Part shown: in pieces, positions 1 through 64,000 of the stretch
Position numbering within the stretch: position 1 is the first letter of the stretch
Layout: every line of letters begins with the position of its first letter
Assembly: GCA_963793305.1 (NCBI GenBank)
Contig: CAWBZV010000003.1
Coordinates: forward strand, 576,001 to 640,000
Reading direction: 5' to 3'
Source: an uncultured Gemmatimonadales bacterium
Lineage (GTDB): Bacteria > Gemmatimonadota > Gemmatimonadetes > Gemmatimonadales > Gemmatimonadaceae
Length of the DNA: 64,000 nt
Notes under the pieces: model-generated
What the model saw: only the letters and a program-made list of their open reading frames with translations
Databases searched by the model: none
What the model was told of the DNA's origin: nothing
Position numbers and translations under genes: made by a program

Positions 1-1
1 C

Positions 2-418
2 GTCCTCGTCACCGGAAGCTCCGCGGCCGCCGCGAATCGTGGACTGGTTCGCACCCTGCCGATCTCTGGGGCGCTGCTCGTGCTCGGCCTCTTCGCCGTG
101 ACTGGATCCCCGCCGTTCGGCCTCTTTTTGAGCGAGTTCACGATCCTGCGGGCCGCCGTCGCCACGGGGCAGCTCTGGGTCGCCGCCGCGGTGCTCATCC
201 TGCTGGCCATCATCTTCGTCGGCATGGCGACGATGATCCTCAACATGGCGCTCGGCAACCCTGAGTCGGCGGAGGCGCCAGTCCGTGAGAGTCCGTGGCT
301 CCTGATCGGACCGGTCGTGCTGGCCGCTATCGTCCTCATGCTCGGCGTCTACCTTCCCGGCCCACTCCAGAGTGCCCTCACCCACGCGGCCGTCTCGCTG
401 GGAGGCGCGGCGCCGTGA
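2..418 (+). CDS. hyfF: Hydrogenase-4 component F-like / proton-translocating membrane subunit (5' partial)
   Basis: Hydrophobic ORF with GSPPFGLFLSEF motif; open from the window start; stop overlaps the next start (GTGA). Confidence 0.8.
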   Translation, partial: VLVTGSSAAAANRGLVRTLPISGALLVLGLFAVTGSPPFGLFLSEFTILRAAVATGQLWVAAAVLILLAIIFVGMATMILNMALGNPESAEAPVRESPWLLIGPVVLAAIVLMLGVYLPGPLQSALTHAAVSLGGAAP

Positions 419-1926
419 GGCGATTTGAGGACCAAGAGCTCCGCAATCGCCGCGCGATCCCGCTCAACGCGGTCCCGGTGCAGCCGGTCGAGCGGTTTCG
501 GCAGATCGTACTCGACGCGGTGGCCGCGGACTGGCGTCTCGTCTCGTTCTTCGGCATGCCTGAGGGCGGCGAGGCGACCCAGCTCATCGCCGTGCTCGCC
601 CACGACGCGACGGGACAACTCGGCGCCGCGAGCGCGCGGGTCATCGAACGGTTCACCGCGCTCACGCCGGACTGTCCTCAAGCGCACGTCTTCGAGCGCG
701 AAATCGCCGAGCAGTGCGCGATCGTACCGGAGGGCCATCCGTGGCTCAAGCCGCTCCGGCGTCACTTACCCGACCACCGCGCCGAATGTCGCGCGGCGGT
801 GGTGCTCGACCCGGAGCGGTACGAGTTCTATCGCATCGAGGGCGAGGAGGTCCATGAAGTGGCCGTGGGGCCGGTTCACGCGGGGATCATTGAGCCGGGG
901 CATTTTCGATTTCAGGCGCACGGCGAAGAAGTGCTGTTTCTCGAGATCATGCTCGGCTATCAGCACCGAGGCGTGGAACGGTTGCTGGAGACCACGCCGC
1001 GCGAGCGCGCGGTGCTGGTCGCCGAGTCGATCGCTGGTGATACGGTGATCGGACATGCGAGCGCGTATTGCGGCGCGATGGAAGCGCTCGCCAGGAGCCG
1101 GAAGACGCCGCGGGCGCAGACGATCCGCGGCATCGCGCTCGAGCTCGAGCGACTGGCGAATCACATCGGGGACCTGGGTGCGATCGCGGGCGATGTGGCG
1201 TATCAGCCGGGTGCCGCGTTCTTCGGCCGCATGCGCGGCGAGTGCCTCAACCTGCTCATGACCATCTCCGGCAACCGCTACGGCCGTGGTCTCATCCGGC
1301 CCGGCGGCGCGGGATTCGACATCCGGCCCGACATGGGAGCCGCCGCCCAGGACAGGCTCGCGCGTCTGCGCGACGAGTTGGCGCCGGTCGCGACGCTCAT
1401 GTTCGAGACGGCGACAGTGCAGGGACGACTCGACGGCGTTGGCATCGTCCCGCGCGACCAGTGCGTCGAGCTCGGATTCGTGGGCCCGGTCGCGCGATCG
1501 TGTGAGGTCGCGCGCGACGTGCGCCACGACCACCCGTATGGGATCTTCCGCTTCGCCCATATCCCGGTCGCGACGGCGTGGGCCGGCAACGTCCAGGCGC
1601 GCGTGCTCGTGCGGTGGCTCGAAGTGGAGCGTTCCCTGGCGTTCGTGCTCGAACAGCTGAACGAGATGCCGCGCGGCGATCCGCGCGTCGAGTGCGGCGA
1701 GCTTCGGCCCGACGAGCTCGCGGTTGCCCTGGAGGAAGGGTGGCGCGGCGAGATCGTGCATGTCGTCATCACCGACTCGCAGGGCGGCGTCCGCCGTCAC
1801 AAGGTCACCGACCCATCCTTTCACAACTGGACGGCGGTGGCACTGGCGCTCCCTGGGAATCAGATCTCGGACTTTCCGCTCTGCAACAAGAGCTTCAACC
1901 TGTCCTACGCCGGACACGACCTCTAG
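415..1926 (+). CDS. Hydrogenase-4/Ehr large subunit (NuoC+NuoD-like), lacking Ni-Fe-binding cysteines
   Basis: FEREIAE, VGPVHAGIIEPGHFRF, GYQHRG, ELERLANH, EGWRGE, DPSFHNW, DFPLCNKSFNLSYAGHDL; start taken as GTG 415 overlapping the upstream stop. Confidence 0.9.
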   Translation: MRRFEDQELRNRRAIPLNAVPVQPVERFRQIVLDAVAADWRLVSFFGMPEGGEATQLIAVLAHDATGQLGAASARVIERFTALTPDCPQAHVFEREIAEQCAIVPEGHPWLKPLRRHLPDHRAECRAAVVLDPERYEFYRIEGEEVHEVAVGPVHAGIIEPGHFRFQAHGEEVLFLEIMLGYQHRGVERLLETTPRERAVLVAESIAGDTVIGHASAYCGAMEALARSRKTPRAQTIRGIALELERLANHIGDLGAIAGDVAYQPGAAFFGRMRGECLNLLMTISGNRYGRGLIRPGGAGFDIRPDMGAAAQDRLARLRDELAPVATLMFETATVQGRLDGVGIVPRDQCVELGFVGPVARSCEVARDVRHDHPYGIFRFAHIPVATAWAGNVQARVLVRWLEVERSLAFVLEQLNEMPRGDPRVECGELRPDELAVALEEGWRGEIVHVVITDSQGGVRRHKVTDPSFHNWTAVALALPGNQISDFPLCNKSFNLSYAGHDL

Positions 1927-1929
1927 ACT

Positions 1930-2595
1930 ATGTTCGACTTTCTTCGCACGCGGCTCGCGCAAGGCACCCGAACATCGCCCTTTCCGAAGGGTGGCGCGGA
2001 TTTTCCCGAGCGGTTTCGCGGGTTACCGGTCCTCGAGGCGAACGTGCCCCGCGATGTTGGCGCGTGTCTCTTCAGCCCCGAGGAGGGCGCGTACACACGC
2101 GACTATCGAATGGCGAGCGCCACGCGCCAGGATCTCGTCGCGACGACGGGAGAGCTCCAACTGGCCGGCGCTCTCGACGAGCGCATGCGCCGGCTGTTCG
2201 GGCGGTCCTTGAGGCTCCGGTCGGTCGTCGCGGGCAGCTGTGGTGGTTGCGAGGCCGAGCTAGTGGCGCTGGGCAACGTCGTGTTCGATCTCGGACGGTT
2301 CGGTGTGCAATTCGTCGCGTCACCCCGGCACGCGGATGGTCTCGTGATCACCGGTGTGGTGAGCCGCAATATGCGCCTGGCACTCGAGAAGACCTACGAA
2401 GCGACGCCGGAGCCCCGGCTGGTGATCGCCGTCGGTGCCTGCGCGATTGCCGGTGGTCCGTTTGCGGGAAGTCCAGAGATCCAAGGTGTGCCGTTGGAGA
2501 TCCCCGTCGATCTCTACATCCCGGGATGTCCGCCCCATCCGCTCACGGTGCTCGACGGACTGCTCCGACTCCTGGATCGACTGCCGCGCGCTTGA
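1930..2595 (+). CDS. Hydrogenase-4/Ehr small subunit (NuoB/HyfI-like Fe-S protein)
   Basis: GSCGGCE, SPRHAD, VGACA and IPGCPP motifs. Confidence 0.9.
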   Translation: MFDFLRTRLAQGTRTSPFPKGGADFPERFRGLPVLEANVPRDVGACLFSPEEGAYTRDYRMASATRQDLVATTGELQLAGALDERMRRLFGRSLRLRSVVAGSCGGCEAELVALGNVVFDLGRFGVQFVASPRHADGLVITGVVSRNMRLALEKTYEATPEPRLVIAVGACAIAGGPFAGSPEIQGVPLEIPVDLYIPGCPPHPLTVLDGLLRLLDRLPRA

Positions 2596-2823
2596 TCAGG
2601 GACGCCAGGAAAGCGCGTACAGCTCTTCGTCGGAGAGGCTCCGCCAGTCAGCCGGATAGGAATGCACACGCCGCATCACCGTTCCCGACAGGAAGACGAG
2701 CGTGCGCGTCTGGTGAGCCCACGGGTGTGCGGCCGTCTCGACCTCGAACACGCGCCAGCGCGTCGTGCCGCCGAGGATCTCGCGCGACCGCGAAACCGAA
2801 TACGGCTGCGAGTGATCCTTCAT
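2596..2823 (-). CDS. Small hypothetical protein
   Basis: 75 aa; start overlaps the GAF gene stop (ATGA); plausible globular composition (WRVFEVE...LVF...YPADWRSLSDEEL). Confidence 0.6.
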   Translation of the reverse strand: MKDHSQPYSVSRSREILGGTTRWRVFEVETAAHPWAHQTRTLVFLSGTVMRRVHSYPADWRSLSDEELYALSWRP

Positions 2824-3290
2824 TGCGTGGAATCACCACGCTGACTGCGGCGTGCCGCGAGGGTCCACGCGAGCAGCGATGCGACCCGTTTGACGATCCC
2901 CGCCTCGGCCCACGTGAACCGTCGCGGGTCCGTCGCGTGCACGCTCAGGACGCCGTACTGCCAGTCGCCCGCGACGATCGGGGTGCACACGCTGCTGACG
3001 ACGCCGCAGCGCCGAAGCAAGGCGTCGTCGAGGCGACGGGTGCCTCCGACGTTGTCGAAAATGACCGTGTCGCCCGCCGCGAGTGTCATCCCGGCCTGAG
3101 TCGTGTCGCGTGCCGCGATCGGTGCGCCATCCATGACCCCGGCGGGCCAACCGAGGCCCGCCCGCATGCTCAGGATCTCGCCCGCGGCATCGAGCTCGAG
3201 AATCTTGGCCAGCGGCACGCCGAGCTCGCGTGTCAACTCATGCAAGGCCGCCTCGAGGAGCGCCTGTTCGTCCGACGTGCCGCCGCTCAT
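2820..3290 (-). CDS. Stand-alone GAF-domain protein
   Basis: LGVPLAKILEL...QAGMTL...GVVSSVCTPI...YGVLSVH...RRFT; ATG 3290 overlaps the upstream stop. Confidence 0.8.
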   Translation of the reverse strand: MSGGTSDEQALLEAALHELTRELGVPLAKILELDAAGEILSMRAGLGWPAGVMDGAPIAARDTTQAGMTLAAGDTVIFDNVGGTRRLDDALLRRCGVVSSVCTPIVAGDWQYGVLSVHATDPRRFTWAEAGIVKRVASLLAWTLAARRSQRGDSTQ

Positions 3291-3826
3291 GCGACCGGAG
3301 TTTCGTTGCGGCGCCGCCGGATGCCAATCGCTATAAGCCCGGCGGCGCGATTCACGAACCGGGTCTCCGTCGGCGTGAAATGGCGGCGCGTCATCGTGTG
3401 CACGCTGAGGACGCCGAATGGCCGTTCGGGCGCACCGATCACGGCGCTCAAGCCGCTCACCACCCCGTGGCGCCGGAGGAGCGTGGCGTCGGCGAACCGG
3501 TGGGTGCGGCCCAGGTCCTCGCAAACGACCGGTCCGCCCAGGCGCAGGGTGAGCCCGGCCTGCGACCGCGAGCCGAGCGGGACGCGCGCCCGACCGACGG
3601 TTCCGGGTTCCCACCCGACGCCGGCCACCACGAGCAGCCAGGGCGACGACGTTTCGAGCTCGAGCACTTTGCCGTAGGGCACGCCGAGCGTCACGACGAC
3701 GACGCGCACGGCGGCGTCCAAGAACTCGAGCTCGGTGCTGGCTCCCGATCCGAGCGCCTCGATGCGCTCGAGCGCCGGCTCCCAGTGTGCGTCCGTTTGG
3801 GCGGCGGCGGCCAGTTCGGTACTCAT
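3287..3826 (-). CDS. Stand-alone GAF-domain protein (paralog of 2820-3290)
   Basis: LGVPYGKVLEL...SQAGLTL...GVVSGLSAVI...FGVLSVH...RHFT. Confidence 0.8.
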   Translation of the reverse strand: MSTELAAAAQTDAHWEPALERIEALGSGASTELEFLDAAVRVVVVTLGVPYGKVLELETSSPWLLVVAGVGWEPGTVGRARVPLGSRSQAGLTLRLGGPVVCEDLGRTHRFADATLLRRHGVVSGLSAVIGAPERPFGVLSVHTMTRRHFTPTETRFVNRAAGLIAIGIRRRRNETPVA

Positions 3827-3840
3827 GCGACGCCTCTGTT

Positions 3841-3890
3841 ATTGAACGTCGAGTCAATGTATAGTGAGAGCCATTGACCGGCGAGTCAAT
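3841..3890. promoter_or_regulatory. Two ATTGA-N8-TCAAT palindromes (BetI-box-like TetR operators)
   Basis: ATTGAACGTCGAGTCAAT (3841-3858) and ATTGACCGGCGAGTCAAT (3873-3890), between the divergent GAF genes and tetR. Confidence 0.65.
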
Positions 3891-3976
3891 ATCAGGCGGC
3901 GGCCAGGTCGGCGGGCTCGTGCACAGCGTCGGGCGCGGGGTATCTTCTTGAGCCTGGGATCCAAGAGGAGTGACCT

Positions 3977-4618
3977 ATGCCGGGACGGAAGGCGCCGGAG
4001 ACAGAGCGCCGAGCGCAAATCATGCGGGCGGCGTTCGAGGTGGCGGCGCGCGACGGGTTGGAGGGACTGACGGTCCGCAAGGTGGCGACGCGTGCGCGAC
4101 TGTCGAGCGGGCTCGTGCTGTTCCATTTCAGCACGAAGGAGCAGCTTATCGTCGCCCTACTGGATTGGGTCCTGGCGACGACGACGGTGCTGCACATCAC
4201 CGAGGACATCGCGAGCATCCCGGCGCCGCTCGACCGGTTCATTGCGTTGCTACAACGCGAGATGCATCGGCTGTCGGCCGAGCCACGCCGCATGCGCGTG
4301 TTCTTCGAGTTCTGGGTCATGGGGATCCGGCATCGCGCCGTGGGCGCCCGAATGCGCACGGAGCTGCGCCGGTACCGGGAGGCATTTCGGCCGATGGCGG
4401 AAGAGGTGCTGCGAGCAGAGCCCGGCCGATTCGCGCACGTCACGCCCGCGGGGTTGGCCGCGGTCGGCGTGAGCTTCATCAAGGGATGCGCGGTCCAGTC
4501 TATGATCGACGCCGAGCACTTCGATATCGCCGATTACCTCGCGGCCGCCCAGGGATTGGTGGGGCAACTTGGCGTCGCTCGGCCGAACGCGCGTCTCCGG
4601 CGCGTCCCGGGCAAATGA
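3977..4618 (+). CDS. TetR-family regulator (BetI-type)
   Basis: N-terminal HTH RRAQIMRAAFEV...LTVRKVATRARLSSGLVLFHFSTKEQL; GAGGAG RBS. Confidence 0.9.
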   Translation: MPGRKAPETERRAQIMRAAFEVAARDGLEGLTVRKVATRARLSSGLVLFHFSTKEQLIVALLDWVLATTTVLHITEDIASIPAPLDRFIALLQREMHRLSAEPRRMRVFFEFWVMGIRHRAVGARMRTELRRYREAFRPMAEEVLRAEPGRFAHVTPAGLAAVGVSFIKGCAVQSMIDAEHFDIADYLAAAQGLVGQLGVARPNARLRRVPGK

Positions 4619-5175
4619 GCGAGGCGGTCGTCGGCGTGGTGGCGGCCTTTGTCCCGTTGGCCGCGCTGTGGTTCATGCGGCGCCGAAGGCCTGTGGACGG
4701 CACATTGGCCGAACAGGAGGCGGTCGAGGTGGCGGCCGTCGCGGCGGCCGCGCGTGTCCTGCCGCAGGGGGTCGATGTGTTCGACGTTGGTGAACCGTGG
4801 GGTCTCTACACGCTCGGCGCAGTGGTCGATGCTGTCGGCGAAGTGCCTCGCGCCATCATCGTGCGCCTCAGGCGGATGCGGGCGATCGACGCCGGCGGCG
4901 CGCAGGTGCTCGCCGACCTGCTATCGCGCTGCCGTCGTCAGCGGACACTGGTCATCCTCAGCGAGATGCCGGTAGCGGTACGGCTGGCGATTGCGCAACG
5001 GGCGGTGGGCCGCGGCGCGCTCGTGGCCGACTCGCTGGATGTTGCCATCGCGCGCGCGTGGATGTACCTCGGCGGCGCCATGCACGGCGCGGCTAGTCCC
5101 GTCGCCGGTGCCCCGCCGCACGCGGAGCCTCGAGACCCGAGCGGAATCTCGGATTGGGTGCGGCGTTCACCGTAG
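4615..5175 (+). CDS. Single-TM STAS-domain protein (resembles a SulP C-terminus)
   Basis: TM segment ending FMRR, then STAS-like IIVRLRRMRAIDAGG; ATGA overlap with tetR. Confidence 0.6.
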   Translation: MSEAVVGVVAAFVPLAALWFMRRRRPVDGTLAEQEAVEVAAVAAAARVLPQGVDVFDVGEPWGLYTLGAVVDAVGEVPRAIIVRLRRMRAIDAGGAQVLADLLSRCRRQRTLVILSEMPVAVRLAIAQRAVGRGALVADSLDVAIARAWMYLGGAMHGAASPVAGAPPHAEPRDPSGISDWVRRSP

Positions 5176-5760
5176 GCGGAGCGATCAGCGCGGCGCTGCG
5201 CGATGCGGGTCGTGGACGGATTCAGGTTCTCGACATCGCGGCGCTGCGACGCGTCGCGGCAACGGTGGAAGAGAAGCCGCGCTAGTCGGACGCCAGCCGG
5301 ACCGATTCTCTCGCTTGTCGAGCGATGGGGTGGCGTAGGAGTGCCCATCCGATGAATGGCACCCCGACCGTGCTTGGCAGGAGCCAGTAGGCGATCGGCG
5401 GGAGGTACCCGGCGACAACCCGACGTCCGCAACGTTTGCTAGACCGCTAATGCGGCCTACGACCAGAAGTACATTCCCTGCTCTCTGGTCGATTACATGA
5501 GTAGCACCGTGAACGGCATCGGACGATTTTGGGATGCCGTTTCGTACATCTGGGGCGTGATCACAAGACGCGTTGAACTCTGAACGAGCGTCTGCACGAA
5601 TCGGTTGTGTTGTAAGACCGCTGGGCGGGGCTCACGTCCTTAGTTAGTGTCGCTCGCTCTTAAGTGGTCGGTGTCGCCGACGGGCCGGTTCGTATGAAGC
5701 ATGCTGTTGGCCGTGGTTAGTGTGATTCTCGCGAGGACGGCACCACACGGTGGTATCCAT

Positions 5761-6645
5761 TTACCAAGGACGATAGGGCGTCGATGAAATCCTGACGTCA
5801 AACCCTGTCAAGCCCTTAGATCGCAATAGGCCTACCGCAGCTTGCTTCGCAAGCTCCGCGTGCGGACCTGGACCCACGATAACGTCCGCTATCTGTAGGT
5901 TATTGGCGCCGGGCGTTAGTGCGACGTACGGAATAATCCCTGTTCTGCCGTCTCGAAATAGGGGAGGAGTCACTCCCACGAGCTGGCGCCACTGGATCAA
6001 GCGCCATTCCTGTTCCTCTTTGAAGCTGTGGTGTTTGAATGATGCGGCGAGGAGCAGTACCCCGTTGAGAAATTGACTGCCATGTAGATCCCAGAGTTCG
6101 GTCGGATCTGGTTTGGCTTTTTGTTGTCGGGCCTCACGGAGAACGGAATTGACCAAGAGTTGTAGGAGTGCCATTTGCTCGGTCTCGTCATACACGCATG
6201 GTATGAACAGGCCTTCCGCCTCCCGTAAATGTGTCGACGAAAGACCCACCGCGAATCCGCCGCTCGGCGGGGCGTACGCTCGCCATTGAGACAACTGATC
6301 TTCCGCTTCGGAGAAGGCCGCTGCGAAGAATTGATACCCGTGTGCGGTAATCGATAGAGCTTTGAGGCAGGAGTTGTAGACCTGTTTCTCGGCCTCGTTC
6401 GGATTGGCGTCTCGCCAGAGGGTCAGATACTTCTCGACGAAACTGTGAGCGAGATCGAACTCCCTCGAGTCGTTCAGATATCTGATGTCCGTGGCCCAGA
6501 TCTTTCCAGTCTGCACGATACCGAGTAGCCCCTGTGGAGACGTGTAGTGGTACACCACCGGTCGCGAGGGTCGCCGGAGCTTCTCGAGTACGGCCTTGTA
6601 AGGACCATTGAGCGCCGGCGAGGAAGGATTGTTCGCCGCAGTCAT
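5761..6645 (-). CDS. DUF2971-like protein
   Basis: YHYTS, LNDSRE, FSEAEDQLSQWRAY, KHHSFKEEQEWR and IVGP motifs. Confidence 0.85.
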   Translation of the reverse strand: MTAANNPSSPALNGPYKAVLEKLRRPSRPVVYHYTSPQGLLGIVQTGKIWATDIRYLNDSREFDLAHSFVEKYLTLWRDANPNEAEKQVYNSCLKALSITAHGYQFFAAAFSEAEDQLSQWRAYAPPSGGFAVGLSSTHLREAEGLFIPCVYDETEQMALLQLLVNSVLREARQQKAKPDPTELWDLHGSQFLNGVLLLAASFKHHSFKEEQEWRLIQWRQLVGVTPPLFRDGRTGIIPYVALTPGANNLQIADVIVGPGPHAELAKQAAVGLLRSKGLTGFDVRISSTPYRPW

Positions 6646-6733
6646 GGGGGTGGGTCTTTGGATTTACGACGGAGGTTGTCGGGACAGGTTCAACGCTTAC
6701 CGGAGCTGTGCCGATTGCGACTCCACGGTCGCC

Positions 6734-7480
6734 TCAAGGGCTCGCGATTGTTGTGAGGAGCAGCTCTTGGCATTGGCCTCGCGCGAGATCGAACAGGCAC
6801 GCTCGATCAAAACGCGACGCGTACGTGGCATTGCGCACAGTGGTAGTAACGTGAGTCCAGGTAGATGGATTTGTATCCGAGTGGATGAGAAGGAGCCATA
6901 GGCAAGCATACGTCTCTCGGTATTCCTTGGCTCTCTCGCTTTTCCTTTCTATGCGACGTTGAATCTCGTCTTTTGTGAGTGGTGGCACCTCGTGCATGTC
7001 GCCATCTCGCCAGTCGCCTCCGCTGAGTTCAGATGCCCATGCGACACTCACACGCAGGATAGGCCAGTCATCCTCGGGGGCCATCTCGAAGTCGACGGCT
7101 GAATCGGATTGGGGCATATGCTGCGACACGAAGTCGCATAGACCGGCTGCCAGCCGATGCCGGTCTCGTGGCAAGCTGTCGGGTTTCCAGCTAACCCATA
7201 CGTGCAGAGGGGGCCGTCCAGTTTGCAGCCATAAGGCTCGTGCGCGCAGAAGAACTTGATTCCTGAGCGAATCGGCCTCTCGGCGGACCTGACCGGAATC
7301 GCCTCCCGGGTTCAAGTCAGTGAGCTCGATTCCGTGCAGCGACCCATCTGCACCTACGACCACAATATCTGGCTCAGGTGGGTTCGGTTGCCGGATGTCG
7401 CCAAGAGGTGCGCCACGAAATGCGCACTGAAATCGGCGAAATTGCTGCAACTCACGATCTTGCTTCGTGTGTTCCGCCAT
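6734..7480 (-). CDS. Hypothetical protein, possible PD-(D/E)xK nuclease fold
   Basis: PEPDIVV...GIELT spacing; 248 aa; atypical codon usage. Confidence 0.55.
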   Translation of the reverse strand: MAEHTKQDRELQQFRRFQCAFRGAPLGDIRQPNPPEPDIVVVGADGSLHGIELTDLNPGGDSGQVRREADSLRNQVLLRARALWLQTGRPPLHVWVSWKPDSLPRDRHRLAAGLCDFVSQHMPQSDSAVDFEMAPEDDWPILRVSVAWASELSGGDWRDGDMHEVPPLTKDEIQRRIERKSERAKEYRETYACLWLLLIHSDTNPSTWTHVTTTVRNATYASRFDRACLFDLARGQCQELLLTTIASP

Positions 7481-7973
7481 GATTCACGCCAGCAGGGCGG
7501 GCAGTTTGGAGACAATTAAAGGTAGCACCGGTCGAGCAGCACAACCGACGGTTTCGCGAAGAAAAATACTACTTACGTGGGGGCACAGTTGCGCGGCACG
7601 TCGACAAAACGCCGATCCGGAACGCCGGTCGCTCGTTTGGTGGGGATCGACACTAGTTATGAGTAGTGTAGTCGTCGAACTATACCCGGTGGACGCGGTG
7701 TCGCCGCGAACGATAGGAGGGCATTGTATGTCGATAGAAATAACTGTTTTGTCGGGCAGCCTTGGGCTGTTACCGATTGCAGCACCAGTGAACGGCAGCT
7801 ACTCAGGCTCGTTAGGCCGATAAACTGAAAGCAAAGGGGGCGCTAACACAGGCCCCTTTTGTGATTTCCAAGGGCTGGCGTCGAGGGGCGGGCGCGATCG
7901 AGTATTCTTCGTGTGGGCACCTCAACTCTAAAGAATACGTGCAACGGGGTTCCCGAGTCGCATGGCCCGCCAC

Positions 7974-8651
7974 ATGAGCGCTGACAAGGTTCGGGCCGAA
8001 CACATCGCCGCTTTTGGCGACGAGCTCGGGGCCATCTATCATGCGCTGCACAACGACGTAGTCTGGCTGCATATCTGCTGGCAGCAATACCGCCTCTTGT
8101 ACGGCACGAAACCCGAGCGCATTGACCTGCTGAACTCGGCTGGGCCAATGTTCTTTCGGATCGTGCAAGATATGCTGTTTGAGCAGACCCTCTTGGATAT
8201 CAGTCGGCTGACTGAAAGGTCCAAGATGGGGAAGCATGCACATCTGACCCTCCAGCGTCTCGTGGAGTCTCTACCAGCGGGCAACTTGCAACCTGCTGCT
8301 ATGGAGACCTTAACCGAGGCGATCAATGCGGCGGCCTTTGCACGCGAATGGCGCAATCGGCGAATCGCCCATCGTGAACTCGATCTGGCGCTCGATCGCG
8401 CAGCAAGTCCACTCAGCCCCGCCAGCCGCGCCACGGTAGACGGCGCGCTGGAAGCAATAGGGGCTGTGCTGAACGTCGTCAGCCTACACTATCAGCAAAC
8501 GGAAACTGTCTTCGACGGGGTCGGTAACATGGGCGACGCGACGCAACTGCTTTTCATTCTGAGAGACGGCGTTCGAGCGCGTCGCGAAGCCATAGAACGA
8601 ATGAGCGAAGGGCGGCCGAACGATTCAGACCTCGACCACGATCCCGTGTGA
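7974..8651 (+). CDS. HEPN-domain protein, AbiU2-like
   Basis: Helical protein with RNRRIAH (RxxxxH) and upstream LLDISRLTE. Confidence 0.7.
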   Translation: MSADKVRAEHIAAFGDELGAIYHALHNDVVWLHICWQQYRLLYGTKPERIDLLNSAGPMFFRIVQDMLFEQTLLDISRLTERSKMGKHAHLTLQRLVESLPAGNLQPAAMETLTEAINAAAFAREWRNRRIAHRELDLALDRAASPLSPASRATVDGALEAIGAVLNVVSLHYQQTETVFDGVGNMGDATQLLFILRDGVRARREAIERMSEGRPNDSDLDHDPV

Positions 8652-8882
8652 CCCGGTGCCATTCTACGAATCTTGTTGAGCGTCTGCGTCACAGTCGGTG
8701 CCGATGCCGGTTGACGATGCTTCTTGCTGCTCGAGACAGGGAAGGGTGAGACGGGGCGGGTGATATGGCGGGTGGCAGGGGGGCCAACCGGGGTGGTTCG
8801 GGTGCGATCGCGGAGGGTGCCAGTTCGGGTTGAGTACGGTTCTGGACACTCAAGCTTTCTGAAGTAACTTCAGGCTTGTCTT

Positions 8883-8933
8883 GGCCAGGTTCTGAAAATC
8901 CGCGTGTCGGCGGTTCGATTCCGTCCCTGGCCA
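8883..8933 (+). pseudogene. tRNA-Phe(GAA) remnant: anticodon loop to discriminator, no D-arm; att-like scar
   Basis: CTGAAAATCCGCGTGTCGGCGGTTCGATTCCGTCCCTGGCCA (8892-8933), preceded by GGCCAGGT. Confidence 0.8.
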
Positions 8934-9189
8934 TTCCCTAACAGCATCGATCACAACGATTTCGCGAGTGGCCCACATGGGCGCTCGCGTTTGCGTGTGA
9001 CGGGTTTTGTGTCGGAAAGGCCACAAAAATCCACGTATCAGCCCATCCGCTCGACGCGCAACGCTGGTTTGATCTGCGAACGATGTCGGGTTCTGCGTTC
9101 TTGAGGCAGCCGAAACCGGCGTGTCTGCGTACCCATCGCCTCGAAGGCTGGTGTATCGAGCGCGTGTCCCACGCTGGCTCTCACTCCCT

Positions 9190-10290
9190 ATGACTCCATC
9201 CCGTACGGTTCTTCCCGAGCGCAATCTCGACATTCTCCGTGCGATCGCGGTGCTCGCGGTGCTGGTCAATCATGTCTTCGATGCGTACGGCAGTTCCAGT
9301 TCACTCGGCGGATGGTTCGGTCGCGCTGGCGTTCTGACATTTTTCGTTCACACGTCGCTCGTGCTGATGTCGTCGATGGAGCGACAGGGCACGGACAATG
9401 GGTGGGTCACACGATTTTATGTGCGTCGGGCATTCCGGATTTATCCGCTGGCCATCGTGGCCACCCTGATCGCCGCCGGATTTCGTATCACCCACGCGGT
9501 GCCAGTGGTGCATCATCCAGAGGTAGCACCGGTTCCAAGTCCCTTCGTGTTGGTGGCGAATTTGGCGCTGGTACAAAATCTCGTCGGGGCACGAGACATT
9601 CTGAGTGTGACGTGGACCTTGCCGGTTGAATTGCAAATGTATGTGCTGTTGCCCGTGTGCTATGTGCTCGCGCGACGCGATCAGCCGTTGTCCAACCTGC
9701 TCAAGCTGACGATGGTCGGTGGTGCGATTGGCCTGGGCATCCAGTATGCTCGACGGGCGTTGCATGACAATCCACACGCGTTTGGCCTGGCGCTTCGCAC
9801 ACCGCCCAATCTCTGGAAACTGACCGTCTTCGAGTTCATGCCCTGCTTTATGTGTGGGGTGTTGGTCTACAGTTTCTTGCGTCGGGGATGGAAGCCGGGT
9901 ATTCCGTGGCAATGGTGGGTGCCACTCATTGTCATCAACATGTGCGCAGGGGGGCTCATCGACCACTATTACCAATACAATCTGTGGCTGCAATGGGGGT
10001 ACTGCGCCATCGTCGCCGTCATCATTCTTTCCATACAAGAAATCCCCGAGAATTGGTTGAGCCATCTCGGACACGAATTTGCCAAGTACAGTTACGGCAT
10101 CTATCTCTTGCACATCATTGGGATGTGGGTAGGACTCACGGTGCTCGGCATGCTGCCGGTGTGGGTGGAATGGATTGTCGCGGGGGGTGTGACCGCCATG
10201 CTTCCCGTGCTGGCGTATTACACGATTGAAATGCCGGGCATTCGATTGGGACAACGTCTCACTCGCGTCCGTGTTCTGAACCGCCCGTAG
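9190..10290 (+). CDS. Acyltransferase-3 (OafA-like) membrane O-acyltransferase
   Basis: LDILRAIAVLAV, FYVRRAFRIYP, WTLPVELQMY and SYGIYLLH motifs. Confidence 0.9.
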   Translation: MTPSRTVLPERNLDILRAIAVLAVLVNHVFDAYGSSSSLGGWFGRAGVLTFFVHTSLVLMSSMERQGTDNGWVTRFYVRRAFRIYPLAIVATLIAAGFRITHAVPVVHHPEVAPVPSPFVLVANLALVQNLVGARDILSVTWTLPVELQMYVLLPVCYVLARRDQPLSNLLKLTMVGGAIGLGIQYARRALHDNPHAFGLALRTPPNLWKLTVFEFMPCFMCGVLVYSFLRRGWKPGIPWQWWVPLIVINMCAGGLIDHYYQYNLWLQWGYCAIVAVIILSIQEIPENWLSHLGHEFAKYSYGIYLLHIIGMWVGLTVLGMLPVWVEWIVAGGVTAMLPVLAYYTIEMPGIRLGQRLTRVRVLNRP

Positions 10291-10545
10291 ATAGCGTGCC
10301 GGGCCAGTGGTCCAACCATGGGAAATTGACGACCTCGTTCTCGGTCGGGATCGCGCGCGCGCGATGAGGTAATCGCTCGCTCACCTTGAGCATTGTGCGG
10401 GCAGTACGCCGTCTTCCCAGCCCAGTATCTCGAAGGGCTTGCCCGCGATGACGTAGCGTACTCCGATACGATTCAAGTACGCGACAGCGCTGTCGGCGGA
10501 CGTGCCCTTTGGAAGATCACGATGCTTCACGCCCCAGGCGAGGGG

Positions 10546-10580
10546 TTGCATCCCAAAGCCGACATATGTAGAGTATGTCA
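10546..10580 (+). promoter_or_regulatory. Sigma70-type promoter for a leaderless padR mRNA, with ACATATGT palindrome in the spacer
   Basis: TTGCAT(10546)-17 nt-TAGAGT(10569); ATG at 10580. Confidence 0.5.
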
Positions 10581-10897
10581 TGCCTCGGCTGCCCAACACC
10601 TCGCCTCAGACCCTCAGCATTCTCGAACTTTTGCTTGAGTCGCCGCGCTCATGGCACTACGGCTATGCGCTCAGCCAACTCACAGGTCTCAAGTCTGGAA
10701 CGCTCTATCCGATTCTCCTGCGTCTTGCGGATCAGGGCTGGCTCGAGACCCGCTGGGCCGAACCAGAACAACCCGGCCGTCCGCCACGCCATACCTACCG
10801 CCTTACGGGAGCAGGCGCGAAGGCGGCGCGAACGAAGCTCGCTGAGGCGGCACCTTTGAGAATGACTCGTCGCCTCGCCCCTGTGCCAGGGAGCTGA
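10580..10897 (+). CDS. PadR-family transcriptional regulator
   Basis: HYGYAL...SGTLYPILLRL...GRPPRHTYRLT. Confidence 0.9.
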   Translation: MPRLPNTSPQTLSILELLLESPRSWHYGYALSQLTGLKSGTLYPILLRLADQGWLETRWAEPEQPGRPPRHTYRLTGAGAKAARTKLAEAAPLRMTRRLAPVPGS

Positions 10898-10899
10898 CA

Positions 10900-11803
10900 A
10901 TGCAGATGCACGGGCTCCTCGAACGTCTCGCCAATGTCTTGGCTCGACGACTGCTCAGCTGGCTGCACCGACGAGTTGAGCCTGGGTCGCGCGAGTGGCT
11001 CGACGCGCTCACAGCAGAATCGGAATGCGCCGACGACGGTTGGCAACGACTACGCTGGGCGTTGGGCGGAGTGCCACTCGTGTGGACCATCAACCAGCGC
11101 CGTCAAATGAACGAACCTCCCCGCGGCACCATGCGCGCACGAATCGTTCGCGGCGTCGCGAATATCGCGGCCATCGCGGGCGGGTTTGCAGTGATAATCC
11201 CAGCGACGTACCTCGCGACGTACTTCTTTCGCTGTCACCTCTCCTTCGGAAATCAACCGGGAGGATGCCAGGAACATCCTTTCGTCTTCGCCTCAATCAC
11301 CATCGGCGGCGGAGTGCTCGGCATGATCATCGCGTTTGCGTTGCGCGCAAGACTCGCGGCGTATTGGTGGGCCGTGGTTTCTGTGTTCAACACGGTGGGA
11401 TCTGTTTGGTATCTCCGCTCCGGCATCGTCGACTTGCCGCGGTATGGGGCAACGCAGTCGGCGATGCTGATGGCGGCGACCTTCGGCGTAGTTCTGGCCG
11501 CGATCATGCGAGAAACTCCTTGGACGGAGACTGACCACGGTCCCGTGCAGGAACGTCGGCGACAGCGCCGGGGCTCCTGCATCCCTTCTGAGCCGGCACC
11601 GTATCACCGCGCACCTCATCGCGGGTACGATCAGCTTCTCCATGGCGGATGCTCTTATTCGCATGCGCGGCCGTCCTCTCGTTGCGGATAACGTGAACCA
11701 CTATGCGGTCCTCGGGTCCGCCATGTTCGCGGCGATCCTCGCCGGACTGATCCGCCGACACTGGAGCCGACTCTCGGCCAAGGGCACCATCGTTCGACTC
11801 TGA
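10900..11803 (+). CDS. PadR-associated membrane protein (apparent +1 frameshift near 11552)
   Basis: REWLDALTAE...RLRWALG N-terminus and several TMs; a second frame continues with two TM segments to TGA 11803. Confidence 0.6.
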
Positions 11804-11828
11804 TCTACAGCCCCCAATGGAGACCCGT

Positions 11829-12260
11829 ATGAAGCGTGAGCGCGCGTTGCAGGTCGTCCTGGTCCTGGCGGGTTTGTATTATCTCACCTGGGCCTTCATC
11901 ACGTTCGATATCCTGTGGCACTCCAGTTGGCTTCAGGGCCATCAGGATGCCTTGCCGATGTTCACGAGCGTTAACGGCGTGCTCGGGGTCTTTCTGTTGC
12001 TGGCTGTCAAGCAGCCGGCAAGTCATCGCTCCCTGATCGCCTACGGGGCTTGGTCAAGCCTTGCCCATGCGTTCACGATGACAATCCAAACAGCCGAGGC
12101 CTGGACGCATGGGATTCACAGAGCCGACAGTCCCCAGGACATCGTGATCAATGGCGCTGTTGGAGTCTTGCTCCTTGTAGTCCTTGTAGGCCTTCCGGCA
12201 CAAGAACCAGCGCTGGCCCGCCCTGCCCCTGTCAGTGGGCCGCGCATGGCCGAAGCGTAA
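11829..12260 (+). CDS. Membrane protein, DUF6632-like
   Basis: MKRERALQVVLVLAGL...LGVFLLLA...HRSLIAYGAWSSLAHA. Confidence 0.7.
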   Translation: MKRERALQVVLVLAGLYYLTWAFITFDILWHSSWLQGHQDALPMFTSVNGVLGVFLLLAVKQPASHRSLIAYGAWSSLAHAFTMTIQTAEAWTHGIHRADSPQDIVINGAVGVLLLVVLVGLPAQEPALARPAPVSGPRMAEA

Positions 12261-12439
12261 AGCGACTGGTCTGTCGCGGCGCGCAATCACTTCGCGAGCG
12301 CCGTCATTGGCGCTCGCGTTGTTGTGTGGCAGTTTTTGTGGTCCAGCGGGGAGTTGAGGCGGAGATGAGCGTTCGTTGAGTGGCAATGGGCAGTGTGCGC
12401 GTGTCGCTCACTCGATCGCCACACTCTCCGAGAGGTCTC

Positions 12440-13363
12440 ATGATTCTGGTCATTGGATCCCGCGCCGCGCTCACGAGCGTCGCCGTCGCGGTCCTCGTCA
12501 TAGACGCCTCCGCGCTTCGCGGCCAGGGGCCATCGGGTGAGATCGGAAGTCGGCTGCGGGTCTCGGTGGCCGATCAGCCCGAGCTCGTCGGCACGGTCCT
12601 CGGCCGACGTGATGGCACCCTGTACCTGCGACGGGTGTCGAACGCCAACGGCGTGCCGGACACGATTGGCATCGAGCAGGCGACGATACGCAGCGTCGAA
12701 GTCAGCCACGGCACCCGCGGCCACGTCCTCCCCGGGATGCTGATTGGCGGTGCCGCCGGCGCTGGCCTCGGCGCGGCGGTCGCTGCTTGCAACAATTGCT
12801 TTGGCGGGTCCGTAGCCGGTGCGATACTCGGCGGAGGAAGTGGACTCCTCATCGGCGGTGTGCTCGGGGCCCTGACTCGCAGCGAGCGCTGGGTGCCCAT
12901 CGCGCCGAGCGCCGTGGGAAGGTCCACAACCGAATGCAGTGCCGGAACGGTACTGCGCGTCACGGTGATCGGTCGGCCGGAACCGCTCGTCGGTACCTCG
13001 CTCGGATCACGCGACACCAAGCTGTACCTGGTACGGGCGTCACCCCGTTATGGCGCGCCCGGCACGATTGCTATCGATCAGTCGACGATCCAGCACGTCG
13101 AGGTCCGCGATGGCACCAACGGGCACGCCCTCGCCGGAATGCTGATCGGCGGTGCCGCTGGCGCTGGTCTCGGCGCGGCGGCCGACCGCGTTCCTTCGGC
13201 CGGTGTGATCATCGGTGGGGGCGGCGGTCTCCTCTTGGGCGGTGTGGTCGGAGCCCTCATCCGGACTGACCGCTGGACGCCTATCCTACCAACGATTGCG
13301 TGGCAGTCTGCACCGGGACGAGGCGCGCGAATGGTGTCGCTCGGAGTCCACATCCCATGGTGA
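12440..13363 (+). CDS. Exported protein with two tandem beta-domain + glycine-zipper repeats
   Basis: Duplicated LRV...LVGT...TI.I.Q.TI..VEV..GT.GH...GMLIGGAAGAGLGAA...LL.GGV.GAL.R..RW.PI. Confidence 0.65.
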   Translation: MILVIGSRAALTSVAVAVLVIDASALRGQGPSGEIGSRLRVSVADQPELVGTVLGRRDGTLYLRRVSNANGVPDTIGIEQATIRSVEVSHGTRGHVLPGMLIGGAAGAGLGAAVAACNNCFGGSVAGAILGGGSGLLIGGVLGALTRSERWVPIAPSAVGRSTTECSAGTVLRVTVIGRPEPLVGTSLGSRDTKLYLVRASPRYGAPGTIAIDQSTIQHVEVRDGTNGHALAGMLIGGAAGAGLGAAADRVPSAGVIIGGGGGLLLGGVVGALIRTDRWTPILPTIAWQSAPGRGARMVSLGVHIPW

Positions 13364-13389
13364 GCCCACGTTTTCTGGAGGATGTCCAC

Positions 13390-14439
13390 GTGTACCAGCG
13401 GAACGTCGTCTCCCGTATTCTGACCGTCAGCGCACTGGTGATTGGCTGCTCGTCCTCGCCAACAGCGCCGGTCGTACCGCGGCCGACCGTGTTGGCCAAC
13501 TCCATTGTTTTCTATAGCACTCGGCAACCCGCCGGCCTGTACGCGATGCACGCTGACGGATCGAGTCAAGTTCTCCTCACCACAGATTCCGACGCCAGTA
13601 ATGGCGTGCGTGTGTCGCCGGACGGCAAGCATCTTCTGCTCACCATCGACTCCACGGTCTCCAACCCCGGCGGTCCTCCAATCGGGCTCTTGAACGTCGC
13701 CGTGATGAACCTGGACGGGTCGGGGCTCACCCGGTTGACGCAGAGCGCAGCGGGGTTTCCCATCCCCACGGGTTTCATTAACGCTGAGGCGGATGCGTCG
13801 GGTGGCGTGAGCGCGGCGTGGTCTCCCGACGGCAAGAAAATTGTCTTTACCGCCGCGCGCGATGGCTATCAGCCAAGCCTCTTCACCATGAATGCCGACG
13901 GATCGGGGCAGACGCGTCTCACCGCCAATCCAGCGCCCGATTCGGTGAGCCCGTCGTGGGATTTGGAGCCGGCATGGTCGCCCGACGGCCAGACCATTGT
14001 GTTCTATCGCTTGGTAGAAACGCGCCAAGCGGGGATCGTGCTCCAATCGCTCATGACGATTCATCCAGATGGATCCGGTCTCGCGTCCATACCCGGCGTG
14101 GGTGAGCAGGCCGTCGATCCGGCGCCATCCTGGTCGCCCGACAGTCGCCACTTGGCCTTCGATGGGGTCGTGAATGGGGTAAACGGTCTCGTCGTTAGCA
14201 ACGCCGACGGCTCGGCCGCGAGGATTCTCGTGTCCGGCCCGCTTGGGCACTCGGCGTCGTGGGCCCCGGACGGCAAGAGCATCGCGTACGAAGACGTCTG
14301 CTACTCCGGATGCCCCAACACTGGGTATGTGGTGAACGACACACAGATCTTCAGCATCGCGGCGAATGGCGGAGGCGCACGGCAGCAGTTGACGACGGTC
14401 GACGCGAACTCACAGCCGGTGTACAGCCCGTTGCCATAG
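13390..14439 (+). CDS. TolB-like (PD40/WD40) beta-propeller lipoprotein
   Basis: Lipobox VIGC; repeated WSPDG motifs; GGAGG RBS before GTG. Confidence 0.85.
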   Translation: MYQRNVVSRILTVSALVIGCSSSPTAPVVPRPTVLANSIVFYSTRQPAGLYAMHADGSSQVLLTTDSDASNGVRVSPDGKHLLLTIDSTVSNPGGPPIGLLNVAVMNLDGSGLTRLTQSAAGFPIPTGFINAEADASGGVSAAWSPDGKKIVFTAARDGYQPSLFTMNADGSGQTRLTANPAPDSVSPSWDLEPAWSPDGQTIVFYRLVETRQAGIVLQSLMTIHPDGSGLASIPGVGEQAVDPAPSWSPDSRHLAFDGVVNGVNGLVVSNADGSAARILVSGPLGHSASWAPDGKSIAYEDVCYSGCPNTGYVVNDTQIFSIAANGGGARQQLTTVDANSQPVYSPLP

Positions 14440-14475
14440 GCCCGATTCCGTCCGATCGTAGTCCGGCGACCCCCT

Positions 14476-15006
14476 TTATGAGCCCCGCGCCGTGGGCGGC
14501 AGCAGGCCGTTCAGCCGCGAGTAGATCGCCATCTGGCTGTAATGATCGGCCCAGTCCTCCGTTCTCTCCGACATGAGCGCCGCCCGCGTCAACTGAACCC
14601 CGAACGCCGAGACACGTCCGCCCAGACCGGAATCGTTGAGATGGGCGGCCACCTGATCGCAGAGGGCGAAGCTCTCGCGGAGCCGGGCCACGAGCTTGGC
14701 CTTGTCGTCCGCCGGCGTGAGTTTGGCTCGGCCGGGTGCCTGTACATTCCCGATCGGCGCGCACGCCTCGTCGTTGTCTCCCGCGACGTGCAATACGACT
14801 TCGCCGAAGGTCATTTGCGCGGCCGTCGGCTTGTAACCGTACTTAGCCGCGGGCATCTCCTCGGCCGTGGCCACCAAGTTCTTCTCCAGGCGGGTGAGAG
14901 TGCCGCGGAATGAGTCGGACACGGGCGCCGGTGCCGGCGACTGCGCCGCGGCGAGGGCTGGCAGAAACGCGCTTGCGAGAATAAGGACAGGGCTGGTGAT
15001 TCGCAT
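14476..15006 (-). CDS. DinB-family protein with signal peptide
   Basis: AEEMPAAKYGYKP...TFGEVVLHVA...HYSQMAIYSRLNGLLPP. Confidence 0.85.
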   Translation of the reverse strand: MRITSPVLILASAFLPALAAAQSPAPAPVSDSFRGTLTRLEKNLVATAEEMPAAKYGYKPTAAQMTFGEVVLHVAGDNDEACAPIGNVQAPGRAKLTPADDKAKLVARLRESFALCDQVAAHLNDSGLGGRVSAFGVQLTRAALMSERTEDWADHYSQMAIYSRLNGLLPPTARGS

Positions 15007-15046
15007 GAGAGGGCTCACGTGGGGAGAAAGCAAATCTGTATCGAGG

Positions 15047-15793
15047 TTAGACGCCTACGCTCGCGCGCCAGCATTCGGCGATCAGCGCGTGTCCGGGCGG
15101 TGTCGGATGGACTCCGTCGGCAATCCAGTACGTCTTTTCGACGCGCTCGGCCGCTGACGTGAATCGGGCCTGAAGCGGAACGAATGTCGCGCCCACGCGC
15201 TGCGCCACGCGGCTCGCGACCGCACGACGCTCCTCGAACTCGGGAAACCACGTGGCATCGACCGCGCCCGTCTGCAACACGAACGGCTCCATGACGACGA
15301 GACGAGCATTGGGCAGCGCTTGCCGGGTGCCTTCGAGGAGTGCGACGTACCCTTTTTCGTAATCCGCGATGGTGCCCGTGTAGCCGTGCGTCCGCGTATG
15401 CCAGAAGTCGTTCACGCCGACCAACACGCTCACGATGTGCGGCTGCAACGCGATCGTGTCGTCCGGCCAGCGCGCTTGGAGATCCGGGACCTTGTTGCCG
15501 CTGACCCCTCGGTTGAAAAACTGCAGCCGACGATCAGAGTACGACTCGAGAAGAGCGGCGGCCAAGAGCAGCGGATAGCCGGTGCCGAGTCCGGACGCGA
15601 TGTTGGGTTGGGCGCCTGTAGTCCGATCGCGGCCAGCGTCCGTAATCGAGTCGCCCTGGAAGAGAATGCGCGTGCCAACCGCGAGGTCCGCTCTTCGCGG
15701 CTCTACTTCCGGCTGAGTGTGGCCAGCGCAGGCTATCGCCAGCGTTGACGCGGCGGCAGCCGCGAACTCCCGACGCGTGATACGCGAAGCCAT
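15047..15793 (-). CDS. SGNH/GDSL hydrolase, Tat-type signal
   Basis: TRREF signal; GDSITD, NRGVSG, GVND and DGVHP blocks. Confidence 0.9.
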   Translation of the reverse strand: MASRITRREFAAAAASTLAIACAGHTQPEVEPRRADLAVGTRILFQGDSITDAGRDRTTGAQPNIASGLGTGYPLLLAAALLESYSDRRLQFFNRGVSGNKVPDLQARWPDDTIALQPHIVSVLVGVNDFWHTRTHGYTGTIADYEKGYVALLEGTRQALPNARLVVMEPFVLQTGAVDATWFPEFEERRAVASRVAQRVGATFVPLQARFTSAAERVEKTYWIADGVHPTPPGHALIAECWRASVGV

Positions 15794-15795
15794 CG

Positions 15796-17152
15796 CTAGC
15801 GACGCACCAGCGGCCGCCGTCCGCGCCGAAGCCGCGTGGCCAACGCACCAGCCGCGGCGTGATACTCGCCACGCCCGGCCGCGAGCCGCTGCGACAGCTC
15901 GCCAAGCCGCGCGACCGTCGCAACGAAGTCCGCGATCTCCGGCGGCACGTCGTCGGTCCGCGCCGCGAGCGGTACCGAGTCGCGCGGCGCGCCGCGCAGC
16001 GCGTCGAACGCCCGCCGCGCGAAACGCGTTAGCCCGTGCTTCTCGGCCAGCCGCGCCAGCCGCATGTACGCGTCGCGCGCCGCGTCCGCGCCGTCGAACG
16101 CCAGCCAGCCGTCGCCGAGCTCTTCGAGATAGATCGCGAGAAGTCGAGCGGGCAAAGGGATCTTGTCCAGCGTCGCGCGATGCTGGTCGAACGAGTCGCG
16201 ATGGTTATCCGCCGCCGCGAGCATCAGCAGGTTGATGCACGCCGTCCACCGAATGCTCCGCTCGCGCGCCGTCAAGAAGACCGTCTGGCATGCGCTCCGG
16301 GCCTGGTCGTGCAAGCCCATTCTATAGAATACGACGCCAATGTCGCCGAGGAGCCGGCTCTGCCCCTCGCGGGCAGCGGTGTCGCCCGTGCGGAGCCACA
16401 CAGAACGTCGCCTCCATCGCCCGCTCGTGCCAACGCAGCGCCTCCACGAAATCGCCGCGCTCGCGAGCCGCGTTCCCGCGCTCGTGCGCCGCGCGCGCGA
16501 TCAGGCACTGGTCCCCGAGTGACTCGGCGCTGGCGAGCACGGAGGTCGTCCACGACTCGGCGTCCTCGATGTTGCCGCGCATGCACGCGAGACTCGCACG
16601 CGCGATCTTGAGGTTGAGCGCCGGGCGCACCTCGCCGTAGCGAATCGCGCGCGCGATCCCGAGCTCGAACTCCGTGTCGGCGCCATCGAAATCGCCCGAC
16701 TCGCGGAGACAGTAGCCGAGGCGCAGATGAGCGGTCGCCAGGTCGAAACCCGGGCAGGATTCACCGCAGTCGACGATGCGACGGTAGACGGCGATCGCAA
16801 GATCGAAGTGCCCGCTCTTGTGCAACCGCTGCGCGTAGCCGACGAGCGCGATCAGCGTGCTCTCCGGTGGGATGAACCCCTGCAGCGTGTCGACAACGCC
16901 CGTGAGCGCCATCCGCATCAATGGCGACGGCACGCTCGCCACCGCGCGGCGGAGCATATCCATCTTCCGCACCCCCGGCCGCCGGCGCGGACTCCGCGGC
17001 GCGATGCAGGCGTCAGCGCACTGGAGCACCATCCGACCCGCGTGCAACGCATGCCACGTCGGGCTTCCCTTTCGCCCGCGACTGAGCGTGAGCGAGAAAA
17101 CCTCGTAGGGATCGAACGGCGCGGTCGCGGACAGTGGGGAAGTGGGGCCCAT
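15796..17152 (-). CDS. TPR-like helical-repeat protein (apparent +1 frameshift near 16400)
   Basis: ORFs 16322-17152 and 15796-16401 join into one protein of about 450 aa with TPR-like units (AHLRLGYCLRESGDFDGA, AAHERGNAARERGDFVEALRW, LLGDIGVVFYRMGLHDQA). Confidence 0.7.
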
Positions 17153-17167
17153 GGGTGTGAGCCCGGA

Positions 17168-17281
17168 CTAGTAAGTGCCAGCGCCCGATGTGGCGCCGCC
17201 ACCCGAATCCGCGCGGACGACTCGAGGACAGGCGGCGCTCAGGATCAGGGCGAGCAGCGTGAGAAAAAGTACACGGTGCAT
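17168..17281 (-). CDS. 37-aa putative secreted peptide MHRVLFLTLLALILSAACPRVVRADSGGGATSGAGTY
   Basis: Translated by hand; signal-peptide-like N-terminus; stop 15 nt before the TPR gene ATG. Confidence 0.65.
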   Translation of the reverse strand: MHRVLFLTLLALILSAACPRVVRADSGGGATSGAGTY

Positions 17282-17413
17282 ATGCGGTCAATATCGTGTC
17301 AGCGGTCGCGAAGCAACAGTCACAGTTTTTTGCCGTCCGCTCAAGCGAATCGCGTACCTGGCGAATGTTACATGGCGCGACTATATCGAGAGCGTCCCGA
17401 AGAGGAGACTGTC

Positions 17414-18482
17414 ATGAAGCGCTTGGCCGTAGCTCTCGTCGCCTTGCTCCCGACCGCCGCACGCGCCCAGGAATCGTCGCCGCCGGAAATCGCGTATCGC
17501 TCCGTGCCGGACTTCCTCCAGCTGCCCGCTGAACGTCTCCTTCGGCGAGGTCGCCGGCGTCGCGACCAACTCCAAAGGGCACATCTTCGTGTTCTCCCGC
17601 GGCAACACGACCGGCCCGGCCTATGGGGCCGCCGCGGCGCAGCTCTACGAATTTGGGGCGGACGGCAAATACATCCGCGAAATCGGCCACAATCTCTACG
17701 CGTGGTCGTTCGCGCACTCGGTGCGCATCGACAAGCAGGACGACATCTGGGTGGCCGACAAAGGGTCGGATATGGTGATCGAGTTCAACCCGGCCGGGCG
17801 CGTCGTGATGGTGTTCGGTCGCAAGCAGGAAGCGTCGGACGAAGGCACCGCACCGCTCAAGCACCCGACCCCGCCGCTGCCGCCCGTTGACGGGCTGTTC
17901 CGACAGGTGACCGATATGGCGTGGGATGCGGCCGGCAACATCTATATCAGCGACGGCTACATCAACTCCCGCATCGCGAAATTCGACAAGGACGGCAACT
18001 GGATCAAATCCTGGGGCGAGCCGGGGAGCGAGCCAGGTCAGTTCAACACGCCGCACAATATCGCGGTCGACGCCAATGGCAACATCTACGTGGCGGATCG
18101 CGGCAACCGCCGCATACAGGTCTTCGACGGCGACGGCAAATTCCTGCGACAGATCACCATCGACGTTCCCATCCGCCCCGACGCGCGGCCCGCCATCGGC
18201 AACAGGCCCACGCAGGCCACAGGCACCATGGCGCCCGGCGCGCCGTGGACAGTGTGCATCACCCCGCCGCCGAACCAGGTGCTGTTCACGTCCGATGCGT
18301 TCCCCGGGAGGATCTACAAGCTCAGTCTCGATGGAAAAGTGTTGGGCTGGCTCGGGGAGTCCGGCAAAACTCTCAAGAAGTTCGGGTGGATACACGCCCT
18401 CGCGTGTCCGTCGGAAAACGAGCTGTATGTCGCCGAGTTGCTGAACTGGCGCGTGCAGAAACTCATTCTGTCGAGACCGTAA
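17414..18482 (+). CDS. NHL-repeat beta-propeller, peptidyl-alpha-hydroxyglycine lyase-like (apparent +1 frameshift near 17526)
   Basis: Signal peptide; NHL repeats (GNIYISDGY, GQFNTPHNIAVD, YVADRGNRRIQVFD); GAGGAG RBS. Confidence 0.85.
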
Positions 18483-18553
18483 CACCGTGTTGTTCAAAGC
18501 CGTGGGCTTCTGTGCTGTAGTATTCACTACCGTGGGGTCGCTAATGTCGGCGC

Positions 18554-18832
18554 GTGCCACCCCGGAAGCGGTCCGTCGGCGACCTCAAGCCACTCGGTAG
18601 CGTCTTTCGCGCCCTGCGCAAGAAAACAGGCTTGAGCCAGGAGCGTCTGGCACTCGACTACGATCTCGATCGCGCCGCGGTCAGCTCTCTCGAACGGGGC
18701 AAGACCAACATCACGTTCAGTCGCATGCGCGACACGCTAACCGCGCTGGGCGCTTCCTGGGAGACGTTCGGGCGCGCGATGGATCAGGAAGCCCCGCTCC
18801 CGCCCCGGAAATCGCTCCGCCGACGAAGATGA
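18554..18832 (+). CDS. XRE-family HTH regulator
   Basis: LGSVFRALRKKTGLSQERLA...VSSLERGKTNIT; GTAGT-N4-ACTAC palindrome upstream (18517-18530). Confidence 0.85.
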   Translation: MPPRKRSVGDLKPLGSVFRALRKKTGLSQERLALDYDLDRAAVSSLERGKTNITFSRMRDTLTALGASWETFGRAMDQEAPLPPRKSLRRRR

Positions 18833-18975
18833 CAGAGTGGACGGATCCGCGGCATAGAACAACACGCTGACGACGCATCAATGCGGCGAAGCACATCCGA
18901 CCACGCATTGTGTACGGCTCGTCGCTCTCCGCAAGGCACAATATCGTTCCGACTTCTCTCGCCCGGGGAGGGGCC

Positions 18976-19203
18976 GTGACCAAGTTCAAATTTCGTCGCT
19001 GTACTTTCGAGCAGCACACCATCGTCGATGACGAAGGCCGCGTGATCGGACACATCCGCGTCACGCCCAACGCCATCCTCTGGAAATCGCCCGGCACATC
19101 ATCCTGGTACGTCGTCCCGCTCGGCGTATTCGCGGAATACGCCAAGCGGAGCGGCAGTAAGTGGCGTGGCCGTGGCCGGTTCGTTATTGCACCGCCGCGG
19201 TGA
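18976..19203 (+). CDS. Small hypothetical protein
   Basis: GGAGG RBS then GTG; 75 aa; its 3' end runs antisense over the duplicated cocE end. Confidence 0.55.
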   Translation: MTKFKFRRCTFEQHTIVDDEGRVIGHIRVTPNAILWKSPGTSSWYVVPLGVFAEYAKRSGSKWRGRGRFVIAPPR

Positions 19204-19234
19204 CGGGAGGATGGTTCACGACCGTCACCGTGAT
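19184..19234 (-). repeat. Diverged copy of the last 17 codons of the CocE/NonD gene (22242-22292)
   Basis: 45/51 nt identical; same peptide [16 protein letters not shown]; all 6 differences are synonymous. Confidence 0.95.
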
Positions 19235-19300
19235 GAGCTATACGTGGCCGAGTTGCTGAACTGGCGCGTGCAGAAGCTCGTGCTGCAGCCGTTACACTAA
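19235..19300 (+). repeat. Diverged copy of the 3' end of the NHL gene (18420-18482)
   Basis: ELYVAELLNWRVQKLVLQPLH* versus ELYVAELLNWRVQKLILSRP*; 29-nt identical core. Confidence 0.95.
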
Positions 19301-19338
19301 CCGCTTAGCGAAACGCCACCCCCGTGCGTCTACCGGGG

Positions 19339-20595
19339 ATGCGACATGCCCACACTCTCGCGACCCTCGCCCTGATCGGCTGTTCCGGCGGTAACACCAC
19401 CCCGACGCCGCCGGTCACCAAAACCATAGCCGGCATCGCCGTCACCGGCCAACCGGTCAAAGTCTTCGATCACAATACCGACCAACAGTCGCCGAACAAC
19501 ATCCCGGACGCGCAGACCACGGCGTGGAAAGAGGCTGACGGCACCGTCAACCTCATGATCGCCGCGTCCGATGCCTATCGGATGCGCGGGCCGGACTTCG
19601 CGCACCTCGTGATCGACCCGCACATGATCTATTCGTCCGACGCCAGCGCGGGCCAGATTCCCGAGAATCTCGACAACTACGCCCACTGGCTGATGGGCCC
19701 ATACTCCCTCGACGGCCAGACCTTCTACTCGATCACCCACAGCGAGTGGTACGCCTGCCTCCTCGACAACGACTGCTCGGCCAACGGCTACGTGTCACAA
19801 GGCAATAGCTGGGTCGCGAGCTCGAACGCGTTCGTGTCCCACGACGGCGGTGCCTCGTGGCAGCTCAACACCGCCGGCGGCACCCACATTGCGTTCGACC
19901 CGGGGTACCACTGGACCGGCACGCTCGCGTTCCAGGACACGATCTGGGCCTACGCCGACAATCACACCGGGACGTTCCAGCCGACCCGGGTCGTTCACGA
20001 AGGCTCGTACTTCTACTGCATCGCGTTCTACATCCACCGCGACTTCACCCAGATCAATCCGTCGCAGGGCGTCTACAGTGCGCCAGTCGATGCCACCGGC
20101 TACGTGCTCCTCCGCACGGCCGACATCACGAGCGCCGCTGGCTGGCAAGCGTGGACCGGCGGAAGCACGTTCCAGCCCGTGGCCAACGGCCAGTTCCAGA
20201 CGTTCTCGCCACTTGAGAACGGCTCGCCACTGAGCGCGGCGCCGCCACAGATCATTGACGACACGACCGCCAAGCAGTACATCCTGATCTTCACGCTCTT
20301 CGGCGGCAGCAACCCCGTGTACTATATGACGACGACGTCCCTCGCGAATCCGTCGTGGAGCGACGCCGCGACGATCAGCGGCACGGCGAGCCTCGTCACC
20401 GATCCCGCCGGCAATGTGGTCGGGTTCAATGACGGCAACTACACGTCGATCATCGACACGAGCTCTCCGGGATACAATTTCGAGTTTACGGGCGGGAGCC
20501 CGATGCTATTCTATAGCACGTTCCCGGCGAACTACGGCGGCGACAACATCGCGCGCGACCTCTATCGCGTCCAATTGTCGATCACGTACCGGTAG
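19339..20595 (+). CDS. Lipoprotein of unknown function (beta-rich, possible propeller)
   Basis: Lipobox LIGC; Asp-box-like SHDGGASW; strong coding bias. Confidence 0.75.
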   Translation: MRHAHTLATLALIGCSGGNTTPTPPVTKTIAGIAVTGQPVKVFDHNTDQQSPNNIPDAQTTAWKEADGTVNLMIAASDAYRMRGPDFAHLVIDPHMIYSSDASAGQIPENLDNYAHWLMGPYSLDGQTFYSITHSEWYACLLDNDCSANGYVSQGNSWVASSNAFVSHDGGASWQLNTAGGTHIAFDPGYHWTGTLAFQDTIWAYADNHTGTFQPTRVVHEGSYFYCIAFYIHRDFTQINPSQGVYSAPVDATGYVLLRTADITSAAGWQAWTGGSTFQPVANGQFQTFSPLENGSPLSAAPPQIIDDTTAKQYILIFTLFGGSNPVYYMTTTSLANPSWSDAATISGTASLVTDPAGNVVGFNDGNYTSIIDTSSPGYNFEFTGGSPMLFYSTFPANYGGDNIARDLYRVQLSITYR

Positions 20596-20661
20596 TCGGC
20601 GCGTGTAACAGATTCTGTATCACGACGTGCCGTGCCCCATTCTTGCAGGAGTGCCAACCCC

Positions 20662-21126
20662 ATGAAAAACATCCTTGGCATCTTCGCCACCTGCATCGGG
20701 CTCGCGGGAGTCGCCGCGACGGCGAGCGCCCAGCCGTTACCGGGTGCGCATCCGTATTACCTGCATGCCCTGACCGACCTTCGCGCCGCGCGATGGTTGC
20801 TCTACCATCAAAGCGGCGATGCGAAAGTGTACGCCGGCGAAGATGAGGGTATTCGCGAGATCGACGCTGCGATCGGCGAGATGAAGCGGGCGGCGATTGA
20901 TGACGGAAAAGATATCAACGATCATCCGCAGCTCGATGTGAACGACCACGGCAGCCGCCTGCTCAAGGCGATGGAGAACCTGAAGCAGGCGCACGCCGAC
21001 GCCGATCACGAAGAGGACAATCCGCAGCTGCAGGGGCTCAAGCACCGCATCATAGACCACATCGACAAGGCCCAGCACGCGGCGGGTGTAGCCCACCAGC
21101 AGTGGCTCGACGAGATGAAGAAATAA
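20662..21126 (+). CDS. Secreted helical hypothetical protein
   Basis: Signal peptide ending ASA; HPYYLHALTDLRAAR; AGGAG RBS. Confidence 0.8.
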   Translation: MKNILGIFATCIGLAGVAATASAQPLPGAHPYYLHALTDLRAARWLLYHQSGDAKVYAGEDEGIREIDAAIGEMKRAAIDDGKDINDHPQLDVNDHGSRLLKAMENLKQAHADADHEEDNPQLQGLKHRIIDHIDKAQHAAGVAHQQWLDEMKK

Positions 21127-21209
21127 CGCGGTGCTCGCCCGCTGTGCTATTGTACCGCGCGGCCCCCAATTACCGTTTTCGACGCGCATGTTGCGTCGTG
21201 ACAAACGAG

Positions 21210-22205
21210 CTAACGCACGCGCAGCACCAGCTTTCCCACAATGTGCCCCTGCGCGAGGCGCTCATGCGCTTTCGCGGCGTCCGCTAGCGCATACTCGCCC
21301 GCGATCGGCACACGCACGCGCCCTTGCTCGATCGCGCGTGACAGATGCTCGAACTGCTTCACACCCGGCACGCCATCGTATGGCGTCGTCTCGATCCCGC
21401 GCCGCCGCTTGGGCACCGGGTCGATGCCATTGGGATACGCCAGACGCCCACCGGCGCGCAATGACTTGATGCAGAGCTCCAGCACCTCGCCACCAGCGAG
21501 CCCCAGTACCGCGTCGGCGCCGTCCGGCGCGAAGCGGTGGATCGCGGCGGCGAGGTCGCCCGAGTGCCCATTGACTGCTTCGTCCGCTCCCAGACTCTTC
21601 ACGAGCGCGACGCCGTCCTGGCCTGAGCCGATCGCCAGCACCCGCGCGCGGCGCAGCTTCGCGAACTGCACCGCGAGCGTGCCCAAGCCGCCCAATGCGC
21701 CGTATATGATCAGGGCCTCGTCGTGCTTCACATGCAAAGCGTCGTCGATGCCCTGAAGCGCCGTGAGCCCAGACGCCGGAGCCGCGCCAGCTTGTACCAT
21801 GTCCAGCGGCTTCGGCACCGCCGCCGCGTTGTCCGCGGGTACCGCGACATACTCGGCGTAGAATCCGCCCTTGGTGGTGTCCCACACGAACCCGTAGACC
21901 GGCTCGCCGAGTGTGAACCGGCGCACGCGCGAGCCCAACGCGGCTACTGTGCCGGACCCGTCCGTGCCAAGCACGAGCGGATAGCGCAATGGCTTCTCGG
22001 TCGGCGACCAGCCACCGCGAATGTCCGCGTCCCACTTGGCGACGCCAGCGGTATCGACCGCAATCAGAATCTCGTGCGCGTCGGGCACCGGAACCGGCAG
22101 CGAGTGCACCGAGAAAACCTCGGGGCCGCCGGCGCGGTCGATCGCGGCCGCGCGCATCGTCGCCGGAATGGCCGCGCGCGCTTGGGGAACGGTCTTCGTC
22201 ATCAT
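21210..22205 (-). CDS. NADP-dependent quinone-oxidoreductase-like (MDR family)
   Basis: GGPEV, PLVLGTDGSG, GALGGLG, AHERLAQGHIVGKLVL. Confidence 0.9.
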   Translation of the reverse strand: MMTKTVPQARAAIPATMRAAAIDRAGGPEVFSVHSLPVPVPDAHEILIAVDTAGVAKWDADIRGGWSPTEKPLRYPLVLGTDGSGTVAALGSRVRRFTLGEPVYGFVWDTTKGGFYAEYVAVPADNAAAVPKPLDMVQAGAAPASGLTALQGIDDALHVKHDEALIIYGALGGLGTLAVQFAKLRRARVLAIGSGQDGVALVKSLGADEAVNGHSGDLAAAIHRFAPDGADAVLGLAGGEVLELCIKSLRAGGRLAYPNGIDPVPKRRRGIETTPYDGVPGVKQFEHLSRAIEQGRVRVPIAGEYALADAAKAHERLAQGHIVGKLVLRVR

Positions 22206-22241
22206 ACCGTTCGTCCTGCAATAAGCGCGCGCGGGACCAGC

Positions 22242-24168
22242 TTATTGCACGGCGGCCGTCACCGGTGGATGGTTCACGACCGTCACCGTGATCGACGACG
22301 GATACTGCTTCGAGTGATGTACGACATTGTGCGCCACGACTGGGTTCGTCTCGTCGTAGTTGTTGCCACCCGTGTTCAAGTTCCGGTCGAACCGAGGGAA
22401 GTTCGAGCTCGACACCTCGATCCGAAGCTTGTGCCCCGTGTCGAAGTAATCACTCGTGCTCATGGGCCCGAGCGCGACCTTGTAGACCTTGCCGGGCTCC
22501 ATCCACACTTTCTTGTCGTATCCCTCACGATAGCGAACGCGCTGGATCGTCTCGTCCAGGTTATAGGCGCGACCGTCCGGATAGACGTTCGATCAGCTTC
22601 ACCGTGAAATCCGTGTCCTTGCGGTCAGATGACACGTACAGGTTCACCGAGATCGGACCCGAGAGCTCCGTCGGCTTCGTGAACGCGTCGGTCGTGTACA
22701 CCAACACATCCGGACGCGTCTCCATCTTCCGCTGATCATACGAGCCCGCCAACGTCCCCGGCTGACAACAGACATTCCCGCCGTAGCTCGGTACCGGGTT
22801 CATGGGATCGTAGGTGAACGTCTCGGGTTTGTCGGCGCCAGCGGTCTTCGGCGACAGAGCGCCACTCGCATTCAAATAAAACGTCATCGGCTCCGCGCCC
22901 TTGGGCGGCCACGTATCCGACGTCTGCCACTTGTTGAGCCCCATCGTGTAGTAGCGCACGTGCGGCAACGTATCCAGCAAATGGTTGTCCGCGCCGTTCA
23001 AGAAATGGTCGAACCACGAGTACACGAGCGAGTCGTACCCGTAGCGCGCGTCGCCCATCCAACGCTCGCCCACCACCGTCGAATCCGTCGCGCGCTTGTA
23101 GGCGCAGTGACCGACCGGCGCGATCACCACGTACTGATTCTTGGCGATCTCCGGAGACGCGGTCTTTCGGACGTGATTGAACAGCTCCAGGTTCGGGCTG
23201 ATCGACACGTCGTACCACGACATGAACCACAAACTCGGCACCTTGAACGGCATGTCGTCGTGATACAACCCGCCCCGATACCACGCCGAATCGTTCGGCG
23301 TCCGCTGAATCATGTCGCCGCCCGTCGCGATCCCCTTGACCGAGTCCGCGAAAATCCCCGGCGGTCCATCGATCGCCTTGAAGATGTCCTGCTCCGGCAG
23401 ATGCTTGAACGCTTCCGGCCAATCCACCCTCGGCGCGTGCGGCGCGAGGTCGTAATACCGCGACTCCTCCTCGAGCTGCTGCGACGTCATGCCCGACCGG
23501 AACGCCGGACGCCCCGGCGTCTGCTCGCCGTACAACCAATCAATAAAGAGCATCTGCACCGCGCCGCCACGATACCAGTTGCCCTGCTCATAGAAGGGCC
23601 CCACCCGACCGACACCGGCGCCAAACCCCTGCGGCACCATCGCCGCATGACCCGGCGCACCCAACGCCGCCACCCCCATCTGCCACTCGGCCGTCGATGA
23701 ACACCCCAACGTGCCGAGCTTGCCGTTGGACCACGCCTGCGTCGTGATCCACTGAATCGCATCGTAGCCGTCCGTGCGCGGCGGCCCCAAAATATCCCAC
23801 GTGCCCTCGCTCCAGAACTTGCCACGCTCGTTCTGCACGACATACGCGTAGCCGCGCTTGACCGCATCCAAGGCCGCCGTCGCGTCGCGCGGCACGCCAT
23901 ACTGCACGTCGTACCAGTTGAAGTTGTACGGCGTGCGGACGAAAATCGTCGCGTATTTTCCGTCGCCCTTGGGACGGTAGACATCGGTCGACAGGTGAAC
24001 GCCGTCCCGCATCGGAACCATCAGCTTATGCTCAACAGTCGCGATCGACTCGAGATCCGCGTACGTCTTCGAACGCTGCGCGAGCTGCTCGGGCGTCGGT
24101 GCAGCGGGTTGGGCAGCAGCCTGAACCGCGGTGGCGAGCAGGGCAGCGGAAAGGAACAGGTGGCGCAC
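22242..24168 (-). CDS. CocE/NonD-family hydrolase (apparent +1 frameshift near 22590)
   Basis: [54 protein letters not shown]. Confidence 0.9.
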
Positions 24169-24252
24169 GGTAACTCCCTAATGAAATCGCCTTGAGCTCG
24201 ATGTCGACAACCTGTATACAACCAGACAAATACGCGACAACTCTCGGGCGCG

Positions 24253-25683
24253 TTGACCGAAGCACACTGTCCATCGGTGAGCCGGACTGAACGCTCCGCC
24301 CAGGTGCTCGCCGTGGCGATCCTCGCTCTCGCCGCGGCCGGCTCCCTCACGGTGCTCATCTATGCCATCGGGCACATTCCTCCGACCCGTGGCCTCTATG
24401 TCGTGCTCTACGATGTCACCCCCACGATCGTGCTGCTCGCCGCTGTGGCCGGCCTCGTCGCGCGCGGCGCAACGCGACTCGGGGTCGCGAGCTGTGTCGT
24501 CGCCGCGGGCCTCGCGTGTTACGTCGCCGAAGCGACGCTCGCGATTCGAGAGGGATCGTACCTCCCGTACGTGCCCGCGATGCGGACTCCCCGACCGCCA
24601 TGGCTCTATGGGCCGTGGGACGCGCGCTCGCGCCTCGCCGTCATCCTGGATCTGCGCGCCCGCGGCGTTGACGCCTACCCGGCCCCGAATCGACTGGAGC
24701 AGATGGCCGTGTACCGCGCCGAGGGTGCGGGGCTGTCCCTCTATCCGCTCGGTGGCATCGCGAATGTGCCGACCGTGTTCTGCAACGAGAGCGGCGCGTT
24801 CGCGAACTACGCGAGCGACGGCCGTGGGTTCAACAATCCGCCGAGCGCCTGGCGAGACGGAGCAGCCGACGTGGTGGTGATCGGCGACTCCTTCGCGCAC
24901 GGCGCGTGCGTGGACACATCGGTGACGATCGCCAGCGATATCCGACGGACGTACCCCGCCACCGTGACGCTCGGCATGGCTGGGAGCGGACCACTGCACG
25001 AGCTCGCGACGCTCCGCGAATACGCGACCACTCTCCGCCCTCGTGTCGTGGTCTGGCTCTACTTTTCGGAAAACGACTTCTCGGATTTCGAGGAAGAGCG
25101 CTCGGACGGCATGCTCGCTCGGTATCGCGAGCGCACGTTTCGACAGGGCTTGCTCTCCCGGCAACCGGAGATCGACTCGGTCCTGCGAGTGCACTTCGAC
25201 GGCACGATCGCCCGACAGACCACGGCGGCGCACCACCCATGGCTGGAGAATGCCAAGGGATTTCTCCTGCTCCAGCACGTTCGCCGGCATGCGTTCCCTC
25301 TCCTGGTTGTGCACGGCGCCGTGCCGTCCGACCTTCCGTGCTCGGCCGATCGATTCAGTCAGGTCGTCGACGTGATCGCGAACGCGCAAGCCGAGGCGGC
25401 AACGTGGGGAGGGAAATTCTATTTCGTGTATCTCGCGGAATGGGGACGCGCCGACCTGATAGACCATTGCGCACCCCGACGCGAGGCCTTGCTGAGGGCA
25501 CTCGACCGGCGCGGCGTGCCATTGATCGATCTCGAAGCGCGCTTCGCCATCGCCGACTCAGCGCAGCGGCTACTCTGGCGGCCTCACGCCGACGCGCACT
25601 ACACGCCGGCCGGATACGCCGTTGCCGCTCAGACCATCCTGGACCGCCTCGAGGCCGATCGCGCCGTGTTGACGGCCAAGTAG
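24253..25683 (+). CDS. Membrane-anchored SGNH-hydrolase-like protein
   Basis: N-terminal TMs; IGDSFAHG, ENDF and DAHYTPAGY; start uncertain. Confidence 0.7.
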   Translation: MTEAHCPSVSRTERSAQVLAVAILALAAAGSLTVLIYAIGHIPPTRGLYVVLYDVTPTIVLLAAVAGLVARGATRLGVASCVVAAGLACYVAEATLAIREGSYLPYVPAMRTPRPPWLYGPWDARSRLAVILDLRARGVDAYPAPNRLEQMAVYRAEGAGLSLYPLGGIANVPTVFCNESGAFANYASDGRGFNNPPSAWRDGAADVVVIGDSFAHGACVDTSVTIASDIRRTYPATVTLGMAGSGPLHELATLREYATTLRPRVVVWLYFSENDFSDFEEERSDGMLARYRERTFRQGLLSRQPEIDSVLRVHFDGTIARQTTAAHHPWLENAKGFLLLQHVRRHAFPLLVVHGAVPSDLPCSADRFSQVVDVIANAQAEAATWGGKFYFVYLAEWGRADLIDHCAPRREALLRALDRRGVPLIDLEARFAIADSAQRLLWRPHADAHYTPAGYAVAAQTILDRLEADRAVLTAK

Positions 25684-25715
25684 CGCGCGGCGCGTGGTCG
25701 GGTTTTCTTTCGCGC

Positions 25716-27808
25716 ATGCGTTGGGCGATACTGACTCTGGCGCTCGCTGCGGGCGTCGCCCAGGCGCAGCAAGGCCCAGCCGTCACGCGGTTCGTCGACT
25801 CCGTCCTCGCGCGCATGACGCTCGAGGAGAAAGCCGGACAGCTCAATCTCGTCCGCGGCGAAGGCACCCTCACCGGTCCCGCCTCCCGCGCCGGCAGCGA
25901 CTCGGCCGTCCGCGTGGGACGCATCGGTCTCTTCTATGGCGTGCGCAGTCTCGCCGCGACGCGCCACCTGCAGCGCATCGCCGTCACCGAGACGCGGCTC
26001 CACATCCCGCTCCTCTTCGCCGACGACGCGATCCATGGGTATCGCACCATCTTCCCCGTGCCGCTCGCCGAAGCCGCGAGTTGGGATCCCGATGCGGCCG
26101 AACGCTCGGCGCGCATCACCGCCATCGAAGTCGCCAACGATGGCATCCAGTGGACGTACGCGCCCATGGTCGACATCGCGCGCGATCCCCGATGGGGACG
26201 CATAGTCGAAGGCTCCGGCGAAGATCCGTATCTCGGCTCCGTGTTCGCCGCCGCTCGGGTCAAAGGGTTCCAAGGGGCCAACCCGCGCGTCATCGCCACC
26301 GCCAAACACTTCGTCGCGTACGGCGCGGCGGAAGGTGGCCGGGACTACAACACCGCCAACGTCTCGGACTCCACGCTGCGCGACGTGTACCTGCCGCCGT
26401 TCAAGGCCGCGGTCGACGCCGGCGCGATGTCGGTCATGGCGGCGTTCGACGCGCTCGACGGCGTGCCCATGCACGCGAATCGACGGCTCATTACGGGCGT
26501 CCTGCGCGACGAATGGCATTTTGGTGGGGTCGTCGTCAGCGACTACACCGGGATCATGGAGCTCATGCGACACGGCGTCGCCGGACTCGCCGGCCGAGGC
26601 GGCCGAACGGGCCATCAACGCCGGCGTCGACGCGGATATGGTCAGCGAGATCTACGTGAACGAGCTGCCCGGGCTCGTGCGCTCAGGGCGCGTCAAGGTC
26701 ACTACTATAGACGCGGCCGTCCGGCGGGTGCTACGAGCCAAGTACGAGCTCGGGCTCTTTCAAAATCCCTATCGATACGGGGACTCGACGGCGTCCGACA
26801 CGCTCTATCGCTCCGAGGCTCGCCGCATCGCGCGGGAGTCTATCGTGTTGCTCGAAAATCGGCAGCACACGCTCCCGTTCTCGAAAAACATCAAGACGCT
26901 GGCGGTCATTGGGCCACTCGCCAGCGACTCGGTATCGGCCCTCGGTCCATGGGCGGCCATCGGGAATCCCAACGAGGCCGTCAGCGTGCTCGCTGGAATA
27001 CGGCGGGCCGTGTCGAGCGAGACCCGCGTCGTATTTGGACCAGATCCCAACGCGGACGCGATCGTGCTCGTCCTCGGCGAGACGAGCGACATGAGCGGCG
27101 AGGCCAGCAGCCGCGCGTTCCTGGATCTGCCTGGCGATCAAGAGGCGCTGGCCGAGGCGGTTATTGCTGCCGGGAAACCGGTTGCCGTCGTGCTACTCAA
27201 TGGGCGGCCGCTCTCAGTCGGTTGGCTGCACGAGCACGCGCCCGCGATGATCGACGCGTGGTTCCTGGGGTCCGAGATGGGCAACGCCGTCGCCGAACGT
27301 CTTGTTCGGCGACTATAACCCCGGCGGGAAACTTCCCGTCACGTTCCCGCGAACCGTCGGACAGGTGCCCATCTATTATGATCACCTGCCGACTGGCCGG
27401 CCGCCCGATCCCAACGAGCACTATACGTCCAAGTACATCGACGAGCCCTGGACGCCGCTCTACCCGTTCGGATATGGGCTCAGCTATACGACGTTCGGAT
27501 ATGATGCGATGACCGCGCGCATAGAGAACGACAGCCTGCGGGTATCAGCCGTTGTCACCAATACGGGCGACCGCGATGGCGACGAGGTGGTGCAGTGCTA
27601 CACGCATACCCTGGTCGCGCACGTCAGTCGGCCAGTCAGGGTGCTACAGGGCTTTCAGCGCATCCATCTCTCGTCAGGCGAACACCGCACGCTGACGTTT
27701 GCGATCCCGCGGAGCCGCCTCGGCGTAGACGAGCCGACGACGGTCGACGTATACGTGGGACCGAATTCGGTTGAAGGACCTCCGATCCACACGACGGTCC
27801 GGCCGTAG
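25716..27808 (+). CDS. bglX: GH3 beta-glucosidase, BglX-like (apparent +1 frameshifts near 26582 and 27297)
   Basis: MTLEEKAGQL, RDPRWGR, KHFVAYG, VVSDY, NPGGKLPVTFP and PFGYGLSYT across three frames. Confidence 0.9.
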
Positions 27809-28444
27809 CACGACGAGATCATAGGGGGCGAGCGCCCGCGGCAAACCCCATGGCCGCGGATACCGCGTCAGCCATAACGTCGGATCCGCGAGCGCGGCCG
27901 CAACGCGCTGGCGGCCACCCTGGAAATCGACCTCGGGATCGACGCCGGTCAGCGCTCTCCACGCGGCGTCCGTCCACACGTGCATGCGCGGTATCACGGC
28001 GAGCACCCGGCCGCCCGTACGGGTCACCCGCAACGACTCGCGGAGACACGCGGCCGGATCGGGCATGAACTCGAGCGCGCTGATGATGACCACCGCGTCG
28101 AAACTCCCGTCCGCGAACGGCAGCGCCTGCCCGCTCGCCTGCGCCGCCATCACCGAAATCCCGTCGGCGCTATAGGAGCGCACAACGGCAGCACCGCGCG
28201 AATGGACGTCAATGCCGACCAGCGTCCGCGCGTGACGAGACAGCTCGTGGAAGAAAATCCCGCTGCCGTACCCGATCTCCAACACCGCGTCGGACCTCGG
28301 CGGAAGCACGTCCCGCACCCACCGCAACCGCTGTCGCAGCATCCAACCGGCGCCGCCCGTGTAGTACTGCGTCACGAAATCGACCGGACCGGTTACGGGG
28401 AGATGTCCCCGCGCGGGGAGATGAAGTGGCGACGACAACGGCAT
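27674..28444 (-). CDS. Class I SAM-dependent methyltransferase
   Basis: VLEIGYGSG, LPFADGSFDAV, LRVTRTGG. Confidence 0.8.
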   Translation of the reverse strand: MPLSSPLHLPARGHLPVTGPVDFVTQYYTGGAGWMLRQRLRWVRDVLPPRSDAVLEIGYGSGIFFHELSRHARTLVGIDVHSRGAAVVRSYSADGISVMAAQASGQALPFADGSFDAVVIISALEFMPDPAACLRESLRVTRTGGRVLAVIPRMHVWTDAAWRALTGVDPEVDFQGGRQRVAAALADPTLWLTRYPRPWGLPRALAPYDLVVLRPDRRVDRRSFNRIRSHVYVDRRRLVYAEAAPRDRKRQRAVFA

Positions 28445-28492
28445 CCCTGGCGTACTATGGCAATCGGCGGGCCGCGGCATAGCTTGGTGGCC

Positions 28493-30177
28493 ATGCAACG
28501 ACAACGCCTCCTCGTGCTCGCTTCGCTCGCCCTCGTCGCTTCACGCGCCGACGCGCAAGGTGACGCGTCGACCCGACGGCCGATCACCATGGCGGGACGG
28601 TCAGCCGTCTATGCACCCCACGGCGTCGTCGCCACGAGTCAGCCGCTCGCGAGTGCTGCCGGGCTCGCTGTGCTGGAACACGGTGGAAACGCCATCGACG
28701 CGGCCGTGACTGCGGCGGCGGTCCTTGGGCTGGTCGAGCCCATGATGACTGGGCCCGGCGGTGACGTCTTCGCCATCGTCTGGTCGGCGAAAGACCACAA
28801 GCTCATCGGGCTCAATGCGAGCGGGCGAGCGGGGTCCTTGATGACACGCGAAGCGCTCATCGCGCGTGGCCGCACGTCGGTGCCGCACTCCAGCGTGGAA
28901 GCGGTCATCGTGCCGGGCGCCGTCGCCGGATGGCAAGCGCTCCTCTCGCGCTACGGCACCCTCACGCTCGCCCAGGCACTCGCGCCGGCGATCAAGCTCG
29001 CCGATGGCGGGTTCCCTGTGTCGCCCATCATTGCGCGCGACTGGAATGCCGCGGCTGAGTTGCTGAAAAAAGATGAAGGGGCGCGAAAAACTCTTCTGAT
29101 CAACGGCGATCACACACCGGCCGCCGGCGAGTGGTTCAGCAACCCCGATTATGCGACGTCCTTGAAAGCAATCGCCGCGAACGGGCCCGGCGAGATCTAC
29201 GGCGGGCCACTGGGACAGCGCATCGTCGATCGCGTCAAAGCACTCGGCGGGTTCCTGACGCTGGACGACATGAAAAAAGAGAAGGCGACCTGGGTCGAGC
29301 CCATCTCGGTCCCGTTCAAGGGATACAGAGTCTGGGAGCTGCCGCCGAACAACCAAGGCGTGGCGGTCCTCGAGATGCTCCGCATGCTCGACGCCGATGA
29401 CCTGACGCGCGCTCGGCTACAACTCCCCCGCCTATCTGCACCGCCTCGTCGAGGCCAAGAAGCTCGCCTACGCCGACCTCGCGCAATACGTCGGCGATCC
29501 CGACGCGATGACCGTCCCCGCCTCACACCTCTTCGCCGACGATTTTGTTGCGCAACGCCGAGCGCAGCTCGATGCGGCGACGAGCGCGACGGATCGGGTC
29601 GATCCCGGTCCGGCGGCGACGCGATCCGAGACGATCTACCTAACGGCCGCCGACAAAGACGGCAACATGATCTCGTTTATCAATAGCCTGTATGATGAAT
29701 TTGGATCGGGCGTGGTGGTGCCGGGCACCGGGTTCGCGCTCGAAGACCGCGGTGCGGGATTCACGCTGCAACCGGGCATGGCGAATACAGTGGCGCCGGG
29801 CAAGCGGCCGTTCCATACGTTGATACCGGCGTTCGTCACGAAAGACAACGAGCCGTACCTGAGCTTCGGCCTCATGGGCGGTGCGATGCAGGCGCAAGGC
29901 CACGTGCAGGTGTTGCTCGATCTCCTCGTCTTTCACATGGGACTCCAGGAAGCCATCGATCAGCCGCGGTGGCGACACTTCAGCGGCAAGCAGCTCGGCC
30001 TCGAGACCGCATTCCCCGACGCCACGCGCAACGCGCTCGTCGCGATGGGACACGAGCTGCTCCCCGACAGTGCGCTGGTTGGCGCATTCGGGGGCTCGCA
30101 GAATGATTCGCAAGCTCGCCCGCGGCTGGGAAGCCGCGTCCGACCCGCGCAAAGACGGCGAAGCAGTCGGGTACTGA
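28493..30177 (+). CDS. ggt: Gamma-glutamyltransferase family (apparent +1 frameshifts near 29407 and 30102)
   Basis: GGNAIDAAV, ELPPNNQG, nucleophile ETIYLTAAD, FGSG, PGKRPFHTLIP, ASDPRKDG. Confidence 0.9.
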
Positions 30178-30179
30178 TC

Positions 30180-31085
30180 GTGAAGAAGAAAGTCCGCATC
30201 ATCGGCGTCCCGCTCGACCTCGGGGCGAGTCGGCGCGGCGTCGACATGGGCCCGTCGGCGCTCCGCATCGCGCGGTTGGCCGAGCGCATGCGGGAGCTCG
30301 GCTTCGACGTCGAAGATCGCGGCAATGTCGTCGTCGGCCAGCGCGAGCAACTGGCGGGGATCGGGCAGGATGCCTACACGGCCATCGCCGACGTCTGTCG
30401 CGCGCTCGCCGTATCAACGGCCGAAGCCGTGCGCGATGGCGTGAGCCCGCTTGTTCTCGGCGGCGATCACTCGCTCGCCATGGGATCCGTCGCCGGTGTA
30501 GCCACGGCGCTCGCCGAGCGGAACGAGAGGCTCGGCGTGATCTGGCTCGACGCGCACGGCGATATCAATACGCCCGAGTCGAGCGAAAGCGGCAACATCC
30601 ATGGCATGCCGCTGGCCCATCTCCTGGGCCAAGGGGACGAGCGACTCTCGCGCATCGCCAAGCCGTACCCCGCGATACGCGAGGAGAATCTGGTGATGGT
30701 GGGACTACGGGATCTCGACCAGGCCGAACGCATCACGATCGGCAAGCTCGGCATCGCCGCCTACACCATGCGCGATATCGACCAACGAGGACTCGCGACC
30801 ATTATGGCCGAGGCGATTCAGGTGGCGAGCAAGGGTACGGGCGGGATCCACGTGTCGTGCGATCCCGACTGGATCGATCCGATCGAGGCGCCAGGAGTCG
30901 GAACGCCCGTGCGGGGCGGGGCGACGTTTCGGGAAGCGCACCTCGCGCTTGAGATGGTCGCGGACTCCGGGATGATGGTCTCGATGGACCTGGTCGAAAT
31001 CAATCCCGTGCTCGACGATCGGAACCGGACGGCCTCACTCGCCGTCGATCTGATCGTCAGTGCCTACGGCAAACGCATTCTGTAA
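30180..31085 (+). CDS. rocF: Arginase
   Basis: GVDMGP, GGDHS, DAHGD, SGNIHGMP, SCDPD, GVGTPV, EINP. Confidence 0.92.
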   Translation: MKKKVRIIGVPLDLGASRRGVDMGPSALRIARLAERMRELGFDVEDRGNVVVGQREQLAGIGQDAYTAIADVCRALAVSTAEAVRDGVSPLVLGGDHSLAMGSVAGVATALAERNERLGVIWLDAHGDINTPESSESGNIHGMPLAHLLGQGDERLSRIAKPYPAIREENLVMVGLRDLDQAERITIGKLGIAAYTMRDIDQRGLATIMAEAIQVASKGTGGIHVSCDPDWIDPIEAPGVGTPVRGGATFREAHLALEMVADSGMMVSMDLVEINPVLDDRNRTASLAVDLIVSAYGKRIL

Positions 31086-31778
31086 GAACGCCAGCACGCG
31101 CTGCCACGCCTCCGGCGCATGCACCGCGGCCTGCGGCGTCCCCGCGAATCGGAAGAACGCATGCCCCTCCTCACGGTACATCGTGAGCGAGAACGCCTTC
31201 TCGTTCTCAATCAGGGTATCCTGAATCTTCTGAATGTCAGGCCCGGGAATGCTCTCATCCATGCCGCCAAACACGAGGAAGAGCGGCGACTGGATCTGGG
31301 GCGTGTAGTCGAGCATCGGCGGGCGACCGTCGTACGGCGACCGCACGATCTGCGAGCCATAGAACGAGATCGCCGCCCGAATGTCGTCGAACGTCGCCGT
31401 CATAAACGCGACGGACCCACCCCAGCAGAACCCCCACGTCGCCACTTCGCCCGACGCCTCAGCCTGTCCCCTTACCCAGTCGATCGCGGCCCGGATGTCC
31501 GACCGGACGTCATCATGCGACAGCTGATTGACCGCCGCGCGCCCGCGTGCCATCCCGTCCTTGTCGTACGGCGCCAGGAAGTTCTTGTCCGTCCGGTGGA
31601 ACAGCGCCGGCAGAACCGCCAGATACCCCTCGCCCGCCATCATGTCGGCGATGTGCTGGAGCTCGGGAGTGATCCCGAAGATCTCCTGCAGCATGATGAC
31701 CGCCGGAAATGGCCCGTTACCCTCCGGCCGGGCGACGTACATGGGCATCGCCCCGTCGCGAGTCTCGATCTCGATCAC
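31035..31778 (-). CDS. Dienelactone hydrolase family
   Basis: QEIFG, GFCWGG and GHAF; TATAAT 5 nt before GTG. Confidence 0.9.
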   Translation of the reverse strand: MIEIETRDGAMPMYVARPEGNGPFPAVIMLQEIFGITPELQHIADMMAGEGYLAVLPALFHRTDKNFLAPYDKDGMARGRAAVNQLSHDDVRSDIRAAIDWVRGQAEASGEVATWGFCWGGSVAFMTATFDDIRAAISFYGSQIVRSPYDGRPPMLDYTPQIQSPLFLVFGGMDESIPGPDIQKIQDTLIENEKAFSLTMYREEGHAFFRFAGTPQAAVHAPEAWQRVLAFLQNAFAVGTDDQIDGE

Positions 31779-31928
31779 GCCCTATTATAACGCGCTACAG
31801 TCACGTGGAACGCCTCGGCCACGAGTGCGGTATGCGCTGCCGCAGCGCCGCCCGACGACATATGGGCGCAGGCGATCTGCTGTACCGAACATCGCCGAAG
31901 CCCATATGTCGTCGGGCCCCCCCGCGAC

Positions 31929-32594
31929 TCAGCCCTGTCCGAGCTCCCCGGCAAGATCGATGACCCGGGCGATCCGGTCGGTAGCATGCCGCCAATTCTC
32001 GCGGACCGCGCGCTCTGCCGCCGCCGGCTTGCCGTTCGCGATGGCTTCGATCACCGCCTCATGCTCCCGCACCGACGATGAGACGTCACTCGACAAAAGC
32101 CCGATGTACATCCTGATGTAGCGCTCCGCCTGCGGCTTGATCGAATCGTGCATGGCGACGAGCCGCAGCCCGCCCGCGGCGACCACGTACCGCCGGTGGA
32201 ACTCCTCGTCGTGCCGATACAGCGCGTCCAAATCCATGTGCGCGGTCCCAAACGCCGCGTTCAGCCTGACGAGATCCTTAGCGATCGCCCCCCGCGTGCG
32301 TTTCGGCAGGCGCGCCGACAACGCGGCGGCCAGCCCTTCGAGCGCGCCGACGATCACCAGGAGCTCCTCGGCGTCCGCCCGGGTAAGCGGCGCCACCGAC
32401 AGCCGAGCCTGGTGAGCGCCGGGCTCGGCACGGACGTACCCCTCCTGCTGCAGCCGACGGAGCGCCTCCCGGACCGGCGTCCGGCTGATCCCGAGCCGCC
32501 GGGCGACATCGGTCTCGATCAGCCGACCACCAGGCGCTAATCGGCCGCGGACAATGAGTTCGCGCAGCCGCTCATACGGCTCTTGGGAGAGCAT
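31929..32594 (-). CDS. GntR (FadR/FCD) regulator
   Basis: LGISRTPVREALRRL...DEEFH...EHEAVIEAI. Confidence 0.9.
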   Translation of the reverse strand: MLSQEPYERLRELIVRGRLAPGGRLIETDVARRLGISRTPVREALRRLQQEGYVRAEPGAHQARLSVAPLTRADAEELLVIVGALEGLAAALSARLPKRTRGAIAKDLVRLNAAFGTAHMDLDALYRHDEEFHRRYVVAAGGLRLVAMHDSIKPQAERYIRMYIGLLSSDVSSSVREHEAVIEAIANGKPAAAERAVRENWRHATDRIARVIDLAGELGQG

Positions 32595-32653
32595 GTGTCC
32601 CGTAAGCCTAACATGGGACACGGAAGTTCCCTCTGGCGAGATTGGCCACAGAA

Positions 32654-32663
32654 TTGTATACAA
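32654..32663. promoter_or_regulatory. TTGTATACAA palindrome, candidate GntR operator
   Basis: Perfect 10-bp palindrome between divergent gntR and permease genes. Confidence 0.55.
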
Positions 32664-32669
32664 ATATGT

Positions 32670-34091
32670 ATGCAGAGTCTCTTCTACCGGAAGCCGCTGA
32701 GCGCCCTCCGCGCCGAGTCCGAGCACAATCCCCTGCGCCGCTCGCTGGGACCGATCCAGCTCACGGCGCTCGGGATCGGCTCGATCATCGGCACCGGCAT
32801 TTTCGTGTTCACCGGCACCGCCGCGCAAGACGCCGGCCCCGCGCTCGTGCTCTCGATGATGTTCGCCGCCTTGGGTTGCGCCGCCGCGGGACTCTGCTAC
32901 GCGGAGCTGGCGTCGATGGTGCCGGTCGCCGGCAGCGCCTACACGTACGCCTACGCGACCGCCGGACAGCTGGTCGCCTGGATCATCGGCTGGGACTTGA
33001 TCCTCGAGTACTCGCTCGCCGTCTCGTCGATCGCCGTCGGCTGGTCCGGCTACTTCGTGAGCTTCCTCAAGGGGTTCGGCATCACCTTGCCGGCGAACCT
33101 CACGTCAGTCCCACACGGCGTGAACGTGCCGGCGTTCGTCATCGTGCTCGTCGTCGCGGCACTGTTGTCGAGCGGCATCCGCGAGTCGGCGCGGGCCAAC
33201 ACCGTGCTGGTGGCGATCAAGTCCGTCGTGCTGGTCGTGTTCGTCGTGGCCGGCATCAGCTTCGTCCGCAAGTCCAACCTGACGCCGTTCATTCCGCCGA
33301 ACACCGGCGAGTTCGGCCACTTCGGTGTGAGCGGCATATTGCGCGGCGCCGGGGTGATTTTCTTCGCGTTCATCGGGTTCGATGCCGTGTCCACCGCCGC
33401 GCAGGAAGCGAAGAATCCGCAAAAGGACATGCCCACGGGCATCCTGGCATCGCTCGCCATCTGCACGGTGCTCTACATCGCCGTCGCGCTCGTGCTCTGC
33501 GGGCTCGTGCCGTTTACCAAGCTCAATGTGCCCGATCCCCTCGCGGTCGGCATCGACGCCACGGGCCTCACGTGGCTCTCGCCGGTCATCAAGATCAGCG
33601 CGATCTTTGGGTTGTTCAGTACGATGCTGGTTCAGCTCTTGGGACAGACGCGCATCTTTTTCTTCATGAGCCGCGATGGGCTCTTGCCCGAGCTCTTCGG
33701 CCGTATCCATCCGAAAACACGCACGCCAGTGATCAGTACGATGCTGGTGGGCGTGCTATGCGCTCTCGCCGCGGCGCTCTTCCCCATCAGTACGCTCGGC
33801 GAGATGGTGAACATCGGGACGCTGCTCGCGTTCACGCTCGTCTCGATCGGAGTGTTACTCCTGCGGCGCTCCGACCCCGACGCCCCCCGGCCATTCCGCG
33901 TGCCGGGCGCGCCATGGGTGCCCATCATCGGCGCGGTGATCTGCGTCGCACAGATGGTGGGGCTCCCATGGCAAACTTGGGTTCGGCTGGTCGTCTGGCT
34001 CGTGATCGGCCTGACGGTCTACTTCTTACGGCGTCGGGGCCGCGTGCTTGCGCCGGCTCAGGAATTGGAAAAACTCGACTCCCTCGCGTAG
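32670..34091 (+). CDS. APC-family amino-acid permease
   Basis: GSIIGTGIF, YAELASMVPVAGSAYTY, FFAFIGFDAVST, AQEAKNPQ. Confidence 0.92.
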   Translation: MQSLFYRKPLSALRAESEHNPLRRSLGPIQLTALGIGSIIGTGIFVFTGTAAQDAGPALVLSMMFAALGCAAAGLCYAELASMVPVAGSAYTYAYATAGQLVAWIIGWDLILEYSLAVSSIAVGWSGYFVSFLKGFGITLPANLTSVPHGVNVPAFVIVLVVAALLSSGIRESARANTVLVAIKSVVLVVFVVAGISFVRKSNLTPFIPPNTGEFGHFGVSGILRGAGVIFFAFIGFDAVSTAAQEAKNPQKDMPTGILASLAICTVLYIAVALVLCGLVPFTKLNVPDPLAVGIDATGLTWLSPVIKISAIFGLFSTMLVQLLGQTRIFFFMSRDGLLPELFGRIHPKTRTPVISTMLVGVLCALAAALFPISTLGEMVNIGTLLAFTLVSIGVLLLRRSDPDAPRPFRVPGAPWVPIIGAVICVAQMVGLPWQTWVRLVVWLVIGLTVYFLRRRGRVLAPAQELEKLDSLA

Positions 34092-35468
34092 CCGCCGCTT
34101 CGCCATCGTCGGGCTCATCAGCATCTCCAACGTCATCTCGGCGATCTTCCCGGCGCGGAAGTAGAACTTCTTGTACATCGTCTCGACCGAATCGAAGATC
34201 TCGGTCTGGCCGAGGTGGTCGTACGAGAGCGACGCGGTCTGGCGGCCGTGTTCGTCGACCAGGTGCGTGTTCTCGTCGTCCGGCGGGAGCCAGCCGTTCT
34301 CTTTCGCCTGGTTGTACAGGTACGTCCCCGGATACGGCGCGGCGATCGACACCTGGATCGTGTGCGGGTTGATCTCGCGCGCGTAGTTGATCGTTTCCTG
34401 GATGGTCTCTCGCGTCTCGCCCGGAAGCCCGAGAATAAACGTCCCGTGAATGGTTATTCCCAAATCCCGACAATCTTTGGTAAACCGTTTCGCGACGTCG
34501 ATCCGGAGACCCTTCTTGATGTTATTCAGGATCTCCTGATTCCCTGACTCGTATCCCACAAGCAGTAGCCGCAGGCCATTATCGCGCATGACCTTGAGCG
34601 TCTCGTACGGGACATTCGCCTTGGCATTGCACGACCAGGTCATCCCGAGCTTGCCGAGTCCCCGCGCGATTTCTTCCGTGCGCGGCCGGTCATCGGTGAA
34701 CGTGTCATCGTCGAAAAACACTTCCTCGGCTTGCGGGAAGTATTTCGGGATGAGCGCCATTTCTTCGAGGACATGCCCGACGCTGCGCGTGCGATAGCGA
34801 TGGCCACCGACCGTCTGCGGCCAGAGACAGAACGTGCACTTCGAGCGGCACCCACGGCCCGTGTACAGTGACACGTACGGGTGCTTGAGATACCCAATGA
34901 AATAATCTTCGACCTTGAGATCGCGCTTGTAGACATCGACCACGAACGGCAGCTGGTCCATGTTCTCGAGAATCGCGCGATGTGGCGTGCTGACCGCGCG
35001 ACCTTGGTCGTCGCGATACGTCACGCCGTCGACCGTGGAAAGCGGGCGACCTTCGGCGATTTCTTTAATCGTGAAGTCGAACTCCTCACGCGCGACGAAG
35101 TCGATCACCGGTGAGGCGAGTAGTGACTTGTCGGGCTCGACCGCGACCTTGGCGCCCACAAACCCGATCATGAGGCTCGGGTTTTCGCGCTTGAGGGCCT
35201 CGGCGACCTTGACGTCCCCCGGGAACGATGGCGAGCTCGTGTGTAGGACAGCCAGCTCGTAGTCTTTCGCGAGCGTAAGCACTTGCTGCAACGACAGGCC
35301 GGCCGCGGGGGCGTCGACGAGCTTGCTGTCGGGCACCAGCGCCGCGGGCTGTGCGAGCCACGTCGGGTACCAGAACGAGCGCACCTCGCGCTTCGCCTGA
35401 TATCGCGAGCCGGCCCCACCGTCGAATCCCTCATACGAGGGAGGGTGCAAAAAGAGCGTGCGCATCAT
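34026..35468 (-). CDS. hpnJ: Hopanoid biosynthesis radical SAM protein HpnJ
   Basis: FDGGAGSRYQAKRE, CRSKCTFC. Confidence 0.93.
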   Translation of the reverse strand: MMRTLFLHPPSYEGFDGGAGSRYQAKREVRSFWYPTWLAQPAALVPDSKLVDAPAAGLSLQQVLTLAKDYELAVLHTSSPSFPGDVKVAEALKRENPSLMIGFVGAKVAVEPDKSLLASPVIDFVAREEFDFTIKEIAEGRPLSTVDGVTYRDDQGRAVSTPHRAILENMDQLPFVVDVYKRDLKVEDYFIGYLKHPYVSLYTGRGCRSKCTFCLWPQTVGGHRYRTRSVGHVLEEMALIPKYFPQAEEVFFDDDTFTDDRPRTEEIARGLGKLGMTWSCNAKANVPYETLKVMRDNGLRLLLVGYESGNQEILNNIKKGLRIDVAKRFTKDCRDLGITIHGTFILGLPGETRETIQETINYAREINPHTIQVSIAAPYPGTYLYNQAKENGWLPPDDENTHLVDEHGRQTASLSYDHLGQTEIFDSVETMYKKFYFRAGKIAEMTLEMLMSPTMAKRRLREGVEFFQFLSRRKHAAPTP

Positions 35469-36650
35469 TTAAGCGTAACTCTCCTCTCTCGTGCGGAGAA
35501 CTCCATCAGGTCTCACCCATAGCTCAGTACCGCGCCACGTCACACGGCGGCTCGCGTAACTCATCACCCACATCCCGAACGACAGGATATCGCGAATCGG
35601 CACGAGCCACACGAGATACCACGGCCGCTCTTGGTCGACCGCGACGCGATCGGGATCCCACGCTGGGGGCCCCGAACTGACGTAATGTAGTATGACCCTC
35701 AAACCCACGGCGAGAGCCACCAACCCCAGCGACCAGCGGGCGAAATCGAAGGCCGCGCTCGCCAGCAGGGTGAGCGGCACGACATACGTCAGAAACGACA
35801 TCGCATGACCAACCGGCGTGACCGTGCGGATCGTGCGCAACCACCGCAGCTCGTGTCGGACGAGGTCCGTCAGTGTCGGCTCGTTGACCGTCGCGACGAC
35901 CTCATAGCGCGGGATCACGCACTTGAGGCCCAGCTGGCGCACGCGGAGCCCGAGCTCATAGTCGTCGGCCAGGAGCGGGGCCAAGACCTCGAACCCGCCG
36001 ACCGCGGTCAGCACCTCGCGACGCAGTGCCATCGTCGTGCCCGAGCAGTACGCGTTAGACCCGAGCGTGCTGGCCACGAGCACCGAAGGGATGAACCCCT
36101 CGTCGATGGCCAACGCCCCGAGCTCGGCCCACAAGCCGCCCGCGGGACGACCGCGATAGCTGCACGAGACGATGCCGACTGACGGATCTGTCAGTGGTTC
36201 GACCACACGCTCTAAGTAGTGAGGCCCGACCCGAATGTCGCTATCGTTGATCACGATCATATCGTATTTCGCGAACAGCTTGAGGTGCGCCAGCGTGTTG
36301 CATTTTCGATTCTCACCGATCCGCGTCGCGCCCGGAATAACCCGAATGTCGACGTGCGGATACTCGGCCGCCACACGACGCGCCACCTCGAGCGCCGGAT
36401 CGTTCGCGTCACGCGCGCCGAACAGGATCTCGTAGTTCGTGTGCGACTGCTCGCAGAACGATCGCAGGTTTTCGAGGAGACCCGGCTCGAGGCCACAGAG
36501 CGGCTTCAAGACGCTGACCGGTGGTAGCGGTTGTGGTGCGGCGAGGCGTGGTGTGCGCTTCCGCCAGATCAGTGTCACGAGCACGCTGAGCGCAACATAG
36601 ATGAGCGAAAAAACGGCGAGCACCAGTGCCGCAAAGGCAACGAATCCCAT
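35469..36650 (-). CDS. hpnI: Bacteriohopanetetrol glucosamine glycosyltransferase HpnI
   Basis: VSVLKPLCG, DSDI, LADDY, HELRWLRTIR. Confidence 0.9.
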   Translation of the reverse strand: MGFVAFAALVLAVFSLIYVALSVLVTLIWRKRTPRLAAPQPLPPVSVLKPLCGLEPGLLENLRSFCEQSHTNYEILFGARDANDPALEVARRVAAEYPHVDIRVIPGATRIGENRKCNTLAHLKLFAKYDMIVINDSDIRVGPHYLERVVEPLTDPSVGIVSCSYRGRPAGGLWAELGALAIDEGFIPSVLVASTLGSNAYCSGTTMALRREVLTAVGGFEVLAPLLADDYELGLRVRQLGLKCVIPRYEVVATVNEPTLTDLVRHELRWLRTIRTVTPVGHAMSFLTYVVPLTLLASAAFDFARWSLGLVALAVGLRVILHYVSSGPPAWDPDRVAVDQERPWYLVWLVPIRDILSFGMWVMSYASRRVTWRGTELWVRPDGVLRTREESYA

Positions 36651-36744
36651 GGTAAGACCTATTGCTCCTGGCTAACTTCGGAACTTGGACGGGCTGTCCC
36701 AGCTTAGAATCCCCGTCTGCCCCATTCCTGTTCCCGATTTCGTT

Positions 36745-37848
36745 TTGAGCTTATCTGCCTCGCGCGTCCGCGCCGCGCTTTGGATCGCGGCTGGCGCCGG
36801 TCTCCTCGCCGCCGTTCTGCTCGTACTCCGCGAGGGGCTTCCCGACATCCTACGGTTGCTAGATGTGGCTGGCTGGCGCCTCTTGTGGCTAGTGCCGGCC
36901 CATGTCCTGCCGTTGGCCTGTTTCGCTGCAGCCTGGTTGGTTCTGCTACGGCCTGAAAGCTCGGCGCAGCCGAGCTCTTTCCAACCGACCAGTCGAGCAG
37001 CGCGATCAGCGCTGCATCGACGTGCCGCGGAGCGGCAACCGGGAATCATTTATCTCACTTGGGGGGCAATAGTTCGAGAAGCAGTCGCTGGACTATTGCC
37101 CGTCGCGCGGGTCGGCGGCGAGGTCGTCGGTGTCCGCCTCCTGGTACGTCGTGGTGTCCCAGCGTCCACTGCAAGTGCCAGCGTCATTGTGGAACTGACC
37201 CTTACAATGGTCGCCCAGGTCACCTTCGCGACCATTGGTTTGATATTGCTCGCCGGCTACCCCACGGTGGGACCAGCCGTTCGAGTAGTTGCGATAGGCC
37301 TCGTGATCAGCGTGATTGCCATTCCCCTATTCGTCCTCGTTGTCAAACGATGGGGGCGATCGGCCTTCGCGCTCATGCAACGCGTGATCGGTGCGCTCGG
37401 CGGCGGGGAGCAGGTCGGGGGCGACCCCGCGCGGTTTCACGAAGTACTCCATTCGATGTATGCCGACCGCATCGCGGTCGTGGCGTGCGGCGTATGGCAA
37501 CTGGTAGGATTCCTGGTCGGCGCCTTCGAGACCTGGTTGGCGCTTCGGTTACTCGGTCTGTCTGGTGATGTACGGATGGCGATTGTGCTCGAAAGTCTGG
37601 CGACGGCGGTCCAAAGCGCGACCTTCATGGTACCCGGTGGCCTCGGGACGCAAGAGGGCGGGTTCGTTTTGTTTGGCGCGGCGGTCGGATTGACCCCGCA
37701 GGTCTCCCTGGCGTTGAGTTTGGCACGCCGGATGCGGCAGGTAGTGCTCGGGCTCCCGGCCCTTCTGTCGTGGTACTGGACCGAGCGGAACTCTGACCGG
37801 TCCAGCCGCATTCCCTACTCGGGACCTACAGGAGCCGATGAGTACTGA
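36745..37848 (+). CDS. HpnL-like membrane protein (LPG-synthase TM domain) with an in-frame repeat insertion
   Basis: LPVARVGGE, FMVPGGLGTQEGG, RRMRQ; start uncertain. Confidence 0.8.
   Translation: MSLSASRVRAALWIAAGAGLLAAVLLVLREGLPDILRLLDVAGWRLLWLVPAHVLPLACFAAAWLVLLRPESSAQPSSFQPTSRAARSALHRRAAERQPGIIYLTWGAIVREAVAGLLPVARVGGEVVGVRLLVRRGVPASTASASVIVELTLTMVAQVTFATIGLILLAGYPTVGPAVRVVAIGLVISVIAIPLFVLVVKRWGRSAFALMQRVIGALGGGEQVGGDPARFHEVLHSMYADRIAVVACGVWQLVGFLVGAFETWLALRLLGLSGDVRMAIVLESLATAVQSATFMVPGGLGTQEGGFVLFGAAVGLTPQVSLALSLARRMRQVVLGLPALLSWYWTERNSDRSSRIPYSGPTGADEY
36958..37037 (+). repeat. REP-like multi-hairpin repeat, copy 1 (inside CDS)
   Basis: AGCTCGGC-GCA-GCCGAGCT...CCAACCGACCAGTCGAGCAGCGCGATCAGCGCTGCATCGACGTGCCGCGGAGCGGCA. 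Confidence 0.85.
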
Positions 37849-38818
37849 CGCAGGAGCCTTGCAGGACCGCTTGCTGCCGGGCGTCTCGCGAACCTTCGCG
37901 TTGACGATTCCACAGCTGCCGCCCGCGCTACGTTCGGTCGTCGCCAACGCATATCTGCTCTGTCGGATTGCAGATACGATCGAGGACGAGGTCGCGCTGT
38001 CGGCCGAGGAGAAATTGCGGTTCTCGGACTGGTTTATCGATATCGTGGCGGGCCGGAAGCCCGCCGCGCCGTTCGCCCATGAGCTCGAACCGCTGTTGGC
38101 GGCATCGACCTCGGACGATGAGCGGGAGCTCATCCGCGAGACGCCGGGAGTTATTCGGGTCACGGCCTCGTTTGGTCCGCGTCAGCGAGCGGCCTTGGAA
38201 CGGTGCATCCGCATCATGTGCGATGGCATGCCCCGGTTTCAGCGGCACGCCAGTCTCGCGGGACTGTCGGACGTCGCCGAGCTCGATTCGTACTGCTACT
38301 ACGTGGCCGGCGTCGTTGGCGAGATGCTGACAGAGCTCTTCTGTGCCTACTCGCCCGAGATCGAAGCCCGTCGCGAGCAACTCGCGCCGCTCGCCGTCTC
38401 GTTCGGCCTCGGGCTCCAGATGACCAACATCATCAAGGACGTGTGGGACGATCGCCGGCGCGGCGTCTCGTGGATGCCGCGTGATGTGTCGATCGACGAA
38501 GTCATTGGCATCGCCCACCAACACCTCCGGGACGCCCTCTCCTACACCTTGGCGATTCCCAGAAGCGAAACCGGGATCCGGCGTTTTCTATTGTGGGCTT
38601 TGGGATTAGCGGTATTGACGTTGCGGAAGGTCCATGGAAACCCAACTTTCCTCTCGGGGCAGAGCGTGAAGGTCTCACGCCGGACAGTCCGCGCGACGGT
38701 ATTCGTCACGTCAGTTTTGGTGCGGAATGACCGGCTACTGTCACGCTTGTTCGAGCGCGCGGCCGAAGGGCTGCCGCTCACGCCACTGTCCCTGTCACCT
38801 GTTGCTTCGGTCGCATGA
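37838..38818 (+). CDS. Squalene synthase (single-enzyme type) / phytoene-squalene synthase family
   Basis: VSRTFAL, DTIED, YCYYVAGVVG, LQMTNIIKD. Confidence 0.88.
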   Translation: MSTDAGALQDRLLPGVSRTFALTIPQLPPALRSVVANAYLLCRIADTIEDEVALSAEEKLRFSDWFIDIVAGRKPAAPFAHELEPLLAASTSDDERELIRETPGVIRVTASFGPRQRAALERCIRIMCDGMPRFQRHASLAGLSDVAELDSYCYYVAGVVGEMLTELFCAYSPEIEARREQLAPLAVSFGLGLQMTNIIKDVWDDRRRGVSWMPRDVSIDEVIGIAHQHLRDALSYTLAIPRSETGIRRFLLWALGLAVLTLRKVHGNPTFLSGQSVKVSRRTVRATVFVTSVLVRNDRLLSRLFERAAEGLPLTPLSLSPVASVA

Positions 38819-40755
38819 GCTCATCTCTCGTCAGCGTCATTGATATAGAATCACAACCGGATCCAAGCGCACTGGAGGCGGGGATTGCCCGCGCGTCCAA
38901 GGCGCTGATCGCGCAGCAGGATAGTGAGGGGTATTGGCGGTTCGATCTCGAGGCCGATTGCACGATCACGGCCGAGTACATCCTGATGATGCACTTTATG
39001 GACGAGATCGACTCGCCACTGCAAACGCGGCTCGCCAAGCACCTGCGAGCGAAGCAGGAAGCGCACGGTGGCTGGGGCTTGTTCCACGGCGGCGCGTTCG
39101 ACCTCTCATGCTCGGTCAAGTGTTACTACGCGCTCAAGATGGCCGGCGAGAGCCCCGAAGCGCCGTACATGTTGCGCGCGAAGCGGGCCATCTTGGCACA
39201 TGGTGGCGCCGCCAAAGCCAACGTGTTCACGCGCATCACCCTGGCGCTGTTCGAGCAGATCCCCTGGCGCGGGTGTCCGTTCCTCCCCGTCGAGATCGTG
39301 CTCCTGCCGCGGTGGTTCCCGTTTCATCTCACGAAAGTCTCGTACTGGTCGCGCACCGTCATGGTGCCGCTGGCCATTCTGTGCAGCTTGAAGCTCCGCG
39401 CCCGCAACCCGCGCCGCGTCGACATCCGTGAGCTGTTCGTCACGCCGCCGGAAAAAGAGAAAGAATATTTCCCGGCGCGATCGACACTGAGTCGCGCGTT
39501 CGCGGCACTAGACGCCATCGGTCGGAAAAGCGAGGCGCGGATTCCCAACGCTGCTCGTCGTCGCGCGTTGCTCCGCGCCACGCGCTGGTTCACCGCCCGC
39601 CTCAACGGCACCAATGGACTCGGCGGCATCTTCCCCGCGATGGTCAACGCGTACGAAGCACTCGCCGCCTTGGGATACGGCTACGATCACCCATATCGCG
39701 TGCAGGCGAGAGAGGCGCTCAAGAAATTACTCGTGGTCGGCGAAGAGACCGCCTACTGCCAGCCGTGCGTCTCACCAGTGTGGGATACCGCACTGGCCAC
39801 GCTCGCTCTCCAGGAAGTCGGTGATGAGGCGGCGGAAGTCGCGGCCGACCGGGCGCTCGACTGGTGCGTCTCCAAGCAGCTCAAAGAGGCTCAGCCTGGC
39901 GATTGGCGGGACGTACGACCGGGCGTCCGAGGCGGCGGCTGGGCGTTCCAGTTCGCGAATCCCCACTATCCCGATCTCGACGACACGTCAGCGGTCGCCT
40001 GGGCCATGTCGCAGTCCGGCTCCCGCGCGCGCTATAAGGAGTCCATGGCCTCGGCGGCCGAATGGATCGTCGGGATGCAAAGTCGAAACGGTGGGTTCGG
40101 TGCGTTCGATGCCGACAACACCGCGCGGTATCTCAATCAGATTCCGTTCGCGGATCACGGCGCGCTGCTCGATCCGCCCACGAGCGACGTCAGCGCGCGC
40201 TGTGCGCTGGCGCTCGCACGCTACGGCCGGCCTGAGCATCGGTTCGCGTTGACGCGCTGTCTCGCGTTCTTGCGGGACGAACAGGAGCCCGCGGGCTCTT
40301 GGTTCGGGCGCTGGGGAACCAACTACGTCTACGGCACGTGGTCGGTGCTGACGGCGCTGGAACAGGCCGGCGGGCCCGCTGATCGCGCGGTGATCGCGCG
40401 TGGCGCGGCATGGCTCGAGAATCGGCAGAATGCCGACGGTGGCTGGGGCGAGTCGAACGAGAGCTACTGGGACCAGGGCTGCGTTTCCCGGCGCGATCCC
40501 AGCACCGCATGTCAGACTGCCTGGGGTGTCCTTGGGCTTCTTGCTGCCGGGGAGGTCGATTCGGCCGCGGTGCGGCGCGGGGTCGCGTATCTCCTCTCGC
40601 GGCAGGACGCGGACGGGCAGTGGGACGATCCGTGGTTCAACGCGCCCGGGTTCCCGCGAGTGTTCTTCCTCAAGTACCACGGGTACGCCAAGTACTTCCC
40701 GTTGTGGGCGCTGGCGCGATACCGCACGCTGACGCGCTCAGGCGCGGCGGCGTGA
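38815..40755 (+). CDS. shc: Squalene-hopene cyclase
   Basis: SPVWDT, YPDLDDT (DxDD), QW repeats, GFPRVFFLKYHGY. Confidence 0.96.
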   Translation: MSSSLVSVIDIESQPDPSALEAGIARASKALIAQQDSEGYWRFDLEADCTITAEYILMMHFMDEIDSPLQTRLAKHLRAKQEAHGGWGLFHGGAFDLSCSVKCYYALKMAGESPEAPYMLRAKRAILAHGGAAKANVFTRITLALFEQIPWRGCPFLPVEIVLLPRWFPFHLTKVSYWSRTVMVPLAILCSLKLRARNPRRVDIRELFVTPPEKEKEYFPARSTLSRAFAALDAIGRKSEARIPNAARRRALLRATRWFTARLNGTNGLGGIFPAMVNAYEALAALGYGYDHPYRVQAREALKKLLVVGEETAYCQPCVSPVWDTALATLALQEVGDEAAEVAADRALDWCVSKQLKEAQPGDWRDVRPGVRGGGWAFQFANPHYPDLDDTSAVAWAMSQSGSRARYKESMASAAEWIVGMQSRNGGFGAFDADNTARYLNQIPFADHGALLDPPTSDVSARCALALARYGRPEHRFALTRCLAFLRDEQEPAGSWFGRWGTNYVYGTWSVLTALEQAGGPADRAVIARGAAWLENRQNADGGWGESNESYWDQGCVSRRDPSTACQTAWGVLGLLAAGEVDSAAVRRGVAYLLSRQDADGQWDDPWFNAPGFPRVFFLKYHGYAKYFPLWALARYRTLTRSGAAA

Positions 40756-41411
40756 CCGGCGTCGTCGCTGCACTTCCGGCCGAGGCGCGGTGGCTGCGAG
40801 CGTCGGCGCTCGAAGTGCGCGTGGGAGGTATCGGCGCCGAGCACGCGCGGCGGACCGCACGAGCGTTCGTCGCTGACGGAGCGAAAGCGCTCATCTCCTG
40901 GGGCACGGCCGCCGCACTCGCTCCCTCGCTCGCCGTCGGGACTCTGATCCTCGCTGATCGCGTCGTCGGTGACAACGACAGTGTGCCGCTCGTGCCGGAC
41001 CTCGCGTGGACTGCGCGCGTCGCGCTTGCGCTGCGCGGCATCGTCCCCGTCGTGCGCGGCACGCTGGCTTGTCCCGTCGAGGTATTGCGGAGCGCCAAGG
41101 AGAAGCGCGCGCTGGCCGATCAATGTGGCGCGATCGCGGCTGACATGGAGAGTGCGGCGATCGGCGCTGTGGCACGAGAGGCGGGGGCGCCATGGATCGT
41201 CGTGCGCGCGATCTCTGATGCGGCCGACACGGTCGTGCCGGCGAGTGTGGTGACCGCCATCGATCGCTCCGGCGCGCTGAGCCTCGTGCGACTGCTCGGC
41301 GCCCTGATCCAGAATCCCGGCGACATCGCGGCCCTCCCGACGCTGGCGCGGGGGATGCGGCTCGCGGGCCGGACGATGATGAGCGTCGCGCCGGTGCTGG
41401 AGGGCGCGTGA
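40752..41411 (+). CDS. hpnG: Hopanoid-associated phosphorylase HpnG
   Basis: SWGTAAAL, ADMESAA, VRAISD; directly after shc. Confidence 0.85.
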   Translation: MTGVVAALPAEARWLRASALEVRVGGIGAEHARRTARAFVADGAKALISWGTAAALAPSLAVGTLILADRVVGDNDSVPLVPDLAWTARVALALRGIVPVVRGTLACPVEVLRSAKEKRALADQCGAIAADMESAAIGAVAREAGAPWIVVRAISDAADTVVPASVVTAIDRSGALSLVRLLGALIQNPGDIAALPTLARGMRLAGRTMMSVAPVLEGA

Positions 41412-42397
41412 GAGCGCTCGTCACCGGCGCGACGGGATTCGTTGGAGCGGCAGTCGCTCGCCGACTCCTCGCGAGCGGACACACCGTGCGCGTGCTGGCG
41501 CGGCCGCACGCCGATCGCCGCAATCTCCAACACCTCGACGTCGAGGTAGTTGCGGGAGATCTCGCGGACGCCCAGTCGGTCGAGAATGCGGTCAAAGGCT
41601 GTCAGGCGGTATTTCACGTCGCAGCCGATTATCGGCTGTGGGTGCCCGACCCGCGTTCGATGTACGCGACCAACGTCGACGGAACGCGTGCGGTATTGCA
41701 GGCAGCCATGAAGAGTGGAGTCGACCGTATCGTCTATACGAGTAGCGTCGCGACGCTGGGCTACGGCTCCAACGGCCATCCCGCCGACGAAGACACGCCG
41801 TCGACGCTCGACGACATGATCGGCCACTATAAGCGGTCCAAGTTCCTGGCCGAAGAAGTCGCGCGCGAGATGGCCGCCGCGGGCGCGCCAGTCGTCATCG
41901 TCAATCCTTCGACACCTGTCGGTCCCGGTGACGTCAAACCGACACCTACCGGCCGACTCATCCGCGATGCGATCAACGGCCGGGTGCCGGCCTACGTCGA
42001 TACCGGTCTCAATGTCGTGCACGTCGACAACGTCGCGGCCGGCCATCTCCTTGCGTACGAAAAAGGCGTCATCGGCCGCCGGTACGTCTTAGGCGGAACG
42101 GACATGACGCTGCGCGAGATCTTGACCGAGTTGGCGCTCGTGTCCGGTCGCCGGCCGCCACGGTGGCGGTTATCGCACCGGGCGGTTCTGCCGATTGCGT
42201 ATATCGCCGAAGGCTGGGCGCATGTGAGTGGTCGGGAACCGCTGGCCACGGTCGACGGTGTGCGATTATCGGCGAAGTCTATGTATTTTTCGAGTGCGCG
42301 GGCCGTGCGCGACCTGGGCTATGCGCCGGGCGATGCGCGGGCGGCGCTCAAAGCCGCGGCAGAGTGGTTTCGACGAGGGGCAGGCGTATGGACTTGA
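41408..42397 (+). CDS. hpnA: Hopanoid-associated NAD-dependent epimerase HpnA
   Basis: TGATGFVG, HVAADYRLW, YKRSK, DVKPTPTG. Confidence 0.92.
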   Translation: MRALVTGATGFVGAAVARRLLASGHTVRVLARPHADRRNLQHLDVEVVAGDLADAQSVENAVKGCQAVFHVAADYRLWVPDPRSMYATNVDGTRAVLQAAMKSGVDRIVYTSSVATLGYGSNGHPADEDTPSTLDDMIGHYKRSKFLAEEVAREMAAAGAPVVIVNPSTPVGPGDVKPTPTGRLIRDAINGRVPAYVDTGLNVVHVDNVAAGHLLAYEKGVIGRRYVLGGTDMTLREILTELALVSGRRPPRWRLSHRAVLPIAYIAEGWAHVSGREPLATVDGVRLSAKSMYFSSARAVRDLGYAPGDARAALKAAAEWFRRGAGVWT

Positions 42398-43323
42398 TAT
42401 TAGCGCAGCCCCGCGGCTTCTGTGCCGGCGTGGTCCGCGCGATAGAGATCGTGGAGCGGACGCTCGAAGTGCACGGGTCGCCCGTCTACGTGCTCCACGA
42501 GATCGTGCACAATCGGCGCGTGGTCGAGGATCTGGAGCAGCGGGGCGCGATCTTCGTCGAAGACCTGAACGACGTACCGGCGGGCTCCGTGCTGATCTTC
42601 AGCGCGCACGGCGTGGGGCGCAAAGTCGAAGACGACGCCGCCACTCGTGGCCTTCGGGTTCTCGATGCGACCTGCCCTCTCGTTACCAAAGTTCACCTAC
42701 AGGCCCAACGCTACGCCCGCGACGGCCGTGAGCTCATCATCGTCGGCCATGCGGGACACGTCGAGGTCTCCGGGACCCTGGGCCAGGTCGAACGGGCGCA
42801 CGTGCTGTGCACGGTCGAAGAGGTCGATCGGCTGGAAGTTGCCGATCCGGATCAGCTCGCTTACGTCACGCAGACTACGCTCAGCCTTGATGATACGAGG
42901 GAAGTGGTCGACGCCCTCAAGGCCAGGTTTCCGACCATCAAGGGACCTGGGCTGGACGATATCTGCTATGCCACGCAGAACCGGCAAAATGCCGTCAAAG
43001 AGCTGAGCGCTACGGCGAATGTTCTGCTTGTGGTCGGGGCCAGGAACAGTTCCAATTCCAACCGGCTTCGTGAAGTCGGCGCCCACCTCGGGGTGCCGTC
43101 ATATTTGATCGAGGGCGCCAAGGACATCGATCCGGCGTGGCTGCCGTCCAACGGTGGAAAGGTGGCGATCACAGCCGGGGCATCGACGCCCGAGGTGCTC
43201 GTGGACCAGGTGATCGAGCGGTTGCGCTCGATGGGAATCGGGTCGATCTCGACGATCGACGGCGTGAAAGAGACGACGACTTTTCGGTTGCCAGCCGAAT
43301 TGATTGATATGGAGATCGCGTGA
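42388..43323 (+). CDS. ispH: 4-hydroxy-3-methylbut-2-enyl diphosphate reductase
   Basis: PRGFCAGV, DATCPLV, ICYATQNRQ, SSNS, TAGASTP. Confidence 0.96.
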   Translation: MDLILAQPRGFCAGVVRAIEIVERTLEVHGSPVYVLHEIVHNRRVVEDLEQRGAIFVEDLNDVPAGSVLIFSAHGVGRKVEDDAATRGLRVLDATCPLVTKVHLQAQRYARDGRELIIVGHAGHVEVSGTLGQVERAHVLCTVEEVDRLEVADPDQLAYVTQTTLSLDDTREVVDALKARFPTIKGPGLDDICYATQNRQNAVKELSATANVLLVVGARNSSNSNRLREVGAHLGVPSYLIEGAKDIDPAWLPSNGGKVAITAGASTPEVLVDQVIERLRSMGIGSISTIDGVKETTTFRLPAELIDMEIA

Positions 43324-43324
43324 T

Positions 43325-44425
43325 ATGGGAATTCCATTTGCGGCGCAAGCGCGCATTGCACGATACGTCGTGGGCAAGAAGCTCAAGGGCGAGAAGCGAT
43401 TCCCCCTCGTGCTCATGCTCGAACCGCTGTTTCAGTGCAATCTCGAGTGCAGTGGGTGCGGCAAGATCGCGTACTCGAACGATATTCTGCGCCAACGACT
43501 GACCGTCCAAGAATGCTTGGACGCCGTCGATGAGTGCGGCGCGCCAGTAGTCGCGATTCCCGGCGGTGAGCCGCTCATTCACAAGGACATGCCGGAGATC
43601 GTGAACAAGATTCTGGCGAAGGGGAAATTGGTCTCCCTGTGCACCAACGCCATCTTGCTCGCCAAGCGCCTTGACGAATTTACGCCGTCGCCGTTCTTGA
43701 TGTTCTCCGTGCACTTGGACGGGTTGCAGGAGCGCCACGACGCGTCCGTCTGCCGCGACGGGGTATTCGACAAGGCCGTGACGGCGATTCGGTTGGCCCG
43801 TCGTCGCGGATTCCGCGTCTCGATCAATTGCACGCTGTTCCAGGGCGAGGATCCGGACAAAGTCGCGCAGTTCCTGGATTTCGTCACGGACGATCTGGGC
43901 GTCGAGGGCATTACGCTGTCGCCCGGATACAGCTACGAGAAAGCGCCTCGCCATGACGTCTTCCTCGGGCGCAACGAGAGCAAGAAGCTGTTCCGCGAGA
44001 TCTTCAAGCGCGGCCAGGGCCGGAAGAAGGGCTGGCCGATGACCGACTCCACACTCTTCCTCGATTTCCTCGCGGGCAATCAGCCGTACGAGTGCACGCC
44101 GTGGAGCACGCCGACGCGCAACGTGTTCGGCTGGCAGAAGCCGTGCTATCTCCTCGTCAACGAGGGCTACGCGCCGTCGTTCAAGGCCCTCATGGACGAC
44201 ACGGACTGGGACAACTACGGCACGGGCAAGAATCCCAAGTGCGACAACTGCATGGCGCACTGCGGGTACGAGGGATCGGCGGTTGACGATGTCTTCGCGC
44301 ATCCAGTCAAAGCGATGCTCGTCTCGCTGCGCGGCCCGCGCACCGAGGGGCCGTTCGCGCCCGATCCCGAGATCAAGTACAAGCAAACCGGTCGTCAGCC
44401 GCTCCCGGTCAGAAAATCGAGCTGA
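43325..44425 (+). CDS. hpnH: Adenosyl-hopene transferase HpnH (radical SAM)
   Basis: LMLEPLFQCNLECSGCGK, CDNCMAHCGYE. Confidence 0.94.
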   Translation: MGIPFAAQARIARYVVGKKLKGEKRFPLVLMLEPLFQCNLECSGCGKIAYSNDILRQRLTVQECLDAVDECGAPVVAIPGGEPLIHKDMPEIVNKILAKGKLVSLCTNAILLAKRLDEFTPSPFLMFSVHLDGLQERHDASVCRDGVFDKAVTAIRLARRRGFRVSINCTLFQGEDPDKVAQFLDFVTDDLGVEGITLSPGYSYEKAPRHDVFLGRNESKKLFREIFKRGQGRKKGWPMTDSTLFLDFLAGNQPYECTPWSTPTRNVFGWQKPCYLLVNEGYAPSFKALMDDTDWDNYGTGKNPKCDNCMAHCGYEGSAVDDVFAHPVKAMLVSLRGPRTEGPFAPDPEIKYKQTGRQPLPVRKSS

Positions 44426-45501
44426 TCGCTGCCGCGGCCTTCGGGCTCTGGCTGATCGTCCTCCTCGCACCATGGCGCGCGTGGAGTACGGTCGAGCGCT
44501 TGGATGCTGATCCGTCCACGGCGTCTTTGCGCCACGATGATGTAACGGCACTCGTCCCCGCACGCGACGAAGCACCGACGGTCGCTCGCACGGTGGGCGC
44601 GCTCATGGCGCAAGGTGTCGGACGAGTTGTCGTCATTGATGACGGGTCGTCCGACGACACCGCGACCCGCGCGCAGCACGCTGGTGCGGAGGTCATCTCC
44701 GGCGAACCGTTACCCGCCGGATGGGTTGGCAAGCTGTGGGCGCTGGAGCAGGGCCGCCGCACGGTATCGACGCCGTTGACGCTCCTCGTCGACGCGGACA
44801 TTGAGCTCGCACCCGGCACCGTGTCGGCACTGCGTCAACGCCAGCGCGAAGGCTTTGCCTTGGTGTCCCTGATGGCCGTGCTGGAGATGGAATCCGCGTG
44901 GGAAAAATTGTTGATTCCCGCGTTCGTCTACTTCTTCAAGCTGTTGTACCCGTTTCGTCTATCGAATAGTCGCGGCACGATCGTGGCGGCCGCGGCCGGT
45001 GGCTGCGTGCTCATCGAGACCGCCAGACTGGAGTTCGCCTCATTCCGTAGCGCGATCATCGATGACTGCGCCCTGGCGAGGTCGGTGAAACGAGGCGGCG
45101 GACGAACGTGGCTCGGCCTCACGCACTCGGCCTTGAGCCAGCGTGCCATGCATGGCCTCAAGCCGATATGGTCAATGGTCGCGCGCTCGGCGTTCGCCCA
45201 GCTCAAGTACTCGACGCTATTGCTCCTCGCCTGTATCGCGATGCTGGTTCTGGCCTTCTGGGTTCCAGTCCTCGGCGTATTCGACCCGCATACGCGGTGG
45301 ACCGCATGCGCGGCGTTGGCCACGATGATGGCCACGTACATCCCGGTCCTGCGTTTCTACGGCCGCTCGCCCGCCTGGGCGCTCGCGCTCCCGCTGGCCG
45401 GAACGCTCTACTTGGCGATGACGATCACCTCAGCCATTCGCGGCTGGGGCGGCGTGCGGTCGAGGTGGAAAGGACGCGACTATCCGTCTTCCGCAATGTA
45501 G
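44422..45501 (+). CDS. hpnB: Hopene-associated glycosyltransferase HpnB-like (probable CTG start)
   Basis: PARDE, DDGSSD, GWVGKLWA, DAD, IDDCAL, WKGR; an N-terminal TM lies upstream of the ORF-track start. Confidence 0.8.
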   Translation: MIAAAAFGLWLIVLLAPWRAWSTVERLDADPSTASLRHDDVTALVPARDEAPTVARTVGALMAQGVGRVVVIDDGSSDDTATRAQHAGAEVISGEPLPAGWVGKLWALEQGRRTVSTPLTLLVDADIELAPGTVSALRQRQREGFALVSLMAVLEMESAWEKLLIPAFVYFFKLLYPFRLSNSRGTIVAAAAGGCVLIETARLEFASFRSAIIDDCALARSVKRGGGRTWLGLTHSALSQRAMHGLKPIWSMVARSAFAQLKYSTLLLLACIAMLVLAFWVPVLGVFDPHTRWTACAALATMMATYIPVLRFYGRSPAWALALPLAGTLYLAMTITSAIRGWGGVRSRWKGRDYPSSAM

Positions 45502-45546
45502 GGAAACATCGTATCATGTGGCCCCAGCAAGACGAGGTCGCTTGAC

Positions 45547-46503
45547 GTGTCCGTGACATTTACGCCGACTGACCTCAAGAGGATGGAATCGGCAGCCGAG
45601 GCGCTGCTGACTCCGCTCGCGCACGAGCGAGTTGATGATTGGCGGCGGACGGTCACGCGGACCATCAAGCGCGCGCTCGATTGCGACGGCGCAATGTTCA
45701 CGCTCGTCCCGGCGATCGAGGCCGGCGCGGATCCGACGTTCAGCGAAGATGGGTTCGCGGCCGCGTTTCCCTTGATACCACCGCCCGCCGACATCCCCGT
45801 CTTCGACGACGATCAGTTCGCCGGTATGCAGGCCATCTGCCGCTCGAGCGAAGGCCTGGGCGTCGTTGTCGTGACGCGCGATCGCGGCGGCGTGCAGCCG
45901 TTCGGCGAGAAAGCACTGGCCATGCTGCGGTTGCTACAGCCCGCGCTCGCGGTGGGCATCGAGATGCGACAGCGCTTCGCGCGGCGGAGGGCCGAGTTCC
46001 TGCGCGTGCTCGATGCGATGCGCGAGGGGCTCATGCTCGTCGAGGCGAGCGGGCGCGTGCTCCACGAGACGCCGGCGATCATGCGGATGCTGATCGATGA
46101 GTGGGAGCGCGATCGCGTCCGGACCGCGATGCTCGCCTGTGCGCGCAGTCTCTCGCAAGCGCGCCGCGCCATTGTCTCGGAGCTGCGCACGGCGCAACAC
46201 CGGTACCGCATCCGCGGCTGCTACGCCGGCGAAGAGCTCGCGGGGTCATCGACCGTGCTCGTGGCCATCGAGCGCGTCGGCCCCGCGCCCACACCGGACG
46301 ACTCGGCCCTCAAGCTCAGGTTTGGCCTGACGCCACGGGAGATCCAGGTCACGCGGCTCCTGGCCGCCGGTCGCCGAAATGATGACGTCGCAGCGTCTTT
46401 GCAGATCAGCCCGCATACGGCCCGCCGACATACCGAGCGCGTGCTCGCCAAGTTGGGGGCCTCCTCCCGCGCGGCCGTCGGGGCACTGCTCCGGGGCGCC
46501 TAG
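45547..46503 (+). CDS. LuxR-type HTH regulator
   Basis: C-terminal GLTPREIQV...LQISPHTARRHTERVLAKLG. Confidence 0.85.
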   Translation: MSVTFTPTDLKRMESAAEALLTPLAHERVDDWRRTVTRTIKRALDCDGAMFTLVPAIEAGADPTFSEDGFAAAFPLIPPPADIPVFDDDQFAGMQAICRSSEGLGVVVVTRDRGGVQPFGEKALAMLRLLQPALAVGIEMRQRFARRRAEFLRVLDAMREGLMLVEASGRVLHETPAIMRMLIDEWERDRVRTAMLACARSLSQARRAIVSELRTAQHRYRIRGCYAGEELAGSSTVLVAIERVGPAPTPDDSALKLRFGLTPREIQVTRLLAAGRRNDDVAASLQISPHTARRHTERVLAKLGASSRAAVGALLRGA

Positions 46504-46570
46504 CGAGGCGTAGACGAGCGTAGTCCAACCGACCAGAATTCGAGCAGCGCGAAGCGCATGCGTCGAATTT
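46504..46570 (+). repeat. REP-like repeat, copy 2, flanked by CCTAG direct repeats
   Basis: GTCCAACCGACCAGAATTCGAGCAGCGCGAAGCGCATGCGTCGAATT; CCTAG at 46499 and 46571. Confidence 0.8.
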
Positions 46571-46629
46571 CCTAGTTTGAGAGCAAGGTTTTGGTCGTTC
46601 CGGTGCGCCGGAGTGGTGATCTTCGTTCC

Positions 46630-47676
46630 ATGATCAAACCAACCCAGATGACCAATGACGAGCGGTGGACCGCGTTTGCGACCCGGGACCGCTCCTTCGA
46701 CGGTGCGTTTGTCATGGCCGTGCGGACGACGGGCGTCTATTGCCGCCCGAGCTGTCCGGCGCGGCGACCGCACCGGCACAATACCCAGTTCTTCGACACG
46801 CCGACCGAGGCCGAGCAGGCGGGCTTCCGGCCGTGTCGGCGCTGCCGGCCGCACGCGGCCGATGGCGCGCCCATCGAGCGCAGCGTCCAGGCCGCGCGCG
46901 AGTATCTCGATGCGAGAGTCGGCCAGCGCGTCCCGCTGGCCCGGCTCGGAAAGGCCGTGGGCTTGAGCCCGTGGCACGTCCAGCGCGCGTTCACGCGGCT
47001 GGTCGGCGTTTCGCCAAAGGCGTACCAGGAAGCGCGGCAGCGAGAGCGCTTCAAGAGCGATCTGCGCAAGGGCGCGAGTGTGGGCCGCGCGACGTATGGC
47101 CGCGAGGCGACGGAGATCGGCATGCGGCCGGGGTCGTATCGGCGTGGCGGGCGTGGCGTGACGATTCGCTATGCGGTCGTGCCGTCGGCGCTCGGGTTCT
47201 TGCTCGTCGGCATGACTGATCGCGGGGTCGCGACGGTGATGCTCGACGACACAGTGCAGGCACTGGAGGCCACGCTTCGCTACGAGTATCCCGAGGCGAC
47301 GCTCGTGCGCGACGAATCGGGTGTCGCGGCGACCGCCATGGCGATCGTCGAGTCTATCGAGCGCGGCAACGGTCTCTCGGCGCTCCCATTGGACCTGCGC
47401 GGAACCGCGTTCCAAATGCGCGTGTGGGCTGCGCTCAGGGAAATTCCGCCGGGCGCGACTCGCACGTACAGCGAAATCGCCCAAGCGATCGGGAGTCCCA
47501 AAGCTGTGCGTGCGGTTGCCGGTGCGTGTGCGGCGAACCCTGCCGCGATCGTCGTGCCGTGTCACCGCGTCGTGCGCACGGACGGCGGGAAAGGTGGTTA
47601 CAAGTGGGGCGTCGAGCGAAAGAACCGGTTGCTCGACCTCGAAGCTACATCGTCATCTCGCCGGGTAAAGGCGTAG
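46630..47676 (+). CDS. ada: Bifunctional Ada regulator / O6-methylguanine-DNA methyltransferase
   Basis: TTGVYCRPSC...FRPCRRC Zn domain, AraC HTH, VPCHRV. Confidence 0.93.
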   Translation: MIKPTQMTNDERWTAFATRDRSFDGAFVMAVRTTGVYCRPSCPARRPHRHNTQFFDTPTEAEQAGFRPCRRCRPHAADGAPIERSVQAAREYLDARVGQRVPLARLGKAVGLSPWHVQRAFTRLVGVSPKAYQEARQRERFKSDLRKGASVGRATYGREATEIGMRPGSYRRGGRGVTIRYAVVPSALGFLLVGMTDRGVATVMLDDTVQALEATLRYEYPEATLVRDESGVAATAMAIVESIERGNGLSALPLDLRGTAFQMRVWAALREIPPGATRTYSEIAQAIGSPKAVRAVAGACAANPAAIVVPCHRVVRTDGGKGGYKWGVERKNRLLDLEATSSSRRVKA

Positions 47677-48541
47677 CGACGAGAATCGCCGTCGCCAACA
47701 ACACGAGCGCGCCGAGGATTAACTCGGCGCGCGCCGAGTTTCGGAGCGCATGTTGCTCTCCGCCGGCGAGTTTCGGGGTAGCCCAGCGCCAGTTGTAGGC
47801 TCCCACCGCTGCTACTCCCGCGACTAGCGCGAGTTTGATACAGAGCGTGCGACCGTAGGTCGAGCCGAGCACGGCGGACCAGGTGCCGATGTGAACGTAG
47901 GCCGCCCAGAGGCCGGTGATGGCGAGCGTGCTCGCCGAGATCAGTGCGACTGGGGAGAAGGCTCGCACACATGCCAGTGCACCTTCATGGCGAGGAAGAA
48001 TCACGACGAGCGCGAATACGAAGAGGGTGCCGAGCCACGTGCTGGCGGCCGCCACATGGAGCGCATCCGCCGCGATGGTCACGACCCGGTGCGACTGATC
48101 GCCCATGGCGTGTCCCGCGAGCGACGGCGTCAACGCCAGTCCCGCCGCGAGTACGAGCGTCACCGGCCAGGCACGCCTGGCGAGCGACCACCACGCGGCC
48201 ACCGCGAGCGCGACCTGCGCGATCCAGATGCGGCCCCATTCTGTGTGCAGCAACATGGCGCCGACGAATGCGCGCTTGTCGTCCATCGTCCCCGTCGGAT
48301 CCACGAGGCTCGCGTACTGATCCCACCCGCGAACCATTGCACCGAGGATCAATAGGACCGCCGCCCATGTCCCAAGGCGCGCCGCGCTTCGCGCGAGCGC
48401 GTCTTTGTCAGCGACTCCCGCGCGGCTCAGCGTTCCGTAATAGAAGGCGACGGCGCCGATAACGGTCGTCAGGCCAATGAAGGTCAGCCAACGGCCAATG
48501 TCGCCAACCAGCGTTCCACTGCTCAGCGTGCCACCGCTCAG
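47645..48541 (-). CDS. copD: CopD-family copper resistance membrane protein (apparent +1 frameshift near 48405; probable CTG start)
   Basis: LAGHA, DALHVAAASTWLG, FSPVA, YGRTLCIKL; N-terminal TM in the adjacent frame. Confidence 0.8.
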   Translation of the reverse strand: MSGGTLSSGTLVGDIGRWLTFIGLTTVIGAVAFYYGTLSRAGVADKDALARSAARLGTWAAVLLILGAMVRGWDQYASLVDPTGTMDDKRAFVGAMLLHTEWGRIWIAQVALAVAAWWSLARRAWPVTLVLAAGLALTPSLAGHAMGDQSHRVVTIAADALHVAAASTWLGTLFVFALVVILPRHEGALACVRAFSPVALISASTLAITGLWAAYVHIGTWSAVLGSTYGRTLCIKLALVAGVAAVGAYNWRWATPKLAGGEQHALRNSARAELILGALVLLATAILVATPLPGEMTM

Positions 48542-48891
48542 TGCGAGACGACGAAGTTGAAACTTCCCGACGACGGATGCCCGTCCATGGCCGTCGAGCG
48601 CCAGGTGACCGTGTAGGCACCCTTCGCGATCTGCCCACGAACGGCGGCGACCAGCGGAGCGTGCGCGCCAGTGTCGACCGCGAGCGGCGCCAACTGCACG
48701 GCGGTGCCCGAGGCAGTCGCGAGTTTGACGGTTGTCACGGCGACCTCAGGCCGCTCGGAGAACCAGAACTTGATCGCCGCGGGCGCCGTCGCGACGGTAT
48801 CGTTCGCGGATGGCTCCGAGCGCAGCAGGTGCAGGTGCGCGGATGTATGCAGCGTCAAAGCAGCCAGCAAATATTGAATAAGAAGCGTCAT
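48538..48891 (-). CDS. copC: CopC-family copper-binding protein
   Basis: HLHLLRSEP...FSERP...YTVTWR...DGHP..G.F.F.V. Confidence 0.88.
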   Translation of the reverse strand: MTLLIQYLLAALTLHTSAHLHLLRSEPSANDTVATAPAAIKFWFSERPEVAVTTVKLATASGTAVQLAPLAVDTGAHAPLVAAVRGQIAKGAYTVTWRSTAMDGHPSSGSFNFVVSH

Positions 48892-48909
48892 GAGTGAACA
48901 GTAATAGAA

Positions 48910-50067
48910 ATGACGAGCGGATCGTATGACGCCGAGGTCGGCGTTGTTGGCGGCGGACCGGCGGGCGCGCGAGTGGCCGAACGTTTGGCGGCGCGGGGTG
49001 TCGACGTCCTGCTCTGGGATCCGCGAGCGCCGTGGGAGAAACCATGCGGCGGTGGGCTCACGGCTGCGCTCACGGATGCCGTGCCGGAGATCGCCGAAGT
49101 GCTCCCGCGGGCGCGGGCGATTGACCACGTGCGCATCACGACGGATCAAGATGTTCCGCCGCTCGAACTCGAGCTGCGCCGGCCGATTCACATCATCGCC
49201 CGCCACACGCTTGGCGCCTGGCAACTCGACCGCGCTCGCACGGCCGGCGCGCACGTGACCGTTGCGGCCGTGCGCGCGCCGGTTCGCGAAGCACAAGGCG
49301 GTTGGTCCGTCTCCGACGCGCGCGTGCGTTTCCTGATCGGAGCCGATGGCGCCGCGAGTACGGTGAGAGCGGCCGCGGCGCCCAGATTGCGCGTTGCGCT
49401 GGAGCCGACCCGATTGGCCTACGTGCCAACCAGCGGCGGCGGCGATCGTGAAATGGTGCTGCGATTCGAGCGCGGGATCGACGGCTACGCCTGGGACTTT
49501 CCGCGCCCGGACCATCGCTCGGTCGGCGCCGTCGCCGCGCCCGGCAGCACCGGTGGCACGCGGGCGCGGCTCGACTCGGCCGTCGCAGCCATCGCCCCAC
49601 CTGGGGGACAGCATGGCGCCGTCGTCGGGTCCGCGCTCTATCCGATGCGCCGCGGATATCCCGAGATCGGCGGCGACGACTTCGCGCTCCTGGGCGACGC
49701 GGCCGGCTTGGCTGATCCGGCCACCGGCGAGGGCATCGCCAACGCCCTCCGCTCGGCTGACTGGGCCGCTGAGATTTTTCTGCGCGACCGATCGTTTCGT
49801 CGGTATGGCGCGCTCGTCGCGGCACGGCTCGGCGCCGAGCTCCGGGACGCGCGATGGTTGAGGTACCTGTTGTATACACGTGGGTACGCCGTGCGACTCG
49901 TGGTTGGCGCACGCGGGCGACCCAGTTTCTTACGGATCAGCGAGGCGCTGATCAACGGCGCGAACGAGCATCGGTCGTTCGCCTGGCAAGTCGTGCACGC
50001 GCTGCTGGCCGCGGCGCTGGGACGGCGTAAATTCGGATTAACTCCAAACGGAGGCAGCGCGAGATGA
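48910..50067 (+). CDS. FAD-dependent oxidoreductase, geranylgeranyl-reductase family
   Basis: VGGGPAG, KPCGGG, GADG, GDAAGLADPATGEGI. Confidence 0.85.
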   Translation: MTSGSYDAEVGVVGGGPAGARVAERLAARGVDVLLWDPRAPWEKPCGGGLTAALTDAVPEIAEVLPRARAIDHVRITTDQDVPPLELELRRPIHIIARHTLGAWQLDRARTAGAHVTVAAVRAPVREAQGGWSVSDARVRFLIGADGAASTVRAAAAPRLRVALEPTRLAYVPTSGGGDREMVLRFERGIDGYAWDFPRPDHRSVGAVAAPGSTGGTRARLDSAVAAIAPPGGQHGAVVGSALYPMRRGYPEIGGDDFALLGDAAGLADPATGEGIANALRSADWAAEIFLRDRSFRRYGALVAARLGAELRDARWLRYLLYTRGYAVRLVVGARGRPSFLRISEALINGANEHRSFAWQVVHALLAAALGRRKFGLTPNGGSAR

Positions 50068-50708
50068 GACCTGTGGCGGTGCTCTTGAGCCTCGTCGTGG
50101 CATCCACGGCCGGCGCCCAGGGAAGCTTCGAAGGCGTCGTGACCTATCAGATGGGAAATTCTGGTGACACGTGGCAGTACTCGGCCAAGGGCGGCAAAGT
50201 GCGCATCGACATGAGCAGCGCCCGCATGCCGGGCGGCGTCAGTGCCGTCATGGACATGGGCGCCATGACGACGACAGTCCTCATGACCCAGCAGCACATG
50301 TATATGACGATGCCGATTCCGCAGTCCGCGACCCTCCCCGACTCGGTACACGGCAGCGTCACCAAGACCGGTTCCGAGGTGATCGCCGGCGTGCCGTGCG
50401 ATGACTACGTCGGCACCGACGCCAAGGGCGCGAAGCAAGCGACGGTATGCCTGGCGCACGGCATGGGAAACTTCGTGCAGTTCGGGGCGAACAATCCCAT
50501 GATGCGGCAATACGCATCGCGCGTCTCGGGGTTTTCCGGCGCCATGAAGGGCGGCGGCTTCCCCCTCAAGATCACGAAGGAGGATGGCCAGACCACGATG
50601 ATCGCGACAAAGATCGAGAAGAAGTCGCTCGACGAGTCGCTGTTCTCGGTGCCCGCCGGATACACGCAGATGCAAATGCCCGCCGGAATGCCGGCCCCCC
50701 AGCACTAA
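50064..50708 (+). CDS. Exported protein, DUF4412-like
   Basis: Signal peptide; FEGVVTY, KTGSEVIAGVPC, LFSVPAGY. Confidence 0.75.
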   Translation: MRPVAVLLSLVVASTAGAQGSFEGVVTYQMGNSGDTWQYSAKGGKVRIDMSSARMPGGVSAVMDMGAMTTTVLMTQQHMYMTMPIPQSATLPDSVHGSVTKTGSEVIAGVPCDDYVGTDAKGAKQATVCLAHGMGNFVQFGANNPMMRQYASRVSGFSGAMKGGGFPLKITKEDGQTTMIATKIEKKSLDESLFSVPAGYTQMQMPAGMPAPQH

Positions 50709-50726
50709 CCTTGCACCCGTCGCTTT

Positions 50727-50794
50727 GCTGCGAGGGCAAACCCCTTCGGGCTTTCCCCTCGCAGCGAGCTGGCCCTATGCGTGCATAGGGCCAG
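50727..50794. repeat. Two adjacent intergenic hairpins (REP-like or terminator-like)
   Basis: GCTGCGAGGG...CCCTCGCAGC (50727-50765) and CTGGCCCTATGC-GT-GCATAGGGCCAG (50769-50794); no U-tract. Confidence 0.55.
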
Positions 50795-50815
50795 GTTGGA
50801 TAAGGGAGGATTCCA

Positions 50816-51142
50816 ATGCGACGGCTGCTTTTTATCGTTGCGCTGCTTGAGTTTACGGTCATAGCGAACTCGGCCGTAGCGCAGGATAGCACCAGACGAG
50901 ACACGACCCGGGATAGCACCCGGCAGGACTCCGCCCGGCAACGGCTACACAAGAGGGTGCAGGTAACGTCCCCGGGCGCGATCGATACGGCCAAAATTCG
51001 CGCTCCGTCTCGCCGCGACTCTTCGCTCGTCCGCCACGAGATGCGACGCGACTCGGCGTCAGCTGGCGCCGACACGGTGGCTAAACCGGCGAAAACTCCG
51101 CCAGACTCACAGCCTCCGAAAAAACCGTCATCCCCGCATTAG
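50816..51142 (+). CDS. Small exported low-complexity protein
   Basis: GGAGG RBS, signal peptide, DSTR/DTTR repeats. Confidence 0.6.
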   Translation: MRRLLFIVALLEFTVIANSAVAQDSTRRDTTRDSTRQDSARQRLHKRVQVTSPGAIDTAKIRAPSRRDSSLVRHEMRRDSASAGADTVAKPAKTPPDSQPPKKPSSPH

Positions 51143-51143
51143 A

Positions 51144-51221
51144 AGCTCGCTAGAGCGAGCTTGGTCCAACCGACCAGTCGAGCAGCGCGAAGCGCGGCCT
51201 CGACGCGCGGCGGAGCCGCGC
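51144..51221 (+). repeat. REP-like repeat, copy 3
   Basis: AGCTCGC-TAGA-GCGAGCT, TGGTC-CAACC-GACCA, GTCGAG...GCGCGAAGCGC...CTCGAC, GCGCGGC-GGA-GCCGCGC. Confidence 0.85.
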
Positions 51222-51258
51222 TAGTTGCTCTCTCGGGCTGCGGCCCACAGGTTGAGAT

Positions 51259-52179
51259 GTGCTTATCAAGCACCTCGAATACCTCGTGGCGCTCGCTCGC
51301 GAGAAGCACTTCGCGCGCGCCGCCGCCGTGTGCCATGTGACGCAACCAACGCTCTCAGCGGGTATCAAACAGCTCGAGGACAGCCTCGGCGTGCTAGTCG
51401 TCGAGCGCGGCCAGCGGTTTCGGGGCCTCACGCCCGAAGGCGAGCGGGTGCTCGCCTGGGCGCAGCGCATCCTGTCCGATGTCGACGGCCTGCGCCAAGA
51501 CGTCAGCGAGACGCACGGTGGCCTCGTCGGCCGACTCCGACTCGGCGCGATCCCGGCGGCGCTCCCGATGGTCGCCCTGGTCACCGCGCCATTCGTGGAG
51601 CGCTATCCCACCGCCACCACGACCATCTGGTCGCTCACGTCGATCGAGATCCAGCGCGGCCTCGATGATTTTACGCTCGACGCGGGCATCTCGTACCTCG
51701 ACAACGAGCCGCTGGCCCGCGTCCGCACGGTACCGCTCTATCGCGAGCGCTACGTGCTGATCACGTCGGCACTGGGCCCGATGGGTCACCGCACGAGCGT
51801 CGGCTGGCGCGAAGCGGCCGATCTGCCGCTCTGTCTCATGACCCCCGACATGCAGAACCGGCGTATCCTCGACGGACACTTTCGCTCCGTCGGCGCGACC
51901 GCGCGCCCCCACGTCGAGGCCAACACGATGGTCGCACTCGCCTCGCACTTGCGGTTTGGCAACTATTCGGCCGTACTCCCCAAGACCCTGCTCGCGGTCA
52001 TTGGGAATCTCCCGGACATGATCGCGATCCCGCTCGTCGAGCCCGAAGTCTCGCACGAGGTCGGGCTCATCGTCGCGGACCGCGAGCCCCCGACCCCCGT
52101 AGCCGCCGCGGCCGTCCGCGTGGCTGATTCGCTCACGCTCGGCGCGACCATCGATAAGCTCTCGTGGCCGATCCGCTGA
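51259..52179 (+). CDS. LysR-family regulator
   Basis: HFARAAAVCHVTQPTLSAGIKQLE. Confidence 0.92.
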   Translation: MLIKHLEYLVALAREKHFARAAAVCHVTQPTLSAGIKQLEDSLGVLVVERGQRFRGLTPEGERVLAWAQRILSDVDGLRQDVSETHGGLVGRLRLGAIPAALPMVALVTAPFVERYPTATTTIWSLTSIEIQRGLDDFTLDAGISYLDNEPLARVRTVPLYRERYVLITSALGPMGHRTSVGWREAADLPLCLMTPDMQNRRILDGHFRSVGATARPHVEANTMVALASHLRFGNYSAVLPKTLLAVIGNLPDMIAIPLVEPEVSHEVGLIVADREPPTPVAAAAVRVADSLTLGATIDKLSWPIR

Positions 52180-53012
52180 ACCCGACCCACCCCCTGTTCG
52201 GGCTCGGCTACGCGAAACCCGCCCGAACCCGAGAGTTCCTTCGGCTCGACGGCGACACCGAGCGCGAGGGCTCGGCCGACGTCGCCGAGGAAGTGCCGGT
52301 CGCCATCGCGTACAACAATCGGCCGCATGTCGTGATGATGGCGACGCCCGCAGATTACGAGGATTTCGCGGTCGGGTTCTCGCTGACGGAAGAAATCGTC
52401 GCCTCCCTCGATCAAATAGAGTCGATCACGGTCGTCCCGTATAACCAGGGCGTCGAAATTCATCTCGTCATCCCTCATGCCGAGGCCGAGGCGCTCGCCG
52501 AACGCGGGCGGCAACTCGTCGGCCGCACGGGATGCGGGCTGTGCGGCGTGCAGACCATCACCGATGCGTTGCGCCCGCCGAGAACCGTGGCGCCGCCGCG
52601 GCAGCCGATCGCGTCCGAGGCCCTCTGGCGCGCGGAGTCAGCGTTGATGGGCCGGCAGACGTTGAACCAAGCGACGGCCGCCGTACATGCCGCGGCCTGG
52701 GCAACGGCGGACGGGACGCTCGAAGTGGTCAGGGAGGATGTCGGGCGACATAATGCGCTCGACAAAGTGATCGGCGCGCTCGCGCGGGCTAAAATAGATG
52801 CGAGTCAGGGCTTTATCGTGATGACGAGCCGGGCATCGTACGAGCTGGTCCAGAAGGTGAGTATTGTGGGAGTGCCGTTGCTGGCGGCAGTATCGCGGCC
52901 GTCGGGGCTGGCGATACGATTGGCCGAGTCGGCTGGCATTGCGATTGTGGGACTCTTGAGGGGGCGCAGCGCCAACGTTTACACACACCGGGAGCACATA
53001 TCTCACGCTTGA
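52164..53012 (+). CDS. fdhD: Formate dehydrogenase accessory sulfurtransferase FdhD
   Basis: EEVP, MATP, GCGLCG, REDVGRHNALDK, TSRAS. Confidence 0.93.
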   Translation: MADPLNPTHPLFGLGYAKPARTREFLRLDGDTEREGSADVAEEVPVAIAYNNRPHVVMMATPADYEDFAVGFSLTEEIVASLDQIESITVVPYNQGVEIHLVIPHAEAEALAERGRQLVGRTGCGLCGVQTITDALRPPRTVAPPRQPIASEALWRAESALMGRQTLNQATAAVHAAAWATADGTLEVVREDVGRHNALDKVIGALARAKIDASQGFIVMTSRASYELVQKVSIVGVPLLAAVSRPSGLAIRLAESAGIAIVGLLRGRSANVYTHREHISHA

Positions 53013-53815
53013 GCCTCGTGCTTGCGCTGGCCACAGTGGCCGCGCAGGCGAATGCCCAGCAGGACTACGCCGCGATGATGTACCGGATGCACCACGATGA
53101 ACGCCCGGTCGCGAACGCGTCCTGGATCGCGCCGCGCGCCGACGTGGACACGGAGACGGTCGCATACGCGGGTTCAACGACGGGTTACCTCGCGCACCCG
53201 AAAGGGTCGGGGCACAACCCGGCGGTCGTGATGATCCATGAATGGTGGGGGCTGAACGACAACGTGCGGATGGAAGCCCGCCGGCTGGCCGGCGAAGGCT
53301 ACACCGTGCTCGCCGTCGATCTCTACCATGGGAAATCGGCGCAGACGCCCGACGACGCGCGGAATCTGGTGATCGACGTCGTGCACAATCCGGCCGACGC
53401 GCTGGCGAACCTCAACGCCGCCGTCTCGTACGTGAAGTCCCACGGCGCCAAGAAAGTCGGCGTGCTCGGCTGGTGCTTTGGTGGGGCGTGGAGCATACAG
53501 GAAGCGCTCAACGATGCGTCGCAGATCGACGCCAACGTCGCGTATTACGGCACGCCCGTGACTGATCCGGCGAAGCTCGCCAAGATGCCACCGTTCCTGG
53601 GCCTCTACGGCAGCGCCGACGGCGGGATTCCGGTGGACAGCGTCCGCAAGATGGAATCGGCGCTCGAAGGCTTACGCAAGACCGTCGAGGTCAAGGTCTA
53701 CGACGGCGCCCAACACGCTTTCGCCAATCCGTCCGGCCAGCACTACGATAAGGCCGCGGCCGACGACGCATGGCAGCGCACGACAGCGTTTCTGGCCAAG
53801 TATCTCAAGGGCTAG
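53009..53815 (+). CDS. Dienelactone hydrolase family, exported
   Basis: IHEWWGLND, GWCFGG, HAFANP. Confidence 0.9.
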   Translation: MSLVLALATVAAQANAQQDYAAMMYRMHHDERPVANASWIAPRADVDTETVAYAGSTTGYLAHPKGSGHNPAVVMIHEWWGLNDNVRMEARRLAGEGYTVLAVDLYHGKSAQTPDDARNLVIDVVHNPADALANLNAAVSYVKSHGAKKVGVLGWCFGGAWSIQEALNDASQIDANVAYYGTPVTDPAKLAKMPPFLGLYGSADGGIPVDSVRKMESALEGLRKTVEVKVYDGAQHAFANPSGQHYDKAAADDAWQRTTAFLAKYLKG

Positions 53816-53817
53816 GA

Positions 53818-53954
53818 GTGAGCGAAGCGAGCTCGGTCCAACCGACCGGTCGAGCGCGTAGCGCATCGACCAGCGGCGGAGCCGCGTGAGCGAAGCGAAC
53901 GACAGGTCAACCGACCAGTCGAGCGCGAAGCGCATCGACGAGCCGCGGAGCGGC
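53818..53954 (+). repeat. REP-like repeat, tandem copies 4 and 5
   Basis: Two 68-nt units, each starting GTGAGCGAAGCGA (53818, 53886); GCTAG at 53811 and 53963. Confidence 0.85.
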
Positions 53955-54572
53955 CCTGAAAAGCTAGCGCCGGAGCCGAGATGGCCAGCGGTGATCGCGC
54001 TGCTGGCCATCGGGATGCTTCAGTTCGCGCTGCCGCGCTCGATGACGGCTGGGCCCCCGTGGCTGCTGCTCGTCATCGTGGGCGTGTTGCTCGTCCCCAT
54101 TATTTACACCAGACGACGTGGGCTCCACCAAGTCAACCACTCGATGAGCGTGGTGCTCGCCGTGATTATTACGGCGGAGCTGATCGCGGCAGTGTTATCG
54201 TTGGTGGCAGCGCTGCCGGCGCATAAGGAGCCGCCGCAAGCGCTGCTCGAGGCCGCGGCCGATTTGTGGGTGACCAACGTGCTCGTGTTCGCCTATTGGT
54301 ACTGGAAGCTCGACGCTGGCGGCCCGAACGTGCGGGAATCGCGCGGGCATCAGGATGGGGCGTTCTACTTTCCGCAGTTCATGAAGAAGACGCCGGGCTG
54401 GCGGCCGGGCTTCGTCGACTATCTCTTTCTCGCGTTCACGACCAGTACGGCCTTCTCTCCGACCGACACTCCGGTGCTGTCCCAATGGGCGAAAGTACTC
54501 ATGATGTTGCAAGCCACGATCGCGTTTACGACGGTCACCGTCTTGATCGCGCGTGCTATAAATATCTTGTAG
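53886..54572 (+). CDS. Membrane protein, DUF1345-like
   Basis: EPRWP, WYWKLDAGGP, FPQ, FVDYLFLAFTTSTAFSPTD, ARAINIL. Confidence 0.8.
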   Translation: MSEANDRSTDQSSAKRIDEPRSGPEKLAPEPRWPAVIALLAIGMLQFALPRSMTAGPPWLLLVIVGVLLVPIIYTRRRGLHQVNHSMSVVLAVIITAELIAAVLSLVAALPAHKEPPQALLEAAADLWVTNVLVFAYWYWKLDAGGPNVRESRGHQDGAFYFPQFMKKTPGWRPGFVDYLFLAFTTSTAFSPTDTPVLSQWAKVLMMLQATIAFTTVTVLIARAINIL

Positions 54573-56800
54573 CCCTGCTCGTCGCCGGCGCGACGGCCGG
54601 CGCTCAGCAATCGGACCCATCGCGCGTGACGATGGATCGACTGTTCTCGGGCGACTTCTCGCCCGATCGCACCGGTGGCCTTCAATGGCTCCCGAAATCA
54701 CCGGCATACACGGTATTCGAGCGCGGCACGCGCGGCGGCGATCTGGTGCGCTACGATGCGGCGACCGGGGCTCGCTCGGTGATGGTGTCGGCCGACAAGC
54801 TCGTTCCCTCCGGCGCGAATCAAGAGCTTGCGGTCGAGGAATACACCTTCTCGCAGGACGAAAAGAAATTATTGCTGTTCACGAACTCCCAACGCGTGTG
54901 GCGACAGAACACGCGCGGCGATTACTGGGTGTACGATCTCACCGCCGGCACACTGCGGAAGCTCGGCGGTCCCGCCAAGCCATCGACACTCATGTTCGCG
55001 AAGTTTTCGCCCGACGGTGGTCGCGTGGCGTACGTGCGCGAGCACAACCTCTACGTCGAGAACGTCGCCGACGGCAACATCACGGCGCTCACGACCGACG
55101 GATCGCCGACGATCATCAACGGGACGTTCGACTGGGTCTACGAGGAAGAGCTCAACGATCGCGATGGCTTCCGTTGGAGCCCAGACGGCACCCGCATCGC
55201 CTATTGGCAACTCGATGACTCCGGCGTCCACGACTACGATCTCATCGACGACACGGACTCGCTGTACTCCTATATCAATCCCGTGCAGTACCCAAAGGCG
55301 GGCACGCCGAACTCCGCGGCCCGCGTCGGCATCGTGGACGTCACAGGCGGTGCCACGCGTTGGCTCGCGCTGCCCGGCGATCCGCGCGCGTTCTTGATCG
55401 CGCGGCTCATGTGGGCGGGGACGAGCGATGCCGTCGTCGTCCAGCGCATGAATCGCGTGCAGAACGAGAACCAGATTATCCTCGGCGATGCTCGCACTGG
55501 TGCGCTCACGACCGTGCTCACCGAGCGCGATAGCGCCTGGGTCGACGCGGTCGACGACATGCAATGGTTCGAGCGCGGGCAGCGCTTTCTGTGGGTCAGC
55601 GAGCGCGATGGCTGGCGCCGGCTCTACGTGATCTCGCGCGACGGTCGCACCACGAAGGCGATCTCACCGGCAAACGCCAATGTCGCCACGCCGAACAGTC
55701 CGTTCGGCCAAGCCTACACGGTCGGCGTCGACTCGGCCGCCGGCGCCATCTACTACACCGCCTCGCCCGAGAATGCCACGCAACTCTATCTCTTTCGCGC
55801 GAAACTCGACGGGACGGGGCGCGCCGAGCGCGTGACGCCCGCGTCCGAGCCCGGCGTGCACGACTACGACCTCTCGGCCGATGCCAAGTGGGCTATTCAC
55901 GAGTGGTCATCGTTTGACAAGCCGCCGGTCGTCGAGATCGTTCGGCTCGCCGATCATCACGTCACACGCACGGTGACGGATAACTCACGCCTGGTGCGTA
56001 CGGTCAATGCGCTGGCTCGTGGCCCCGTCGAGTTTTCGCGATTGGACGGGCAAGATGCCTGGATCATGAAGCCGCCCGCGTTTGACTCGACGAAGAAATA
56101 CCCGGTGCTCTTCTTTGTCTACGGCGGCCCAGCTGCCCAAACGGTGCTCGACCAATGGGGCGGTCAGCAATACCTGTGGCATCTCATGCTGACGCAGCTG
56201 GGCTATGTCGTGGCATCGGTCGACAATCACGGCACACCGACGCCCCGCGGCCGTGCATGGCGCAAGGCGATTTTCAAGCACTCTGGCCCACTGGAGTCGC
56301 AAGACCAAGCGGGTGCAGCCAAGGCGCTCGTCAGTCGCGGCTGGGCCAATGCCACGCGTGTCGGTGTATGGGGTTGGAGCAATGGTGGCACGATGACGCT
56401 CAATCTCCTCTTCCGTTCGCCGGAGCTGTATCGCATGGGCATGGCCGTAGCCCCGGTGACCGACTCGCGATTTTACGACACGATCTATACCGAGCGATAC
56501 CTGGGACTGCCTGACGAGAACCCCGAACAGTACAAAGAGGCCTCGCCGCTCTCGTACGTGGGCGGCCTCCGCGGTGACCTGCTGGTCGTGCACGGCTCGG
56601 GCGACGACAACGTGCACTTCCAGAACAGCGAGGCACTGATCAACGCGCTCGTCGCGGCGGACAAGCAGTTCACGATGATGGACTACCCGAACCGCACGCA
56701 CTGCATCTGCGAGGGCGAGAACACCTCCCGGCATCTGTACGGTCTCCTGACGCGATACCTCCAGGAGCATTTACCGGCCAATGCTACTCGCGCTGAGTAA
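54557..56800 (+). CDS. S9B dipeptidyl-peptidase IV family (start uncertain)
   Basis: DWVYEEE, YPKAG, GWSNGG, YTERY, DDNVH and H catalytic motifs; no canonical start codon near the signal peptide. Confidence 0.9.
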   Translation, partial: YKYLVALLVAGATAGAQQSDPSRVTMDRLFSGDFSPDRTGGLQWLPKSPAYTVFERGTRGGDLVRYDAATGARSVMVSADKLVPSGANQELAVEEYTFSQDEKKLLLFTNSQRVWRQNTRGDYWVYDLTAGTLRKLGGPAKPSTLMFAKFSPDGGRVAYVREHNLYVENVADGNITALTTDGSPTIINGTFDWVYEEELNDRDGFRWSPDGTRIAYWQLDDSGVHDYDLIDDTDSLYSYINPVQYPKAGTPNSAARVGIVDVTGGATRWLALPGDPRAFLIARLMWAGTSDAVVVQRMNRVQNENQIILGDARTGALTTVLTERDSAWVDAVDDMQWFERGQRFLWVSERDGWRRLYVISRDGRTTKAISPANANVATPNSPFGQAYTVGVDSAAGAIYYTASPENATQLYLFRAKLDGTGRAERVTPASEPGVHDYDLSADAKWAIHEWSSFDKPPVVEIVRLADHHVTRTVTDNSRLVRTVNALARGPVEFSRLDGQDAWIMKPPAFDSTKKYPVLFFVYGGPAAQTVLDQWGGQQYLWHLMLTQLGYVVASVDNHGTPTPRGRAWRKAIFKHSGPLESQDQAGAAKALVSRGWANATRVGVWGWSNGGTMTLNLLFRSPELYRMGMAVAPVTDSRFYDTIYTERYLGLPDENPEQYKEASPLSYVGGLRGDLLVVHGSGDDNVHFQNSEALINALVAADKQFTMMDYPNRTHCICEGENTSRHLYGLLTRYLQEHLPANATRAE

Positions 56801-58010
56801 ACTGGCCGCCCTCGGATTCGCCGCCGCCGTGCACGCGGCGCGGGCGGATCTCGCGCGCGACGGCGGTCGCCTGTGGAGCACGCGGCTCGACACGTTGGAG
56901 TGGATGGGCGTCGACGGCCAGCGCGTGTATCTCACGCGCAAGCCCGACACGACCGGGTACACGATGACCACCGACTCGTTGTGGGTCGGGCCGCTTCCGG
57001 CCGGAGTCGCGCCCGCGAACACGTCGATCGACCGGTGGGGGCGCCGGTGGGCCATGGTCGTGCTCCCGCTCCCGAGCGACCTCACCGCCGCGTCGCGTCT
57101 CTTGATTCACGAAGCGATGCACGTGATGCAGCCGAGCGCATTGCCGGCGCCGGAGCAGCCGGTGAATGGCAGTGGCTTCGATTATCTCGACGGGCCGTCC
57201 GGTCGGCTGTGGCTCCGTATGGAAATCGCCGCGCTTGCCGATGCGCTGTCGGGAGTCAATGGAGCGCTACCGGCAGCCCTGGTCTTTCGCGCGCACAGGG
57301 TCGGCGGCGCCTCGCCAGAAGAGCGCCGTCGCGAGCTCGCTCTCGAGCTATCCGAGGGCCTGCCCGAGTATACCGGATGGCGTCTCACGGACTCATCGGG
57401 TTTCGTTGCCGTGCTGCGCGCGCCGGAGGCGCCACAGCAGTCGTGGGTGAGACGCTTCCCCTATCTGACCGGGACCGCGTACGCATTTCTGCTCGATCGT
57501 GTGCGACCCGGCTGGCGACACGGACTGACCGACACGACCGACCTCGGCGCGCTGGTGCTCGAAGCCACCGTCGGCAAGCGATACAACGAGGCAGACATTG
57601 TTGCGGCCGAGCAAGCGCGCTGGGCGAAGCGCAAGGTGCAACTGGACTCGTTGACTGCGGTGTTCGTGACGGGGCCGACGGTGCGCATCCGGCCGAAAGT
57701 TGTTCGCATCTCGTTCGACTACCGTTCGCAGGTCGCGCTCGGCCCCAACGGCAATGTCATGCCGAACCTCGTCTGGAAAGCCGACGACGGCGGCGAGTTG
57801 CTGGCGGTGAACGGTGGGCTCGTCACCGCGGACTGGACAGAGCTGCGCGTGCCGCTCGAGGGACAGGCCTTCACGCCAGGACGGTTGGCGTCCGCGAAAA
57901 AATGGCAAGCCGGGGACTGGTCGCTGGCGCTTCCCGCGGGATGGGTTGTCAAGAGCGACGGCGCATCGTGGGTCATCACGCCCGGTGAGGACAGTGTGAC
58001 TCCGCACTAG
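56781..58010 (+). CDS. Hypothetical protein with HExxH motif
   Basis: LIHEAMH...EGLPEY suggests a gluzincin-like site. Confidence 0.65.
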   Translation: MLLALSKLAALGFAAAVHAARADLARDGGRLWSTRLDTLEWMGVDGQRVYLTRKPDTTGYTMTTDSLWVGPLPAGVAPANTSIDRWGRRWAMVVLPLPSDLTAASRLLIHEAMHVMQPSALPAPEQPVNGSGFDYLDGPSGRLWLRMEIAALADALSGVNGALPAALVFRAHRVGGASPEERRRELALELSEGLPEYTGWRLTDSSGFVAVLRAPEAPQQSWVRRFPYLTGTAYAFLLDRVRPGWRHGLTDTTDLGALVLEATVGKRYNEADIVAAEQARWAKRKVQLDSLTAVFVTGPTVRIRPKVVRISFDYRSQVALGPNGNVMPNLVWKADDGGELLAVNGGLVTADWTELRVPLEGQAFTPGRLASAKKWQAGDWSLALPAGWVVKSDGASWVITPGEDSVTPH

Positions 58011-58045
58011 CGCAACGTCACCGGGGCGAGGATCTTCGTCCCCCC

Positions 58046-58726
58046 ATGCACACAGTCTTTCCCGCGACACGCCTGTCGGTCATCGAAGCGCTCGGCAGCG
58101 CTGATACGGAAATCCGCTCGCGGGCCTTGGGCGTCGTGGCCGAGGGATACTGGCGGCCCGTGTGTGCGTATATCGCGGCGCGATGGCAGCTGGACCAACC
58201 TGACGCGGAAGACCTGACGCAGGGATTCTTCACGCGTGCGCTCCTCATGCCCGTGTTGGAGCGCTACGACCCGGCGCGATCCCGCTTTCGCACGTATTTG
58301 CGTCTCTGCGTCGACGGCCATGTCCGCAATGCTCACGCGTCTCGACGCCGGGCGAAGCGGGGTGGCGGTGTCGCCATAGTACCGCTGACAGGGCAAGAAC
58401 AAGCGCCAGATCAGATTTTTGAGCGCGAGTGGGTCCGTGCCGTGCTCGCTGACGCGTTAGCGATCCTGCGTCTGCAGTTCGCCGCCAAAGGGCGCGAAAT
58501 TGTGTACCGTGTGTTCCTGCGCTACGACGTCGAGGGCGCTGAGCTAGCGGCGCGGCCCACATACGCCGAGCTGGCGGCCGAGTTCGACCTACCTGTCTCC
58601 CAGATTACAAATTATCTCGCGGCGGCACGCCGCGCGTTACGATTGGCCGTGCTGGATCGCCTTCGCACGCTCACAGTTACGGATGAGGAGTTGCGCCGCG
58701 AAACGCGGGCGCTGCTCGGTGTATGA
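58046..58726 (+). CDS. ECF sigma-70 factor (kinase-associated type)
   Basis: FPATRLS, YWRPV, DAEDLTQGFF, FRTYL, FEREW, YAELA. Confidence 0.88.
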   Translation: MHTVFPATRLSVIEALGSADTEIRSRALGVVAEGYWRPVCAYIAARWQLDQPDAEDLTQGFFTRALLMPVLERYDPARSRFRTYLRLCVDGHVRNAHASRRRAKRGGGVAIVPLTGQEQAPDQIFEREWVRAVLADALAILRLQFAAKGREIVYRVFLRYDVEGAELAARPTYAELAAEFDLPVSQITNYLAAARRALRLAVLDRLRTLTVTDEELRRETRALLGV

Positions 58727-58752
58727 TGCGACTGCCATGTGAACCAGGGGGG

Positions 58753-58842
58753 TCCGGGGGGCGTAGTTGGGGTTTGCCCCCCGGAGGCGAACCGACCAGT
58801 CGAGCAGCGCGCAGCGCTGCATCGACGCGCCGCGGAGCGGCG
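58753..58842 (+). repeat. GC hairpin plus REP-like repeat, copy 6
   Basis: TCCGGGGGGC...GCCCCCCGGA (58753-58785), then AACCGACCAGTCGAGCAGCGCGCAGCGCTGCATCGACGCGCCGCGGAGCGGCG. Confidence 0.85.
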
Positions 58843-58878
58843 TTGCGCCGCGAAACGCGCGCGCTGCTCGGCGCATGA
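58842..58878 (+). repeat. Diverged duplicate of the sigma-factor 3' end (58690-58726)
   Basis: 34/37 nt identical; LRRETRALLGA* versus LRRETRALLGV*. Confidence 0.9.
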
Positions 58879-59765
58879 GACTTTCCGATGCGATGGTCGA
58901 GCACCTCCGGGGACTCACGGACTGGCCCGACCTGACCGGGACACGATACGAGATTCGAAACATCATCGGGCGCGGTGGTATGGGCACCGTGTACGTAGCG
59001 CTCGATCACGCGCTGGAGCGCGAGGTCGCCATCAAGGTCCTGAGCGTCGAGGATCACGCGCGGGCCGAGCGGCTGGCGCGCGAAGCGCGCATCCTGGCGC
59101 GCCTCGAGCATCCCGGCCTCGTGCCCGTGCACGATTACGGTGTGCTCGGCGATGGGCGGCCGTACTATGTCATGAAATACGTGCGCGGCGCGCGGCTCGA
59201 CGAGTACGCCGCGACCGCGGCCGAGTCGCACGAGAAACTGCGCATCTTTCTCCGCATCTGCGAGACGATCGCGTTCGCGCACGCGGCCGGTGTCATCCAT
59301 CGCGATCTCAAGCCCGAGAACGTGATGATCGGGGCGTTCGGCGAAGTGCTCGTGCTCGACTGGGGAACCGCACGAGTGCTGGGCGATCTGGAGACGACGG
59401 CCGCTACCGTTGTGGGCACGCCTGGGTACATGGCGCCCGAGCAGCTCGACGGACACGCGGACCTGTGCGATGCGCGCACCGACATCTATGCGCTCGGCGC
59501 CGTTCTCGAGTGTCTGTGCTCCGGTGAGCATGCGGCGGTCGATGCGATCGCCTTGACGGCCACGGCCGAGCATCCGGACGATCGCTACCAGAGCGTGCAG
59601 GCGCTCGCGGCGGACGTTGCCCGCCATCTCGCCGGCGAGCCCGTCTCGGTCTACCGCGAGCCTCTCACCGAGCGCTTGGCGCGGCTGGCCGGCAAACACG
59701 CGGTCGCACTCGCGCTCGTCGGCGCCTACATGGTCATGCGCGTCCTGTTGATCGCCTGGCGCTAA
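58875..59765 (+). CDS. Hanks-type Ser/Thr protein kinase with C-terminal TM
   Basis: GRGGMG, VAIK, HRDLKPEN, DWG, GTPGYMAPE. Confidence 0.92.
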   Translation: MRLSDAMVEHLRGLTDWPDLTGTRYEIRNIIGRGGMGTVYVALDHALEREVAIKVLSVEDHARAERLAREARILARLEHPGLVPVHDYGVLGDGRPYYVMKYVRGARLDEYAATAAESHEKLRIFLRICETIAFAHAAGVIHRDLKPENVMIGAFGEVLVLDWGTARVLGDLETTAATVVGTPGYMAPEQLDGHADLCDARTDIYALGAVLECLCSGEHAAVDAIALTATAEHPDDRYQSVQALAADVARHLAGEPVSVYREPLTERLARLAGKHAVALALVGAYMVMRVLLIAWR

Positions 59766-59796
59766 AGGATTCGGCTCTATTCGTGGAATAGAGCGC

Positions 59797-60153
59797 ATGA
59801 AAACTCCACTGTACGGCCTCATCCTCGGCGGCGCGCTCGGCATCTTCGACGGCCTCTCCGCCCTCGTCTCAGCTCCCGAAGTCGCCCCCCAAATCGTTGG
59901 TATCGTCGTCGGCTCGACCATCAAGGGACTCATCACGGGCGTGCTGATCGGCGTCTTCGCCCGCAAGGTCCACTCATTTCCACTCGGTCTGGCATTCGGC
60001 CTCGCCGTCGGGATCTTGTTCGCGTACGGCGTCTGTGTGATGAACGTATCGACTGGCCAGAAACCTTATTACTGGCAGATCATGCTGCCCGGCGCGATCC
60101 TCGGGCTCATCGTTGGATACGCTACACAGCGTCATGAAACGATGACGGGCTAG
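59797..60153 (+). CDS. Small membrane protein
   Basis: 118 aa, four Gly-rich hydrophobic segments. Confidence 0.75.
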   Translation: MKTPLYGLILGGALGIFDGLSALVSAPEVAPQIVGIVVGSTIKGLITGVLIGVFARKVHSFPLGLAFGLAVGILFAYGVCVMNVSTGQKPYYWQIMLPGAILGLIVGYATQRHETMTG

Positions 60154-60247
60154 CGGCTCGAGTCTATCAGATTCGGGTCGCTAGCTAGTGGCGAACGATT
60201 TGTCGGGCGTGTGTCGCAGCATCCAATTCTCATCCAGAGCGTAGAGT

Positions 60248-60333
60248 GCCCGGGTGGTGGAATTGGTAGACACACCGACCTCGCAAATCGGTGACCCGAA
60301 AGGGTCGTGCGGGTTCGAGTCCCGCTCCGGGCA
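60248..60333 (+). tRNA. tRNA with Leu-type body and CGC (Ala) anticodon
   Basis: Full cloverleaf: GCCCGGG/TCCGGGC acceptor, A73, Leu-type D-arm GTGGAATTGGTAGACAC, long variable arm GACCC-GAAA-GGGTC, GCGGG-TTCGAGT-CCCGC; anticodon 60282-60284. Confidence 0.88.
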
Positions 60334-60452
60334 CGCTAGCTAGCGCCATTGCCTGTACGAGCGTGATTGCATAAATTGTGGTTACTTGCGAGGTCGGTGT
60401 GGGGCTCCGGGGAGAAATCCTCGGGGCTTTTCACATCGGGGGAGTTCACCTG

Positions 60453-60488
60453 TTGACTTTCGGGATATCTTCGGGTACAATGTTCGGG
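60453..60488 (+). promoter_or_regulatory. Near-consensus sigma70 promoter; leaderless start
   Basis: TTGACT(60453)-17 nt-TACAAT(60476); GTG 6 nt downstream at 60488. Confidence 0.7.
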
Positions 60489-61747
60489 TGGAGAAGGATC
60501 TTCCGCTCGAGCAAAAACTCGCGATTCTGACAGATCTGGCGACCGACGATCGCGAAGGACCGCCGCCGCCGCGGCTGCGCAATACGAAGTCAGTCGGCGC
60601 GCTCCGACCGCTGAATATCAGACAGATACGAGTCGGACGGTGGAAGACGTCGCTGCTGCGCATTCTCATGACGAATGCATGCAGCTACAACTGCCACTAC
60701 TGCCCAATGCGCCGCGACCGGAACATGCCGCGGACGCTGCTCAAGCCCGAGGAGCTCGTCAAGATCTTCCTCGCGGCGAGGGCCAAGGGATGGTGCGAGG
60801 GGCTGTTCATTACCACTGGCATCCCTGGTCGGCCGCAAAAGGTGATCGATGACCTGATCACCGTGCTCGAACTGCTGCGAGTCAAGCACAAGTTCACGGG
60901 CTACGTGCACGTGAAGATGCCACCGGGCGGACAACCGGCGCAGATCGAGCGACTAACGGCGCTGGCGAGTCGCGTGTCGATCAACCTCGAGACCCCGTGC
61001 GGTCAGACGTTGGAGCAGATCGCGCCGGAGAAGAGTCTCAGCGAGACGCTGGTCAGCCTGGAGCGCTCGCGCACGCTCGTCAATCTCGCGCGCGAAGCCG
61101 AGCGGGATGGGAAGCAGCGCGACCTGTTGGCGCCCGGTGGTGTCGCCGGGATGACGATGCAGTTCGTCGTGGGTGCTACGCCCGATGATGATCGGTCGAT
61201 CGTCGGCCGCGTGACGGCACTCTATGCCGGAGGCGGCATCCATCACGCACATTTCTCCGCCTTCCGCCCGATCCGCGACACGCCCATGGAGAACACCCGA
61301 GCGACTCCCGCTCTGAGAGAGCAGCGGCTGTATCAGGTGGATTATCTCCTGCGCCAGTACGGATTCGGACCGGGCGAGATCGTCTATGACGACACCGGTC
61401 ATCTCCCGCTCGTCACCGACCCCAAGTACGCTTGGGCCCTCGCGCATCCGGCGTCGTTTCCGGTCGAGGTGACGACGGCCGACTATGAGACGCTCATGCG
61501 GGTACCCGGCATCGGCCCGCTCTCGGCCCGCCGACTCGTGGCCGAGCGCCACGCAACCGCGATCCGCGGCCTCGCGGATCTCAGAAAGCTCGGCGTGATC
61601 ACCAAGCGCGCGGCCGGATTTGTCACGCTCCGCGGCCGCCGGCTCAATCCGGTCCGGTGGGAACAACAGCTCGGGATCTGGCGACCCGAAGACGAGATTG
61701 GTAGCTATCATCGGGTATACGAAGTCAGTCCCGGAACATTTCGATAG
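60488..61747 (+). CDS. Putative DNA modification/repair radical SAM protein with HhH (TIGR03916-like)
   Basis: LMTNACSYNCHYC, EGLF, SINLE, APEK, REQRLYQVDYLLRQYGF, LMRVPGIGP. Confidence 0.88.
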   Translation: MEKDLPLEQKLAILTDLATDDREGPPPPRLRNTKSVGALRPLNIRQIRVGRWKTSLLRILMTNACSYNCHYCPMRRDRNMPRTLLKPEELVKIFLAARAKGWCEGLFITTGIPGRPQKVIDDLITVLELLRVKHKFTGYVHVKMPPGGQPAQIERLTALASRVSINLETPCGQTLEQIAPEKSLSETLVSLERSRTLVNLAREAERDGKQRDLLAPGGVAGMTMQFVVGATPDDDRSIVGRVTALYAGGGIHHAHFSAFRPIRDTPMENTRATPALREQRLYQVDYLLRQYGFGPGEIVYDDTGHLPLVTDPKYAWALAHPASFPVEVTTADYETLMRVPGIGPLSARRLVAERHATAIRGLADLRKLGVITKRAAGFVTLRGRRLNPVRWEQQLGIWRPEDEIGSYHRVYEVSPGTFR

Positions 61748-61765
61748 CCTCGATAGGAGCGGCGT

Positions 61766-62065
61766 GTGATCGCGCGGACCTGGCGTGGGGCAACGAAGGC
61801 GAGCGACGGCAATGCGTATGTGGAATACCTCCGGAAGACCGGTATTCGCGAGTACAAGGCAACGCCGGGTAACAAGGGCGTGATCGCGCTGCGTAGGGAG
61901 CGCGACGGCAAAACCGAGTTCTTTCTCGTGTCCCTCTGGGACGGCTGGGACGCCGTCCGTGCGTTCGCCGGTCCCACCCCTGAACGCGCCGTCTTTTATC
62001 CCGAGGATGATCGCTTCCTCGTCGAGCGGGACAACCACGTCGACCACTATGAAGTGATCGAATAG
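61766..62065 (+). CDS. Antibiotic-biosynthesis-monooxygenase-like (dimeric alpha/beta barrel) protein
   Basis: MIARTWRG...TPGN...SLW...AFAG...FYPED...HYEV; AGGAG RBS. Confidence 0.8.
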   Translation: MIARTWRGATKASDGNAYVEYLRKTGIREYKATPGNKGVIALRRERDGKTEFFLVSLWDGWDAVRAFAGPTPERAVFYPEDDRFLVERDNHVDHYEVIE

Positions 62066-62074
62066 TTTGCTGCG

Positions 62075-64000
62075 GTGAGCAGCGAGCTCTTAGATCAACT
62101 ACAAGCGGGCCTGGGGTCGGGATATACGGTCGAACGCGAGATCGGTCGCGGCGGCATGGCGACCGTATTTCTGGCCCACGATCACAAGCACGATCGCTCC
62201 GTCGCGCTCAAAGTCCTGCACGAGCCACTGGCCGCGAGCCTCGGGCCCGCGCGCTTTCGGCGCGAGATCACGCTCGCCGCGCGCCTGCAGCACCCACACA
62301 TCCTCGCCGTGCACGACTCCGGCGAGGCCCAAGGGCTCTTGTGGTTCACGATGCCGTATGTCGACGGCGAGACGCTCCGCTCGCTGCTGAATCGTCAAAA
62401 GCAGCTGCCGGTCGAGAACGCCGTGCAGATCGCTCGCGAGGTCGCCGATGCGCTCGAGTACGCGCACCAGCACGGCGTGATCCATCGCGACATCAAGCCC
62501 GAAAATATTCTCCTGTCGAGCGGCCATGCGCTGGTCGCGGATTTCGGCATCGCGCGAGCCGTGCACCCCGGTGACGGGGATCATGCGCTGACCGAAATCG
62601 GCATGGCGATCGGGACTCCGCGGTACATGAGTCCCGAGCAGGCGCACGCCGAGCGGTCGATCGATGGACGCACGGACGTGTACAGCCTGGCGGCGGTGCT
62701 CTACGAGATGCTCGCCGGTGTGCCGCCGACTGGCCTCTGGACCGGCACGGTCTCGGTGCGCAAAGATCGCCCGTCAGTCCCTGAAGCGATCGACCTCGCG
62801 CTCCAGAAAGCGCTGCAACCGATGCCCGCCGATCGGTTCGCCTCGGCCGGTCAGTTCGCGGAAGCGCTGTCGACGGGGATGAAGCCGCCGCGCGGTCGAC
62901 CCTATGTCGCGTGGGTCGCGGTGGGTATCGCCGTCGCCGCGCTGACATTGCTGGTCGCCCGGTGGCCGGCCCGCGGCGGCACGTCGAAAGTCCTCGCCGT
63001 GCTCCCCTTCGAAAACCTCGGCGCCAGCACGCAGGAGTATTTCGCCGAGGGGCTGACCGATGAGCTCCGCGGGAAGCTCTCGTCGATCGCCGGGCTCAGC
63101 GTGATCGCCACCGGCAGCTCGGAGCAGTATCGCCACACGGAGAAGACCCTGCAGCAGATCGCGCACGAGCTCGGGGTCCGCTATCTGCTGGTTGGCACCG
63201 TGAGCTGGGACGGCAAATCCCGCGTGCGCGTGAGCCCCGAGCTGGTCGAGGTGACGTCGGCGCCGGCGCCGACGACGACGTGGAAGCAAGCGTTCGAGGC
63301 CAATCCCTCCGACGTGTTCTCCGTACAGGCCGACATCGCCGGCCAGGTTGCCTCGGAGCTCGGGCTCGCGCTCGGCACCAGCGCCAAGCGCAAAATGACT
63401 GCCCGCCTGACCGAGAACATTGCGGCGCACGATGCCTACCTCCAGGGTCTCGCGTTGCTGCCGCGCACGATCACGGCCGGGACGGCGACGCCGTCGGCCG
63501 AAGTGGCGCGACAGGCGGCCGCGGCGTTCCGACAGGCCGTGGCGCTCGACTCATCGTTCGCCGCTGCCTGGGCGCGGCTGTCGCTCGTCGACTCGCGCCT
63601 GTACCTGGCGGACGCATCGCCATCCGTGCTCGCCGAATCGCGGACGGCGGCCGAGCGGTCCTTGAGGCTCAACCCGGCGCTCCCCGAGGGCCACCAAGCG
63701 CTCGGCGCCTACTTCGCGAACGGCCCGAGCGATTTCGCGCGGGCGCTGTCGGAGGATTCGATCGGGCTCGCCGCCGCGCCCGAGAACGTCGAGCTGCTCA
63801 CGGCGGCCGGCGTGAATGAGATCAACATGGGGAGGCTCGATGCGGCGATCGAGCGGCTGCGCCATGCGCTGGCGCTCGATCCGCGATCCGTGTTGACGGC
63901 TACGCGACTCGCCGATGCGCTCAATCGCAAAGGCGACTTCGCCGGGGCGCGCGAGGCCGCCGAGCATGGGCTCGGTGTCGATCCGACGAGTCTCGCGCTC
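62075..64000 (+). CDS. Ser/Thr kinase with TM, TolB-N-like and TPR domains (3' partial)
   Basis: EIGRGGMATV, VALKVL, HRDIKPEN, DFG, GTPRYMSPE, AVLPFEN...YFAEGLTDE; open to the window end. Confidence 0.9.
   Translation, partial: MSSELLDQLQAGLGSGYTVEREIGRGGMATVFLAHDHKHDRSVALKVLHEPLAASLGPARFRREITLAARLQHPHILAVHDSGEAQGLLWFTMPYVDGETLRSLLNRQKQLPVENAVQIAREVADALEYAHQHGVIHRDIKPENILLSSGHALVADFGIARAVHPGDGDHALTEIGMAIGTPRYMSPEQAHAERSIDGRTDVYSLAAVLYEMLAGVPPTGLWTGTVSVRKDRPSVPEAIDLALQKALQPMPADRFASAGQFAEALSTGMKPPRGRPYVAWVAVGIAVAALTLLVARWPARGGTSKVLAVLPFENLGASTQEYFAEGLTDELRGKLSSIAGLSVIATGSSEQYRHTEKTLQQIAHELGVRYLLVGTVSWDGKSRVRVSPELVEVTSAPAPTTTWKQAFEANPSDVFSVQADIAGQVASELGLALGTSAKRKMTARLTENIAAHDAYLQGLALLPRTITAGTATPSAEVARQAAAAFRQAVALDSSFAAAWARLSLVDSRLYLADASPSVLAESRTAAERSLRLNPALPEGHQALGAYFANGPSDFARALSEDSIGLAAAPENVELLTAAGVNEINMGRLDAAIERLRHALALDPRSVLTATRLADALNRKGDFAGAREAAEHGLGVDPTSLAL

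Follow-up and report, generated by a model that had tools for sequence, protein, structure and literature searches.

Only a few natural tRNAs are known to break the genetic code on purpose, which raises the question of how cells put up with them. In type I toxin-antitoxin systems, such as tisB/istR-1 and hok/sok, an antisense RNA targets the mRNA of a small toxic peptide, and the hok mRNA is an inert precursor closed by pairing of its 5' and 3' ends. T-box leaders recognise tRNA by anticodon pairing, and the 3'ETS-leuZ sponge is a piece of a tRNA transcript that pairs with sRNAs. The build of the allo-tRNAs is Ser/Sec-like. The nematode nev-tRNAs were charged only with leucine in vitro, where GGG was decoded as Leu (Hamashima et al. 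2012, PMC3333845, in the sections available). In the RNA-RNA system CreTA ('type VIII'), Cascade mediates the action of the antitoxin, and the toxin, a mini-mRNA, sequesters a tRNA (PMC8501985, PMC9458426). The locus analysed here carries a tRNA with a leucine-type body and an alanine anticodon and, directly downstream, a predicted antisense small RNA (sRNA). It lies in a 64,000-nucleotide stretch of DNA from an uncultured soil bacterium of the Gemmatimonadales, the whole of which we call the window, and comprises the following features:

60176..60247, + strand: conserved 5' leader, recognised by folds and complementarity, with an inferred role
60179-60188, + strand: leader segment CGCTAGCTAG, which can pair with the trailer (complementarity)
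60196-60215, + strand: leader segment imperfectly antisense to the anticodon arm
60211-60229, + strand: leader motif GTGTCGCAGCATCCAATTC, an interrupted antisense copy of the D-arm
60248..60333, + strand: class II Leu-type tRNA with anticodon CGC at 60282-60284 (ARAGORN; Rfam RF00005; direct reading; family cloverleaf)
60334..60345, + strand: 3' trailer CGCTAGCTAGCG, complementary to leader 60179-60188 (10-bp match in the window's subfamily)
60349..60377, + strand: promoter-like element of the small RNA, TTGCCT-17 nt-TAAATT (looser scan, 8/12)
60384..60432, + strand: predicted antisense sRNA of about 49 nt, ends approximate (fold; layout common to 41 modules)
60386..60401, + strand: 16-nt seed, whose reverse complement is identical to tRNA bases 24-39 (local alignment, BLAST)

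The earlier note on this DNA had described a complete, Leu-like cloverleaf of 86 nt with a CGC anticodon, and three approaches agree on it: ARAGORN called a tRNA with anticodon cgc at 60248-60334, the RF00005 match spans 60248-60333 end to end (model positions 1-71) and scores 49.7 bits, where the gathering threshold is 29, and direct reading gives the same structure. The acceptor stem is GCCCGGG/UCCGGGC, with pairs C3-G70 and G7.U66, and the discriminator is A73, with CCA not encoded. The D-arm reads GUGG-AAUUGGUAG-ACAC, the anticodon stem CCGAC/AUCGG and the anticodon loop CU-CGC-AA, with U33 present; the variable arm is long (GACCC-GAAA-GGGUC) and the T-arm is GCGGG-UUCGAGU-CCCGC. Both A73 and the C31.A39 mismatch in the anticodon stem, pointed out before, were seen again in this reading. 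The acceptor of 7 bp and T-stem of 5 bp, in the window tRNA as in its family, make up the ordinary 7/5 layout. A second sample of the same study supplied a 278-nt DNA contig (X2, record 10) that covers 60100-60347 with identical tRNA bases; its sole difference, at 60135, lies outside the tRNA, and this base check was made on assembled contigs, not raw reads.

The G3:U70 wobble pair is the mark by which AlaRS knows tRNA-Ala, and the window copy, with C3-G70 as the earlier note had it, is without this mark. Pair 3-70 is CG in 25, GC in 11 and UA in three of the 39 aligned family members, and never GU. The LeuRS identity set, from E. coli and Aquifex work, includes A73, a Leu-type D-arm and a long variable arm (cf. 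PMC2377443). A73 is kept in 38 of the 39 aligned members, the window copy included. The window D-arm, GGYGGAAYYGGYAGACRC, has a layout common to the genome's Leu tRNAs and unlike that of its Ser and Tyr tRNAs, and the Leu-type features found are a 3-4-bp stem, the placement of G18G19, A14, A15 with U48, and the long variable arm. Overall identity to the closest Leu tRNAs is 70-78% (63-78% over all five), a range that Ser tRNAs overlap by reaching 75%, and Ala tRNAs stand at 56-63%. The tRNA would be a descendant of tRNA-Leu, and we propose that, because the features read by LeuRS are kept and the alanine mark is gone, it would be loaded with leucine and yet read GCG through its CGC anticodon. 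Considered on its own, this tRNA would best be explained as a dedicated leucine mistranslator.

The genome contains all five tRNA-Leu isoacceptors and one LeuRS gene, as well as two canonical tRNA-Ala(CGC) genes (74 and 76 nt), of a kind that the earlier note had proposed to look for in related genomes; with these sets also present, the window tRNA is extra, not a replacement. GCG, previously put forward as an Ala codon common in the window, comes out as the most-used codon of this genome in a crude count. The odd tRNA exists here in three diverged copies, the other two (C3:451773 and C3:709202) being likewise 86 nt long, with CGC, and on the same contig. Their neighbours are ordinary chromosomal genes, among them those for a sigma factor, kinases, a membrane protein and a radical SAM enzyme, with no defence or mobile islands; neither direct repeats nor an integrase was found beside the odd tRNAs, and a protein neighbour common to the three genome loci was not found. 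As a separate observation, a BLAST search of the genome with all predicted tRNAs as queries showed many partial tRNA copies at island borders, and next to one island the anticodon arm of a tRNA-Arg recurs as an imperfect inverted copy of 25 nt.

Related genomes, searched for a Leu-type body with a foreign anticodon as the earlier note had suggested, yielded a family with several anticodon identities (Ala, Val, Asp, Glu, Arg and Ser). Compensatory changes on both sides occur at 20 of the 25 cloverleaf pairs among 39 aligned members, related genomes being non-independent samples in all such family counts, and four relatives score 45-58 bits against RF00005. U33 and a purine at 37 are kept in 16/16 members found by similarity. 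Many others were collected with a pattern that fixed Y32, U33, C36 and R37, so conservation at these positions counts only in the 16; the anticodon patterns used for the search left out NAU. The phylum sample of 35 members, 30 from the main search and five with GCG from a further one, has the anticodons CGC (11), GAC (6), CAC (5), GCG (5), GGC (3), AGC (2), CUC (2) and GUC (1). The codons GCG, GUC, CGC, GCC, GAG or GAC are read by 28 of these 35, and all six are within the eight most-used codons of the window's genome by crude count. Members with Val anticodons (A35, C36, A73) might perhaps be charged correctly by ValRS and hence be harmless.

These anticodons bear on a suggestion of the earlier note, that the tRNA is a non-ribosomal leucine donor whose anticodon is free to drift. 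Such a tRNA would feed a tRNA-dependent transferase or a peptide-forming enzyme, with the sRNA tuning its availability, and both the retained leucine identity marks and the surplus of the tRNA over the decoding set would suit that role. However, an L/F-transferase match was not found in the genome (92% complete), the three copies are without a common protein neighbour, and the conserved, biased anticodons (28/35) and U33/R37 would be left unexplained. The suggestion did not hold up well, and we regard a donor role as very unlikely.

Across the phylum, modules of the odd tRNA with its downstream unit occur in 18 of the 401 Gemmatimonadota genomes sampled (13 of 148 genera), a carrier often having 2-4 copies; Planctomycetota records and two viral contigs have them as well. 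At one orthologous locus in four species, the flanks are 92-94% identical and the tRNA 81-84%, with anticodons CGC, CUC, CGC and CAC. The GAC gene L006 of one relative, considered as an ortholog of the window locus, is a paralog instead, with unlike flanks. Patchy, multi-copy, insulated and fast-changing, the modules behave in their sequences in a manner typical of an accessory or selfish element.

The window sRNA gene starts about 50 nt downstream of the tRNA. Its seed covers one strand of each of two tRNA stems, the 3' one in the D-stem and the 5' one in the anticodon stem, together with the anticodon loop, anticodon included, and ranks first of 69 against non-cognate downstream regions in local alignment. 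The predicted RNA runs from an open 5' seed through a G+C-rich hairpin to UUUUC; in a fold of 60381-60437, the first 15 nt are unpaired and the hairpin has -27 kcal/mol (z -4.1). The general module order is tRNA, about 15-45 nt, a sigma-70-like promoter, and a unit of about 50-80 nt that ends in a terminator-like hairpin, and the first ~20 nt (18-20) of each unit are the reverse complement of its own tRNA's anticodon arm, anticodon included. Across 41 modules, the -10 hexamer ends 4-10 nt upstream of the antisense stretch, a hairpin and T-run lie behind it, and the promoter-like score averages 8.6, compared with 4.0 in shuffles (8/12 in the window copy). A stricter scan called neither of the window's signals (promoter 8/12 at a cut of 9; terminator 4 T at a cut of 5), and the sRNA promoter and terminator calls come from a looser scan together with the conserved spacing. 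In Rfam, only the tRNA matches (the window at the gathering threshold; five loci at E<=1).

The seed and the anticodon arm covary. In the 41 modules, which were selected for the presence of a partner before pairing was measured, mean arm pairing is 0.885, compared with 0.598 +/- 0.018 when partners are permuted (maximum 0.657 in 1000 permutations). Bases 28-41 of the tRNA are paired in 85-100% of these modules, compared with 37-58% after permutation, and the anticodon bases are paired with the seed in 97-100%, with 2-5 pair types each. For 15 of 17 tRNAs, the best pairing is with their own downstream unit; among 69 unique tRNAs, the own unit ranks first in 36, and 47 pass a cut on score and rank. 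A downstream antisense match of at least 22 is present at 0/46 ordinary tRNA-Leu genes and at 2/84 class I tRNAs. These comparisons use local alignment, which replaced RNAduplex runs of whole tRNAs against 190 nt downstream; the latter were dropped as uninformative, since every partner gave long, interrupted duplexes. Since a co-evolving, predicted antisense gene, of which the earlier note made no mention, stands beside each family member, the window locus is, judged by sequence, a two-RNA module rather than a lone odd tRNA.

The locus might instead be a tRNA-Leu duplicate in decay, or a product of misassembly, that lies by chance next to an inverted partial repeat left by recombination, and the partial tRNA copies at the genome's island borders and the inverted tRNA-Arg arm speak for such an origin. 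Against this, compensatory changes preserve the cloverleaf in the three paralogs and in dozens of homologs, the second sample's contig has identical tRNA bases, the odd tRNAs are without adjoining direct repeats or an integrase, and in 41 modules seed and arm covary while promoter and terminator keep a constant spacing. Decaying stems, the pseudogene outcome that the earlier note had foreseen, were looked for in the 39 members and not seen, because the gene is conserved with compensatory changes. We consider this origin most improbable, and the sequences indicate that the window tRNA is neither an error nor a pseudogene.

Module design is not uniform, because the sRNA of the paralog C3:451773 aims at the variable arm and D-loop instead of the anticodon arm. 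Paralogs are insulated from one another in pairing. In modules of the Planctomycetota type, the sRNA targets the variable arm, and the GUC anticodon is still kept in 5/7, with differing anticodon stems. The C3:709202 copy has a second, tandem sRNA-like unit behind it; a search of the assembly for a matching tRNA found no zero-mismatch match except the unit's own site, and two-mismatch matches were at control level.

A rival reading is an RNA pair that never decodes, in which the tRNA shape is a stable scaffold, processed by RNase P and Z, that displays a variable stem-loop; as sponge and regulator, the stem-loop would titrate or be titrated by the adjoining sRNA, with an output outside translation. 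The strongest signal, RNA-RNA covariation, needs no ribosome, the arm and seed sequences evolve fast, one copy's sRNA targets the variable arm, and some family members have C55 in the T-loop (GTCCGAA), unusual in a working tRNA. However, the acceptor pairs turn over but neither A73 nor any part of the Leu-type D-arm changes, U33 and the purine at 37 are found in all 16 similarity-found members, the anticodons form a narrow set that fits the most-used codons, GUC is conserved even outside the sRNA's coverage, and the variable seeds are without another apparent target. On balance, we think a non-decoding pair unlikely, though it is the rival to be taken most seriously.

The two roles might also be reversed, with a harmful sRNA that docks on the loop of the ordinary tRNA of the same anticodon and the Leu-type tRNA as a decoy antidote with longer complementarity. 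In this direction point the 6-7 nt of the seed that also fit the loop of an ordinary tRNA-Ala(CGC) (UUCGCAA, C11 copy) and the precedent of CreT, a tRNA-sequestering RNA toxin (PMC8501985, in the part available). The complementarity to the ordinary tRNA ends at the loop, however; a contact of 6-7 bp is unlikely to deplete an abundant tRNA, and a decoy needs no preserved LeuRS identity marks, so that we rate this arrangement as decidedly unlikely.

The leader adds a further layer at the window copy. Leader, tRNA and trailer fold together with -85.4 kcal/mol (z -5.2), the leader pairing with the 5' half of the tRNA. As a general cognate antisense in cis, the leader was rejected: its cognate specificity is not general, because a leader reaches the top 3 for its own anticodon arm in only 4 of 41 cases. 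There is a weaker, non-specific complementarity between leader and tRNA 5' half (median score 22, compared with 15 for ordinary Leu tRNAs). Loss of the cloverleaf in the minimum free energy fold does not discriminate, occurring in 30/41 odd and 44/54 ordinary Leu precursors. Leader-trailer pairing was likewise set aside as a general feature, being weak across all modules (mean score 12.7 vs 10.5 in shuffles; at least 7 bp in 12/41) and clear only in the window's subfamily.

RNA libraries from three studies yielded contigs, 90-95% identical, that span the leader and tRNA; they may be carried-over DNA and give only a hint of transcription. Such contigs do not mark transcript ends, and the stop of two of them at 60347 is uninformative because a DNA contig stops there too. 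Of the RNA-library contigs aligned to 60100-60480, none falls over 60360-60480, the sRNA region, which, for assembled contigs, is no gauge of absence.

Taken together, we tentatively favour, at slightly less than an even chance, a reading in which the module is a leucine-charged missense tRNA that targets the most-used codons and is held in check, much as in a toxin-antitoxin pair, by an antisense sRNA co-evolving with it. We infer that both RNAs are transcribed and that the tRNA is leucylated and decoded on the ribosome. The sRNA would dock first on the exposed anticodon loop and then invade the anticodon stem, giving a duplex that could not decode and may be cleaved, so that pairing would neutralise the missense tRNA and keep it silent as long as the sRNA is produced. 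Once sRNA supply fell, leucine would be inserted at abundant Ala codons; other family members would place it at codons for Val, Asp, Glu or Arg. The device would follow the logic of antisense-controlled toxin-antitoxin or of regulated mistranslation, its biological purpose being presumably one of these. In the window copy, the long leader folding back on the tRNA 5' half may hold the precursor inert.

A more specific form of the favoured reading, which we hold to be possible but doubtful, is an all-RNA addiction or abortive-infection device, with a tRNA toxin, a self-locked precursor and a short-lived antisense sRNA that neutralises it molecule for molecule. Transcription of the module would stop through locus loss, phage shut-off or stress, the stable tRNA would outlive the sRNA, and leucine substitutions would flood the proteome. 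An arms race, or selection for insulated paralogs, would then lie behind the rapid change of anticodon and seed from species to species.

A dedicated antisense RNA that recognises a tRNA by its anticodon arm would be a candidate answer to how cells tolerate tRNAs that break the code. If the favoured reading is true, the modules would provide orthogonal tRNA/anti-tRNA pairs of programmable specificity, ready for synthetic biology. Even without decoding, a tRNA-shaped RNA co-evolving with an adjoining sRNA in two phyla would be an RNA-RNA class absent from Rfam.

A search of open-access papers and bioRxiv did not find a tRNA-plus-antisense module, and comparison with known systems shows where this family stands. 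Like the nev-tRNAs, it is class II and apparently tRNA-Leu-derived, with non-Leu anticodons, but nev-tRNAs are eukaryotic and tend to match rare codons, with no antisense partner reported in the available sections of PMC3333845, whereas this family is bacterial, matches most-used codons and has a co-evolving antisense sRNA gene for each tRNA. With the tRNA-ProX of Streptomyces and Kitasatospora (ProA, ProT and ProN), it shares the nature of a bacterial accessory tRNA whose body and anticodon identities differ, as well as a patchy occurrence, and ProX has been proposed to cause deliberate mistranslation; tRNA-ProX, however, has a proline-type body, A33 and a protein partner, the second ProRS (ProRSx), and antisense control is not reported in the accessible text (PMC11415595). 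With a class II Leu-type body, U33 and no ProRSx among its neighbours, the window tRNA is not a tRNA-ProX. Allo-tRNAs are similarly bacterial, with a long variable arm and many mismatched anticodons, but their acceptor/T stems are 8/4 or 9/3, whereas the family here has 7/5, A73 and a Leu-type D-arm; membership was rejected on the acceptor of 7 bp and T-stem of 5 bp, and Mukai et al. 2017 (PMC5389517) contains no occurrence of the words tRNALeu, LeuRS, antisense or Gemmatimonad.

Among RNA-based controls, a T-box riboswitch, which would have a Stem I specifier and a T-box antiterminator ahead of a regulated gene, was rejected, given that Rfam matches only the tRNA, that a terminator closes the sRNA unit and that a separate promoter serves the next gene. 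Unlike in T-box leaders and 3'ETS-leuZ, the predicted pairing invades the anticodon stem, and the unit is stand-alone and specific to one accessory tRNA. Unlike in CreTA, the target would be the tRNA itself. The resemblance to type I toxin-antitoxin systems lies in an adjoining predicted antisense sRNA with its own promoter-like element and about 20 nt of complementarity, and possibly in a precursor that, as with hok mRNA, may be inert through 5'-3' pairing; type I proper was rejected, since the antisense target is a tRNA and no peptide gene is involved. Like antisense toxin-antitoxin modules, those described here are multi-copy, patchy, fast-evolving and mutually insulated. If the favoured reading is true, the two-RNA module of tRNA and antisense RNA would comprise, to our knowledge, the first cellular sRNA with a specific tRNA as its target and the first tRNA to form the dangerous half of a toxin-antitoxin-like pair.

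In a conserved family of leucine-type tRNAs with non-leucine anticodons, every member is accompanied by a gene-like unit that begins, at its 5' end, with a co-evolving antisense of the anticodon arm. In the window, the pair comprises the following features:

Features of the tRNA and of the unit behind it
60248-60333, + strand: complete tRNA (ARAGORN, anticodon CGC; Rfam RF00005 end to end, 49.7 bits, gathering score 29)
60349-60377: promoter-like TTGCCT, 17 nt, TAAATT (sequence reading)
60386-60401: 16-nt seed, exact antisense of tRNA bases 24-39 (sequence comparison)
end near 60432: G+C-rich hairpin, then UUUUC (sequence reading)

All the structural details of this tRNA described in the earlier note were recovered on reading the sequence, with ARAGORN and Rfam in agreement. 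The acceptor stem is GCCCGGG/UCCGGGC with C3-G70 and discriminator A73, the D-arm is GUGG-AAUUGGUAG-ACAC, the anticodon stem CCGAC/AUCGG includes C31.A39 and closes a CU-CGC-AA loop, the long variable arm bears a GAAA loop, the T-arm is normal and CCA is not encoded. The bases, which had been left for confirmation in raw reads, are borne out by a second-sample DNA contig spanning 60100-60347 with a sole difference at 60135, that is, by a contig rather than by raw reads. At low depth, a DNA run and an RNA run, one of each, show a related allele in which 60284 is G; its anticodon would then be CGG. RNA-library contigs from three studies span leader and tRNA at 90-95% identity, at most a hint of expression.

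The body of this tRNA classes as leucine-type. Its D-arm has the layout of the Leu tRNAs of the same genome (5.72 Mb, 26 contigs, 65% G+C), and identity to the closest Leu tRNAs is 70-78%, compared with 56-63% to Ala tRNAs; two Ser tRNAs reach 72-75%, so it is the D-arm and A73, rather than overall identity, that support the call. Bacterial LeuRS charges its tRNAs without regard to the anticodon. The genome has one LeuRS gene, and no L/F-transferase was found in it.

ARAGORN predicted 62 tRNAs genome-wide. The set of five tRNA-Leu isoacceptors is complete, and tRNA-Ala(CGC) is present as two ordinary genes, one of 74 nt and one of 76 nt. Also among the 62 are three long 'tRNA-Ala(cgc)' genes, all on contig C3, whose positions 576001-640000 are the window: one at 451773, the window copy at 636248 and one at 709202; their stems diverge throughout (anticodon stems GUCGA/UCGAC, CCGAC/AUCGG and GCAGC/GCUGC), with folding kept in each and the loop YU-CGC-AA common to all. 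When 41 related genomes were searched at the DNA level and the loci obtained were passed to ARAGORN, this body was recovered with CGC, as well as with other anticodons:

Loci from relatives with the same tRNA body, by anticodon (ARAGORN)
CGC: L004, L005, L033, L034, L036
GGC: L008
GAC: L006, L009
CAC: L012
GUC: L007
CUC: L035, L040
GGA: L041

Across 39 aligned family members the cloverleaf is maintained, with both-side changes in 20 of 25 pairs; A73 is present in 38 of 39, and pair 3-70 is CG in 25, GC in 11, UA in 3 and G.U in none. The window-type tRNA is an extra, multi-copy, conserved gene. A pseudogene or artefact is excluded for practical purposes. Five aligned members (L059, L074, L100, L117, L119) have the T-loop GTCCGAA, with C at the universal U55 (pseudouridine) position.

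The earlier note had treated the window copy as a lone tRNA, an account that gives way to a short cognate antisense unit, missed there, behind each of the three C3 copies: each unit starts with the reverse complement of its own tRNA. The window seed targets the D-stem 3' strand, the anticodon-stem 5' strand and the loop with the anticodon, and in the fold of the predicted RNA from 60381 the first 15 nt are open and a hairpin has -27 kcal/mol (z -4.1). The C3:709202 copy has a 20-nt exact match between unit and its own, different arm; the C3:451773 unit matches the variable arm (14 nt) and D-loop (9 nt) instead of the anticodon arm. Rfam gave no family besides tRNA in the window or in five loci. 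Downstream of the window unit lies a gene for a radical SAM protein with a helix-hairpin-helix domain (60453-60481 and 60386-61747, +); the promoter of this gene (TTGACT, 17 nt, TACAAT) is its own and close to consensus, so the gene is not transcribed by read-through from the sRNA unit. At C3:708990-709100, on the minus-strand side of C3:709202 (L002/L222), the first sRNA is followed in tandem by another unit running from promoter to terminator, with the stem complement unchanged and TTCCTGGG in place of TTGCGAGG. No tRNA matching this second unit was found in the assembly, where 0 mismatches occur at its own site only and 2-mismatch matches are at control level.

By duplex energy, the own unit was the best partner for 15 of 17 tRNAs (-30 to -47 vs -13 to -34 kcal/mol), the exceptions being C3:451773 and L044, an ordinary tRNA-Leu(CAG); paralogs within one genome were insulated from one another's sRNAs. 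A scan of genome contigs for the D-arm of tRNA-Leu with, after it, an anticodon that has C as its last base yielded at least 120 loci, and in 62 of those listed the pattern lies in an ARAGORN tRNA; many of the other 58 among the matches listed are probably intron-bearing tRNA-Leu genes, as in viral contigs, and group I introns may be the cause. The pooled set, which draws on the matches listed, comprised 69 unique tRNAs whose available downstream sequence was 120 nt or longer. By local alignment, with the register re-optimised for every non-cognate pair, the own downstream region ranked first for 36 of these 69, and 47 of the 69 listed had a score of at least 22 and a rank of 4 or better; the 22 without a partner were L044 and a group of loci of which most come from other phyla (Saccharibacteria, Acidobacteriaceae, Bacteroidota, Firmicutes, others). 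For 41 of the 47, the anticodon lies within the antisense stretch; the remaining six are L001, L065, L116, L121, L144 and L158.

These 41 modules were selected for having a partner, with the register optimised on cognate pairs. Within them, tRNA bases 28-41 are paired in 85-100%, vs 37-58% with sRNAs permuted among modules, and mean pairing over bases 24-43 is 0.885 vs 0.598 +/- 0.018 (1000 permutations, of which the highest gave 0.657). At each of the three anticodon positions, pairing is 97-100% and 2-5 pair types occur. The promoter-like score before the seed averages 8.6/12 vs 4.0 in shuffles (at least 9 in 22 of 41), and the -10 hexamer ends 4-10 nt, most often 7, before the seed, which would therefore be the transcript 5' end. 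A middle hairpin and a terminator-like hairpin with T-run follow, for a unit of 45-80 nt overall. As controls, a downstream antisense match of at least 22 occurred in 0 of 46 ordinary tRNA-Leu genes (maximum 20) and in 2 of 84 class I tRNAs, and genome-wide BLAST returned exact antisense of at least 16 nt to any tRNA anticodon arm only for the window and C3:709202 seeds.

The genome holds other tRNA-derived repeats. An ordinary tRNA-Arg(ACG) (C10 53911-53986, minus) has an inverted copy of its anticodon arm about 168 nt downstream (25 nt, 23/25 bases, one of the two mismatches inside the anticodon), at the edge of an apparent island whose boundary is marked by a 43-nt direct repeat of the tRNA 3' half at 51174-51216. 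Halves of tRNAs are also repeated directly and exactly, over 41-57 nt, at distances of 1-20 kb from their parent genes (Leu-CAA, Ile-GAU, Gln-CUG, Pro-GGG, Ala-UGC, Gly-GCC, Met, others) on many contigs, for example C5:1544433-1544485, C2:464597-464641, C4:36390-42012 and C5:618065-618108. They are mostly 3' halves; tRNA-Ser(CGA) has two, 5' halves, on another contig. We read these repeats as the signature of several integrated islands, partly tandem. A 90-nt 'tRNA-Arg(acg)' called by ARAGORN at 40291-40380 (+), one of several oddities (79-100 nt elsewhere), had no Rfam match at gathering threshold and is thus probably a false positive in G+C-rich DNA.

The three C3 copies sit among ordinary genes with none in common (sigma factor, Ser/Thr kinases, radical SAM enzyme, mutS, TonB-like gene, PP2C, S9 peptidase). 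The genes upstream of the window tRNA encode a sigma factor of the ECF type, a Ser/Thr kinase and a putative membrane protein of 118 aa without Pfam match. At the locus after mutS in four species, flanks are 92-94% identical (274/298, 277/295; 86% in the fourth) and the tRNAs 78-84%, with anticodons CGC, CUC, CGC and CAC; the tRNA thus evolves faster than its surroundings while still folded, and the seed tracks its changes in three of the four species, the exception being L001.

Upstream, the best promoter-like match ends 64-82 nt before the tRNA in 27 of 41 modules, at low scores (4-9/12), and a long leader on the tRNA transcript is therefore likely. Its conserved motif, GTGTCGCAGCATCCAATTC in the window, can be read as antisense to the D-arm, with interruptions. 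Leader, tRNA and trailer of the window fold at -85.4 kcal/mol (z -5.2), the predicted precursor pairing leader with tRNA 5' half and CGCTAGCTAG with trailer. Leader complementarity to the tRNA 5' half has a median of 22 in modules vs 15 in ordinary Leu tRNAs, but is cognate-specific only rarely (4 of 41), and only the window's subfamily shows a clear leader-trailer stem. That the precursor locks itself is therefore an idea rather than a finding.

Of 401 genomes sampled from the phylum, 18 contain the C36 pattern; they belong to 13 of 148 genera and without exception to the window's own order (families f1 3/93, f2 12/166, f3 2/5; nine others 0/136), with up to four copies per carrier. Its 30 matches carry CGC (11), GAC (6), CAC (5), GGC (3), AGC (2), CUC (2) and GUC (1). 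With the complementary pattern (neither A at position 35 nor C at position 36), the phylum sample yielded seven matches: five GCG (Arg) with an antisense unit (L177, L178 by script; L179-L181 by reading, only partial in L181), and UGG members L175 and L176, for which the script returned no partner. Among the matches listed, modules of the same layout with GUC (5) or UUC (2) occur in Phycisphaerae, Phycisphaerales, Thermoguttaceae and Planctomycetaceae records and two untitled loci; their sRNA is antisense to bases 27-59, chiefly the anticodon-stem 3' strand and variable arm. Two of 40 viral-contig matches (L185, at 37% G+C with CCA encoded, and L200) combine tRNA(GCC), promoter and antisense unit.

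Many other viral-contig matches (L183, L186-L188, L192-L194, L201, L202, L205, L212, L215, L216) show no T-loop within reach past the anticodon loop; L193 and L216 resemble tRNA-Leu(UAA) genes with the loop interrupted by a group I intron, and the remainder may be similar. Intact Leu-type class II tRNAs with non-Leu anticodons occur in Candidatus Saccharibacteria (L053, L118, L127, all ACC) and, with UGC, UCC or UGG, in L055 (Acidobacteriaceae), L062 (Reyranella), L095 (Dehalococcoidia), and L175 and L176 (Gemmatimonadota); most encode CCA and have no antisense unit downstream. Partnerless hybrid Leu-bodied tRNAs thus seem scattered over several phyla.

By crude count of long open frames, GCG is the most-used codon of the genome (55 per 1000), followed by GGC, CGC, GCC, CTC, GTC, GAC and GAG, and the family anticodons read six of these eight. 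We propose that LeuRS would charge the odd tRNA, because it ignores the anticodon; that the misreading tRNA would put in leucine at abundant codons; that the sRNA would dock on the anticodon loop, invade the stem and neutralise the tRNA; and that the balance of the two RNAs would set the level of mistranslation. This whole chain is, in our tentative judgment, the most economical mechanism, with a probability a little short of even. The main rival, which we consider improbable, is an RNA-RNA regulator on a tRNA scaffold that does no decoding. In the Planctomycetota-type modules, GUC is kept although anticodon stems differ and the sRNA leaves the anticodon uncovered, which argues for a role of the anticodon itself. 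For the tRNA and its antisense sRNA together, the patchy occurrence, the copy number, the insulation and the rapid co-diversification are easier to reconcile with a toxin-antitoxin-like or defence-like element than with a housekeeping one.

No tRNA module with an antisense sRNA of its own came up in the full-text literature searched, which leaves most subscription journals outside and so does not prove absence. In the portions consulted of the papers on nev-tRNAs (PMC3333845), tRNA-ProX (PMC11415595) and allo-tRNAs (PMC5389517), no antisense partner is reported. Taken by itself, the tRNA would be new as a bacterial counterpart of nev-tRNAs, with tRNA-ProX and allo-tRNAs as its cousins.
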